63,651 nucleotides of DNA, filler included, from Octopus bimaculoides (GCF_001194135.2; 5 parts of 5 records of this genome joined end to end with filler, not necessarily neighbours in it); one strand, 5' to 3'; positions 1 through 63,651 are shown, numbered from the whole stretch's first letter. Notes: a model not told the origin generated them from the letters alone. Translations and numbers: made by a program.

Positions 1-375
1 GTCTTACTCTGAGATCATTTTCCAACGGAAAAGAAGACAAAAGGAAAATGTGATCTCTGTGACACTCACATATCAAATTAGAATAGCAATTAAGAAAGAA
101 TGTGTGGTTATAAATCTATAGGAACGAGTGAAATAATAGTAATAATAATTCATACTAGAAATGACTAAAAAGAAAAAGAAGAGAAAGAAAATATGAAAAA
201 TCTATTTATCAATGTCTAATTTCGAGACATATTAAAAAAAGCCTTCTTACATAAAACAATGCGTTTTGCCTTTTTTTTTCTTTTTCTTTTTTTTTTGCTT
301 TCGTTGTAAGCGACTGTTGTATGCGAGGTGTTACTGTTTGATGTTAGATATAATTATTAAACAAAGGAATGTGTG

Positions 376-640
376 AGATGATGTTGGTGGTGGTGATGGT
401 GATGATGATAGTGATGGTGATGATGATGATCATGATCATGGTGATGATAATGACGATGATTATGATGATGTTCATGGTGATGGATGATGTCGATGATAAT
501 GATGATGTTGATGATGATGACGATGATGACGACGACGACGACAATGATGAGTTTGAGATGATGACGATGATGATGATGGCGGTGATGATAATGATGATAA
601 TAATAATAATAATAACAACAACAACAACAACAACAATAAT

Positions 641-685
<45 letters not shown>

Positions 686-718
686 AATAATAATAATAAT
701 AATAATAATCCTTTCTAG
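376..718. repeat. Compound trinucleotide microsatellite (GAT/GAC)n-(ATA)n-(ACA)n ending at an N gap
   Basis: Directly visible repeats. They explain the poly-M/D/I/T ORFs in the track. Confidence 0.95.
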
Positions 719-1073
719 NNNNNNNNNNNNNNNNNNNNNNNNNNNNNNNNNNNNNNNNNNNNNNNNNNNNNNNNNNNNNNNNNNNNNNNNNNNNNNNNNN
801 NNNNNNNNNNNNNNNNNNNNNNNNNNNNNNNNNNNNNNNNNNNNNNNNNNNNNNNNNNNNNNNNNNNNNNNNNNNNNNNNNNNNNNNNNNNNNNNNNNNN
901 NNNNNNNNNNNNNNNNNNNNNNNNNNNNNNNNNNNNNNNNNNNNNNNNNNNNNNNNNNNNNNNNNNNNNNNNNNNNNNNNNNNNNNNNNNNNNNNNNNNN
1001 NNNNNNNNNNNNNNNNNNNNNNNNNNNNNNNNNNNNNNNNNNNNNNNNNNNNNNNNNNNNNNNNNNNNNNNNN

Positions 1074-1074
<1 letters not shown>

Positions 1075-1143
<69 letters not shown>

Positions 1144-1343
1144 CTTTTGTACTCTAGACTCAAGGCCCGAAATTTTGGGGGGCTGGGGCGAGTCGATTAG
1201 ATCGACTCCAGTATGCAATTGGTACTTAATTTATCGACCCTGAAAGGATGAAAGGCAAAGTGGACCTCGGTAGAATTTGAACTCAGAACGTAAAGACAGA
1301 CGAAATACCGCTAAGCATTTCGCCCAGCGTGCTAACATTTCTT
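1075..1343 (-). mobile_element. SINE family A copy with (ATT)n tail; 5' end truncated within the A-box region
   Basis: Minus strand reads gttagcacgctgggcgaaatgcttagcggtatttcgtctgtctttacgttctgagttcaaattc (B-box GTTCAAATTC), then cctttcatcctttcagggtcgataaattaagtacc, then the 3' end gagtctagagtacaaaagatt and (ATT)n at 1075-1143. It matches other copies in the window. Confidence 0.9.
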
Positions 1344-1429
1344 CCGTTCTTCACGTTCTCGGTTCAAATTCCACCGAGGACAGGAAGTACAAGGCGTGAA
1401 GATCTCCATTACTGGCGCTGTCTGCACAC

Positions 1430-1720
1430 TCAACATAGATCCGAAGAATTTGGAACCGTATATATATATTAACTCTTTGGAATGTGTTCTGAGCTAGTAG
1501 GAGTGCATTCACGTCAACGAATAATGACCTACTCTTCCGTAATGTTGGGCAATGTCGTCTGTAGACGAAGATATACCACGTGGTACCTTACAATAGAGAC
1601 TTCTCCTCACACATCCCTAAAGACCACTATTTATATCCTCCCCTAGTTTTTGCCATGCGCTGTTAACAATATCCAACAACGGAGATAACTCCCTATCCAT
1701 AAAAACCCTGGAGCATCTCT
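1430..1720 (-). pseudogene. Possible highly decayed non-LTR reverse transcriptase fragment
   Basis: Broken minus-strand reading gives ELSPLLDIV, then FVY-DDIA, then KFFGSML, in the order and rough spacing of the RT motifs LSPLLF / YADD / KYLG. Many disruptions. Confidence 0.35.
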
Positions 1721-3952
1721 GTATATCATACCCTGTGTATCAAATGTGATACACAAGATGTATTTCACTGGCGTCCATGCAACATATCATCCACACTCCC
1801 AATTTTTTTCAACCATCGGTGTAACTATGAACTTATGAAAGGAAAGCTTTATATTACGTAGAACGTATGAAACAAAGATTATAAGTCTGAAAAACAAGCA
1901 TAGACATGTAGGACAAACTTATGAGAATTCTTTGACAGGCAAAGGGTTAGTTGGATGCATATCATTTTCCTCATGAAGTCCGTCAATAAAATGTAACTAC
2001 GAATGACATTATGAAATAATGTTCTTTCACTTGACACAATCGCATATTCTCTTTTTCTCTGCTGCCGCTAGTTCCTGTCTGCTGCTTTTCTCCAATGAAG
2101 ACTTGATTTCACAAGATATCAACATCAGGCTATTAGTTTCCAGTTGAGCTGTCTACTCGGATAAGTGCAGAGGTCAACTCTAACGTTGACTGCTTTCTTC
2201 CTAACCACCTTCTTCAAAAAACTCAAACACACTGTTGTCATTCTGAGAAAGTACTTTTCGACTCGTTATATAAACTTCGATATTCCTTATAGTTTTCTCT
2301 CTCACTCTCTTCGTTCTTTACATGTAAATGTTATTTACTATTACTTACATCGAAATACACAACCCATTATTCCTTATCGTTTCATATTCTTGGCCTCAGT
2401 CACTTCGATATTTTAATGTCTCGATGAAGTGAGAATATTTTCTTCGATGAGGTGACAACATAGTCTTCCCTAAAAGAATTACCAATAAAATAACCGCGTA
2501 TATCCATAAACAATCTTACTAAATTCGTCTATTCCTACTAATAAAAAAACCATTAATAGATTTCCCCACTAAACTTGGAAATATTTCGCCTCATAATGTT
2601 TAATGATTTTTCGTGTATGCCTTACATTTTATCCATTGCCAAAATTAATGCCAAGATTAGGGTTAATTTTTCAGATTCAGAAAATATTTCAATCTCATTC
2701 AATAGACAGTCCATTAGAAAAACTCACCTTTGACCCAATGTTGTGTAGTACTCGTGTTTCAGACGATGTTGTGTCACCAATATACGTCTATGATGTGTGT
2801 TTACGTATACGTGTGTGCGCGTGTGCGAGTGCGTGTGTGTGATATATTTGTGATATCTGTTGCATTAATGTGTCCCCAACCCCGCCGCCAAATTCTCTTG
2901 TCGATATAGCTAGCTTTCAGACCTGCATTGCTGACCTGTTACAAATATAAATATTTTTCTACGTAACCCTCTATTGTGCAAAGAGTTCTACTAAAGCACA
3001 CGGCAATCCAACTGCGCATGGATTCTTCATACATTTTCCCATTCACATATAGATTGAAAATTCTTTAACTTAGCCTAGTTAATCAAGCTATCTATTTTTT
3101 TTTCACACTCAAATTCACTTGCACGTGCAATAATTCTAATTTTAAATTCAAATTTTATCTATAAGTTTAATTTTATTCCGTTTGGATTCCCTTTCTTATC
3201 TGTCTTTATTTTCATTTTAATCCGACGTGGGATGCCATACGTAATTGTATTAATTAATTAATTTTATCTTTGTATTTCACTTTTAAAATTTTTGCTTACT
3301 TACCTAATACCTTGACACAAGAAACTCTTTCATTCATGCATGCACCTTTGCACGTACGCATTTCTCGCATCTAGATGTGCATGCTTCTAACCAAACATAA
3401 CATTGCTATTCCACTCGTTTGTGTATGTGGGTGCTTCCATTAATACATATACTCATGTAGGTTAACCATGACTGTATACCTGTAGATACTACGGTGGAGG
3501 CGCAATGGCCCAGTGGCTTCAGAAAGAGGAACTTAGAGCAGGAGAGAAAGAGGAAGACAGAGAAAAGAAGAATAGATACAGAGAGAGAGAGAAAGTGGGA
3601 AACGGTGAGTGACATAACAGAGTAGTTAATATCATGGTTATGTAAATCGGTAAAATGAGCGAACAAAAAATTGGTATTCGATATACGGAAATTATGACAG
3701 GATTTTATTATGTCAACGGAATATCGCATTAGAATCAACATACAGCAGATAAAGGACATCTGATTTGATTTATTATCCCGCGTTCGCCTGTGTAAAAATC
3801 TATACTAACTCCTTATATACGTAACCGCTGATTTCACTTTCATCTGTCGTCGTCCTCCGGCTGAGAAAACTGTCGCAAACGCGCAGGAGATTGCAACACT
3901 TCAAAATGTGCAAATTTCTCTAATGTAATAATAAAAATCATTATTATTATTA

Positions 3953-4032
<80 letters not shown>

Positions 4033-4209
4033 TAATAACGTTGTCGTTGTTGTTGATGATGATGATGATGTTGTTTGCTGTGGCACATTAACTCTCAAAG
4101 ACTTCGTTTATGAACATTCTCGATAGCAGTACCATCGTACTTTATATTCAAACTGGTTCATACTGCAAACATCACTCTGCTTGACCTCACTCTGTTTACC
4201 TCTATCTAT

Positions 4210-4266
<57 letters not shown>

Positions 4267-4904
4267 GTTATGGACGGACGATAGACACATCGGCTCCGTG
4301 TAAGTTTGTTTTTTATTGCCTTAAAAAGTTGTTTTGGGATTATATTTTCTATGTAAAACTTGTGCAACAACTGATACATTCAGTTGTGCAATTTGTTTGC
4401 ACAGGAAATCTGCCCCGTGTGGCGTATTTCCCAATTTTGTAAAATTGTTTTCGGCTTTCTTAGCCATATTCTTTTGTTGAGGATGGCGTCTTCAAACCAT
4501 GCAGACGATCTCAGAACGAACGCCGGTCTCCTTGGCAACTCTCTTTCGACGTTGATTTCCTTACACTCCCTTCACCACAGCTTCATGAAGGAGGGAAGAA
4601 AGGGAGAAGTATCACGCAAACAGGTGCAGGTGTGAGCATGAACGCTAACACCTCCACGACCAACACCATCACCACCACCTTCACAAATTTCGCTGAAGCG
4701 ATAAGACATTTAACGTAGCTCCTGACGGCGCCCAACATGACAATAATGTGCATTTAGCATATATTATACACTTTTGAAAATCTAGCGTGAAACCAGTTAA
4801 GAGAATTCGTATATTTTAAAATATAATTAAATTTTGATTAATTCTAATATATATTCTCTGGGCATTTTCAACTTAATTTCTTACGCGTGCGCGCACACAC
4901 ATAT

Positions 4905-5217
4905 ATGTATGCATGTATGTATGTATGTATGTATGCATGTATATATATATATGTATGTATGCATCTACGTATGTATGTATGTACGTATGTATGTATGTAC
5001 GTATGTATGTACGTATGCATGCATGTATGTATGTATGTATGTATGTATGTATGCATGTATATATATATGTATGCATGTATCTACGTATGTATGTATGTAC
5101 GTATATATGTATGTACGTATGTATGTATGTATGTATGTATGCATGCATGTACATATATATGTATGTATGTATGTACGTATGTATGTATGTACGTATGCAT
5201 GCATGTATGTATGTATG
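4905..5217. repeat. Degenerate (TATG)n/(TA)n microsatellite
   Basis: Directly visible. Source of the MYVC/HTYI pseudo-ORFs. Confidence 0.95.
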
Positions 5218-5352
5218 CTTGCTACGTTGATAAGTATCCCTTCTTTCTGGGAATGCAGTTGTCTTTCTCTTTTACTGTATGTCAACCGTTTTCTTTTACC
5301 TTTCTCCCTCATTCTTTCATACACTACCAGCTTCTTCTCCCAGTGACCCCTC

Positions 5353-5419
5353 TCTCACTCATTCACCTTTGTCTCACTCATTCACCTTTGTCTCACTCAT
5401 TCACCTTTGTCTCACTCAT
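5353..5419. repeat. 19-bp tandem repeat (tctcactcattcacctttg) x~3.5
   Basis: Three exact copies plus one partial copy are visible. Confidence 0.9.
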
Positions 5420-5614
5420 ACACTCTCTCATTCACTCTTTATTTATTCCTTCGCCTTCTTTCTCGTTAATCTCCTTTCAATTAAGTGTATTTGTTTCTCG
5501 TTTAAATACGTTTTATTGTAATAAATGGAAAGTTTAAATGACGTCATAGAATATTTTCTAAGGGAAGAGAAAGAGGGAAAGACAGGTAGAAAAGAGGTAA
5601 GAGGGATATAGATT

Positions 5615-5651
<37 letters not shown>

Positions 5652-6426
5652 GAGAGGATACAATAGTGAAGGAGAGAGTAGAAGTTGTAGACTTGTTGGC
5701 AAAGATTTAAGAAAAAGTATAGAGGGAGTAAAATGGAGCCAAAAGAAGAAAGATGTGTTGATGCATTACAAACAGAGAGAGAGGGGGTAGAAAAGGAGTG
5801 AGAGATGAAGAGCAAGTAAGCTTGTGAGCGATAGAGTAATATATGCAAGAAATTGGGAAAAAATGGTTCACATGCATGGACATAAAACTCATTTTATTTC
5901 AAGATTTTCATTGCGGAAGAATTTTACACATTATGGAATGTTAATGATGGTCCACAGAGATTTTGGAAAAACGGTCGGCTTCATTGTGTAGTGAATATCA
6001 ATAACCTGAATTCATAAATAAATATAAATTAATCAATCATCTTTGCGATCGTTTATCTGCATTCAGTATACTTCCTGGTTTATAAAGTACAAACATTTAT
6101 CTCCCTTGATATTCCCTCTTCAATGGCTGAACATCAAAAATCGCGCTATCACTAATGATTTCGAGGTTGTATAGGTGTTTAAACAATTTTTATCGTTCGT
6201 TTTAAAAGAGTTTTTATCGTCTTGTTCGAGTCATTAAAATTGATCGGTATACATGTTTTAATTGTTGTTTCTAGTGTTCGTAAACTGGTTGCATTTGTAT
6301 CTGGTGTTATATCTCATTACATCAAGCATGTCAGCACTCAACTTCAGTATGTTATACAGATGGAGCCTAATGGCAATCGCTGCAGTTAGTTTAAAATTCT
6401 GATAGAGCAGGATAATGCTAAAAACG

Positions 6427-6655
6427 TTCCAGCCGTGACAACCACGTATTTTCACATATCTAAGAGTGCATTGTGGAGGCGCGTGGCTTAGTTCTTGATT
6501 TTTGTTTTGAATGGTAAGTAATCCCTCCAAGTATTTTTAGTTCATCATTCTTCTAATGTCCTCGAACTAGTTTAACTCTTATTTCCTCCAATTTTGAACG
6601 TAAGGAATGAAATTTGAAGGAGATTTAACTACCATTTCTAGCTGACTAAGAGCCC
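6427..6655 (+). repeat. Dispersed repeat family E (ttccagccgtgac ... gagatttRRcTRc.atttctag)
   Basis: Shares motifs with ~19617-19770, ~36590-36650, ~56645-56700 and minus copies at ~35990-36229 and ~60065-60092. Confidence 0.55.
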
Positions 6656-7816
6656 TTTACATGGCGCCATTTTCGCCTGGTGGTATCTCTTGTTTGATGA
6701 TATCACTGGTTGGTTTTATAATGCAATTAACTTCGATATCAGATTAAAATTGTTGATGGTTTTCTTAGTTCTGTTTAATGGGGATAGCCATAATATAAGT
6801 TACTGTTGATCTGAATGCTTAAGCTGTTTCTGTAGTCGGCCTTGTTTACATTGAGAGGAACGCTAGAGACAGACACGGTTCAAACAGTATTGCCAATACT
6901 TTCGGTTATAGTGAAGTTGGTGAAAGATTAAAGATGCTGTTGTTTATTTTATTATTATGGTGGCTGATCTTGTTAGTTATCTTTAAACTTGGTGAAAGTT
7001 TAAGGATGCTGGTAGTTGATGCGTTGCTAGCAATACATCTGTTCTTATTGTTATTTTTATTGACTGGCGGCGGCGGCGACTGTGATGGTGGTGGTGGTGG
7101 CATCGGTGATGAATTTGGTGTCGGTGGCGTTTGGGTTTAGTCGTTGAAGTAGATAATAGTATATTGTTTGTGTTCGTTTCTGTGTCGACACGACGTGATG
7201 ACTATGTTTTCATGGCGGCAGCTCGGTAAAAATGAACGGCGAAAACATAGTTGTTATTCATATCATTACTGCAGTCGTTGTTGCTGTTGTTGTTGTTGTT
7301 GTTGTTGCTGTTGTTGCTGCTGCTGTTGGTTTTGTTTTGTCATTGTTGTTGTTAATGGTGCTGGTGATATCGCTGATAGTGCTATTGCTAGCAATATAAA
7401 ACGAAGACAAGATAAAAGAACCATATAAGATTATTGACTGTTACGATAACGTAAAAATCACGTGAAAGTAAGGAAAAGTAAAGAAGATTGAAAAAAAAAA
7501 AAGGCAAACATTAAAATAAAGTCGACCAGAATTCAAATCTCTTCTACTGATATAATGATCGTATGGTTTCACTGAAAGGTTTCGATAGTATCAAGGCCTA
7601 AAATCATCCAGATCGTTTTATATCACGAGAAAATGTAAAATGGTTGCAGAGACTACATTCTAGTAACGGATTTGCTGTCGATGATAAAAATAAAAAAACA
7701 AAATAACAGAAAGACGAATCTTGAGCTGTCTAACTTAACGCCTACTCTTAGTTGATGGTTCATTTTATATGGATAAAATACACAATCACACATACACACA
7801 TACGCACACACACATG

Positions 7817-7853
<37 letters not shown>

Positions 7854-8189
7854 NNNNNNNNNNNNNNNNNNNNNNNNNNNNNNNNNNNNNNNNNNNNNNN
7901 NNNNNNNNNNNNNNNNNNNNNNNNNNNNNNNNNNNNNNNNNNNNNNNNNNNNNNNNNNNNNNNNNNNNNNNNNNNNNNNNNNNNNNNNNNNNNNNNNNNN
8001 NNNNNNNNNNNNNNNNNNNNNNNNNNNNNNNNNNNNNNNNNNNNNNNNNNNNNNNNNNNNNNNNNNNNNNNNNNNNNNNNNNNNNNNNNNNNNNNNNNNN
8101 NNNNNNNNNNNNNNNNNNNNNNNNNNNNNNNNNNNNNNNNNNNNNNNNNNNNNNNNNNNNNNNNNNNNNNNNNNNNNNNNNNNNNNNNN

Positions 8190-8436
8190 TGTGTATATAT
8201 ATGTATGTGTGTATATGTTTGTGTGTCTGTGTTTGTCCCCCCACCACTGCTTGACAACCGATGCTGGTGTGTTTACGTCCCCGTAACTTAGCGGTTAGGC
8301 AAAAGAGACCGATAGAATAAGTACTAGGCTTACAAAGAATAAGTCCCGGGGTCGATTTGCTCGACTAGAAGGCGGTGCTCCAGCATGGCCGCAGTCAAAA
8401 TGACTGAAACAAATAAAAGAGTAAAAGAGTAAAGAG
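8190..8436 (+). mobile_element. SINE family B, 3' half downstream of a microsatellite/gap
   Basis: tgtttgtccccccaccactgcttgacaaccgatgctggtgtgtttacgtccccgtaacttagcgg...cagcatggccgcagtcaaaatgactgaaac plus a (GTAAAAGA)n-like tail. Near-identical to copies at 28639 and 49426. Confidence 0.9.
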
Positions 8437-8526
8437 TTATCGGTACACCTCTACCGAAACAACAAACCTTTCAACAACGTATGCCTGTCACTAACAAAAT
8501 ATTATCGGATCCTGTAACATAACATA

Positions 8527-8725
8527 GTGGAAGCGCCTGGCTTAGGGGTTAGGATCGTAAGATTGCAGTTTCGATTCCTGGACCGGGCGTTCACGTTGCT
8601 CCAGTTCACTCAGCGGACAAAATGAGTTGTCCTTCAATGGACTGGCATCCCATCCACGTGGGAAGTATATGCGCCACAGAAACCGGGAAACCGAGAAACC
8701 GGCCTTATGAGTCTATATGACTCGA
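8527..8725 (+). mobile_element. SINE family C (tRNA-like head), internally deleted
   Basis: Head ggaagcgcctggcttaggggttagg...gtttcgattcctggacc (A/B-box-like), then ttcacgttgctccagttcactcagc. Related to 11315-11490, 31188-31310 and 48255-48500. Confidence 0.7.
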
Positions 8726-9987
8726 GATTATCCTTTATTCGTTACTATTATAACATAATGAACTCAAATCTCATCAAAAACAAAACCTAATTATATACTG
8801 CAGGAAAATACTGGCGACATTTTCGAAATTATGTGTTAGGTTAATGACACTTCACATCATCAGATTTCAAAGTTCATTTAACGCTATACTTCTTCTAATG
8901 TTTAAGATCTATACTGATGAATCAAAATAGCCAAAAATATATGCTATTAGACTCTCCACTGAAGGTGGTCAGTTTGTATCTTATAAGAGAGTCGTCACTG
9001 CATTGATTTGTACAAGGGCATGAAAAGTCTACTCAGCTCAACAATTTAATATTTCTATTATCGTTTTGCGTTTCTTTTATGTTTGAGAAACCCATAGATT
9101 ATTAATGCTGTTTGTAACGAAGCTTTTTAGTGTGTCATATAATAACGTCTCACATTTATTGTCTTCTGCTATTCATCAATGGTTTCTCTTTAACTCGTAA
9201 AAGAACCGTCTTATCGGTAGGATTATTAAAGATAATCAAAAACCCTTATGTGTGTCTCTATACAGCTCACGTTTTACGGTTGCAATAAATTTAATAATTT
9301 TTTTTTTTTTATAGCTCATTTCTTATAGAAGCGGATCTTGATAAAGAGTGGTTCCTCAATAATCTTATCATATAAGAAATATGTTTCCATCGATCTTCGG
9401 TAAAAAGAATAACAAAAACACTAACTCATTCTATCGTTCCAAGTATGCTAATAGGAAACTCACCCCCACCCTACATCGTCATGTTGTTATGGAATATTCA
9501 AGTNNNNNNNNNNNNNNNNNNNNNNNNNNNNNNNNNNNNNNNNNNNNNNNNNNNNNNNNNNNNNNNNNNNNNNNNNNNNNNNNNNNNNNNNNNNNNNNNN
9601 NNNNNNNNNNNNNNNNNNNNNNNNNNNNNNNNNNNNNNNNNNNNNNNNNNNNNNNNNNNNNNNNNNNNNNNNNNNNNNNNNNNNNNNNNNNNNNNNNNNN
9701 NNNNNNNNNNNNNNNNNNNNNNNNNNNNNNNNNNNNNNNNNNNNNNNNNNNNNNNNNNNNNNNNNNNNNNNNNNNNNNNNNNNNNNNNNNNNNNNNNNNN
9801 NNNNNNNNNNNNNNNNNNNNNNNNNNNNNNNNNNNNNNNNNNNNNNNNNNNNNNNNNNNNNNNNNNNNNNNNNNNNNNNNNNNNNNNNNNNNNNNNNNNN
9901 NNNNNNNNNNNNNNNNNNNNNNNNNNNNNNNNNNNNNNNNNNNNNNNNNNNNNNNNNNNNNNNNNNNNNNTATATATATATATATAT

Positions 9988-10042
<55 letters not shown>

Positions 10043-11227
10043 AGATACATTTATATACATATACAAGAGTTACGGAATGGATTATGGCAAACACATACAC
10101 CCACAAACACACACACACACGTACACGCGCGCAAACACACGTACACCCGAACAATCAAACACGTGATGACATGATAACCATGCATGTGTATATGCATATT
10201 CGCAAGATGTTTACGGGTTCCTCACTCGATAAAGTCTGCTGACGACACTTGATGGGTTTTTATTATTCAGTTTCCTTTCCTGGCGTATCATTTAACATAG
10301 TTTTCCTCTTCGCTTTCAGTCTGGATGTTTATATACGGATTTCAATGTTAGCACACACACACACACAAACACATATAAACATCTGTATGTCTGCGTGTGT
10401 GTATCTGTCTACATTTGTGTATTATATATATATATATGTATGTATGTACAATTATAAGTATGCATCTATGTCTGAATATGTACGGAGTATGAGAGAAAGG
10501 CGGAGGGCGGGAGAAAGAGAGAGATATAGGTTTGAGTTTCCATATGTATATAGACTTAGCGCAGAATGCTAAGTTTATATATGTTGTAGACTTAATATCG
10601 ATAACAGACGAACCGATTCACGAAAGCAATTTCCATTTCCGGCCGTAACCAAATAACTTCAAACCAGTCACTAATTGTGATCCAGTGCTAAAATTGGTAA
10701 ATCTTTGGACAAAACTCCTTTGCGGCATTTTTTGTGAAGAGCCTCTATGAGTTCTAATCGTGTCGAAGGCGACTTCATACATAATCGATAACATAAAGTG
10801 TCATTCAGTGCACTGGAATTTTCTAAAACAGGTATGATCTAAATACAATAATTTGGCTCCTAGACCTTAAGTTTCATATATATANNNNNNNNNNNNNNNN
10901 NNNNNNNNNNNNNNNNNNNNNNNNNNNNNNNNNNNNNNNNNNNNNNNNNNNNNNNNNNNNNNNNNNNNNNNNNNNNNNNNNNNNNNNNNNNNNNNNNNNN
11001 NNNNNNNNNNNNNNNNNNNNNNNNNNNNNNNNNNNNNNNNNNNNNNNNNNNNNNNNNNNNNNNNNNNNNNNNNNNNNNNNNNNNNNNNNNNNNNNNNNNN
11101 NNNNNNNNNNNNNNNNNNNNNNNNNNNNNNNNNNNNNNNNNNNNNNNNNNNNNNNNNNNNNNNNNNNNNNNNNNNNNNNNNNNNNNNNNNNNNNNNNNNN
11201 NNNNNNNNNNNNNNNNNNNNNNTATAT

Positions 11228-11314
<87 letters not shown>

Positions 11315-11490
11315 TGTGTAGCACATGATCGGATAGTTAGTACGTCGTAGGGTTGCCCATTTGCAAGTGAGCAGAATCGAGCAATGTGAAATGAAGTGTT
11401 TCACCCAAAAACAAAACGTGAGGTTCGGTACGGGAATCGAAACAGGACCTAGCAATCGTGAGTGCAATATCCTACCACTAGGCGTTGCCT
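11315..11490 (-). mobile_element. SINE family C copy
   Basis: Minus strand reads cctagtggtaggatattgcactcacgattgctaggtcctgtttcgattcccgtacc...aaacacttcatttcacattgctc and ends at a (TCTA)n tract. Confidence 0.75.
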
Positions 11491-11517
11491 AGTGATTTCG
11501 ATGTTGCTCACCAGAAG

Positions 11518-11705
11518 ATTTATACATATACAATGTCCGGTTTCCGATGTCTGGTCGGCTGATCGTACTGGATCATGGCATCCAACAGGATTTTGCAATT
11601 CTTATTCTCGGTGACTCTTTCTGATTTTGCTCATACCACCTCTTTGCTCTTTGTAGGCCCTGATTTCCACAGAGCTTCCAATGGATCATTCTTGCCTCAT
11701 CGTCG
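11518..11705 (-). pseudogene. R4/Dong-like non-LTR retrotransposon fragment, region leading into the restriction-like endonuclease (RLE)
   Basis: With one frameshift: DEARMIHWKLCGNQGLQRAKRWYEQ / ERVTENKNCKILLDAMIQYDQPTRHRKPDIVYV. This matches the RHD..IHW.LC..WYEH.P..V.EN...KILWD..IQ.D....RPDIV pattern of R4-clade elements. Confidence 0.8.
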
Positions 11706-11719
11706 TCTCGTCATGTGTA

Positions 11720-12137
11720 TTCGCGTTGTAGAGGTATGGTTGTCCAGGGACTGATGATGGCGCTGCATTATTCCTTCCGCCTCTGACTGTGTCTTCAAGG
11801 GAGACACTGCGAGAGATTTCAAAGGAGGAGACAACATCGCTGATGGTATGGCCCCAAACAACATGGTCAGCTGTTAGAGTGGACCACTCGCGATAAGCAA
11901 TATCACAAACGCTAAGGTCCTTGTAACGCTTCTTTAGTGCCCCCCCCCCCCACTGTTGCGATGGCCAGTTGTGAGCTAACCGTACATGATGATCTTGGGT
12001 AGGCGGTGGTCTTTCACCCTGCCCTACGTAGTCGTACCTCAGGTAAAACGGCTTTCAGGCTGGTGACCATTGCTCGCTTGAGGACCTCAGTGTTGATGAC
12101 GTAGCCGCTCCAGTAGATGTTGAGGATGGTACGAAGG

Positions 12138-12140
<3 letters not shown>
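11720..12140 (-). pseudogene. RTE-clade LINE, C-terminal ORF fragment, 5'-truncated at an (AAT)n tract
   Basis: Broken reading CLRTILNIYWSGYVINTEVLKRA...DHRLPKIIMYG*LTTGHRNSGG..KKRYKD, typical of the RTE-1/BovB post-RT region. Confidence 0.85.
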
Positions 12141-12168
<28 letters not shown>

Positions 12169-12756
12169 GTTGTTGTTGTTGTTGTTGTAGTTATTGTTAT
12201 TGATATTATTATTATTATTATTGTTATTGTTATTATTATTATTACTCAACTTCTTACGGAATCATTTTAGGTGTTGTGTAGAGTGCACCAATTACCGCAA
12301 TCACAACTATTGCCTTTGTCTTCTACAATCTCCTCCCCTATTTCTCCCTCCCCCTCTCCCCTCTTCTTCTTCTTCTTCTTCTTCTCTCTCTCCCCCCTCT
12401 CTCTCTCTCTTTGGCTTGATGTTGATATTTCTCAGGTTTCTTAGTTCCTTTGATGTTCGTCCTATTAACATAACACTTTGCAAAGTCTATGATGCGGACG
12501 ATTGACAATATTGATAAAACGTTGAACGAAATGTTTGGCAGTACTTATTTATCTATCTTTATGTTTTTACTTGTTTCAATCATTAGACTACGGTCATGTT
12601 GGGGCACCAACCTGAAGAATTTTAGTCGAACGAATCGACCCCAGTACTTATTCTATCGGTCTTTCTGCCGAATCGCTAAGTTACGGGAGAAAGGGAGAGA
12701 GAAAGAGACAGCGAGGAGATATATATATATTTACACATATATACCTATATATTCCT

Positions 12757-12967
12757 TTCTACTTTTGGCACAAGGCCCGAGATTTTTGAGGGAGGAACGA
12801 ATCGATTAGATCGATCCCCAGTACACAACAGGTAATTAATTTATCCACCCCGAAAGGATAAAAGGCAAAGTCGACCTCGGTGGAATTTGAACTCAGAACA
12901 TAAAGACAGACGAAATACCGCTAAGCATTTCGCCCGGTGTGCTAACGTCTCTGCCAGCTCGCCGCCT
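12757..12967 (-). mobile_element. SINE family A, full head
   Basis: Intact head ggcggcgagctggcagagacgttagcacaccgggcg..., B-box gttcaaattcc, standard 3' end ggccttgtgccaaaagtagaaagg. Confidence 0.9.
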
Positions 12968-13007
12968 TTATATGGCTATATATTATGTGATTATTATGTA
13001 TTGAATA

Positions 13008-13050
<43 letters not shown>

Positions 13051-13060
13051 GTGGGTGTTG

Positions 13061-13094
<34 letters not shown>

Positions 13095-13597
13095 TTATGT
13101 GTCCGTGGTTGTGTGTGTTTGCACATTTGTGTGTGTGCGTGCTTGTGTGTAACGAGCGCACGAATTTATGATAGAAACATGTAACTGAATAAGTAGGAAG
13201 GTTTGTCTGTTAGTTCTTCAAACACGTGGATTATTAGATAGAAGAACTCTTGACCAAAATCCTTCCGGTGAGTGAATTAAAACCCAACGAGGAAATAATT
13301 CCAATATTGACATTTGGAGTAGGTTAAAGGAAATACACAGAAACAGGCACGTTCTGGAATGGATTGACCGAATCGGTAGAGTGCCTGGCAAAATTTCTCA
13401 GGAATTTAGTTACAGCCCTTTACATTTTCATTTCATATCTCGATGATATCTTTGCGTATCATTCTTCCGAGTCGTTGTAATTTAATCGCTGTCCAATATT
13501 GGTTCATTGCTACAATGGTTATTAGATATAAAATGGAAAAACGGAGAAATAAAAGTAATGTCTGATAATCTAGCATGCTAATAGTTTAGAGCTGTCC

Positions 13598-13920
13598 TTA
13601 GCACGCTAGGCATAATGCCTCGTGGCATTTCATCCGTCTTTACGTTCTGAGTTCAAATTCCACCGAGGTCGACCTTGTCTTTCATTTCTTTGGTGTCAAT
13701 AAAATAAGTACCAGTTCAGCATTGAGACCGATATAATCGACTTGCTCTTTTCCTGAACTTGCTAGCCTTGTGCAAGAATTTGAAATCAAAATTTTAGAGC
13801 TCTTTTAGAAATCCGAGCAAAATGCTTCGCAGCGTGCCATTAGTCTTCACGTTCTGAATTTAGATCCCGCCGAGGTCAAGTTTCACCATTCGGGGCCGAT
13901 AATATAAGTACCAGTAGAGC
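13598..13920 (+). mobile_element. Two tandem older SINE-A copies
   Basis: gttctgagttcaaattccaccgaggtcgacc...aataaaataagtaccag (13598-13790) and a second degraded copy ttctgaatttagatcccgccgaggtc...taagtaccag (~13810-13920). Confidence 0.75.
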
Positions 13921-15618
13921 ATCTGATTAAAGTAAAACTGTTTTTTTATAACTACTAAACATAAGAACATACATTAGTATATATATATATATATATGCGT
14001 GCAATATTGACGTTTATCTGAGTGTGTCTGCGTGAAGAGAAAGAGGAAAAGGAAAGAATTGGATGGTTGTAAACAAGTTTGTAAGTTACACAAGATAAGC
14101 ATTACAGCAACATTGTTATGTAATGAATTATTACACACACATCCACCTTATATCTTCTTTCTATTTATTCAAAAATCTAAACCATTCGCCTAATTGACAA
14201 AAAACTCTTGTGACATATGTAAGATAAGTTCTGGCAAGGTGGATATTATTCTTGTTCGGTGAGATAATTACTCAACACATCTTTAAAGAAAAGTCTTGAA
14301 AAATATTGCATTTAAAGAACAATGTAAAAGAGAAAAAATAGACAATATCTGTAGTTTAAGAAATCTGTTTCTCTAGAGATGTTGCCATTTATTTCTACAA
14401 AGGTGACATTTTTCATATTTCGTTTTTCGGAGAATCCCTTCGCAGACAATGAACAATATACATACATACATACATACATACATATGTATACATGCATACA
14501 TACATACATACATATATATATATACATATATATATATATATNNNNNNNNNNNNNNNNNNNNNNNNNNNNNNNNNNNNNNNNNNNNNNNNNNNNNNNNNNN
14601 NNNNNNNNNNNNNNNNNNNNNNNNNNNNNNNNNNNNNNNNNNNNNNNNNNNNNNNNNNNNNNNNNNNNNNNNNNNNNNNNNNNNNNNNNNNNNNNNNNNN
14701 NNNNNNNNNNNNNNNNNNNNNNNNNNNNNNNNNNNNNNNNNNNNNNNNNNNNNNNNNNNNNNNNNNNNNNNNNNNNNNNNNNNNNNNNNNNNNNNNNNNN
14801 NNNNNNNNNNNNNNNNNNNNNNNNNNNNNNNNNNNNNNNNNNNNNNNNNNNNNNNNNNNNNNNNNNNNNNNNNNNNNNNNNNNNNNNNNNNNNNNNNNNN
14901 NNNNNNNNNNNNNNNNNNNNNNNNNNNNNNNNNNNNNNNNNNNNNATATAAATATATATACATGCAGGAGTTGGACCAAATAATGGAAACCACGTTTTAA
15001 ATAACTATTTTTCGTATCTGCAACAGAAAAAATTCAAAACTGTTCGAGTCAGTACATGTGATGTGTGTTCAAATATTTTATGTAACATTGTATTTTTTTC
15101 TTATTTTCATTTTTGAAGTTATTTCTGTTGAAATAAGTTAAAGCGCGTGACCTTTCTGATTTCCAAAGAAGGTCAAATTTACGTCCGCGGATGGATGGGG
15201 CTTCAGTCATTAAAACTGCTGAATAGTTTAATATTTCGAGATATACAATCCCTAAATATTTCAAACGAAGTTAAAATCAGCTCCACTTAGCTCAATTCTG
15301 GTTGGAAGGCAAAGCTCACAGACCAAGACCGTAGTATTGTAAATCGTATTGAGTTTAAAAACCATGAAATTAAGCTAGTAAAACTTATAGATCTAAACCA
15401 TCACCTTACCAACCGTTTGTCGGCCGAAATAGGTTCTATAAGTCTGGATACCATGGAAGGGCAGCAGTTTCTGAATCTCTTCTGCATTCTTTCAACATCG
15501 ATAAACGAAGAAATGGAATCTAGACAACCAGAAACCCCATTATTTTCTACTCTACAACCACGACATCCAACACGAACACCAGCATCCAACACGAGAATCA
15601 GAAAAGTGCACGCGCACG

Positions 15619-15712
<94 letters not shown>

Positions 15713-16378
15713 AACACACACACGAACCAACTTCTACTTACCCCAGCTGAATCATCCTCAAATAACGAAGGAAATCCAGAAGGGCACAGAAAGGCTCAAA
15801 AACAGAGGGCAAAAGGACAATTCGCCCACAAAAAAACATCAAACGTAGACGAAACCCCTCGAATCAAACCGAGCTATCACACAGCAACTCATGCACTGAA
15901 ACAATACCAAGCACAACAAGCCAGAAACCTATCATTACAACAACTCAACTTCCAACTTTACACCCTACAACAACAGTAACAAGAAGACCAAGAAAACACA
16001 CAGACCAACAACTAGACAACCAGTAAAAGAAACAACAGCAAACACAAAAAAAAAACAACACTGAATTTGCTTTTGTTGTTGTCGACTTCACCAGAATAAG
16101 CAAAATATGGAATAAACGGACCGAACCATTACAAAGACGAAATAACAACAGAAGAGGAGTTTGAAAAGTTCATCCCGCAAACATCTAAAATGAGTGTGCT
16201 AATAAAAACGTCAAGTCACATTTACCACACTGTTTTGGACAATTTCCCAGAAATCGTTGGGAATTTGGAAAATTGCTGAACAAAATTTTATTACAGAAAG
16301 ACCCATCAAGGGACATCTATCTCAAAAGAACACAGAACATCTGTCACTCGAAATGACAGGTCTATCCCCGCCATTAAA

Positions 16379-17582
16379 CATGATATCACTGAGCTGAATG
16401 CATTATGTGCATGCCCTAGCGTCAGTTTGGAAGCAAGGTCACTTACTCAATGACATCAGTTTGCGACGTAGCTGTAGTAGCCATTACTGAAACCAGAATT
16501 TCTGAAACGCACGCATTCAGCTCCATTTTTGACAGGAACAGGATGTGCTTATCGTGTGGCATGCTGGGATCGGGCAGTGGCGTAGTAGGGCTTTTATGGG
16601 CGGTACTAAATGTAGATGGCAGAAAAGGCGGTGCTTCAGACTAACGACCGACTATGCACCCACTGGGGCAGAATGGCCAGGTTGCTTTCGACGTCTAGAA
16701 ACTTTCCTAAGAACATTCTGCTGTTTAGTACGAGTAGGCCATTGAAATGGTATAGGACACACAATGGGTTTGTATTGGATTAAACCAGAAGAGGGGATGC
16801 AGAAGCTTTGAAATCATGCTCCGATTGGATTTCTTGAATGTGCTAATGGAGACTTCGAGTCACTACGGTGGGTCTTCCAGATTGTACCTAGATAGAATGT
16901 TCTTTAGACTAGCTGACAGAGATACTTTACAGTGTCCACAATTTAAACTGGTCGGCTAACCAGGTCACAAATTTGTGATCTGCACAGTCGCCTTAAATAG
17001 GGCTCATAGACAGGGGTCCAGATACTGGAAGTCGAATGTGACTTCTACGAACGAGGAAATATCACAGAGACCGGAATACCGACGTAGTCAAGCGGCATTT
17101 GACACGGGCAGTAAACGGCAAGTAGTGGGGAACCCTGAAGGGGCCGAATAAATATGAGCCAATAGCATTTACTAAAGAGTTAGTGATAGAGGGAAATAGA
17201 TTATAGTAGGAGCTCGTAAGTACAATAGAAGAGGCAATTGGAAACGGCGCTGCAACAGAGGGGTGACTGCCTCTCGACCATTTCTTCGATGGGAAACATA
17301 GAGGCTACGTTGTCAGGGTTGGAGCTCGAACACTAAAGGAAGAAAAACCCAAAGACATTCGATGGGTCTGAGTGGTGGGGGGAGGGGTGCAACGTGAAAA
17401 CAGAGTTACAGCTCGGTTCTTTGATAGATTGGGATGGATGGGCGTGTACGGCGCGGCTCCAAGCAAATGCGTGCGGCTTTCCAGCAGCACTTTGCTCCAC
17501 TCTTCCGAGAAAGCTATCGGTCACAAAGAATTATGCGCTTCAGTGACTACCTCGATGGCTTGCTGCGGCTCCCGGAGGAGCG
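16379..17582 (+). pseudogene. Decayed L1/Tx1-like ORF2, APE endonuclease to pre-RT linker
   Basis: DVAVVAITETR (endonuclease catalytic E motif), GSGVVGLL, FRLTTDYAPTGAEWPGCFRRLETFL, RGYVVRVGARTLKEEKP, and [14 protein letters not shown]...DYLDGLLRL. The last aligns with KMCEAFRKYFAQLF...NFLAGLPCL at 40600-40700. Many stops and frameshifts. Confidence 0.8.
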
Positions 17583-17597
17583 GCAAGGCACACATCA

Positions 17598-17633
<36 letters not shown>

Positions 17634-17776
17634 GTATGTATGTATATATGTATATATATATATATATATTATGTATGTATGTATATATGTATGTATATAT
17701 ATATTATGTATGTATGTATATATGTATGTATATATGTATGTATATACATATATAAATATATATATATGTATGTATG

Positions 17777-17808
<32 letters not shown>

Positions 17809-18007
17809 TATATNNNNNNNNNNNNNNNNNNNNNNNNNNNNNNNNNNNNNNNNNNNNNNNNNNNNNNNNNNNNNNNNNNNNNNNNNNNNNNNNNNNNNNN
17901 NNNNNNNNNNNNNNNNNNNNNNNNTATAAATTCCTATACAACGAAAGAAAGAAAGAAGTGAAGTAACGATGATCAGTATTTGCATACATACATACACACA
18001 CACACAC

Positions 18008-18039
<32 letters not shown>

Positions 18040-18159
18040 GCATTCACACATACATACATACATACATACATACATACACACATACATACATACATACATA
18101 CACACATACATACATACATACATACACACATACATACATACATACATATATACATACAC

Positions 18160-18190
<31 letters not shown>

Positions 18191-18721
18191 CATACACACA
18201 TACATACATACATACATACATACACACATACACACATACATACACACATACATACACACATGCATACATGGACATAAACGAACGCCATCAATACGTCGAT
18301 AGAATCAGTTTCCATACTGAAACAGAAGATAACCAGGTTGCCTTTCCTCCTTGGAGATTAGGAGTTAATCAATTTATTTAAAACTTGAATATGCAAGATA
18401 AATGGTTAACTGATGGCAGCAGACTCTCCCGTTTCTCTCGGTCTCTTCCATCCTCTCTCTCGCTCTCGCTCTCTCTCTTTTTATATATAAATATGTGCAT
18501 GTGTATGTATGTGTGTGCATGCATTGTGTGTGTGCGTGTATGTGTTTTTTTTTTGTGTGTGTATAAAAGCCATACATACGCATACATATCGAGATGCAAT
18601 AATACACATAATTATACATATCGAAGAGCAGACATATCATATACGCAATTACATCTATAATTATATGTAAATATATGTATGAATATGAGAGAACGTGTGT
18701 GCGTGTTTAAACGCACATACA

Positions 18722-18806
<85 letters not shown>

Positions 18807-19315
18807 TTGTATGTATACATATGTATCAATAATTGTATATTTATATATATGCATATGTATGTATATATGTGTATGTATATCTGTATATATATATGTGTGT
18901 GTGTGTGTGCGTATATATGTGCACAAATGTGTGTATATTTTATACACACACACACGCGTTAAATTTATTTCGGTATCATTAACGACGAAATATGTCTATG
19001 CATAATGTCGTGTGTGTGTGTGTGTATGTGTTTGTATGTGTTTACGTGTGTGTTTTCCGTGTGAGGTTTTCTATTGGTATATAGATATATATGTTTATGC
19101 ATTTAAAGAATTTCCATAGAATTCATGAAAAGGCATATCTGTACGTTTCAATTCAGATTTAGTTCTGAATATTACGGATATGTGTTTATATATTGTCGTC
19201 TTATAATTCCTGCTGATCGCATATTTGTAGAAAATTCTTTATTGATGTATGATACAGAATATTAAAATCTCTAACATTTTATAAGTATCGACTTTATTAT
19301 TTAGCTATTTCAGAC

Positions 19316-19525
19316 GGGGGCGAGGTGGCCGAATCGTTAGCGCGTCGAACAAAATGCTTAGTGGCATTTCTTCAGGTTTTACTTCGTGAGTTCGGATTCC
19401 ACAGGTGTCGACCTTGCCTTTCGTTATTTCGGAATCAATAAAATAAGTACCAGGCAAACTTTAAAGCAGAGGAAATCGATTAATCTCCTCCCATTAAGTT
19501 TTTTGGCTTTGTTCCAAAAGTAGGA
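19316..19525 (+). mobile_element. Older SINE-A copy
   Basis: ggcgaggtggccgaatcgttagcgcgtcgaacaaaatgcttagtggcatttc...gagttcggattcc...aataaaataagtaccag. Confidence 0.75.
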
Positions 19526-21407
19526 ACCATAATTTAGCTGTTATGGTTACACATGTGATTGCTTTATTGGTTTGTAGTCAAAAATCAACTCTAATATGGT
19601 TGATGTATACTCTAAGGCATTCCAGCCGTGACCATTCTGTCTTTTTAAGGATATTTAAGCTGTCATAGTTTAATCATCTAATGTACCATTTTCGTTTTAA
19701 GGGGTTCCTTGTTATTTGAGGGACATACGCTTGCTATTTATTTCTGACGGTTCATACGACTGCGTTGAGATTCCGTCGTTTGCCACTTGACCAGCGCTGG
19801 ATTAAGCATTTAGCAAAGGAAGCACGTGATCAGTCCATCAAAGGAAGGAGGGGGGGACCACAGAAATGGTAAATGGTTTACGGTACAAAAGAAATCACTT
19901 TAAACTTGCTAAAATAATATTTGGGATGCCTTTATCTCTACTAAGTATAGATGCAGATGTGTTACCTAAGATTAATTTTGAGGATCTGATCAAAGACTTT
20001 GCAATTCAAAAAAGTAGGAGGAAACTTTTCAAATATAAATAAAATGGAACTGTACAAAAATAAACATTATTTTCCCTCATACTGGTTTGTTTCGTTTTGA
20101 AAAATACAAATTCATTTTATGGTTTGTTATTGTTTATATTTTGAATTACATAATCTTTTATGGAGGCACCAAAATCTCTTAAGTGCTTAGGGTCTCGATG
20201 GGTCTTAATCCGGCCCTGCTCTTGGCACAGCTTTTCGTTTGTCAAGTAGTGAATGGACAAAAACCTATAGATATTTTTGGGGTTCGGTAATGCAAAGAGG
20301 AAAAGAATGGGAGTATTTCCTCGCTCTGATGTAATCAGTCTTTGCGATGCAATCTCAGGAATGGTAGCTATGCAGTTGAACACACGGCGCTGGATCTAGT
20401 TGTGGGCTCCTCATCCTGGACTGAGATGAGATACGTTAATATTTTCGTGATATATGTCGAGTTTCTCGGTAGAAGGGTTAACGTTTTTATTGTTACTGTT
20501 GAAGATACAGAAGACATGATTCCATTGGATGATGTTTTCGACATTTATGTTAATGGAATCTGTACAGTTACATTTCGATAAAATTTACATGCCGTTGGTT
20601 AGAAAGGAATAATGTGCGTGTCTGAGTGTGCGTGCGTGTATGTGTGTGTGCGTTTATGCCTATGTGTGTGTGTATGTGTGATATTATCTGTAGAAGAAGA
20701 GGTGCAGTTGGAGGGGGTGGCTTACGCTTTATGCTGAGTCACCTGACCATAATGTGTAAGTCTGATGATTATGCAATTTTGGTAACTTAAATCTAATAGC
20801 ATATAATACACCTATGCAGCATTTTTATCTTGTCTCAAAATCTACATTCAACAGAATACAACTTTCTCTCAAGAGATCTTTTTTTTTTTTTGTTATCTTT
20901 TTGTGACTAATGATTTTCTAATATGTATATTTTTTCAGCTCAAAACAAGATATAAATAAAATACTGAAAAAAGAGAATATTAACTAAGGAGATTTAAAAT
21001 AACAGTAAATAATTTAGCGTATAGAAATCAATACTACTAACTTAAAACGCTGGCAGAATATATTTTTTCTTCTATTTTTAACTAGTTATTATTGAAGAGA
21101 TAGTGTCGTTATAGTTTTTAGTCTAATAGATAGTTGCCGTTTTCGATGCCGTCGTTGTTTAACCCCAGGCCAAATCAGAACGAGTAGATCAATGATCAAC
21201 GGTGCTTTAGCAGTGACTGTGTGGTCCAATGGTTTACAGCAGCGATTCATGTGACCCTTGGGGTTCCATATGGCACATGAAGGCCAATGTAAGATCTTTT
21301 TGTTGAATTTTATGAGCAATAATTTCTTTATACGAATATAATACACGAAATATTTCAGTAATTTTTTTTAATACGATTCCTGATAATATCCAATTATAAA
21401 AAGTATC

Positions 21408-21860
<453 letters not shown>

Positions 21861-22370
21861 TAAACACTGAATGGTTATGTGAGTTCCCCGAAATAAAATA
21901 GGAATCAATGAGATCCATTGGCAAAAAACGGTTGAGAACAACTTTTTGTCTATTTGATATCGGAAACAGCATTAACTAATGTGTCTTTATTTTAAATGGC
22001 AGATTTAGTTGATAATTAATGCACACCGAGTGATCTTGTAAATGGTGTTTCGTTGTTGGTTTTGGTCCCAGCTTTGTCACGATTGTGTGAACTTTTGATA
22101 AAGAAAAATGTCAACTATGATCTCTTGGTTCTTTTTATACGTCACGTGCAACATTATTCGAAATATACATCCATTTCAATATGGCTGATTGGGATATTAG
22201 ACTTTGTAGTTGCTATTTCAAGCAGATCAAGTGACTCCATAGGGACTACTTCGTTGGTTCGTAGAAATATCCGAGGAAGATTAATACACTCGATTCAGTC
22301 TTAAATAGAAAGAGAAATATGCTTATATATATGTGTGTATGTAGATTTGTGTGCGTATGTGTATACACAC

Positions 22371-22412
<42 letters not shown>

Positions 22413-23425
22413 ATATACATGCACATACTCATGCATATGCGTACCTGTATGTGGGAGATGATATTTAAAACAAGTGTTCAAGTTTGTTCGATTATTAATA
22501 TTTTATACATATTTAACTTGTACTTAAGCAAAAAAAGGAAATTTTGAATGCAATATCCTACAGTCCTAATCAAGAAGCACTTTCCAGCAGGTTACATCAA
22601 CATATATTTGTCATTTGCTTTAAGTTGTTTAATAAAAGCAAAGCCAAAGTCAATAATAACTGTACGAAAGTTATCGGTAGCATAACAGTAAACAAATTAC
22701 GAATTCATTGACAATAATCTCTACGTAGGGAAATGGTATCTCAATAGTAAGAAAACTGGATTCTTAACGAAAAATGCTTGAAGAAAGTAATTGCCTGTAA
22801 AGCAAATATAATATTTCAAGTGGTTACAAAAGAATTATGGAGTAAACAGTATATGCAAAGCTGGCTTTAAAAGCCATTTCTTTAACAAGAGTCAACTTTC
22901 TCGAAGGAGAAAGAGAGAACACAGGAATATCCAGAAAGTTGTGGTTGTGAACGAACGCCGTACGCTGACACAAACGAAATAAAACAACAGCAGTCATGTA
23001 GAGCTGGGGAAATATAACCTGATATCCAACCAGCAGATACTTTAAGATAATATCGAAATGCCGACACAAGGAAAATTCTACCTAACAAATTACAACAGAC
23101 CAAGAATTAGTAAAAAAAACAAAAAGCACAGAAACCAATGGCAGATAACCTGTCAGCAAAATAGTAACATTATGAAGCAAACAAGATAGCAACATGACAA
23201 CCAACAAAACCGAACATTTTTTCAACAATTCTTCCTTGTTATAAAGAAGGTATCTTTGGCACGAAATTTGAAGCCACGGAAGAAATAATCAACTGTCTGT
23301 GGATGTGAACATGCGTATATATACATATATATATATAAATATATATATATGTATGTCTATAACATTGCATATGTGTATATATATATAATATATATGTATT
23401 CGGATATGTGTGTATCTACTTATGC

Positions 23426-23480
<55 letters not shown>

Positions 23481-23490
23481 AATCAATCAA

Positions 23491-23522
<32 letters not shown>

Positions 23523-23606
23523 CATATACGCACATACACACACAAACACAGTTATATGGGGGTTGTAGCTATGTATTTATATGGATGTATAATTATATAT
23601 ATATGC

Positions 23607-23646
<40 letters not shown>

Positions 23647-23752
23647 NNNNNNNNNNNNNNNNNNNNNNNNNNNNNNNNNNNNNNNNNNNNNNNNNNNNNN
23701 NNNNNNNNNNNNNNNNNNNNNNNNNNNNNNNNNNNNNNNNNNNNNNNNNNNN

Positions 23753-23810
<58 letters not shown>

Positions 23811-24276
23811 TGTGTGTCTGTGTGCATCTCCGATGTATATACATGCGCAAGTATCTGTATATGTATTAGTGGGAACGTTTGTGCGCAATATAAAATATAT
23901 GATATATCACGTGTAGCAGTAATGATTCATCTCTGTGCGAAAAGGAAGGAAAACAAACATAATTTAGAGCAGACATTGTAAAACATTGGCAAGAATACTA
24001 CACATAACATTTTACTAGTCTTTTCCTAAATCTCTACGACTCTCTTCGTTTCGCTTGATCGGCAAATAAACATTGACAAACTACAGCAACTTCGCTGTTA
24101 AACGCTGCTGTTGGAGTTGTATTTGTTGTGTGATTATATCTGGTGTTATACGGAGTATTTTAATGGATGCAAAACGTATACACAAGATGCACACACTTAA
24201 TCCAGTATGCATATACGTTTATATACGTCTGTGCGCGCGTGAACGCGCTTTAGAAATAATATATTGCGCGGAATCT

Positions 24277-25590
24277 TGGGCAAGTGTTTCCTACTAAAGC
24301 CTCGGGCCGACCAGAGCCTTGTGAGTGGATTTGGTAGACGGAAACTGAAAGAAGCCCGTCATATATATATCCCCTCCCTTCCCTCTCCCCTCCATCCCCC
24401 TTCCCTCTCTTATACCCACCCTCTCTCCTCTCTTCCTCTCCCCTCCCATACCCATCCTCCCCCTCTCTTACATCTACCTTCCCCTTCTCCCTCCTCGTCA
24501 ACACCCCCTCNNNNNNNNNNNNNNNNNNNNNNNNNNNNNNNNNNNNNNNNNNNNNNNNNNNNNNNNNNNNNNNNNNNNNNNNNNNNNNNNNNNNNNNNNN
24601 NNNNNNNNNNNNNNNNNNNNNNNNNNNNNNNNNNNNNNNNNNNNNNNNNNNNNNNNNNNNNNNNNNNNNNNNNNNNNNNNNNNNNNNNNNNNNNNNNNNN
24701 NNNNNNNNNNNNNNNNNNNNNNNNNNNNNNNNNNNNNNNNNNNNNNNNNNNNNNNNNNNNNNNNNNNNNNNNNNNNNNNNNNNNNNNNNNNNNNNNNNNN
24801 NNNNNNNNNNNNNNNNNNNNNNNNNNNNNNNNNNNNNNNNNNNNNNNNNNNNNNNNNNNNNNNNNNNNNNNNNNNNNNNNNNNNNNNNNNNNNNNNNNNN
24901 NNNNNNNNNNNNNNNNNNNNNNNNNNNNNNNNNNNNNNNNNNNNNNNNNNNNNNNNNNNNNNNNNNNNNNNNNNNNNNNNNNNNNNNNNNNNNNNNNNNN
25001 NNNNNNNNNNNNNNNNNNNNNNNNNNNNNNNNNNNNNNNNNNNNNNNNNNNNNNNNNNNNNNNNNNNNNNNNNNNNNNNNNNNNNNNNNNNNNNNNNNNN
25101 NNNNNNNNNNNNNNNNNNNNNNNNNNNNNNNNNNNNNNNNNNNNNNNNNNNNNNNNNNNNNNNNNNNNNNNNNNNNNNNNNNNNNNNNNNNNNNNNNNNN
25201 NNNNNNNNNNNNNNNNNNNNNNNNNNNNNNNNNNNNNNNNNNNNNNNNNNNNNNNNNNNNNNNNNNNNNNNNNNNNNNNNNNNNNNNNNNNNNNNNNNNN
25301 NNNNNNNNNNNNNNNNNNNNNNNNNNNNNNNNNNNNNNNNNNNNNNNNNNNNNNNNNNNNNNNNNNNNNNNNNNNNNNNNNNNNNTATATATTTATATTT
25401 GTATGTATGTATGTATGTATGTATATGTTTGTGTGCCTGTGTTTGTACCCACCACCACCACCAACATCGCTTGACAACCGATACTTGTGTATTTATGTCC
25501 TCGTAATTTAGCGGTTCGGTAAAAGTGACCGATAGAATAAGTGCCAGACTTATAAAGAATAAGTCCCGGGTTCGATTTGTTCAACTAAAG
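24277..25590 (+). mobile_element. SINE-B copy whose internal simple-repeat region is expanded (TA, CT-rich tract, N gap); 3' end cut by a CR1 fragment
   Basis: 5' half cttgggcaagtgtttcctactaaagcctcgggccgacc...gaaagaagcccgtc at 24277-24360; 3' half at 25428-25590. Confidence 0.8.
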
Positions 25591-26003
25591 TCGTTGCTCA
25601 TGTGGATTTCCATGTTATTCACTGACTCTTCTGAGATTACATTGCCTGCTGGTCCCGTGGACTTCAGCTGTAGTTTTTTTTGTGGGCTGATAGCCGAGTG
25701 CTTGAAGTTTTGCGGCATTGAACTGCAGATTATTCTCATTTGCCCATTTATACATTGCGTTCTGGTCATTCTGCACACTTAGGATATCAGTAGGATCCTT
25801 GATGGCCTGCGATACTTTTGTATCATTGGCGTAACTGGTCAGTAGTGGCTGACTCGGGCATGTCCGAGGGAGCAACCACAAACAGTTGTAGTCCCAGCTC
25901 TGTTCCCTCGGGGACTCCGTCACTTCAGAGAGAGCACCATTTGCTGTGACAGCCTGACTTCTGCTCTTCAAGAAATCATGCAGCCACTCTCCCAGTCTAC
26001 CAA
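25591..26003 (-). pseudogene. CR1/L2-type reverse transcriptase fragment
   Basis: [21 protein letters not shown], a frameshifted VPEGTELG (GVPQG motif), then SYANDTKVSQAI...QND.NAMYKWANENNLQFNAAKLQAL (YADD degenerated to YAND). Confidence 0.85.
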
Positions 26004-26018
26004 CATATATATATATAT

Positions 26019-26067
<49 letters not shown>

Positions 26068-26656
26068 TGTATATATATGTTTCTATATACATATATATAT
26101 GCATATATATAAGTGTATATGTGTATATATATATTTGTATATATATCTATCTATGTATGTATATGTATATATATAATATATATACATATATATATATATA
26201 TATATTATATATATANNNNNNNNNNTATATCATAGACTGCAGCTTGTCAACGATTAATCAATGGACAATTATTTATTTCTTATAATTTTATGGCTAATTA
26301 TACATTGCTTCAAAATTTATGGTTCACATTCTCTGTTTTACAATCTTGTTTCGAATTTCTATGTCCTTTTATATATATGTACGTGTTCTTCAATTTATAT
26401 GTTGAGTTATACGAATTTACTTACATAGATAGACACATAGGCATACCTATCTGTGCGCAAGTGTGTGTGTCTGTTTATAAATACGTTTCTTAAAGGTATG
26501 TTACGTATGTAAATACGCGCATATACGCACATCTATATAAATATATACATGCGTATGCATAAATATATACACCTTTGCAGCAATATACGTTTGAATGTGT
26601 TTTTATACTTGTTCCGTTTCCTTTTCAATGAGGTGTTATTATATATATATATATAT

Positions 26657-26756
26657 NNNNNNNNNNNNNNNNNNNNNNNNNNNNNNNNNNNNNNNNNNNN
26701 TTAATTAATTAANNNNNNNNNNNNNNNNNNNNNNNNNNNNNNNNNNNNNNNNNNNN
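26657..26756. other. Assembly spacer N44-TTAATTAATTAA-N44
   Basis: Exactly 100 bp; the same structure recurs three more times. Confidence 0.95.
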
Positions 26757-27583
26757 ATATATATATATATAGTGAGCATTACTAATTAAATAAAATTAAT
26801 TATATAATTTTAACTAAGACAAATGTAGCTTGAGAATGATTAGTGGGAAGCACAAATCAAATTGTAAACAAACGTTTTAAAATACCGGAAGGAATACTTA
26901 GATAAGTTGTAATACTCGGTGGTATTTTAAATTACAGATATAATTATAGTTAAGGCAAAGTTAGATAAAAGTAATTAAATTCTTTATGAATGATCGAATG
27001 GTAAACAAGTTGAATTGTAAACAAGACTCGTAGTGCCAGAAGTAAAAACAAAACAAAAGAAAAGAAACAGTATGCCTCCAAGTAGATTTTGGAGAGTTGA
27101 AATGATGGGAGAGACATACTCAATCTATATGTAAATTATACATATGAAGTATTATAGGGATATTTATAAATATGAACTCAAAACCAAGTAGTTAATAGGG
27201 ATAAAGTTATAAATTTTTTAATGATATTTAAGGTGATAAATACGAGGATTATATATTAAATAAGTTAAAAATAGAAAAGATAAACACATTTTCCATGAAT
27301 TTCTTCCAAACTGTAATAATTGTGTCGCTTCATAAAATGTTTAATTCATATTCCTATGGTTATGTCATGGAGAAAATTTCTAAAAAGAAGGAAGTAATAT
27401 TTTTAACATGTTGAGTCAAAAGGTTTTTCGGATTTTCACTGATGATTTTCTGCTAACTTGTATCTTCCTATGATACTGTTAATTTGATACAATTCGTCCA
27501 ATCGTTGCTGAATTGTTTATTCTTTATTTTCATAAATAACATAAAAACATCAATTGTTTATCCTTTATTTTACAGTTTTGATA

Positions 27584-28252
27584 ATGAGTGATGAAAAAGT
27601 TGTAATTAGAGTTATTTACGCTACCTTTGGAAAAAAGGATTGAGAGCAAAGGTAACGGGAAAAAAATAATGATGTGGAAGGCCCACGAGCTGTCAACGAA
27701 CGTGTGGCACAAAACAGGTTGATGATGTTTCAAGGAAAGTGACACCATCCTCAAAGACAAACCAGCTTGATCCTTCATAAAGCATCATCGATTGATACCG
27801 CCATATGCTCGAATTCGTGATCAGACGTTGTCGAGAAGCTTCTTATGAACTGACCAATAACCAGGCTCAGCGACGTCTGAAAATGTTCAAATAACTGCTG
27901 GCAAATCCTCGAGATGCCCATTTTTGGTGTCGAATTGTAACTGAAGATGGAAAATGGAACTATTTTCGTAATCTTAATTAGAGAAACAGTGGCTTCGTTC
28001 CAGCCAGGCTTCAGAACCTGTTGTGTGTTTGGTGGAATTTCGAAGGAATGTTTCGCTTTGAGCCTGTCAGCTCGCTACTCGGCATTAGTCAATCGAAGAC
28101 ATGCACTCCTACAGCATGCCAATGCCGCTGTACACACTGCTAGTGTGACTAAGCGTAGACCTGAAGTACTTGAGGAGCTGGAAATGCTACCTCGTATAAC
28201 CTACAGTGCAGACCTTTTCCCAGGAATGGCTCATTTCCTGCACGGGCTGTGG
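27584..28252 (+). pseudogene. mariner (Tc1/mariner, DD34D-type) transposase relic, running into an N gap
   Basis: MSDEKVVIRV/LRYLWKKGLRAK...EGPRAVNERVAQN..FKESDTILKDKP (HTH), YELTNNQAQRR...RIVTEDGKW (cf. VTGDEKW), LLQHANAAVHTA (cf. HDNA), YSADLFP (cf. YSPDLAP). Stops and deletions present. Confidence 0.9.
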
Positions 28253-28638
28253 NNNNNNNNNNNNNNNNNNNNNNNNNNNNNNNNNNNNNNNNNNNNNNNN
28301 NNNNNNNNNNNNNNNNNNNNNNNNNNNNNNNNNNNNNNNNNNNNNNNNNNNNNNNNNNNNNNNNNNNNNNNNNNNNNNNNNNNNNNNNNNNNNNNNNNNN
28401 NNNNNNNNNNNNNNNNNNNNNNNNNNNNNNNNNNNNNNNNNNNNNNNNNNNNNNNNNNNNNNNNNNNNNNNNNNNNNNNNNNNNNNNNNNNNNNNNNNNN
28501 NNNNNNNNNNNNNNNNNNNNNNNNNNNNNNNNNNNNNNNNNNNNNNNNNNNNNNNNNNNNNNNNNNNNNNNNNNNNNNNNNNNNNNNNNNNNNNNNNNNN
28601 NNNNNNNNNNNNNNNNNNNNNNNNNNNNNNNNNNNNNN

Positions 28639-28810
28639 GCTGGTGTGTTTATGTCCCCGTAACTTAACGGTTCGGCAAAAGAGACCGATAGAATAAGTAC
28701 TAGGCTTCTAAAGAATAAGTCCTGGGGTCGATTTGCTCGACTAAAGGCGGTACTCCAGCATGGCCACAGTCAAAAGACTGAAACAAGTAAAAGAGTAAAA
28801 GAGTAAAAGA
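28639..28810 (+). mobile_element. SINE-B 3' half after a gap, with (GTAAAAGA)n tail
   Basis: Near-identical to 8262-8436. Confidence 0.9.
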
Positions 28811-28894
28811 GACATCAGCATAAAATAAAAGATATGTGTTTTCAACTAATTATCAAATCTTACGATTGTATAATGAGTTGAAAAGATTTCTAAA

Positions 28895-29095
28895 TATTCG
28901 TTTCAAATTTTAGCACAAGGTCAGCCATTTCGGCTGATGGGGAAGTCGATTACATCGCCCCAGTGCTCAATTAGTAGTAATTTTATCGACTCCGAAATTT
29001 CATTGACTCCAAAAGGATAAAAGGCAAAGGCGATCTCGACGAAATTTCAACTCAGAACATAAAGACAAACCAAATGCCGCTAAGCAGTTTGCCTG
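28895..29095 (-). mobile_element. Older SINE-A copy
   Basis: Plus strand aaaggataaaaggcaaaggcgatctcgacgaaatttcaactcagaacataaagac...ccgctaagca is the reverse complement of the family A body. Confidence 0.8.
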
Positions 29096-29392
29096 AGATG
29101 GTCGCTAATGAAATACCTATAGATTATTTCATGGGGACTGAAATTGGTTAATAAGCATATCATCAAAAAAAAAAAAGACAATATTTTGTTACTTTCATTA
29201 AATTATTAAGAAAATTTTGAAGATAACTCTATGAGTATTGTCAGCATCCAGTGCCGAGGATAATTGTAAAGTACTTCGTCAGAAGCAATTTCTCTCAACA
29301 TTTCGAAACATACAGTTCAATGCTTAGTTTGTTGAAATATAATACCTGCAATAAGATTTAAGTCATTCTTGTGGTGGGGAAACATGGCTTCA

Positions 29393-29447
<55 letters not shown>

Positions 29448-29861
29448 TTATCTATCTATCCATTTACCTCTCTGTTGATCTGTCTATCTGTCTGTCTGTC
29501 TGTTTGTGTGTATGTATGTATGTATGCTTGTATACTTGCATTACATAATATTTGTCACAAGAACTTTCAGCTTCGAATTAATGGATATATTACTCATGAA
29601 ATTGCCGCTGATTGGTGGAACGCAGTTGAACTTTTATACTGGAATAGTACACAGAGACAAGAGAGCAAACACACACACACATTACAAGAAAGAAGCTGAA
29701 GAGCTGAAGGCAACTTCGAAGATTCGGCTCGGTTAGTCATATATATATACATATATACATATATATATGAATATGTACTTGTTCCACGTATGTCCATATG
29801 TATATGTGTATACATACGTTTGCGTGTCTGTATACATGTCTCTGTGCGTGTGTGTGTGTGT

Positions 29862-29903
<42 letters not shown>

Positions 29904-30429
29904 TTGCGTGCGTGCATGTGAATGTGTGTTTGTTTGTGTGTGTGTGTGTGTGCTTGTGTGTGTGTGTGTGTGAGAAAGACAGAGAGAGCCTGCGTCCGTG
30001 CGTGTGTGCATGGAAGTGTGTGTGTGTGTGTTTGTGTCTATGTTTGTGTGTGCGTGCGTGCGCGCGTGCGTTCGCAGGTTTCTACAAAACAGTGTTATTG
30101 ACAATGAATAGAAGAGTATGAATTGATACTATTTCGATTATCATTAGTATCAATACCTACAGGTACTAAAATCTGTATGCCAGCGCATTTTTGAAAACAC
30201 GCAACAGTATGTGCATGTATATCGTTGATGAAAAAACAACGAAATAAACAGAGTATGTTAGAAACAAACAAAATAACAAAACAACGAACAAGACACAAAC
30301 AGGCCTTTTTAAGTTTATCTCTACATATATGTTGTCTCATTTGCATAGATGTTGTCTCATTTGCATAGAGCTGTGTCATTGTTGATTGCTTATCATATAC
30401 ATTATAAATACATACGTGTGTGTGTATGT

Positions 30430-30473
<44 letters not shown>

Positions 30474-30785
30474 ACGCGTGTCCGTGTGTGTGTCAGGATA
30501 CACACATACGCATCCATACCACATACACACACACACATACACACACGCATGCACACACACAACACACACGCACAAACACGAACATACATGTTGAGGAAAA
30601 GATATTGGTTTGAAGGAAAGATGAAAGCTATAAAGAAACATTAGTGATTGGAGGACTCAATACTGAGGTTAGAGTCAAATTTATTGTAAAATTCCTGTTG
30701 ACTAGCATTTTAAGTGTAGCGTGACAGCTCTTCAACCACTAAATATTGAATATTGAAGTGGTTTAACAACCCGTAATTCACCGTA

Positions 30786-30902
30786 TGTATGTATGTCATT
30801 ATTCAGTTTATTTCAAGATATCTTGCCAATAGAGAAAGAACCGGTTTCTAACCTAGATCCAAAGTTCCTTCATTGGAATTTCAACATCAACAACAACGTA
30901 TG

Positions 30903-30933
<31 letters not shown>

Positions 30934-31080
30934 TTATGTATGTGTGTGTAGATTTGTATGTTTTATGTACGTATCTTCATGCATATTGTTGCATATCTAG
31001 ACATGCTCATAAATATTTAAATGATAAACATCTGGAAAGTCTTACAGATCCTTACCATTCCTGTGTTGGATTGGAACTGT
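30786..31080 (+). repeat. Dispersed repeat family F, copy 1
   Basis: gtcattattcagtttatttcaagatatcttgccaatagagaaagaaccggtttctaacctagatccaa...(TATG)n...aaatgataaacatctggaaagtcttac aligns with 61052-61330. Confidence 0.8.
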
Positions 31081-31083
31081 AAC

Positions 31084-31138
<55 letters not shown>

Positions 31139-31187
31139 CGTATGTATGCGTCTATGCATGCGTGTATGTGTGTGTATGCTATCCAAA

Positions 31188-31310
31188 GACGCATGGCTTA
31201 GTGGTTAGTTCATGTTCAATGAGTAATCCTGCGACAGACAGGCATCCTGTCCAAGGAGGAATATATATTCCAAAAAACTGGGAAATCGACCCTGTGCTCC
31301 TTAACAACTA
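31188..31310 (+). mobile_element. SINE-C derivative with a large internal deletion
   Basis: agacgcatggcttagtggttag fused to aatgagtaatcctgcgacagacaggcatcctgtccaagg...aaactgggaaatcgacc (cf. 8620-8710). Confidence 0.55.
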
Positions 31311-31418
31311 ATGTGGACTAACCACATGTGTGCGCGCGCGTGCATGTATATATGTGTGTGCATGTACCCCCCCCACACATACACACGCAAGCACGCACAC
31401 ACACACTCACACACACAT

Positions 31419-31472
<54 letters not shown>

Positions 31473-31802
31473 TAAATTCAACTAGCTTTTTGCTCTAACT
31501 GACGATGGCAACGGTTTATGATGTTTTCCGTGATTGACACATAGTACGTGAATCCCCCGATTTAGCAGAGTATTTAGGGACAGAATGTCTCACATTATTT
31601 GTTTCGACACGATACTCCGAGTTTAAACCCCGCCCGGGTCAAATATCCATTTTCACCCTTTCACGAACGCCAAAGAATTTACCAAAAGAAGACGGTGGAT
31701 TGACGTAACAGTCAGGTTAACGGACTAGATGAGGTATTTGTTTTAGATCAATGTATCTTGTGTTCAAATTACGCCATGACTTAATTGGTAGCCTTAATTT
31801 GT

Positions 31803-31968
31803 CACCCGAGCATTTAAACCGGTCATATCAGGCCAGATACGGTCTCTTACACCAACCTTACAATGTCATACTAAAAGTAAACAAGATAATGCAAGATAAA
31901 TTCAAAGCAATGTGAATAAATAAGTATTGCTTACATTCGACAAATTAATCTGAATGCTAAATGGTTAA
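31803..31968. mobile_element. Putative piggyBac-type MITE relic
   Basis: Right end ctgaatgctaaatggTTAA and degraded left end cccgagcattta form imperfect inverted termini with a TTAA on one side. Confidence 0.45.
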
Positions 31969-32142
31969 ACACCACAAGAGAGTCTATTCTGTGTCAGGCA
32001 GTCGGGCAAGTTCTCCGATTTCATGTTAACCTCCTCTCTTCATCCACCAGTAATAGAATCCCTGTCAAAGGGACATGAGAAAATCCTTCCCTCCCGACAA
32101 AAAAATATTTAAAAATTAATTAGAAATGAAATATGCACTGGA

Positions 32143-32235
32143 TTTTGCCTCTATGTTGGTACACACACTTAAGCTTTCGCCTCTATGTTGGTACACACTT
32201 AAGATTTCGCCTCTATGTTGGTACACACACTTAAG
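32143..32235. repeat. ~30-bp tandem repeat x3 (tttcgcctctatgttggtacacac[ac]ttaag)
   Basis: Three copies differing in the length of an internal (AC)n. Confidence 0.9.
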
Positions 32236-32771
32236 AAAGGAATATTCTTATATGCACTGTACGATACTGTGGATGCCAAAAAATTGATATTTAAAAGCGA
32301 GCTATAACTTAGATAATTTAAACTATAGCGAAAAATTTTATTATCAAGGCAACTACAGCTACCTTAACTTACAAAAATTATTTTGGCTTTCTACTGTTAA
32401 TAGGTTGTCTCATGGCATGAGTCCACCATCAAAATAGTGAAGTTCAGAGCAATTTTAGATTACGTCATGCTTTCCATTATGGACTTGCATCAATGTCTGA
32501 TAGATCAAACAACTTTCAAACATAAAAGAATGGCAGGATAACCCAACAGAATAAATATATTGTACTCTGGAGTATGTACTGAGTCCTTTTTACTTGTTCA
32601 TTATAAATTACTTGCCTATGTGTGTGTGTGTGTGTGTGTGTCTGTCTGTGTATGTGTACATTTATGGTGATATACGTATATACATTTATGTATATATATG
32701 TGCATATATACGCAAATGCACATACATATGCATGCATACATAAACACTTACATTAGCATATATGTGGATAT

Positions 32772-32828
<57 letters not shown>

Positions 32829-33474
32829 NNNNNNNNNNNNNNNNNNNNNNNNNNNNNNNNNNNNNNNNNNNNNNNNNNNNNNNNNNNNNNNNNNNNNNNN
32901 NNNNNNNNNNNNNNNNNNNNNNNNNNNNNNNNNNNNNNNNNNNNNNNNNNNNNNNNNNNNNNNNNNNNNNNNNNNNNNNNNNNNNNNNNNNNNNNNNNNN
33001 NNNNNNNNNNNNNNNNNNNNNNNNNNNNNNNNNNNNNNNNNNNNNNNNNNNNNNNNNNNNNNNNNNNNNNNNNNNNNNNNNNNNNNNNNNNNNNNNNNNN
33101 NNNNNNNNNNNNNNNNNNNNNNNNNNNNNNNNNNNNNNNNNNNNNNNNNNNNNNNNNNNNNNNNNNNNNNNNNNNNNNNNNNNNNNNNNNNNNNNNNNNN
33201 NNNNNNNNNNNNNNNNNNNNNNNNNNNNNNNNNNNNNNNNNNNNNNNNNNNNNNNNNNNNNNNNNNNNNNNNNNNNNNNNNNNNNNNNNNNNNNNNNNNN
33301 NNNAATCAATCATAAAACGGAGCAGAAGAATGCAGCGATGATTGAACGCTGCCACCAAAAGATAACACCGTGACAAACACTCTCCCCCACCTCTCTCTCT
33401 CTCTCCCTCTCTCTTACATACACACATACACTCAGACAAACATATGTACTCATAGATTATAATGCCCATGTACA

Positions 33475-33511
<37 letters not shown>

Positions 33512-34102
33512 CGTTATTAAACCGTTTGGCGGGAAAGCTATTAGCGGAGGGTGATACGTCATTCGGTTAAATTTTCACACGATTCCAGTTTATCAATTCC
33601 ACGGACACGAGAGTGCTGTAATGAAAAAGATGGAAGCAATGGTCTATCCTTAAATTAAACGTTTCACGAGGATTTTAAACCCATCAGAATTCTGCTCCAT
33701 TCCTCATCATTGGTTTTCTTTCGTTGGTGTTGTTTTGTTGGTGGTGTTTCTGTTATGTTTCTGTTGTTCTTCTTCTTCTGTTGTCATTTTTGTGGTTGAG
33801 TCGTAACGACTTCCCCCACACATTCGTTCATTAAATTTATGTTTTATTCTTTTGATATGTAATATATGCATATATATTACGTTTGTGTGTGTGCATTTTT
33901 CTCTCTGTGTGTGTGTGTGTGTGTGTTTATGTGCGATTATGTTACTTTTTTAGATTTTCTTTAAAATCGTTTCTATAGTTCTGTGTTTATGTTGGCTGAT
34001 ATCTCATCGTATAAAAATATGGAAAAGACAACAACACTATTCATTGATAATATTATCATATAAAAATATGTGACTGCATATATCATTATATGTATTTGCA
34101 TG

Positions 34103-34155
<53 letters not shown>

Positions 34156-35989
34156 NNNNNNNNNNNNNNNNNNNNNNNNNNNNNNNNNNNNNNNNNNNNN
34201 NNNNNNNNNNNNNNNNNNNNNNNNNNNNNNNNNNNNNNNNNNNNNNNNNNNNNNNNNNNNNNNNNNNNNNNNNNNNNNNNNNNNNNNNNNNNNNNNNNNN
34301 NNNNNNNNNNNNNNNNNNNNNNNNNNNNNNNNNNNNNNNNNNNNNNNNNNNNNNNNNNNNNNNNNNNNNNNNNNNNNNNNNNNNNNNNNNNNNNNNNNNN
34401 NNNNNNNNNNNNNNNNNNNNNNNNNNNNNNNNNNNNNNNNNNNNNNNNNNNNNNNNNNNNNNNNNNNNNNNNNNNNNNNNNNNNNNNNNNNNNNNNNNNN
34501 NNNNNNNNNNNNNNNNNNNNNNNNNNNNNNNNNNNNNNNNNNNNNNNNNNNNNNNNNNNNNNNNNNNNNNNNNNNNNNNNNNNNNNNNNNNNNNNNNNNN
34601 NNNNNNNNNNNNNNNNNNNNNNNNNNNNNNNNNNNNNNNNNNNNNNNNNNNNNNNNNNNNNNNNNNNNNNNNNNNNNNNNNNNNNNNNNNNNNNNNNNNN
34701 NNNNNNNNNNNNNNNNNNNNNNNNNNNNNCATCATCATCATCATCATCATCACTGTATATATCGTTCAGAATTTTGACTATGCTAATTCAAATCCCGTCG
34801 TTTGTCGACTTTATCTTTCAATATTCCATGCTTCATAATATACGTGACAGCTATGTGTATAGATTGAATTAATATTATAAACTCCCTCTCATACACGTGT
34901 TTCTTAAATCAATCAATATCTCAATATCTGAAAGAATGTACTGTTATCACACAAACGCTGCAACTTCCTTTCCTCTTCGTCCTGCTCCACATCTGTTTTT
35001 ATTAAACATAATCTTCATCTGCAACGCCAGCACCAATGCTACAACGAGATGAGAGAACAACTAAGAAATTTTTTGACTTGCAAGAAATAAATAGCGAAAT
35101 ATTCCTCTGATCACATCCTACCGACATGAAAAAGGAAGGATAGTGATTATTTTACCCATTCCGTCAGTTAATAGCTGAGAAAACACAGCCTGCTCAAGTT
35201 ACTGTTGTCCGTGGCGTCCGCTATATTCCTCCACAGGGCAGAGTCCTGTAGAAGCAGATCTACAGATATACCAACACACACGAGATTGAAACATAGCCGA
35301 CCTTACAAACTTCTCATGAGGAATTCCAGAAGGAGCTTCGTGAGACCACTACTACGTCACTTCTGGAAAAAAAAAGAAAAGAAAAGCCATTAGTAAACAG
35401 TTTATAGCATAGACTCCATCTAAGAAGATCTGAAGAAGGAATTGTATTCCGAAATATCATCGGACTTTAGATAACTAAATTACAACAAATATAAAGTCCA
35501 TTTTTTATATTATAGTGCATCGTTGTACTATTCAAAACTTTTTATTCTTTAAGAAGCAATAGGTCTGGGGGTCTTTCAACTCGTATCGATGTGACATTGA
35601 ATTGGTCTTGACTGAGCAGCGGCAACAACAATAACCATCAAAAATCGATAAGAACAATCAGTACCAGGAATCAACAAAAGAGCCTCTAAGTGATAGCTCG
35701 ACCTAATCAAAATAATGCTAGAATTTCTCTCTCTCTCTCTCCCCCTCTCTCTCTCTCTCTCTCTCTCTCAAATTACACCCGAGCGTCATAAAAAAAAACG
35801 GACACTTTGGAAATTGATTGCCAGCACATAGGCAAAAGGCAGGATGATCGTGGTTGCCATGCGTTTGACCCCAGGCTTGTTCGAACAGGGTTGAACTGGG
35901 CTTAAAGTATAACAATAACAACCAATAACCATGACGATGATGATAATCATCAGAACCAACTACAATGCTCGTAAGTGGCGTCTTGTCTT

Positions 35990-36229
35990 GCTCGAAATAG
36001 CAGCCAAATCTTCTTCAACCACATAGTGTTATTTTAAGAATAAAACAGATCACATTTGTTAATGTAGTCCAAGATATACATGTCGGGTGGATTATACTTA
36101 TAGTTCAAATGTATAGTCTTCCAGCCAAATCTTCTTTAACCACATAGTGTTGTTTTAAGAATAAAACAGATCGTAGTCCAAGATATACATGTCGGGTGGA
36201 TTTTACTTATAGTTCAAATGTATAGTCTT
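35990..36229 (-). repeat. Family E copy carrying a ~110-120-bp direct tandem duplication
   Basis: 36001-36120 and 36122-36229 are near-identical (cagccaaatcttct...atgtatagtctt); the second lacks ~11 bp. Confidence 0.85.
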
Positions 36230-36462
36230 GTCATATACTGTCTCACACAAATTCTGCTTGAGAATTAAGTTACGGGTATACGTCTCTATAAACTGCTTAT
36301 CCACCTTACACGTTCATTCAGGATCAGTTAATTTAGTTGGTTGAATAATTGAATACTCATTATCGAATGACAGAGATCTAAACTCACCAATTGCTGCATA
36401 GGACCGGGTTCGCTCTGAACAAACAGAGACATCTTTGCCTTTTTTCTAATCCTAGAGCACAT

Positions 36463-36566
36463 AGGCCAATATCATTTAATATGCACCTAGGCCAATATCA
36501 TTTAATATGCACCAAGGCCAATATCATTTGATATGCATCTAGGCCAATGTCATTTAATATGCACCT
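36463..36566. repeat. 26-bp minisatellite x4 (aggccaatatcatttaatatgcacct)
   Basis: Four copies with 0-2 substitutions each. Confidence 0.95.
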
Positions 36567-37152
36567 TTTTAAACCGTCAGTGTGTGAATTGAGGGAGATT
36601 TAGTTGCTATCACTAACAGATCAAACGACTATGTAGGTGCTCTCTCGTTGCTTTGTGGCAGCGGTGGACAGAAATGATGGTGGCGAAGATGGTGATGGTT
36701 ATTTTATGAAAGATGGGTAAGGACGAGTCATGAATTTGATAATTAGTACATTTATTGTAATTTTAAGCGCGCTGGTGTACTTCTGCCAAGTATTGGAAGA
36801 ACCTACTCCGATTCTGATGATGAGAAATAATTTGTTCAGTCAAGTGAACTACGTTCGTTGAACGTTAGTTCAACGAACGTATGGAGTGAGTGAGTATTCC
36901 TCAAACACTTGCACTGTTAATGTAATTCCCTTGCAGAATCAATGTGACATTTGTATGTTGATGAAACGGTCATTTTGAATTCCAATAATGAACAATCCGA
37001 TCAAGTTTCACACAGTTTAGTTTCCATCTCCCTAATTTTACTAATTTGGGTCGAACTGAAGTTATGATAAAAGATATTTGCCTAAGACACCAGGAAGTAG
37101 GATTGAACACGGGACCGCGTGATTGCCAGGCACACTTCTTAACATCTGTAAG

Positions 37153-37343
37153 TACCGTATTTTCCGGTATATAAGCCGAAACAAGTAGTTTAAACATTCA
37201 AAAATTGTCGCTCTTTTCAAATCCTGTTGCATTTCACGTGGAATATTCGGTCCTCCAAAGTCGTCTTGGTGCATAAGTCGATATGCCTTTTTTGCAGTAA
37301 ATTTTGGTCCGAAAAATTCTACTGGTATGCCGGAAAATACATA
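37153..37343. mobile_element. Putative pogo/Tc2-like MITE
   Basis: Left end taccgtattttccggtatataag and right end gccggaaaatacata share an exact 11-bp inverted core (gtattttccgg). A similar left end, taccgtattttaacg, occurs at ~62322. Confidence 0.55.
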
Positions 37344-38263
37344 CGATATATTGACTTGTAGAAGATGATGCAAGTCTGTCATGGTACTCAATTCGATGGA
37401 AGGCTAGTGGTTGTTGATGTTCGCGACTCACACAAGTTCAGCTTTGATTGTGCAAACTGATAACCTCAGAAAACATTCCAGCCACGAACCTATTCCGTTT
37501 TTTAAGACGTATTTGGAACTACGAGCTCTAATGTGCCTTACATATACATATGTGAGGATGTGACATGAGGCTTCTATCTCTTGCGAGCATGAAAGAGGTG
37601 GCGGTGATAGTGCTGCTGCTAGTGGATATTACGACGATCATAGTACTGATGATGAAACTAATGAAGCGATTAGTTGCACTGAGTGGTGGTGATTGGAGTG
37701 TTAGTGTAAAGATGGTATGGGAATCGAGAAGTTGGTAATGGAATGTTGCTCGTCATAGTCGTCATCATCGTGGAGATGGTGACGGTGCTTGCTATGATGG
37801 TGAAAGAGGGGCATGACGATAATATCGGGGACTGCTGAAGATGATAATGCTTAATGGGGAAAAGTTGTGAGTGGCCGTACTTTTTTTTTTTTGTTTTTGT
37901 TCTTGTATTTTGTCTTTCATGGTGATGATTGTGGTGGCGGTGGAAATGCTAGGCAGCTGATTGCACGTAGTGTGAAAACATCCTGCTTCAGTGCGTAAAC
38001 TTACAAACAACAATTTATATTCTTTGTACAATCTACATCAAGAAGGAATGTGTACAGCTTTGAAGTTTCGTTTAGAGATCGATAGTGTCAGGAAATCAAT
38101 TATATGACAGGGACAAAGAAACAACCACATACCCATGTACCCATATGTGTGTGCGTGTGTGCGTGCGTGTGTGCCTATGAATATATATGTAAGTTTGTAT
38201 ATGCGTGTGTATATATATGTATATATATGTATATATATATATATATGTATATATGCATATATA

Positions 38264-38316
<53 letters not shown>

Positions 38317-38614
38317 CTAATAACACAGTCTAAGAATTCACGCATACATTCATACATACTTATAAGCATACATATGAACATACATACTTATATAGGGATA
38401 TTAATTTATAGTTGTCAAAAGACATCCGAGAAGCCTATGACTCAAAAAATGATTTTGTAGAAAGAAAAGTAGAATCTAAGTACTACATATACCTTGAAAA
38501 TGTACAAGTATTTCACTACTTCAGTAGTCAGTGGACCTTGGATACGAAAATGGAATATTGAAATACATATACCTGCTTGATGTATGTATGTATGTATGTG
38601 TGTATGTATGTGTG

Positions 38615-38645
<31 letters not shown>

Positions 38646-39028
38646 ACGTGTGTGTGTCTCTGTGTCTATGTGTTTATGTATGTATACATATACACATACA
38701 CACGCCACATATATATTACATGTATCTGTTCAAGCATGTGAATGTGTGTGACTGGTGACTTGCGTGTTGGGTTCACGATCACAGAGAAATGGGTTCAGTT
38801 CTTGGACCCGACGCTGTGTTTATTTAACCAATAATGAGTACCAGCCCCATGTTGGTACAGCCCTCTTTATCTCCGCTATCACATACTCTGTATTCTGTAG
38901 AGAGGGTAGAGAGTGTATCGATGACTAGTTACGATAACTTAAGCACCGGACACAATCAGCGGAAATATGGTACATGATGTCATGTCATATTCGCAGGCGA
39001 ATAATGGCTATAGTTGATTTGGATTTCC

Positions 39029-39350
39029 AAGAGAGATATGACATCGCTTGATCTGGACGTCCTGAGATGGGAGGAGGCTGCAAATGATCGCCCACACTGG
39101 AGACAAATACTGCGAAAGGTGATGAAGCGAGCGGAAGAAAAACAGAAAAGCGCACTCGACGGAAGGAAAAACCAGTAACGCCGGTAGAGAGCTCCTTAAA
39201 ATGCAGTCGCTGTATGCGTGACTGCTAATAACGTGTGGACCTATACAGCCACAACAGACGCTGCACCACCATCAGCAGCTGACACGATTTCTTCTGGCGC
39301 AGATCCATGGCCTCTCGAAACTGACGTATGCTTGCTACTACTATTACTCT
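39029..39350 (+). pseudogene. RTE-clade LINE 3' end
   Basis: KRDMTSLDLDVLRWEEAANDRPHWRQ...KCSRCMRDC**RVDLYSHNRRC (terminal zinc-finger-like motif of RTE-1/BovB-like elements), a short 3' UTR ccatggcctctcgaaactgacg, and a (TAC)n tail. Confidence 0.85.
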
Positions 39351-40266
39351 TTTGTAATATCATCAATTTACTTGGGACCATACACATCAGTTAGATCATT
39401 TTCAGTAACTTAAATATTTCTGCATAGTTATCGCATATATATTGTTGTAGGTCACAGAATAACAGCTGAGGTTCTTAGAATTACTAACGGTTATACAATT
39501 CAGTCTTTATCCGGAACTAAACTGATTTCATTTTTGGTATCCATTTCTGTCATTGATAAATACACAACATCGCTATTTCAATGTTGAGATCACGTATGCT
39601 GTTGCAGATTTGTTCTTGTTTCTGATCAATGAATAAAGCCATAAAGCCTTTACTTATACCTAAAACTTGAATTGTTTACAAAAGCCATTTTTCTCTGCAC
39701 TGAACTCTTTCGTTTACTGATAAGCTTTAAGCTAGAAGAAAGCTATATCTGTGAGCCAGAAACCAGCNNNNNNNNNNNNNNNNNNNNNNNNNNNNNNNNN
39801 NNNNNNNNNNNNNNNNNNNNNNNNNNNNNNNNNNNNNNNNNNNNNNNNNNNNNNNNNNNNNNNNNNNNNNNNNNNNNNNNNNNNNNNNNNNNNNNNNNNN
39901 NNNNNNNNNNNNNNNNNNNNNNNNNNNNNNNNNNNNNNNNNNNNNNNNNNNNNNNNNNNNNNNNNNNNNNNNNNNNNNNNNNNNNNNNNNNNNNNNNNNN
40001 NNNNNNNNNNNNNNNNNNNNNNNNNNNNNNNNNNNNNNNNNNNNNNNNNNNNNNNNNNNNNNNNNNNNNNNNNNNNNNNNNNNNNNNNNNNNNNNNNNNN
40101 NNNNNNNNNNNNNNNNNNNNNNNNNNNNNNNNNNNNNNNNNNNNNNNNNNNNNNNNNNNNNNNNNNNNNNNNNNNNNNNNNNNNNNNNNNNNNNNNNNNN
40201 NNNNNNNNNNNNNNNNNNNNNNNNNNNNNNNNNNNNNNNNNNNNNNNNNNNNNNNNNNNNNNNNNN

Positions 40267-40317
<51 letters not shown>

Positions 40318-40506
40318 GTCTTGTTTGTGCCATGATGTCACATGTTATAGAGGTAGAATGCCCGAGTAGATAAGACATTATCTTCCTAACTAGTGGTTAC
40401 CAAATTTCCGTGGATAATGATTCAATCTATTTCCAGACATTATTACGTGTAGATAATATTAATTCAGACAATTGTTTCTTTTTCATGGAATCCTTTATAA
40501 TATTAA

Positions 40507-40556
40507 GGTGGCGAGCTGGCAAAAACGTTAGCACGCCGGGCAAAGTGTTTAGCGGT
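40507..40556 (+). mobile_element. SINE-A 5' head, left half of a split copy
   Basis: ggtggcgagctggcaaaaacgttagcacgccgggcaaagtgtttagcggt stops abruptly; the continuation is at 43077. Confidence 0.9.
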
Positions 40557-40558
40557 CT

Positions 40559-41592
40559 TTGACGAATCATAATGGCGTCTTGGTAAACGAACCCGAGAAA
40601 ATGTGTGAGGCCTTTCGGAAGTACTTCGCCCAGCTTTTCGGGGGTGACGGCGGTCCTTGTGGTGAGAGAGCTCTCGAGAACTTTCTTGCCGGTCTACCGT
40701 GTCTCTCGGGGTCGGATGCGGAGTCTTGCGAATGGCCAATCACCCCTGGGGAAGTGATGGAGGCTTTGGCCGACTGTAAAGCGGGTAGATCGCCGGGACT
40801 TGATGGTCTTCCGTACGAGCTGTATAAATGTATGCCAGACTTGTTCGGGCATCTACTGGCTGACGTTTACGCGAACTGGCAACAGAATGGGTTTATCCCC
40901 AGATTTGTGCGACGGGGAGTAGTGACATTGGTCAGAAAGGACCCGGATATGGGGGACGTAATAGAGAATTTGAGGCCCATCACTCTGTTAAACGCAGAAG
41001 TGAAGATTTTGGCTAAGATCCTAGCGAAAAGATGGTGCGTGTCGCGAATCGTATAGTCGGGGAGGCACAGACATATGCCATCCCAGGCAGAACCATCCAG
41101 GATACCCTCCATCTTATCCGCTATACCATAGAGAGGGTTGGTAATAAATCTGGCAAAGGTGGGGCATTGGTACATTTGGACCAGTCTAAAGCTTTTGATA
41201 GGGTTGACCATCGATACCTAGCGATTGTGCTTGCGCGGTTCGGCTTGGGCCTTGGCTTCCTCAGGTGGTTTATCGCTTTGTACCACAACATTGACTCGAT
41301 AGTTCAGGAGAACGGTTTCCTATGGAAGCCGTTTTGTATCAGACATTCGGTTCGTCAAGGATGTCCGCTCTCACCACTTTTGTATATGGTGGCTCTCGAG
41401 CAAAGGTTGAGTGGCATTCCGAGAGAACCAGGTCTAGAGGAGTTTGTTACGGCTTACGCGGATGATATCACTATCAGCGTGACCTCAGTAGCACGCCTAC
41501 GTGAAGTGGGTAAGACTATTGAGGCTTACGAGGAGGTATCAGGAGCAAAGATTAACCGGGATAGATTCTTCAGACAACTAGCAGATACATGA
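40559..41592 (+). pseudogene. Reverse transcriptase domain of the Tx1-like element (one frameshift near 41033)
   Basis: ORFs 40559-41056 and 41032-41592 join into one RT domain with a 1-nt frameshift. Confidence 0.9.
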
Positions 41593-42281
41593 ATTTCATT
41601 TAGCTGGTTNNNNNNNNNNNNNNNNNNNNNNNNNNNNNNNNNNNNNNNNNNNNNNNNNNNNNNNNNNNNNNNNNNNNNNNNNNNNNNNNNNNNNNNNNNN
41701 NNNNNNNNNNNNNNNNNNNNNNNNNNNNNNNNNNNNNNNNNNNNNNNNNNNNNNNNNNNNNNNNNNNNNNNNNNNNNNNNNNNNNNNNNNNNNNNNNNNN
41801 NNNNNNNNNNNNNNNNNNNNNNNNNNNNNNNNNNNNNNNNNNNNNNNNNNNNNNNNNNNNNNNNNNNNNNNNNNNNNNNNNNNNNNNNNNNNNNNNNNNN
41901 NNNNNNNNNNNNNNNNNNNNNNNNNNNNNNNNNNNNNNNNNNNNNNNNNNNNNNNNNNNNNNNNNNNNNNNNNNNNNNNNNNNNNNNNNNNNNNNNNNNN
42001 NNNNNNNNNNNNNNNNNNNNNNNNNNNNNNNNNNNNNNNNNNNNNNNNNNNNNNNNNNNNNNNNNNNNNNNNNNNNNNNNNNNNNNNNNNNNNNNNNNNN
42101 NNNNNNNNNNNNNNNNNNNNNNNNNNNNNNNNNNNNNNNNNNNNNNNNNNNNNNNNNNNNNNNNNNNNNNNNNNNNNNNNNNNNNNNNNNNNNNNNNNNN
42201 NNNNNNNNNNNNNNNNNNNNNNNNNNNNNNNNNNNNNNNNNNNNNNNNNNNNNNNNNNNNNNNNNNNNNGGTAGAGTCTGA

Positions 42282-42844
42282 ATGCGACGATGGCCTGGGG
42301 CGACTCTAGGTCTCAGGTTTATTCAACTGGACAGCCTGTTTCACCGTACATTCGGGTTGAGAACGTTGGACAACTTGCAAAAGTCCATAACCTGGCAATG
42401 CTACAGAGGTGCCTTGCCCGTTTGGGATAAGCTCGCAAGACACGGTAAGCGTCAGTCGCCGACCTGTCCAAGATGCGGGGGAGACAGGGAAACCGTCTCT
42501 CACGCTATTGTTCAATGTCCGGAGATATCTGAAATGTGGGCTTTCGCTGAACACTTGTTGTCCGGCGAAGGAAGAGTACAGCTGTCGACTGAGTCAATTA
42601 TAAAAATTGACCCACCCAATTATAAAAATTGACAAACGAAGGTAAGAATTGTTTTCTCACGGTTGTAGAAATAGCGAAAGAGGCAGTATGGAAAACAAGG
42701 ATAAAAGGGATAAAGACGGGCAACTTTATCTCCGGCCACGATTTACAATCATTTACTTTTCATTTGAAAAGGAAGTTGTGGCTGGAGAAGAGATATGGAA
42801 GCATGTTGCACGAGTGTTGTGCGTGCAAGGAACCGTGTGAATAG
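42282..42844 (+). pseudogene. C-terminal zinc-finger region of the Tx1-like ORF2 (frameshift near 42625)
   Basis: TWQCYRGALPV...CPRC...HAIVQC, then ..FLTVVEIAKEAVWKTR..G....LQSFTFHLKRK in the next frame. Confidence 0.85.
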
Positions 42845-43076
42845 ACGAAAAAAAAAAAAGAACAAAAAAGGTACCAGCGATAGATCGGGGCTTCTGAGGT
42901 CGGAGCGTGGCCTGATCATCGCTTCATTTGTATTATCCCTGTTAATTCCATTCAATTTTTTATATTTTATTTAATTTTTAAAAGTCACATTAAATGTAAA
43001 ATCATACCGCATTACTGATCCCATCAGTTGTTCTGTCCATTTCTATGTTTAGCCCCCGGTGGGCAATAAAGAAATT

Positions 43077-43244
43077 GGTATTTCGTCTGTCTTTACGTTC
43101 TGAGTTCAAATTCCGCCGAGGTCGACTTTGCCTTTAATCCTTTCGGGGTCGATAAATTAAGTACTAGTTGCGTACTATGGTCGAACTAATCGACTGGCCC
43201 CCTCCTCAAAAATTTCGGGCCTTGTGCCTAGAGTAGAAAAGAAT
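43077..43244 (+). mobile_element. SINE-A 3' portion, right half of the split copy
   Basis: ggtatttcgtctgtctttacgttctgagttcaaattccgccgaggtcgac...gggccttgtgcctagagtagaaaagaat continues exactly from 40556, sharing GGT. Confidence 0.92.
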
Positions 43245-45994
43245 CATGTAGATATTGGCAAGAATGTATCAGAATATATTATTCAATATTTACTTGCCAA
43301 AACTAAGAACTATAAGATTCAAAAATGTTCATATTTAAAATAACAAGACAAACCGCTCTAACAACAAAATTAAAAGCAACAACAACTACGGTAACGTTCT
43401 GCTTTGCTCGGAACAAGGTTGAAAAATATCTCCTGCTACCACATATACCCAGTATCATACTGATTCAAACAAATGTAACATGCGGGATGCTGTGTTATAA
43501 GGTGGTAGAGCACGAAACCATTGCTTCCTCAGTTACGAAACTTCATAGCAGGTAAGCTAACAAAAGTAAAGGTAGATGCATAGAGAAGTAGAAAACAGAA
43601 AGGCAAAGAAAAATAAACGGATAATGATAGACAGAGTAGGAGAGGAAAAGAGAAGGAGTGCGGTATCCTTTGGCAAGTCCTTCTGTCTCACATTCCGTAC
43701 ATAACTAGCAACGGAGACGGAATGAAAACACAAGACGGGGAAAACACACTTGGCACCACGTATCCAGGATTCGAATCCAAAAGACACACTCACAACGCCC
43801 ACGCACATACTTATATATATATGCAAACATGCATAGATATACATGTGTACAAACACACAATCACACACACACCATTCAGAAGCAGAGGGAAATTCACAGA
43901 TCCACACATCACACAGTTGGATGCACCCGAAGTTGAAGTGTGTATGTAAATATAGGCATATTAACTTACACCAACATAAGCAAGGACAAACACATAAATT
44001 TCTATGGACGAAGGTATGATTGGTTGGGTAAGAGTTTCGCTTCACAGAACACATAATTCTGGGTTCAATCACAAAACCCAGCACTTTGGCCTATTGCCTC
44101 CCGGCAAAACCTCGGGTCCCTAAAATCCTCGGAAGTGAGAACTGCAATATTAAAACTGAGCATGTATGCATACGTGCATGCAATCGTACACTCATGGATA
44201 TATATGTGTGCATTTACATATATATATATAGGTGTGTCTGTGTATATGAATTATGTGTGCGTGCATGTGTGTGTGTGTGTGTGTGTGTGTGTATCGACAT
44301 GGGATGGCACAATCGATGTGGTTAATAAAAGAATTTTGTAGTTTATTGCATTCAATTATATGTTTTCCTATTTCATCTATTATTGGGAGTTACATGAATG
44401 GNNNNNNNNNNNNNNNNNNNNNNNNNNNNNNNNNNNNNNNNNNNNNNNNNNNNNNNNNNNNNNNNNNNNNNNNNNNNNNNNNNNNNNNNNNNNNNNNNNN
44501 NNNNNNNNNNNNNNNNNNNNNNNNNNNNNNNNNNNNNNNNNNNNNNNNNNNNNNNNNNNNNNNNNNNNNNNNNNNNNNNNNNNNNNNNNNNNNNNNNNNN
44601 NNNNNNNNNNNNNNNNNNNNNNNNNNNNNNNNNNNNNNNNNNNNNNNNNNNNNNNNNNNNNNNNNNNNNNNNNNNNNNNNNNNNNNNNNNNNNNNNNNNN
44701 NNNNNNNNNNNNNNNNNNNNNNNNNNNNNNNNNNNNNNNNNNNNNNNNNNNNNNNNNNNNNNNNNNNNNNNNNNNNNNNNNNNNNNNNNNNNNNNNNNNN
44801 NNNNNNNNNNNNNNNNNNNNNNNNNNNNNNNNNNNNNNNNNNNNNNNNNTGTATATGTGTAAATTAAGAATGGTTGTATATGTGTATGTAATGTTTTTAA
44901 GTGTGAGCTAGTGTTCTGTCAAAAGGCATATCAGCTTATGTGTAAGCTTATAGATCGAATGTCAATGTGAAACAGCATGCTTGTGTATGTGTGTGTGTAT
45001 GTCTGTATGTATGTGTGTGTATGTATGTGTGTGTATGTATGTGTGTGTGTATGTGTGTGTGTATGTATGTGTGTGTATGTATGTGTGTGTGTATGTATGT
45101 GTGTCTATGTATGTGTGTGTATGTATGTGTGTATGTATGTGTGTGTGTATGTATGTGTGTGCATGTATGTGTGTGTGTATGTATGTGTGTGTGAGTGTGT
45201 GTCTGGTTGAGCGTTTAAGCGGGCGCGTGCTTGTGTGCGCTCATGTGAGAGTATGTAACTCTTGAGTGCGCGTGTATGTTGTGGCATACACACACACACA
45301 CACACATACACACACACATATATATATACGTACACACCACACATAAATGCAAACATGCATATACACATACATATTTAGAAACATGCTTACACACACGCGC
45401 ACGTATATATATTCACGTATATATTAGCGTTAAAGAGTGTACGAGTGTGTATGCTAATTTTAAACATACGCTCGGTATTGTTCTTAAAGTTCCATATACA
45501 TACGCAATGCATTATCCAGAACGGCAGCATAAAGGGAGACAACAACAACAATTATAAGAACAACTGCTGCAACAACAACAACAATAGCAATTGTAACAAT
45601 AACAATGTTGCTATCCCATAACCGATATTCCACATGGTTGCTCAATAAAATAACCAAAACAGGGCGGTATTGTCTTGTCGCTAGGGGTCGCTCCGGTTCG
45701 TTCATACACACCCATAATACAATTTCTACTTGATGAATTCAATAGCTTTTCAATGTACAGTTCAGGTAGAAAGAAAACATATGACGTAGAAAACAGTTTC
45801 TCATTTAACTGGAGTATACGTGTATACGTACGTGTATACGTACGTGTATACGTACATACATACATACATACATACATACATACATACATACATACACACA
45901 CACACATATATACATACACACACACACACACATATGTANNNNNNNNNNCACATATGTATATAAACAATTGCATATACATGTATCTATAGTAAGT

Positions 45995-46045
<51 letters not shown>

Positions 46046-47454
46046 AATAGATAAATATAAACATACATATAGATGCATATATATATGTGTATATACAGAA
46101 ATATACTACACACACACATTTATACAGATTATATATGTATATGTGTGTGTGTGTATATGTGTGAGTAGATAGACAGACAAACAAACAGATGGATAGATAG
46201 ATATGCATACACATACACTCACACACACACACACACACACGCTTGCACACACAAATAGCACATACACTCACTCACACACACGCACACACATATATACATA
46301 TACACATATGTGTAAGTACGTACACAGGCTCTATGAATGGCCGTTTGGAAAGTACATTAATATTTAGATTTACCGAACATCTTTTATATATATAGACGCG
46401 GATGTTTGTTTATTTTTGCTTTGTTTTTTCATTTTTTTTTTTTTGTCACTTCAGTATGTACCGTACATAAGTGTCTGTATGTCTTTCCGTATGTGCAAAT
46501 GTCTGTTTGGGTGTGATTGATTTATTCTCTAAGAATAGAACCTGCAAAAAGCAAGCAAACAAAAGCGCGACAGAAACGCTATGGCAACGTATAGATAATT
46601 GTTGCAACAGATAATGATAATAATACATAACGATTTATTAAATCGTTAATGATGGTAATGATAATAATGATTTCTTAATTTTCCTGCAGTGCAAGAAGTG
46701 CACAATAGAAGAAATAATAGTGAGGGCAAGGAGTCTGATCGCATCTATGTAGTTCCAAGTTCAACTCCACTACACAACATATGGAGAAATGTCTTTTTCA
46801 TGGATTCTATTTGACAAATGCTTTGGATAGAGAAATTTGGTTGGCGGAAAATGCAGATGAGCGTCATTTGTGTGTGAGTGCGAGTATGTAAATGTGTGTG
46901 ATAGTGTGTGTGTGCTTGTGTGTGCATGTTTATATACATACATATATACATACCATGTTCTCCGTTTTTATTTTTTGTTTTTGTCTTTGTTGCGGTACAC
47001 ATTCGCTAGCTTATTTACAAAGGGGTCTAATGCTCTTAGCCTAGACTTTTTTTTTGGGGGGGGGGGGTGCAACCAGATCGACCATCTCAAGTGTAACTTT
47101 CCTAAATGGTCGTGACTTCTGGTACTTTACTGAGGAAAGAAAGCTAATTGTGGTTTCTCTTGTCCGCCTTTGAATCGTCTATCTGTCCGAAAGTTTTTGT
47201 TCAATTCTTATATCTATATATACATACAAACCTATATACATGCATACATACATACATATACACACACACACGCACACACATGTATATAATGACTAATATT
47301 TAAAAATAGAGTGAGTAAATAATTAAAAAAAATTTTCATTGTAGTTGAATACAATCAGTCATACATTAGTATGAAATAATTCCAAGAACTAATGGTTAAT
47401 TTTCATGTGCAATCATATTCATATCCCCCAATGAGCTCTATGTGAATGAATTTT

Positions 47455-47504
<50 letters not shown>

Positions 47505-47945
47505 AAACGAAAGGCAAGAAAGGAAAACTAAGGCATTTGAAAATATTAAAATGAATCCTAAATCTTTCTATAAATTTTCAAAAGAATCTGACTCAGTGCG
47601 CTACAAGATAAGGCCAGTATTTCAAAAAAATGGTCACTGACTGTAGACCCAGTGAGAAGTGAATTATGAAATGAACAATTCCGAAATGTTTTCACTTCCT
47701 CTCTGGGAGATATGCAAATAAGCAAACTTGAAGAATTCTTCAAGTTTGCGGATTTACCCAAAAATGTGGTGGCCATCGTCTACATCAACATAAAGGAACA
47801 AGATATAATATCGGCCATTAATTAGATAAAAACGAACTTACAACTGGCTCAGATAGATTTCTGGCTATTCTTTAAAATATATGCAAGAAAGCTCCCGGAA
47901 AACCACCGCAGATACTCTTTCAGAGTTCCCTTGCATGTGGCGAAC
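47505..47945 (+). pseudogene. CR1-type LINE fragment, linker upstream of RT
   Basis: AFENIKMNPKSFYKFSK...NEQFRNVFT...IKEQDIISAIN...ICKKAP.KPPQILFQSSL, in broken frames; flanked by (TG)n and (CTT)n. Confidence 0.7.
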
Positions 47946-48120
47946 TTCCCAAAATGTTAAACGGTATAATATGCCTTCTTCTTCTTCTTCTTCTTCTTCT
48001 TCTTCTTCTTCTTCTTCTTCTTCTTCTTCTTCTTCTTCTTCTTCTTTCATTGCAGACAAATAACAGCTTCCAAGCAGAAAAACGTCGCGTCATTTGATCC
48101 TTGACGGAGAAGTGCAGGTT

Positions 48121-48220
48121 NNNNNNNNNNNNNNNNNNNNNNNNNNNNNNNNNNNNNNNNNNNNTTAATTAATTAANNNNNNNNNNNNNNNNNNNNNNNN
48201 NNNNNNNNNNNNNNNNNNNN
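48121..48220. other. Assembly spacer N44-TTAATTAATTAA-N44
   Basis: Exact 100-bp structure. Confidence 0.95.
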
Positions 48221-48254
48221 TATATACATATACATATGCATATACACACATGTG

Positions 48255-48500
48255 CAGGTGTGTGACCTGGTGGTTAAGCTGTTGCACTCACAATTCCTAG
48301 ATCATGGGTTTGATTCCCAGGCCGGGTGACATGTGTTCTTGAACAAGACACTTCATTTCACGTTGGTCCTGTCCCCCTTTCAATTAGGGGAGAATGTTGA
48401 CCTACTTGCCTAGGTACCAGGGTGGCATTATTCAAAGGCTAAAACAACTCAAAGCGCATTGTGACCAGCGATGTGTAACAATATCTGACAATCTTGGTTG
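48255..48500 (+). mobile_element. SINE-C-related copy
   Basis: tggtggttaagctgttgcactcacaattcctagatcatgggtttgattcccaggccggg...gttcttgaacaagacacttcatttcacgttg. Confidence 0.7.
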
Positions 48501-48589
48501 GCTCCATTTAATTGATATTAATATTAATATATATATACACAGGTAGAGTTGTTATTAGGCTTTTATGCAGACATTATATATATCATCAT

Positions 48590-48658
48590 CATCATCATCA
48601 TTGTTTAACGTCCGCTTTCCATGCTAGCATGGGTTGGACGATTTGACTGAGGACTGGT
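48590..48658 (-). repeat. Family D 3' terminus with (ATG)n tail
   Basis: catcatcattgtttaacgtccgctttccatgctagcatgggttggacg matches 49715-49760. Confidence 0.75.
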
Positions 48659-49425
48659 ATATATATATATATATATATATATATNNNNNNNNNNNNNNNN
48701 NNNNNNNNNNNNNNNNNNNNNNNNNNNNNNNNNNNNNNNNNNNNNNNNNNNNNNNNNNNNNNNNNNNNNNNNNNNNNNNNNNNNNNNNNNNNNNNNNNNN
48801 NNNNNNNNNNNNNNNNNNNNNNNNNNNNNNNNNNNNNNNNNNNNNNNNNNNNNNNNNNNNNNNNNNNNNNNNNNNNNNNNNNNNNNNNNNNNNNNNNNNN
48901 NNNNNNNNNNNNNNNNNNNNNNNNNNNNNNNNNNNNNNNNNNNNNNNNNNNNNNNNNNNNNNNNNNNNNNNNNNNNNNNNNNNNNNNNNNNNNNNNNNNN
49001 NNNNNNNNNNNNNNNNNNNNNNNNNNNNNNNNNNNNNNNNNNNNNNNNNNNNNNNNNNNNNNNNNNNNNNNNNNNNNNNNNNNNNNNNNNNNNNNNNNNN
49101 NNNNNNNNNNNNNNNNNNNNNNNNNNNNNNNNNNNNNNNNNNNNNNNNNNNNNNNNNNNNNNNNNNNNNNNNNNNNNNNNNNNNNNNNNNNNNNNNNNNN
49201 NNNNNNNNNNNNNNNNNNNNNNNNNNNNNNNNNNNNNNNNNNNNNNNNNNNNNNNNNNNNNNNNNNNNNNNNNNNNNNNNNNNNNNNNNNNNNNNNNNNN
49301 NNNNNNNNNNNNNNNNNNNNNNNNNNNNNNNNNNNNNNNNNNNNNNNNNNNNNNNNNNNNNNNNNNNNNNNNNNNNNNNNNNNNNNNNNNNNNNNNNNNN
49401 NNNNNNNNNNNNNNNNNNNNNNNNN

Positions 49426-49619
49426 TTTGTGTTTGTCCCCCCAACATCACTTAACAACCGATGCTGGTGTTTACGTCCCTGTAACTTAGCGATTCGGCAA
49501 AAGAGACTGATAGAATAAGTACTAGGCTTACAAAGAATAAGTCCTGGGGTCGATTTGCTCAACTAAAGGCGGTGCTCCAGCATGGCCGCAGTCAAATGAC
49601 TGAAACAAGTAAAAGAGTA
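49426..49619 (+). mobile_element. SINE-B 3' half after a gap
   Basis: Near-identical to 8220-8436. Confidence 0.9.
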
Positions 49620-49699
49620 ATATATATATATATTATATATATATATACATATATGTGTGTGTGTTTATATGTGTGTATGTGTGTGTGTATATATATCTT

Positions 49700-50460
49700 C
49701 TTTCTTCTTCTTCGTCATTTAACGTCCATTTTCCATGCTGGCATGGGCTGGACGGTTTGAATGGGGGTCTGGGAAGCCAGGTGGCTGCAGCAGGCTCCAA
49801 TCTGATCTGGCAATGTTTCTACACCTGGATGCCCTTCCTACACATATATATGTATGCATGTATGTATGTGTGTGTATACATGTGTGTGTATGTATGCAAA
49901 CGTATGTGTATGCGCGTGTGTACGTTTGTATTCTGCATATTCGTGTGTTTGTGTGTTCATGTTTGTGCATGTGCGTGTTTTTGTATTTGTGTGTGTGTAT
50001 GTGTATTTCTGTGTGTACCTCTGTCTCCTTGTGTGTGCATTTTGAGTGTGTCTATGTGTATGGGTTTGTGTGACTATGTATGTGCATCTGTTATGTATGG
50101 ATGTGTGTCTCCATGTGTCCTCATGTGTGTGCGTGCATAAAGCGTGTGTGTGGTCATGTGTTTCAGTCTTCATTTGTGTATGTGTGTGTGTGTGGCAATG
50201 TTTCTACAGCTGGATGCCTTTCCTAATGCCAACCAGTCTGAGAGTGTAGCGGGTGCTTTTTACATGCCACTGGCACAGGAGCCAGTCAGGCAGGCCTGTC
50301 AATAATCATGTTCGGATGGTGCTTTTTATGTGCCATTGGTACAGGAGCCAGTCAGGGGATACTGGCATCAATCACAATCGGTTACTGCTTTTTCATGCCG
50401 GTGGCAGGGAGCCAGTCAGGTAGAACTGGTATTGACCACATTCCAATGGTGCTTTTTACC
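49700..50460 (-). mobile_element. Family D (RTE-like 3' tail repeat), interrupted by a TG-rich tract and containing three internal tandem units of roughly 80 bp
   Basis: Minus strand ggaaaggcatccagctgtagaaac...ccatgccagcatggaaaatggacgttaaatga(cga/aga)n. The unit gtgctttttacatgccactggcacaggagccagtcagg recurs at ~50244, ~50320 and ~50390. Confidence 0.7.
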
Positions 50461-50602
50461 ACAAAAGGTGTATTTTCCTTTGCAAAAAAGTATAAAAAAC
50501 TGTCAGCTGGAGGAGGGAGATTTTGTCAGAGGTTGGCGAGAGAGGTTTTTGGAGGTTGTCGAGAGAGGTTGGCGGAGGGAGAGGCATCTTTGTTCCAAAA
50601 TT

Positions 50603-51098
50603 TCAGTCTTGCAGGGTTTTGTAATTCACAATATTTCTGGATTTCCAACTCTAGAGCTGTCCATGAGAAAGAGTAGGTACTGCAAGATTAAGGCCCACCA
50701 CTTCCAATGTCTGACTGTGTGCTTTGTTGATGCTCATTACAAAGTTTAATCTCAGTGGGAATTGTAGCCTTTTGAAATCAATTTATGTGTCGGAGAGAAT
50801 GAGAGGAATCTTTGGAATGAAAACATCTCCACCACTTGCTTTCCCAGTCAGTATTGTTACCTCCAACACTATCTGCATCAAATTTTTGATAATAAGTCTC
50901 GTGCCATTGCATAATTTTAGGAGATCAAGGTTTCTTAAAAGCATAACTGGGACTCCAACCTTTCATGCGGTGATAGACCTGAAGGTGCAAGGCTATTGAG
51001 GAATTCAACGTGGTAATAAACCGCATCATTGGTGTGGAGCACAGTATCAATTGACTTGTATGTCTAACAATCGCCAGGCAGTTGTTCCAGAAGGTGAT
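50603..51098 (-). pseudogene. Helitron RepHel PIF1-like helicase, C-terminal fragment
   Basis: [19 protein letters not shown]...[14 protein letters not shown] / [19 protein letters not shown]...FIPKIPLI...FKRLQFPLRLNFVMSINKAHSQTLEVVGLNL...SHGQL*, the canonical Helitron helicase terminus with stops. Confidence 0.92.
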
Positions 51099-51491
51099 TG
51101 TTTATGCCATTGACTGCAAGATAGCTTTGTGTCGCTTCAGGGGTTTCATTCTGTCGGGCCCTTGAAGATGCCTCTCTTTGGGCTGCAAGATGGCTTTGTG
51201 TCACCTCGGGAGTTTCATTTTGTTGTGCCCTTGTATTTCTTTGTCTTCAGCTGTCTCCTTATAAAAAAAAGATTTTTGGTATGCATGTTAAATGAATAAG
51301 GTATAAAAGTCATATTGTCTGCAAAAATTAGAAATTCGACACACTAAAAATCAATATTCAAATTAATCAAACATAAACAATGAAGCCTGTAAAATATTTC
51401 TAAATTCGATGCCTCAATTAGTTCCATCAAAATGTTGTATGAACTGTAAATAAGCAATAAATATTATGATTTCTAAAATAAGTATAACTGA

Positions 51492-51712
51492 TACAGGGTG
51501 TCCCAACTCAATGTGGTGTGGAAGTTTGGTTTCATTTTTTAAGAATTTTAAGCATTCAAAGTATGAGTTCATTGTATTGGGACACACTTGTTAAATATGT
51601 TCTGGAATCAAAAATTTATTTACTGTCATCGAAAAAGTTTAACTGGAAAAATGCAGAATTATAGGAGTTATGGGCATTCAAAGTGTAATCAAATTTAATT
51701 GAAAACCCTGCA
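51492..51712. mobile_element. Putative Tc1/mariner MITE
   Basis: Left end TA-CAGGGTGTCCCAA, right end TTGAAAACCCTG-CA (imperfect TIR), AT-rich interior. Confidence 0.55.
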
Positions 51713-52187
51713 TGCATTGCCAGCATTTAGCTATTTGGAGATGTTGAAAAAAATGTCTATTAATGCAATGTCTAAATTAATTACAGGAATATGTATATAA
51801 CTGTTTAGATATTGAAGTAGAATAGATGAAGAATAATAGTTTGGTTTAGTAAATATGAGCAAAAAAGTATGAATGTATATAAATGCAAGAATGAAGTCTT
51901 TAAGGTTTAAGATTTGAATCAAGAAAATGCAATAATAAGGTTTAGCAGTTCAAAACCATGAGTAATGCAATGCAGAACTAGATCCCCCGATCATGAGAAT
52001 CAAATATTAATCGCTTCGCTAAAAACTAACAACTGTAAGCGAAGGTGTTATGGGTTATTTCCCTTGGGTGTTGAAATAAAAAAAATATTGTGCAGATGCT
52101 ATGGGTTATTTCCCTTGAGTGTTTAAATAAACTGTTTTTATTTTCTTTCTGTTTATTTTCTTGTGTTCCTTTCTGCTNNNNNNNNNN

Positions 52188-52220
<33 letters not shown>

Positions 52221-52401
52221 TAAATATATATACACATATATAAATATATATATACATATATATATACACACATATATGTATATACATATATACACACATA
52301 TATGTATATACATATATACACGCACACATGCATATATATACACACACACATATATATACATATATATATGTATACATATATATATATGCATATATATATA
52401 C

Positions 52402-52472
<71 letters not shown>

Positions 52473-53131
52473 NNNNNNNNNNNNNNNNNNNNNNNNNNNN
52501 NNNNNNNNNNNNNNNNNNNNNNNNNNNNNNNNNNNNNNNNNNNNNNNNNNNNNNNNNNNNNNNNNNNNNNNNNNNNNNNNNNNNNNNNNNNNNNNNNNNN
52601 NNNNNNNNNNNNNNNNNNNNNNNNNNNNNNNNNNNNNNNNNNNNNNNNNNNNNNNNNNNNNNNNNNNNNNNNNNNNNNNNNNNNNNNNNNNNNNNNNNNN
52701 NNNNNNNNNNNNNNNNNNNNNNNNNNNNNNNNNNNNNNNNNNNNNNNNNNNNNNNNNNNNNNNNNNNNNNNNNNNNNNNNNNNNNNNNNNNNNNNNNNNN
52801 NNNNNNNNNNNNNNNNNNNNNNNNNNNNNNNNNNNNNNNNNNNNNNNNNNNNNNNNNNNNNNNNNNNNNNNNNNNNNNNNNNNNNNNNNNNNNNNNNNNN
52901 NNNNNNNNNNNNNNNNNNNNNNNNNNNNNNNNNNNNNNNNNNNNNNNNNNNNNNNNNNNNNNNNNNNNNNNNNNNNNNNNNNNNNNNNNNNNNNNNNNNN
53001 NNNNNNNNNNNNNNNNNNNNNNNNNNNNNNNNNNNNNNNNNNNNNNNNNNNNNNNNNNNNNNNNNNNNNNNNNNNNNNNNNNNNNNNNNNNNNNNNNNNN
53101 NNNNNNNNNNNNNNNNNNNNNNNNNNNNNNN

Positions 53132-53174
<43 letters not shown>

Positions 53175-53378
53175 GTTATGAAGGGTATTAGATTCAACCA
53201 AACCCAAAGATACAGGTAATACCAAGTAAGTGCTGTTTACCGGCTAGTTTTGCCCCTTTCGTTGTATAAACATGAGTGGGGAATATAACATAAGTCGTGT
53301 ATTAGCGTGTGTATGTATAAAGAGAGAAAAGGATATAGAGAACAATGGCAAAGTTAGAAATATATATTATGGATAAAT

Positions 53379-53425
53379 TCTTACAGCTGTTTCAGGGAAA
53401 ATCCAAAGTATCCCTTCATCGGAGA
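53379..53425 (-). ncRNA. Minimal type I hammerhead ribozyme motif with a core variant (CCGAUGA)
   Basis: TCT-CCGATGA-AGGGA(12 nt)TCCCT-GAAAC-AGCT-GTA^AGA. Stem II is 5 bp, stem III contains the palindrome CAGCTG, and stem I is 3 bp. Confidence 0.6.
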
Positions 53426-54234
53426 TGGTAATAGTAGAGGAATAGATTATTGCATCTATAAGAGGAGATTTGTAGTAGGAAGTGAGAGCGATATGCTGAA
53501 AAAAGAACAAAGAAAAAACAGTACTTGGAGTGTAGCTTCATTCCAGCAGTAAACGTCCATGTGAGGAATCCTTGTGGGTATTTTCCGGAGATAATTGTAG
53601 TAGCAAAGGTGGATATATATCATATCGTATCTAGTGTACTCTGTGCTTTTTACTCAAAGGATAGCCCAAATCAAGTGAGAGATGTGTGTAGGGTTAAGAC
53701 AGAAAGGAAGGGGGTGGGGGAAGAAGTAATTCAAGTGAGAAATAGTAGTAAGCAGTTGTATGGTCAGTTATTCTGACAAGACAAAAGAAGAAGTAGAGGG
53801 AGCAAAAGGAAGAATGTGGGTGGTGGAGGCATAAGTTTAGTAAGGAAGAAGGAATGTGAGGAGGTAATGTGGAGAGGTATTTATATTGTGTACAGTGTCA
53901 GGCTATGAACCTATAAGTGGTGAGGGTGTAGATGGCATTCTAAAAACCATATTAAGGAAATAAGAGAATTAGTAGTGATATGTTCTAAAAATAGAGCTAA
54001 ACCTATTTTGAAGATGGTAGAAGGACCAGATGTTACCTAGGGTTGATTTGGGTTATCAATAGGGAGCCTGCCAGTGGTGGTGGTGTTGGTGGCAAAGGAA
54101 AGTATAAAGGAAATAAATTAAGAAAAAAGATTTAGTAGTGATAAGATCTAAAAAAGAAATAAATCTATTCTAAAGAAGGTAGAACGGGGACTAGTTTTCT
54201 AGGTCGAATAGGTTACCTATAGGGAGTTGTGTGA

Positions 54235-54666
54235 TTATGTTGTGTGGTCATTTGTGCATTTGTGTCTGTGATAGAATTTGAATGTATGGAAAAAATGGTG
54301 ATTGCAGGTGCTAAATACTTCGTTATATTGATTAAGTAGAGTGGGAGACTTGTATTTTAAAATATCGAACGCCTCCTTTAAGCAGAGCTTGCAATTAGAG
54401 CACTGGCCCTGGTATGGAATTCCAGAGTCTAGGATGGACCATTTTAAAGTATGCTGGGTATTTGTGCTTTTGAGGTGATGAATGCGGTTGGCTAGTATTG
54501 TAGATTTACTGTGTTTGTCATATCTAAAAGAGTGCAAATGGGCTGCGTAGCGTTGCTTGAAGTTTTTAGTTGAACCTATGTATGTAGCTGTAGAGTTATG
54601 TAACAGATTGGTTACAGTGCATTTATATATTACACTAGCAGAGCAACCCGGGAATGAAATTGTTGC
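54235..54666 (-). pseudogene. Penelope-type GIY-YIG endonuclease, stop-free for 143 codons
   Basis: SFPGCSASVIYKCTV...TYIGSTKNFKQRYAAHLHSF...ST.LA..IHHLK...LKWSIL...CKLCLKE...LLNQYNE..STCNH. Confidence 0.88.
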
Positions 54667-55313
54667 TTATATACTGGAAGGAAATAAGCAAAATATGCTG
54701 TATAGAAATCTGAGGACATTCTGTAGATGGACTCTCAGATGAATGATGACTGGACACCTCTCATGAATTGGAAAATTGAAGATGCGGCAAAAAGCCTCAT
54801 TGGTACTTGGAAACTTTTACGAAAATTAAAATGTGACTTAAATGAAAAAAATGATTTACGTGAATATCCTCACAAGAGTAATTGAAATAAATTGCGATTG
54901 TGGAACCCCTCACGCACGCACGAAAGCACACACGCACGCGCACGCACAGAGCATCACACATCAGATGAAATGGAAGTGTGTGTGTGTGTGTGTGACAGAC
55001 AGAGAGAGAGGTTTGTTGTCATGTATACGTACATGCATAAATATGCATACATCTTTGTGTGCGTGTGTATGAGAGAGAGAGAGAGTAAATCTATACTATA
55101 TATAAAACAGAGATGTGTGTGTAATCGACTTCACCAAATGCTTCCATACTTGTGATGCGTGAATAATTTGACCTTGGATAAATGTTAGGCTCTTCATTTG
55201 ATTTTTTTTATCTCTAATTAAAAATAAATACTATTGCTTTATATTTAAGATTCACTTCTTTAAAAAGGTTCCTCAATGTCAACTTCCGGTATTGACGTAA
55301 CAACGGCAAAAAG

Positions 55314-55413
55314 NNNNNNNNNNNNNNNNNNNNNNNNNNNNNNNNNNNNNNNNNNNNTTAATTAATTAANNNNNNNNNNNNNNNNNNNNNNNNNNNNNNN
55401 NNNNNNNNNNNNN
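55314..55413. other. Assembly spacer N44-TTAATTAATTAA-N44
   Basis: Exact 100-bp structure. Confidence 0.95.
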
Positions 55414-56516
55414 CTACCACTACCACCACCAACAACAACAACAACACTACCACCACCACTACCACTACCACCACCACCAACAACAACAACACTACCACCA
55501 CCACTACCATCAACAACGTCCACAATAATAGCATCAGTAATCTCCATTAAATTAACTGTTCACCATTAATTATATAAATCATTGTTGTAGTTAACCTCAT
55601 ATTTTGGCTTTCATTTATTACGATATTGCCGCCATTTGCAATTTAGTATGATTTAGTGAGAGACAGCATTAATCGTTGTCTTTTAGTTTTAGTGGTGGTT
55701 TTAACTGCTTTAAGTTGATGGGGTTCCTACAGGATTTCTCCAACCACCTGCGAATGTGAAGAAGCAAACCAGATTATTGAGTACTGCCTTGTCTGCTCTC
55801 TGCTACACAATCTCTGTTGGTTCACAGATCTTGCAGACTTCAATGAAAATGTAAAGTGCGGTGCGGAGTGGTGAGAAACTGTTGTATGAACAAAATATTT
55901 GCTTCAAAGAAGCGAAAACATCTGCAAAGCAACAGAGTGTATAATTCTTCGCTACACGTTTTTGCTCTACGTGTTCGTGTAGTCTCGAGCAGACACAGTT
56001 ATCCTCTCGTTGTCCAACTTGTTATAACGCCAAGCGGGAGAAAATACTTGTACCCAGCATTTAATGGATATTTTATTTTATTGATACTATAGCGGTGATT
56101 CGAGACCGAAACGTTAGGTAACCTGTCATACATCACAACCGAACCACAATAATTCACGCGATCGGTCTATTAAGCAACCAATCAACATGAAGTCATCGTG
56201 TGATTCAAATCTTCTTAAATCTTCTTGTGCCTTATAATAAGGCCGCCTTTCGTGGTAAATGCAGAATGCTGAGGCAGTTGTGCAATCTGTCTCCGTTCTT
56301 GCCACAGCTAGACGACCCAGGAAGACAGTCAGTTAAGACAGATGGCAGATAGATGATAGGTAACACCGTCGCCACGGATATAGCACAATTGTTTCTAGTT
56401 ATGCTGGGCCAACGATACATTCCTGTATTAGTGAGCTTGTCGCAAAGTCCAAGCAGTATATCTCTCCTCGTACGTAATTGTTCAGTTGAAACTCTGTAAG
56501 CAATGATAAAATCTTC

Positions 56517-56643
56517 AGGCGCAGGAGTGGCTGTGTGGTAAGCAGCTTGCTTCTCAACCACATGGTTCCGGGTTCAGTCCCACTGCGTGGCACCTCGGGC
56601 GAGCGTTTTCTACTATATAGTTTCGGGCCGACCAAAGCCTTGT
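56517..56643 (+). mobile_element. SINE-B 5' half (tRNA-like head plus CORE-like segment), 3'-truncated
   Basis: ggcgcaggagtggctgtgtggtaagcagcttgcttctcaaccacatggttccgggttcagtcccactgcgtggcacctcgggc...gggccgaccaaagccttgtg. Confidence 0.88.
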
Positions 56644-57204
56644 GCGAAATTTAGTTGTTATTTCTAGTAGTTCAAGCGACCACGTAGAGACCCCTTGGTT
56701 AAATTTAGGTGAAGTAGTTTTGAGGTGAGTCGTGAGTAAGATATGCAGAGTTGTATTGATTAAGCTTCAGGCTTTCCACCCATGAACATCCCATTTTTTT
56801 CCGATGTGTAAGGGACCCAGAACCACATTATTTAACGCAGTCGATCGACAATGTCAACAACGCTTAAAGGTTGCTGCAATAGTCGCAGTGGTACAATTGG
56901 GTGACATTCGTACCTTTATCATTAATATAATCTGCAAAAGGCGTGTCTGCGTCTATGTGAGCATGCGCGCGCGCGCGTGTGTGTGCAGTTATTTCATCAT
57001 CTTTGTCATTGTCATCATCTTTGTTAAAATTGGAATCGATGTCGTTGTTGCTGTGTTATTGCTGAAGTCCCTGTGTTGTTGCTTTTTGTTGTTGCTGTTG
57101 TTGTCGTTCGAGCCAGCATTGATGACAGTCGAGTTGTAACACATTCTCCGATCAAACATACGAACAGCTGTTGTAGTGGAATCCGTCGTCACGTCACCAT
57201 TACA

Positions 57205-57243
<39 letters not shown>

Positions 57244-57584
57244 TCTCACCCTCACGCTTGCTCTATCTTTCCTTGCTCTATCATCACTCCAGCTAATTCT
57301 CTATCTGTCTAACTCACTCTCTCACTGTGTCCTTCTCTCTCTTACTCTCTCTCTCTCACCAACGACCCCACCCGCTGCCTCACTCTGTGGCAATCTCCAA
57401 CAGATATTCGTATTTCGTTACAAAATGTATCAGTCAAACTGTCTTTCACAGATCACAACTCTGTGATTTACATGCACGACTCAACCAAACGGCTTAGTTG
57501 GGGATGATTAAGATGGCATGCTTTAGCAGATGGTACAGGAATAAAACTTGGCCAGGTAGTTACACTCTTTGATACCATTCATTC

Positions 57585-57659
<75 letters not shown>

Positions 57660-57739
57660 CTCAATCTATCTATATCTTTCTGTCTCTCTGTCTTTCTCCG
57701 TCTCTCTGTCTCTGTCTCTCACTCACTCACTTACTCTCA

Positions 57740-57782
<43 letters not shown>

Positions 57783-58252
57783 CATATATAACATTTACAC
57801 TCACACTTATACATACACATATTTAATGCATACACAAACTCACCAATTCTTAGCGTGGGTGTACAGACAGAACGGGGAGAGAGGAGGAGGCAGAGACAAA
57901 GCTACACACACACACACACACACACACACATACTTATAAATCCCCATGCGCATGCACACATCAATACTTAAAGAAATTCAAACGTGTGCATGCGTACGTG
58001 TGTATCCACATGAATACGCAATCTTATACAGACAACACATATACACACATACATACACTAACACGTGCGTACATATACACACACATACAGACACACACAA
58101 CCACAGTTGCACACAAACAGACAGACAGACAGACACACATGTATGATTCTGCTTGATGTCAGTCACCGCATCCTCCATCCTCCGACGTTATTCACGAAAT
58201 CTAAATACTTAACACGTACAGCCATATGTATACAGCTGTATCTAGTAAACTG

Positions 58253-58283
<31 letters not shown>

Positions 58284-58721
58284 GCACACACACATATGTA
58301 TATATATGCATATATGTGTGCGAGTGTGAATCTGATGTCCGTGTATATGTGTGATAGTATGTGTGTGTGTGTGTTCGTGTTTCAGCATTTTCCTTATAGA
58401 ATGTTGATCGTATAAAAGTATGGAACGCTATAAAACTGAGCAGCAGATGAGCCGAGTGCCGAGGACAAGATAAATATTTGAAGGTACGCGGATTTACAAG
58501 ACAGCATCTTAATCCTGACAGATTCGGTTAATGAGAGATTAAAAGTTTTAGCCTAGATTTACATTGGGAAATATATTTGCATATTTTTGCCTAAATTATT
58601 ATTGCCTCTCAATTTTAGTGACTTTTGATTAGCAGAAGACACGTTAAATCTTCGTAGAACACACGTTATATCTTTCAATCTGTCTATCTATCTATCTATC
58701 TATCTATCTATNNNNNNNNNN

Positions 58722-58774
<53 letters not shown>

Positions 58775-58825
58775 GACTAACTATGTGCAATATAATATTG
58801 ACTGTGTGTTAAAGTGCGTGACTGA

Positions 58826-58924
<99 letters not shown>

Positions 58925-59205
58925 TTTGTGTTCACATATCGTTCAACAATTTCTGTTTGTTTATCTGCACATAACTAATACCAAACCAGTACTGTTTGCG
59001 TGTGTATATGATATATATATATACATATATATATATAGAATCATGGGCTTAATGTGTGTACTTTACGCCATAGATATTTAAAACTATCGAGAGACGCGAA
59101 ATAATTCGATTTCTTTTTAACTGTGGAAAGAACAAAGCTTCTAAACTGGATAAAGAAATTGAAAGGATCGCTTTCCACCAATGCTAGCACATCTGTCATG
59201 CTTAC

Positions 59206-59332
59206 TGACAATGTGAGTTCGAGTTCCTGGGACAGACCATCGAAATGTTTTATTTGTAACCCAATCTTCACATGCTATTATTGGTAACTTCATCTACTTC
59301 GAGTTCTACACCGATTTCCCCAGACAGCACTC
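59206..59332 (-). other. Candidate 127-nt exon of an unidentified transcript
   Basis: Strong acceptor ttccgttctgttagtctgtttttgcag| and donor TCA|gtaagc in non-repetitive sequence. No product recognised. Confidence 0.3.
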
Positions 59333-59480
59333 CTGCAAAAACAGACTAACAGAACGGAAGTAGAAGTTTTCGTTAAAGGGAGCCGTTCCTCACCAAATGA
59401 CATTCCAAAGATTATTTATTAGACGTGGAGCATAGAAGATTGAAGGGGATGGCATTACCTTAATTCCTTCATTACGGTCG

Positions 59481-59557
<77 letters not shown>

Positions 59558-59657
59558 NNNNNNNNNNNNNNNNNNNNNNNNNNNNNNNNNNNNNNNNNNN
59601 NTTAATTAATTAANNNNNNNNNNNNNNNNNNNNNNNNNNNNNNNNNNNNNNNNNNNN
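59558..59657. other. Assembly spacer N44-TTAATTAATTAA-N44
   Basis: Exact 100-bp structure. Confidence 0.95.
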
Positions 59658-59692
<35 letters not shown>

Positions 59693-59714
59693 TATACGCA
59701 CATATGTGTATATT

Positions 59715-59903
59715 TTTGTGTGCTTGTGTTTGTGCCATCACGATCGCTTGACCACCGATGCTGGTCACCGTCACTTAGACGTTCGGCAAAAGCGTGCGAT
59801 AGAATAAGTACTAGGCTTACAAAGATTAAGTCCTTGATCCGGTTTGTCCGACTGAAAGTATGGCCGCAGTCAAAATGATTGAAACAAATAAAAGACTAAA
59901 AGA
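59715..59903 (+). mobile_element. SINE-B 3' half, diverged
   Basis: cgcttgaccaccgatgctgg...gttcggcaaaagcgtgcgatagaataagtactaggcttacaaag...tggccgcagtcaaaatgattgaaac. Confidence 0.85.
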
Positions 59904-60401
59904 ATACATATATGTATGTATCTAAGTATGTATGTATTTATGTATGTAGGAATGTATGTATATTGGTTTCTGGACTGTTGTCACCCTACAACATTGAAGC
60001 CCATTCCGAAAAATTAATACACTTTTTCTCAACAACGTGATGCGGAATTCTTCTGCCAATTGACCGGCTAGAAATTGTAGCCAAATCTCACTCCACTTTC
60101 GCGACTACCGCCATAGATATCCATCCAATCCCTTTTATATGAAATTGCGTAATTTTCAAGGTATGAATATCTCTAAGTAAACTTAGCGTTCGTCGCCCTG
60201 CTGGGGGAAACAATAACAGCCTCAACATGCGACAACAGCGTTATCATATAATACAAATGAGTATTAAGTGAAATAGACCTGGATCTGTGCTTATGAACCT
60301 CTTTATTATCCCATTACTTCCAATTTCTTCACTGTCCCATTGTTTAGCCGATAGTCTGCTGAACTGTCTTCAAATGTATGGGCACCTCTCTCTCTCTCTT
60401 G

Positions 60402-60477
<76 letters not shown>

Positions 60478-60991
60478 NNNNNNNNNNNNNNNNNNNNNNN
60501 NNNNNNNNNNNNNNNNNNNNNNNNNNNNNNNNNNNNNNNNNNNNNNNNNNNNNNNNNNNNNNNNNNNNNNNNNNNNNNNNNNNNNNNNNNNNNNNNNNNN
60601 NNNNNNNNNNNNNNNNNNNNNNNNNNNNNNNNNNNNNNNNNNNNNNNNNNNNNNNNNNNNNNNNNNNNNNNNNNNNNNNNNNNNNNNNNNNNNNNNNNNN
60701 NNNNNNNNNNNNNNNNNNNNNNNNNNNNNNNNNNNNNNNNNNNNNNNNNNNNNNNNNNNNNNNNNNNNNNNNNNNNNNNNNNNNNNNNNNNNNNNNNNNN
60801 NNNNNNNNNNNNNNNNNNNNNNNNNNNNNNNNNNNNNNNNNNNNNNNNNNNNNNNNNNNNNNNNNNNNNNNNNNNNNNNNNNNNNNNNNNNNNNNNNNNN
60901 NNNNNNNNNNNNNNNNNNNNNNNNNNNNNNNNNNNNNNNNNNNNNNNNNNNNNNNNNNNNNNNNNNNNNNNNNNNNNNNNNNNNNNNNNNN

Positions 60992-61038
<47 letters not shown>

Positions 61039-61051
61039 TGCATGTATGTAT

Positions 61052-61365
61052 GTATGTCATTATTCAGTTTTTATTTCAAGATTTCTTGCCAATAGAGAAA
61101 GAGCCGGTTTTTAATCTAGGTCCAAGGCTTCATCAACCACAACACATACATGTATTTTACATGTATGTGTGTACATGTGCAGTATTTGGAATTGGTGCAT
61201 GTGCAGATATGCATGTTTGTTTTATGTATATATTCTCATGCATCTCGTTGCATGTCTGGACATGCGCATATATACTTCAATGATAAACTCCTGGAAAGTT
61301 TTACAACCTTTCAAGATTCCAGTGATGGCTTGAATCTGTTCTCTTTGAATCAGCTTTCCCCTTTC
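61052..61365 (+). repeat. Dispersed repeat family F, copy 2
   Basis: Aligns with 30786-31080 on both sides of an internal variable simple repeat. Confidence 0.8.
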
Positions 61366-61444
61366 ACGTTTTGAGAAGCCTAATTCCTCAAAACCGGTAC
61401 TTAATCAATGTGCTACAGTAGGTATGTTTGTATGTATGTTTGTA

Positions 61445-61732
61445 TTTCTTTAATTTGCTTCAGTCATTTGACTGCGGCCATGCTGCAGTACCGCTTTTAG
61501 TCGAACAAATCGACCCCAGGACCTAAACACACCAACATCGGTTGTCAAGCGATGGTGGGGGTACAAATACAGACAAACAAACACAGACATATATCTGTCC
61601 ACCAAATCCACTCACAAGGTTTTGGTCGGCCCGAGGCTATAGTAGAAGATATTTGCCCACGGAGCAGTGGGACTGAACCCGGAACCATGTGGTTGGTAAG
61701 CAAGCTACTTACTATATGGCCACTCCTGCGCC
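61445..61732 (-). mobile_element. SINE-B, near full length, with the central microsatellite deleted
   Basis: Head ggcgcaggagtggccatatagtaagtagcttgc... and 3' end cagcatggccgcagtcaaatgactgaagc. The two halves are joined by only ~20 bp. Confidence 0.88.
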
Positions 61733-61803
61733 TGTGTGTATCAAATTAACTAAAGTCATTGACGTTTTGAGAATAGGCTTTTCAGGATGCTGACACTTCT
61801 CAT

Positions 61804-61829
61804 CTGATGATGCCAACCACTGGCGAAAC
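61804..61829 (+). ncRNA. Hammerhead-like core (partial)
   Basis: CTGATGA-T-GCCA(accac)TGGC-GAAAC. Stems I and III are not convincingly recoverable. Confidence 0.35.
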
Positions 61830-62136
61830 TTTGAAGCCGTTCTTTCTAAAATTATATAAAATATCGGACTTTCCCTTCTTTTTTTTTTTTTTGTAGTTAA
61901 ATTTCAGTTTTTTATGCTTCAAAGGGATTCCTAATAAATATGCATATTTATTAATATGTATATAGATATATATTTGTTTTGCAAGATTTTTTATGTGAAA
62001 TCGTGTGTTGAAACAGATGTTGTTGTACTTGGGGATGGTCATATTGCCAATTTAGATAATAAAAACACACGCACTGTATATTTGGTGTTAATTTGCTTCA
62101 GCTTTATATTACATTACATTACATTAATCATATTTC

Positions 62137-62181
62137 GGCCAGAGTTCTTTCGTCACACTTCTGTGACCTCATCAGTGGTCC
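62137..62181 (-). ncRNA. Minimal type I hammerhead ribozyme motif
   Basis: GGACCA-CTGATGA-G-GTCACA(GAAG)TGTGAC-GAAAG-AA-CTC^TGGCC. Stem II is a perfect 6 bp, stem I is 5 bp with a bulge, and the CUC triplet fits NUH. Confidence 0.6.
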
Positions 62182-62611
62182 TTTGCTTTCTTCTTTCTTA
62201 TGTGTGTCCCTCCTTGCTAACGATCAGCCATTTTGTATTTTGTATTCCTATTGTATGTGTTTACGCATGCGTATCCCTCTATGTGTGTCTATGTTTTATA
62301 TATACATATATATATATATATATACCGTATTTTAACGTGCGTAAGGAACCCTTGTGTTTAAGGAATCCCCTACTTTTGGGGGGTTAAAATTTGGAAAAAT
62401 GGTTTTGTAAGGGATTATAAGACTGTCCATATACAAGAAACTCGCGTCTTTGCCTCATGTTAGTTTCTCGCCGCTGGACAAAGCGTGCTGGTTGGCTTGC
62501 ATTCCCCGTAACTTAGCTTTTCGGCAAAAGGAGACCAGAGATTGAGTACCTGACTTGAAATAATTACTGCTGTGGATATGAAGGATCCAAGTCATTGTAA
62601 GTGCCCACAAT

Positions 62612-62648
62612 TTTGACGCGCTACCTATTCTGCCAGCTCGCTGCCTTA
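62612..62648 (-). mobile_element. Isolated SINE-A head (third unit of the tandem cluster)
   Basis: aggcagcgagctggcagaataggtagcgcgtc. Confidence 0.6.
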
Positions 62649-62661
62649 ATAACGATGGTAA

Positions 62662-62861
62662 ACCTTTCTACAATAAGCACAAGGCCTGAAATTTTATGGG
62701 AGGGTGACTAATTGATTATATTGACTCCACTGTTTCACTGGTACTTAATATATCGATCCCGAAAGGACGAAAGGCAAAGTCGACCTCGGCGGAATTTGAA
62801 CTCAGAACGTAAAGACAGACGAAATACTGCTAAGCATTTCGCCTGGCGTGCTAACGTTTCT
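62662..62861 (-). mobile_element. SINE-A with the standard 3' end, head starting at agaaacgttagc
   Basis: Matches the family A body and the ggccttgtgcttattgtagaaagg terminus. Confidence 0.9.
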
Positions 62862-62862
62862 T

Positions 62863-63095
62863 ATTTCTTGATTGCCCACAAGGGGCTACACATAGCGGGG
62901 ACAAACAAGGCCAGACAAACGGATTAAGTCGATTATATCGACCCCAGTGCGTAACTGGTACTTATTTAATCGACTCCGAAAGGATGAAAGGCAAAATCGA
63001 CCTCGGCGGAATTTGAACTCAGAACGTAGCAGCAGACGAAATACCGCTAAGCATATCGCCCGGCGTGCTAACGTTTCTGCCAGCTCGCCGACCTT
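62863..63095 (-). mobile_element. SINE-A variant with an alternative, Tx1-like 3' tail
   Basis: Family A head and body up to tataatcgact, then taatccgtttgtctggccttgtttgtccccgctatgtgtagccccttgtgggcaatcaagaaat. Confidence 0.88.
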
Positions 63096-63109
63096 AACGA
63101 TAATAAAGG

Positions 63110-63300
63110 CTTGAAATTTAGGCACAAATCCAGCAACTTCAAGGAGGAGGATGGTTGATTACAACGACTCCAGTGTTCTGTTGGTGCCTATTTTATTGAT
63201 CCCAGTGGAAATAAATGCAAAATTAACCTCAGCAGGATTTGAGCATAGAATATAAAGAGCAAGAGGAATATTGCAAAGCATTTTGTCCGATATTTTAACG
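63110..63300 (-). mobile_element. Old degenerate SINE-A-like copy
   Basis: gaaatttaggcacaaatccagc...ttttattgatccc...gcaaaattaacctcagcaggatttgagc...gcaaagcatttt follows the family A minus-strand layout. Confidence 0.6.
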
Positions 63301-63593
63301 ATCCGTCAATAACATCAACGTCTAAGATGTCTATAAAGTGAGGAGGGATTTCGTCTACTTGACCAAATTATTGCACAATTGCAGAGATATCTCTAAGGTT
63401 CCACAATAAGCATGAGAAGAAAAGCTGTCTGGCAAATATGTGGCTGTCTTTGACAAAAGTGTGTGTGTGCGTGTGTGCGTGCGTGTATGATAGAGTCTTG
63501 ATGTTCCTGTATGTTTGTTTCATCGTGTATATATGTATAACTAGCGTCTGTGCATGGGCTTTTGTATATATGTGTATTTGTTTACTTTTCGTT

Positions 63594-63651
<58 letters not shown>

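What the first reader, a model, noticed from the sequence alone, without database searches (positions are those of the whole stretch)
62863..63095. SINE-A variant carrying the 3' end of the Tx1-like LINE: candidate non-autonomous partner
Seen: the SINE tail ctatgtgtagccccttgtgggcaatcaagaaat (62895 to 62863, minus) matches the LINE terminus ctatgtttagcccccggtgggcaataaagaaat (43043-43075) at 29 of 33 nt. The GCCC/GGGC stem is intact in both, and two of the four differences fall in its 5-nt loop. Other SINE-A copies here (1075, 12757, 43077, 62662) end differently, in ...gccttgtgcc..agtagaaa plus (ATT)n. Known: SINEs that share a 3' tail with a LINE are mobilised by it through a 3' stem-loop, best documented for L2, CR1 and RTE partners; L1-clade SINEs usually rely on poly(A). 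Inference: one SINE head and body has acquired two alternative tails, and so two mobilising LINEs, one being a stringent-type Tx1.
Basis: partly seen in the sequence, partly recalled or inferred. Interest (0 to 1): 0.78.

Follow-up and report, generated by a model that had tools for sequence, protein, structure and literature searches.

The report
Octopus SINE subfamily with hairpin tail
This is one copy of a common short mobile element (SINE) of octopus genomes with its own version of a small conserved hairpin tail. The subfamily and the hairpin are real, but the claim that the tail is borrowed from a Tx1-type LINE could not be checked here.

Summary
The sequence is as described. 63095-62861 (minus) is a full-length 235-nt SINE copy ("B-type") ending ...CTATGTGTAGCCCCTTGTGGGCAATCAAGAAATAA. 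The neighbouring copy ("A-type", 62860-62663) ends differently.

The SINE-plus-tail unit is not unique to this locus. The same unit lies at three other loci with unrelated flanks, one in Octopus vulgaris with a 21-nt target-site duplication. At least six further public ORFs are antisense translations of it.

The 4-bp stem around the loop CTTGT is supported by compensatory changes across 15 tails. That result also shows the A- and B-type tails are diverged versions of one hairpin-plus-AGAAA tail, not two unrelated acquisitions.

In this window the B copy is the left half of a head-to-tail composite. Its 3' end is fused to an A-type copy that starts at about SINE position 19. The same junction recurs in two diverged public ORFs. 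The composite is flanked by a 12-nt direct repeat.

The LINE half of the claim is untestable here.

Verdict: a real, ordinary SINE subfamily of the stringent-tail kind. The Tx1 partnership remains an untested lead.

The parts
62861..63095 (-). Full-length B-type SINE copy (the finding), about 235 nt. The 3' boundary is ambiguous by 1-2 nt because the A's at 62862-62861 could belong to either neighbour.
   Evidence: Read directly. Matches over its whole length, tail included: 92.7% to O. vulgaris L001 10143-10374, 84.5% to L002, 74.4% to L005.
63078..63095 (-). First 18 nt of the SINE (aaggtcggcgagctggca). Present in B, absent from the fused right-hand copy A.
   Evidence: Coordinates; alignment A2.
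62995..63020 (-). Box-B-like motif GAGTTCAAATTCCGCCGAGGTCGA, the best-conserved stretch of the head.
   Evidence: Identical in the window A and B copies and in L001; L002 has one change and L005 several (A2). No tRNA is called by ARAGORN or Rfam at E up to 10.
62896..62928 (-). B-type-specific 3' module (cttaatccgtttgtctggccttgtttgtccccg), upstream of the 33-nt tail.
   Evidence: Shared by all four B-type copies and absent from A-type copies (A2; A3).
62863..62895 (-).
   Evidence: one match, 0 expected by chance.
62874..62886 (-). Tail hairpin GCCC-CTTGT-GGGC.
   Evidence: 4-bp stem. Across 15 A- and B-type tails, 78.3% of cells pair against 56.4 +/- 5.1% in shuffles (0/500). 3 of 4 pairs change on both sides.
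62663..62860 (-). A-type SINE copy starting at about SINE position 19, fused directly to the 3' end of B. Its own tail is AGGC-CTTGT-GCTT...GTAGAAAGG.
   Evidence: 86.5% identical to B over 148 nt, then diverges.
62675..62687 (-). A-type tail hairpin AGGC-CTTGT-GCTT. It has the same loop as B; the stem pairs are swapped relative to B.
63096..63107 (-). Direct repeat TTTATTATCGTT, immediately 5' of B. It is also the degenerate (ATT)n end of copy C.
   Evidence: 10 of 12 identical to the repeat at 62651-62662.
62651..62662 (-). Direct repeat TTTACCATCGTT, immediately 3' of A. Candidate target-site duplication of the B+A composite.
   Evidence: It shares the non-(ATT) letters ATCGTT with the upstream repeat.
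63096..63310 (-). Older, diverged A-type-like copy C, head-to-tail upstream of B. Tail TGGA-TTTGT-GCCT...(ATT)n-like.
   Evidence: Alignment A3; hairpin at 63132-63120. The 5' limit is approximate.
62615..62647 (-). 33-nt SINE head fragment D (aaggcagcgagctggcagaataggtagcgcgtc), directly after the (ATT)-like linker downstream of A.
   Evidence: (repeat D6).

Best explanation
The region is a full-length copy of a multi-copy octopod SINE subfamily (B-type). It shares head and body with the neighbouring A-type copies. Its own 3' module ends in a small hairpin (GCCC-CTTGT-GGGY) followed by AATAAAGAAATAA, with no poly(A) and no microsatellite. Shown: the unit recurs at independent loci, at least once with a long target-site duplication. 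The hairpin is kept by compensatory changes. The A-type tail is a diverged version of the same hairpin-plus-AGAAA tail. Inferred: the element is transcribed from its internal promoter and copied by the reverse transcriptase of a LINE that recognises this 3' hairpin and starts at a fixed 3' end (stringent-type target-primed reverse transcription). The A and B tails then follow two related LINE lineages, or one LINE that tolerates both. Inferred for this locus: the B copy is the left half of a B + A(from position 19) composite. The composite arose either by an end-to-end template jump of the reverse transcriptase from the 5' end of one SINE RNA to the 3' end of a B RNA, or as a copy of an already dimeric family. 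It entered the degenerate (ATT)n tail of the older copy C as one unit, using the A-type 3' end. The identity of the LINE, including whether it is Tx1-clade, is open.
For: Four DNA copies of head, body and tail have unrelated flanks: the window, L001 (O. vulgaris chromosome OX597819.1), L002 and L005/L006. L001 10143-10375 is flanked by agtatattttcaatgttttca / agtatatgttcaatattttca, 19 of 21 identical. 26 representative public ORFs match the antisense frame of B. tblastn places six of them on the B tail and three more on the B-specific module. Stem: 78.3% of cells paired against 56.4% in shuffles (0/500); covariation score 0.643 against 0.270 (0/500); slid controls 28-50% paired; 3 of 4 pairs change on both sides (a smaller set gave the same trend). 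The A and B 3' modules align over about 45 nt, beating 2000 shuffles in 2 of 4 comparisons (0/2000 and 3/2000) and marginal in a third (116/2000) (also A3). Composite: the B end ...GAAATAA abuts GAAACGTTAGC of A. The same junction occurs in P0138, where BLASTP runs ungapped through RANVS|YFLI, and approximately in P0130. A 12-nt direct repeat, 10/12 identical, brackets B+A. Background: a shared 3' stem-loop is the usual mark of stringent SINE/LINE pairs (PMC3747384, PMC4176376). Mollusc SINE families commonly swap or diversify LINE-type tails (PMC11481361, PMC4758252).
Against: No LINE 3' end from this organism was seen, so LINE-derived and stringent are inferences from anatomy. The stem is only 4 bp. 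Single-sequence folds are not better than shuffles (z -0.02 to -1.44). In 3 of 4 B copies the minimum-energy fold prefers a longer competing helix, CTTG.TTTGTCC with GGGCAA.NAAG. The covariation comes from essentially two or three tail types, so few independent events lie behind it, and I read the stem off these same sequences. tRNA origin of the head was not detected by ARAGORN or Rfam. The 12-nt repeat lies in (ATT)n-like low-complexity sequence and continues into two SINE heads, so it may be a shared tail-head junction rather than a target duplication. L002 carries a B copy fused to an A-type copy at a different point (about position 106), so not all fusions share one origin. The copy count rests partly on protein-level inference from ORFs clustered at 50% identity.
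Confidence: 0.6

Rival explanations
1. One reading: one SINE head and body captured two unrelated alternative tails from two different LINEs. The B tail is the 3' end of a stringent-type Tx1-clade LINE, which mobilises it.
For: The B tail is a conserved, precisely ending 3' module with a supported hairpin. L1-Tx1 LINEs are recently active in O. vulgaris: 13 families, 421 insertions (PMC13282606). The one clean insertion has a long 21-nt duplication, as L1-group endonucleases often give (the link to L1 is my own knowledge). Two of four B copies sit in (ATT)n-like microsatellite, and some Tx1 lineages target microsatellites (PMC4494074).
Against: The LINE is outside the piece and could not be found elsewhere. 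The Tx1 assignment was made by eye. The two tails are homologous, not unrelated. CR1, Dong-R4 and RTE are also recently active in octopus (PMC13282606), and hairpin-plus-short-repeat ends are classic for CR1/L2-type elements. The four insertion sites share no common target.
Confidence: 0.25
2. The same LINE mobilises both A- and B-type copies. The B tail is a SINE-internal variant of the A tail that lost the microsatellite, and no second partner exists.
For: The tails share the same loop, a preserved stem, a shared AGAAA and about 45 nt of homology. B and A RNAs appear joined end to end in composites, as expected if both sit in the same reverse-transcription complex.
Against: Three of the four stem pairs differ between the types, and the ends differ: a fixed ...GAAATAA against (ATT)n. 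In stringent systems such differences usually change recognition. L001 shows that B can insert on its own end.
Confidence: 0.2
3. One-off event: an extremely 5'-truncated LINE inserted into a SINE at this locus, so the SINE-plus-tail junction is unique.
For: None, beyond the fact that this locus is a nest of repeats.
Against: The identical body-to-tail junction occurs at three other loci with unrelated flanks and in several public ORFs.
Confidence: 0.02
4. The head-to-tail array C-B-A-D arose by DNA-level tandem duplication or unequal exchange between SINE copies, not by retrotransposition of a composite.
For: Heads are repeatedly preceded by the same (ATT)-like linker, TTTAYYATCGTT(ATT)AAGG, in the window. 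L002 has a looser (ATT)n(GTT)n version. Tandem-like SINE arrangements are reported in bivalves (PMC11481361).
Against: The four units are different subtypes of very different ages. B and A are 86% identical in the shared part, and C is much more diverged. The B|A junction is shared with ORFs that are only about 50% identical to the window, so it was inherited and spread to other loci.
Confidence: 0.1

Closest known systems
Stringent-type SINE/LINE pairs with a shared 3' stem-loop (eel UnaSINE1/UnaL2; zebrafish L2 elements), as reviewed in PMC3747384 and tested in PMC4176376
   Same: Short non-coding element with a defined 3' end without poly(A), and a small conserved hairpin close to the end whose stem varies by compensatory change while the loop stays fixed.
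   Different: The partner LINE has not been seen here, so tail sharing is unproven. The B tail ends in a fixed AAAGAAATAA rather than a short tandem repeat. The stem is only 4 bp.
Mosaic ('jigsaw') mollusc SINEs: bivalve and gastropod SINE families with one conserved body and several LINE-type tails (PMC11481361, PMC4758252, PMC4824008)
   Same: One head and body occurs with more than one 3' module inside one genome, with tandem-like arrangements of copies.
   Different: Here the two 3' modules are diverged versions of one another rather than modules from different LINE clades. Cephalopods were not covered by those surveys.
SINEU / Tx1-Mar in crocodilians (PMC4494074), and the three SINEs with L1-clade tails among 58 known pairs (PMC3472496)
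   Same: These would be the nearest precedents if the partner really is Tx1-clade. SINEs dependent on L1-group LINEs through something other than poly(A) are rare.
   Different: SINEU is linked to Tx1 by shared target preference and shared 5' heads, not by a 3' hairpin. No common insertion target was seen for the four B-type copies.
Octopus SINEs OK, OR1 and OR2 (Ohshima and Okada 1994, as cited in PMC4824008 and PMC4758252), and the 'tRNA-Deu / tRNA-Core / unclassified' SINEs of octopus repeat annotations (PMC8967140, PMC13282606)
   Same: Same host group and abundant short retroposons. The second SINE family in this piece (61435-61745) has the CCTTGGGCAAG core-like motif.
   Different: I could not read the 1994 sequences or any octopus repeat library. 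Whether the B type equals a named family is unknown. No paper I could search describes LINE partners of octopus SINEs.
Dimeric SINEs and chimeric retrocopies made by reverse-transcriptase template jumps (from my own knowledge: Alu-type dimers, U6-L1 chimeras, end-to-end jumping of R2 reverse transcriptase)
   Same: The exact 3' end of one RNA is joined to the 5' part of another, with one pair of flanking repeats around the composite and the same junction at several loci.
   Different: Only three instances of the junction were seen here, two of them only as translated ORFs. The flanking repeat is in low-complexity sequence.

Membership tests
SINE (short interspersed element) | Short, non-coding, dispersed in many copies at unrelated loci | tested here: met
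   About 235 nt. Four DNA copies have unrelated flanks. 26 representative public ORFs derive from the family.
SINE (short interspersed element) | Flanked by target-site duplications | tested here: met
   L001 has a 21-nt duplication, 19/21 identical. The window copy has none of its own; the B+A composite has a 12-nt repeat, 10/12 identical. L002 and L005 are unclear.
tRNA-derived SINE | 5' head recognisably derived from a tRNA, with A and B boxes | tested here: inconclusive
   ARAGORN finds no tRNA. Rfam gives no tRNA match at E up to 1 over the piece or up to 10 over the array. A box-B-like GAGTTCAAATTCC is conserved. Published annotations call octopus SINEs tRNA-Deu or tRNA-Core (PMC8967140).
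Stringent-type SINE/LINE pair | The SINE 3' end is the same sequence as the 3' end of a LINE in the same genome | not testable with these tools
   The LINE lies outside the piece. All five tail matches in the DNA I hold, representing four loci, sit on SINE bodies. That DNA holds no RT-coding fragment. The collection scans found no octopus DNA.
Stringent-type SINE/LINE pair | Conserved stem-loop near the 3' end, kept by compensatory changes | tested here: met
   78.3% of cells paired against 56.4% in shuffles (0/500), and 3 of 4 pairs change on both sides. Caveats: the stem has 4 pairs, there are few tail types, and single-sequence folds are not significant.
Stringent-type SINE/LINE pair | Defined 3' terminus without poly(A) | tested here: met
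   All four copies end ...AA(A/C)GAAAT(A/T)A directly before unrelated flanks.
Tx1-clade partnership | The partner LINE's reverse transcriptase groups with the Tx1 clade | not testable with these tools
   No partner LINE sequence was obtained. A search with a remembered Tx1-like RT segment returned only unnamed non-octopus hits (example L013).
Tx1-clade partnership | Shared sequence-specific insertion target | tested here: inconclusive
   Four sites show no common target. Two lie in (ATT)n-like tails of older SINEs (the window and L002), one in AT-rich unique DNA (L001), and one is unclear (L005).
Dimeric or composite SINE | The same monomer-monomer junction at independent loci | tested here: met
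   B end | head position about 19 in the window, in P0138 (ungapped alignment through the junction) and approximately in P0130. L002 has a different junction.
Conserved-domain SINE superfamilies (Deu, CORE, V, Meta, Ceph) | Central domain matching the superfamily consensus | not tested
A 31-nt stretch is shared between the B type and the second SINE family of the piece (repeat D5).

The most novel reading that the evidence does not exclude
An L1-group (Tx1-clade) LINE of octopus uses stringent 3' hairpin recognition and drives a large tRNA-type SINE subfamily through a shared ...TAGCCCC..GTGGGCAATAAAGAAAT end. A sister LINE with a stem-swapped hairpin and an (ATT)n end drives the A-type subfamily. 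On this reading, compensatory changes in a 4-bp stem divide the SINE population between partners, and the fixed B-type RNA 3' end also serves as an acceptor for end-to-end template jumps that create dimeric SINEs.
Probability: 0.2. Interest if true: 0.6.

Novelty: new member of a known kind. Interest (0 to 1): 0.35.

Why it matters
SINEs make up about a tenth of octopus genomes. Most families there are unclassified and have no assigned partner LINE (PMC13282606, PMC8967140). A tail type that can be traced to a particular LINE would allow the large octopus SINE expansions to be dated and attributed. SINE tails taken from L1-group LINEs are rare: 3 of 58 known pairs (PMC3472496). A Tx1 partner would therefore be a useful additional case of stringent recognition in that group. 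Without the LINE, what is established is more modest. There is a well-defined subfamily, a small hairpin with covariation that links the two tail types, and a recurrent dimer junction.

Tried and rejected

2. Collection scans: the tail pattern gave nothing in metagenome or prokaryote genome contigs. A conserved body pattern gave nothing in metagenome, prokaryote genome or viral contigs. Those collections hold no octopus DNA with these motifs.

3. Protein route to octopus DNA.
- The sense ORF of B gave one O. vulgaris protein and a 20-kb locus.
- An antisense-frame profile gave six short contigs.
- These supplied all the extra SINE copies but no LINE.

4. LINE search.
- A database search with the Tx1-like segment was swamped by unnamed non-octopus hits. 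One that I looked up is an unrelated LINE with an unrelated 3' end.

5. A look-up of a window ORF to find the same locus elsewhere found nothing on record.

6. Literature: no paper held gives octopus SINE or LINE consensus sequences or partners. A full-text search for the tail letters hit only an unrelated paper. The 2015 octopus genome paper is not held.

7. Rfam sub-threshold miRNA, CRISPR and thermoregulator hits are microsatellite or chance matches, and I rejected them.

8. I first considered a target duplication for B alone in the window (CGTT). I rejected it because the letters GAAACGTT after B match SINE positions 19-26 exactly.

Full report
WHAT IS THERE. The piece (59658-63651, with an N gap at 60478-60991) is AT-rich, microsatellite-laden DNA full of short retroposons. 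On the minus strand between about 63310 and 62615 four related units lie head to tail:
- an old diverged copy C;
- the finding's copy B (63095-62861);
- a copy A (62860-62663);
- a 33-nt head fragment D (62647-62615).

B reads aaggtcggcgagctggca... and ends ...ctatgtgtagccccttgtgggcaatcaagaaataa. A is 86.5% identical to B over 148 nt. It then diverges into ...caggccttgtgcttattgtagaaagg followed by a degenerate (ATT)n. The LINE terminus it was compared with lies outside the piece, and nothing like it within 3 mismatches is readable.

ORGANISM. The only database protein matching the sense ORF of B is a hypothetical protein of Octopus vulgaris. Its gene is in fact another copy of the same SINE. 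The window is therefore octopod DNA. I could not fix the species.

IS THE SINE-PLUS-TAIL UNIT UNIQUE TO THIS LOCUS? No. The complete unit, tail included, recurs at three other loci:
- O. vulgaris chromosome OX597819.1 (L001 10143-10374, 92.7% identical);
- a scaffold of an ENA 'metagenome' assembly (L002, 84.5%);
- Logan contigs from two sequencing runs (L005/L006, 74.4%).

Each has unrelated flanks. The L001 copy is bracketed by agtatattttcaatgttttca / agtatatgttcaatattttca, 19 of 21 identical, and ends exactly at ...aaagaaata. That is the signature of an independent retrotransposition that used this tail as its 3' end.

The four tails give the consensus CT(A/G)TGTTTAGCCCCTTGTGGG(C/T)AATAAAGAAATAA. 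The window copy carries two private changes. This consensus matches the window once, against 0 expected in shuffles.

A library-wide HMMER search with the antisense reading frame of B found 26 representative ORFs. Laying them back on B-type and A-type DNA with tblastn gave the following:
- six extend through the B tail (P0130, P0133, P0135, P0136, P0138, P0141);
- three reach the B-specific module (P0144, P0145, P0147);
- at least seven are A-type.

Every occurrence of the tail in the DNA I hold sits on a SINE body.

THE HAIRPIN, AND HOW THE TWO TAILS RELATE. I collected 15 tails (4 B-type, 11 A-type of various ages), centred them on the loop and aligned them without gaps. The pattern is consistent:
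- Loop: (C/A/T)TTGT in 13 of the 15 tails.
- Downstream: an A-rich stretch ending in (A/G)GAAA.
- Four bases on each side of the loop: GCCC/GGGC in B, (A/T)GGC/GCC(T/A) in young A copies, TGGC/GTCA in older ones.

For the 4-bp stem the counts are as follows (the first ten tails gave the same trend):
- cells forming standard pairs: 78.3%, against 56.4 +/- 5.1% in shuffles (0 of 500 reach it) and 28-50% when the partner columns are slid;
- covariation score: 0.643, against 0.270 in shuffles (0 of 500);
- three of the four pairs change on both sides.

The same analysis shows that the A tail carries the same hairpin with swapped pairs.

The last 45 nt or so of the two 3' modules also align (GTC.CCCTC...TTTAG.CC.TTGTG...A.AGAAA). 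The alignment beats 2000 shuffles in two of four comparisons (0/2000 and 3/2000). It is marginal in a third (116/2000) and not significant for an old copy (also A3). B has in addition about 20 extra nucleotides upstream and lacks the (ATT)n.

The simplest description is one tail lineage that diverged, not two unrelated captures.

Cautions:
- The stem is short.
- The covariation rests on two or three tail types.
- I read the stem off these same sequences.
- Single-sequence folds are no better than shuffles.
- In three of four B copies the minimum-energy fold prefers a longer competing helix that uses the same GGGC.

THE LOCAL ARCHITECTURE. In the window the last bases of B (...GAAATAA) are followed at once by GAAACGTTAGCACGCC, which is SINE position 19 onward. 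B has no target duplication of its own.

The pair B+A is bracketed by TTTATTATCGTT (63107-63096) and TTTACCATCGTT (62662-62651). These are 10 of 12 identical and share the same departures (ATCGTT) from a pure (ATT)n.

The same fusion point recurs in diverged relatives. In P0138 a BLASTP alignment with the window's antisense ORF runs ungapped through the junction (RANVS|YFLI against RSNAF|YFLI). P0130 has the tail end joined to the head at about position 20. Both are only about 50% identical to the window at the protein level, so the junction is old and has spread.

L002 shows a B copy followed by an A-type copy beginning near position 106, again after an (ATT)n(GTT)n run upstream.

I read this as follows. 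Composites arise when the reverse transcriptase, on reaching the 5' end or a break in one SINE RNA, jumps to the exact 3' end of a B RNA. At least one such dimer then became a propagating family. The window's composite then entered the (ATT)n-like tail of copy C using the A-type end. End-to-end template jumping by LINE-type reverse transcriptases is established knowledge that I recall; it is not tested here.

Two alternatives are not excluded:
- two successive insertions, with the A type targeting the microsatellite next to B;
- DNA-level duplication of the array.

The repeat is low-complexity and runs into two SINE heads, so its status as a target duplication is uncertain.

THE LINE HALF OF THE CLAIM. 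I could not test it.
- The public contig collections hold no octopus DNA with these motifs.
- The roughly 38 kb of octopod DNA I obtained contains no RT-coding fragment and no tail detached from a SINE body.

That string would therefore match the family consensus at 31 of 33. This is what one would expect of a genuine relative of this tail. It does not show that the string ends a LINE, nor that the LINE is Tx1.

From the literature:
- L1-Tx1, CR1, Dong-R4 and RTE families are all recently active in O. vulgaris, and most of its SINE families are unclassified (PMC13282606).
- SINEs sharing tails with L1-group LINEs are rare, 3 of 58 pairs (PMC3472496).
- The one described Tx1-SINE link rests on shared insertion targets, not tails (PMC4494074).
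- Hairpin ends followed by short repeats are typical of CR1/L2-type partners (PMC3747384, PMC4176376).

The four B insertion sites share no evident target.

COMPARISON AND NOVELTY. This works like a stringent-type SINE, and three of that type's anatomical marks are met: a fixed 3' end, no poly(A), and a covarying hairpin. The defining mark, a LINE with the same end, is untested. One body with several tail variants is the known 'mosaic' pattern of mollusc SINEs (PMC11481361, PMC4758252). tRNA derivation of the head was not detected by ARAGORN or Rfam and remains an assumption taken from published annotations (PMC8967140).

I rate it a new member of a known kind. It would rise to a new variant if the partner proves to be Tx1-clade.

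VERDICT.
- Observation: partly confirmed. The in-piece part is exact; the LINE part cannot be checked.
- Interpretation: partly supported. The subfamily replicates and the hairpin is real. The tails are homologous rather than alternative captures. This copy is the left half of a composite. The Tx1 partnership is untested.
- Interest: 0.35.

Noticed in passing
window 61435-61745 (-) and 59700-59900 (+); L001 1365-1510, 5773-5960, 11223-11630: A second, unrelated-headed SINE family (ggcgcaggagtgg... with a CCTTGGGCAAG core-like motif) is present in several copies. Its tails end ...GGCCGCAGTCAAATGACTGAAnCAAnTAAAAGAnnA. One copy ends ...TAAAGAAATA, the same last 10 nt as the B-type consensus. It also shares a 31-nt internal stretch with the B type (repeat D5). 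This may point to a shared partner or a shared module.
   Followed up: partly
window 62845-62816 (-), and the equivalent place in copy B: The SINE head contains a long imperfect hairpin, GGCGAAATGCTTAGCAGTATTTCGTC (13 pairs). The terminator scan picked it up. It is not tRNA-like and is conserved between copies.
   Followed up: no
window 63096-63107 and 62648-62662; L002 400-423 (-): SINE heads are repeatedly preceded by the degenerate (ATT)n or (GTT)n end of another SINE (C before B, A before D, and in L002). This suggests that microsatellite tails of older copies are preferred landing sites and that arrays build up head to tail.
   Followed up: partly
window 61080-61130 (-): An isolated A-type tail fragment (AAGCCTTGGACCTAGATTAAAAACC) has no SINE body upstream. 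It is probably an extremely 5'-truncated insertion.
   Followed up: no
window 62470-62620 (+): An old, diverged 3' half of the core-type SINE lies in the opposite orientation and abuts head fragment D. It contains GCCCACAA, which by chance resembles the complement of the B hairpin arm.
   Followed up: partly
P0129 (706 aa): A long protein resembling a zinc aminopeptidase carries an antisense A-type SINE translation near its N-terminus (residues about 35-95). This is either exonisation of a SINE or a gene-model artefact.
   Followed up: no
L002 (ENA assembly ERZ23499442, scaffold_285125): A scaffold labelled as metagenomic is octopod nuclear DNA. It holds two SINE families with the same architecture as the window. 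This indicates host or prey DNA in that sample.
   Followed up: no
window 60388-60477, 60992-61058, 59658-59700, 63590-63651: The assembly gap (60478-60991, N) is bordered by (CT)n on one side and (AT)n/(ATGT)n on the other. The sub-threshold Rfam 'miRNA' hits (mir-297, mir-1277, mir-3149) all fall on such microsatellites and are artefacts.
   Followed up: yes
B-type 3' region, window 62861-62916 (-) and the same region in L002 and L005: The minimum-energy folds pair CTTG.TTTGTCC (upstream) with GGGCAA.NAAG (tail end), a roughly 10-bp helix that competes with the small hairpin. The window's private A-to-C change adds a pair to it. There are too few sequences to judge.
   Followed up: partly
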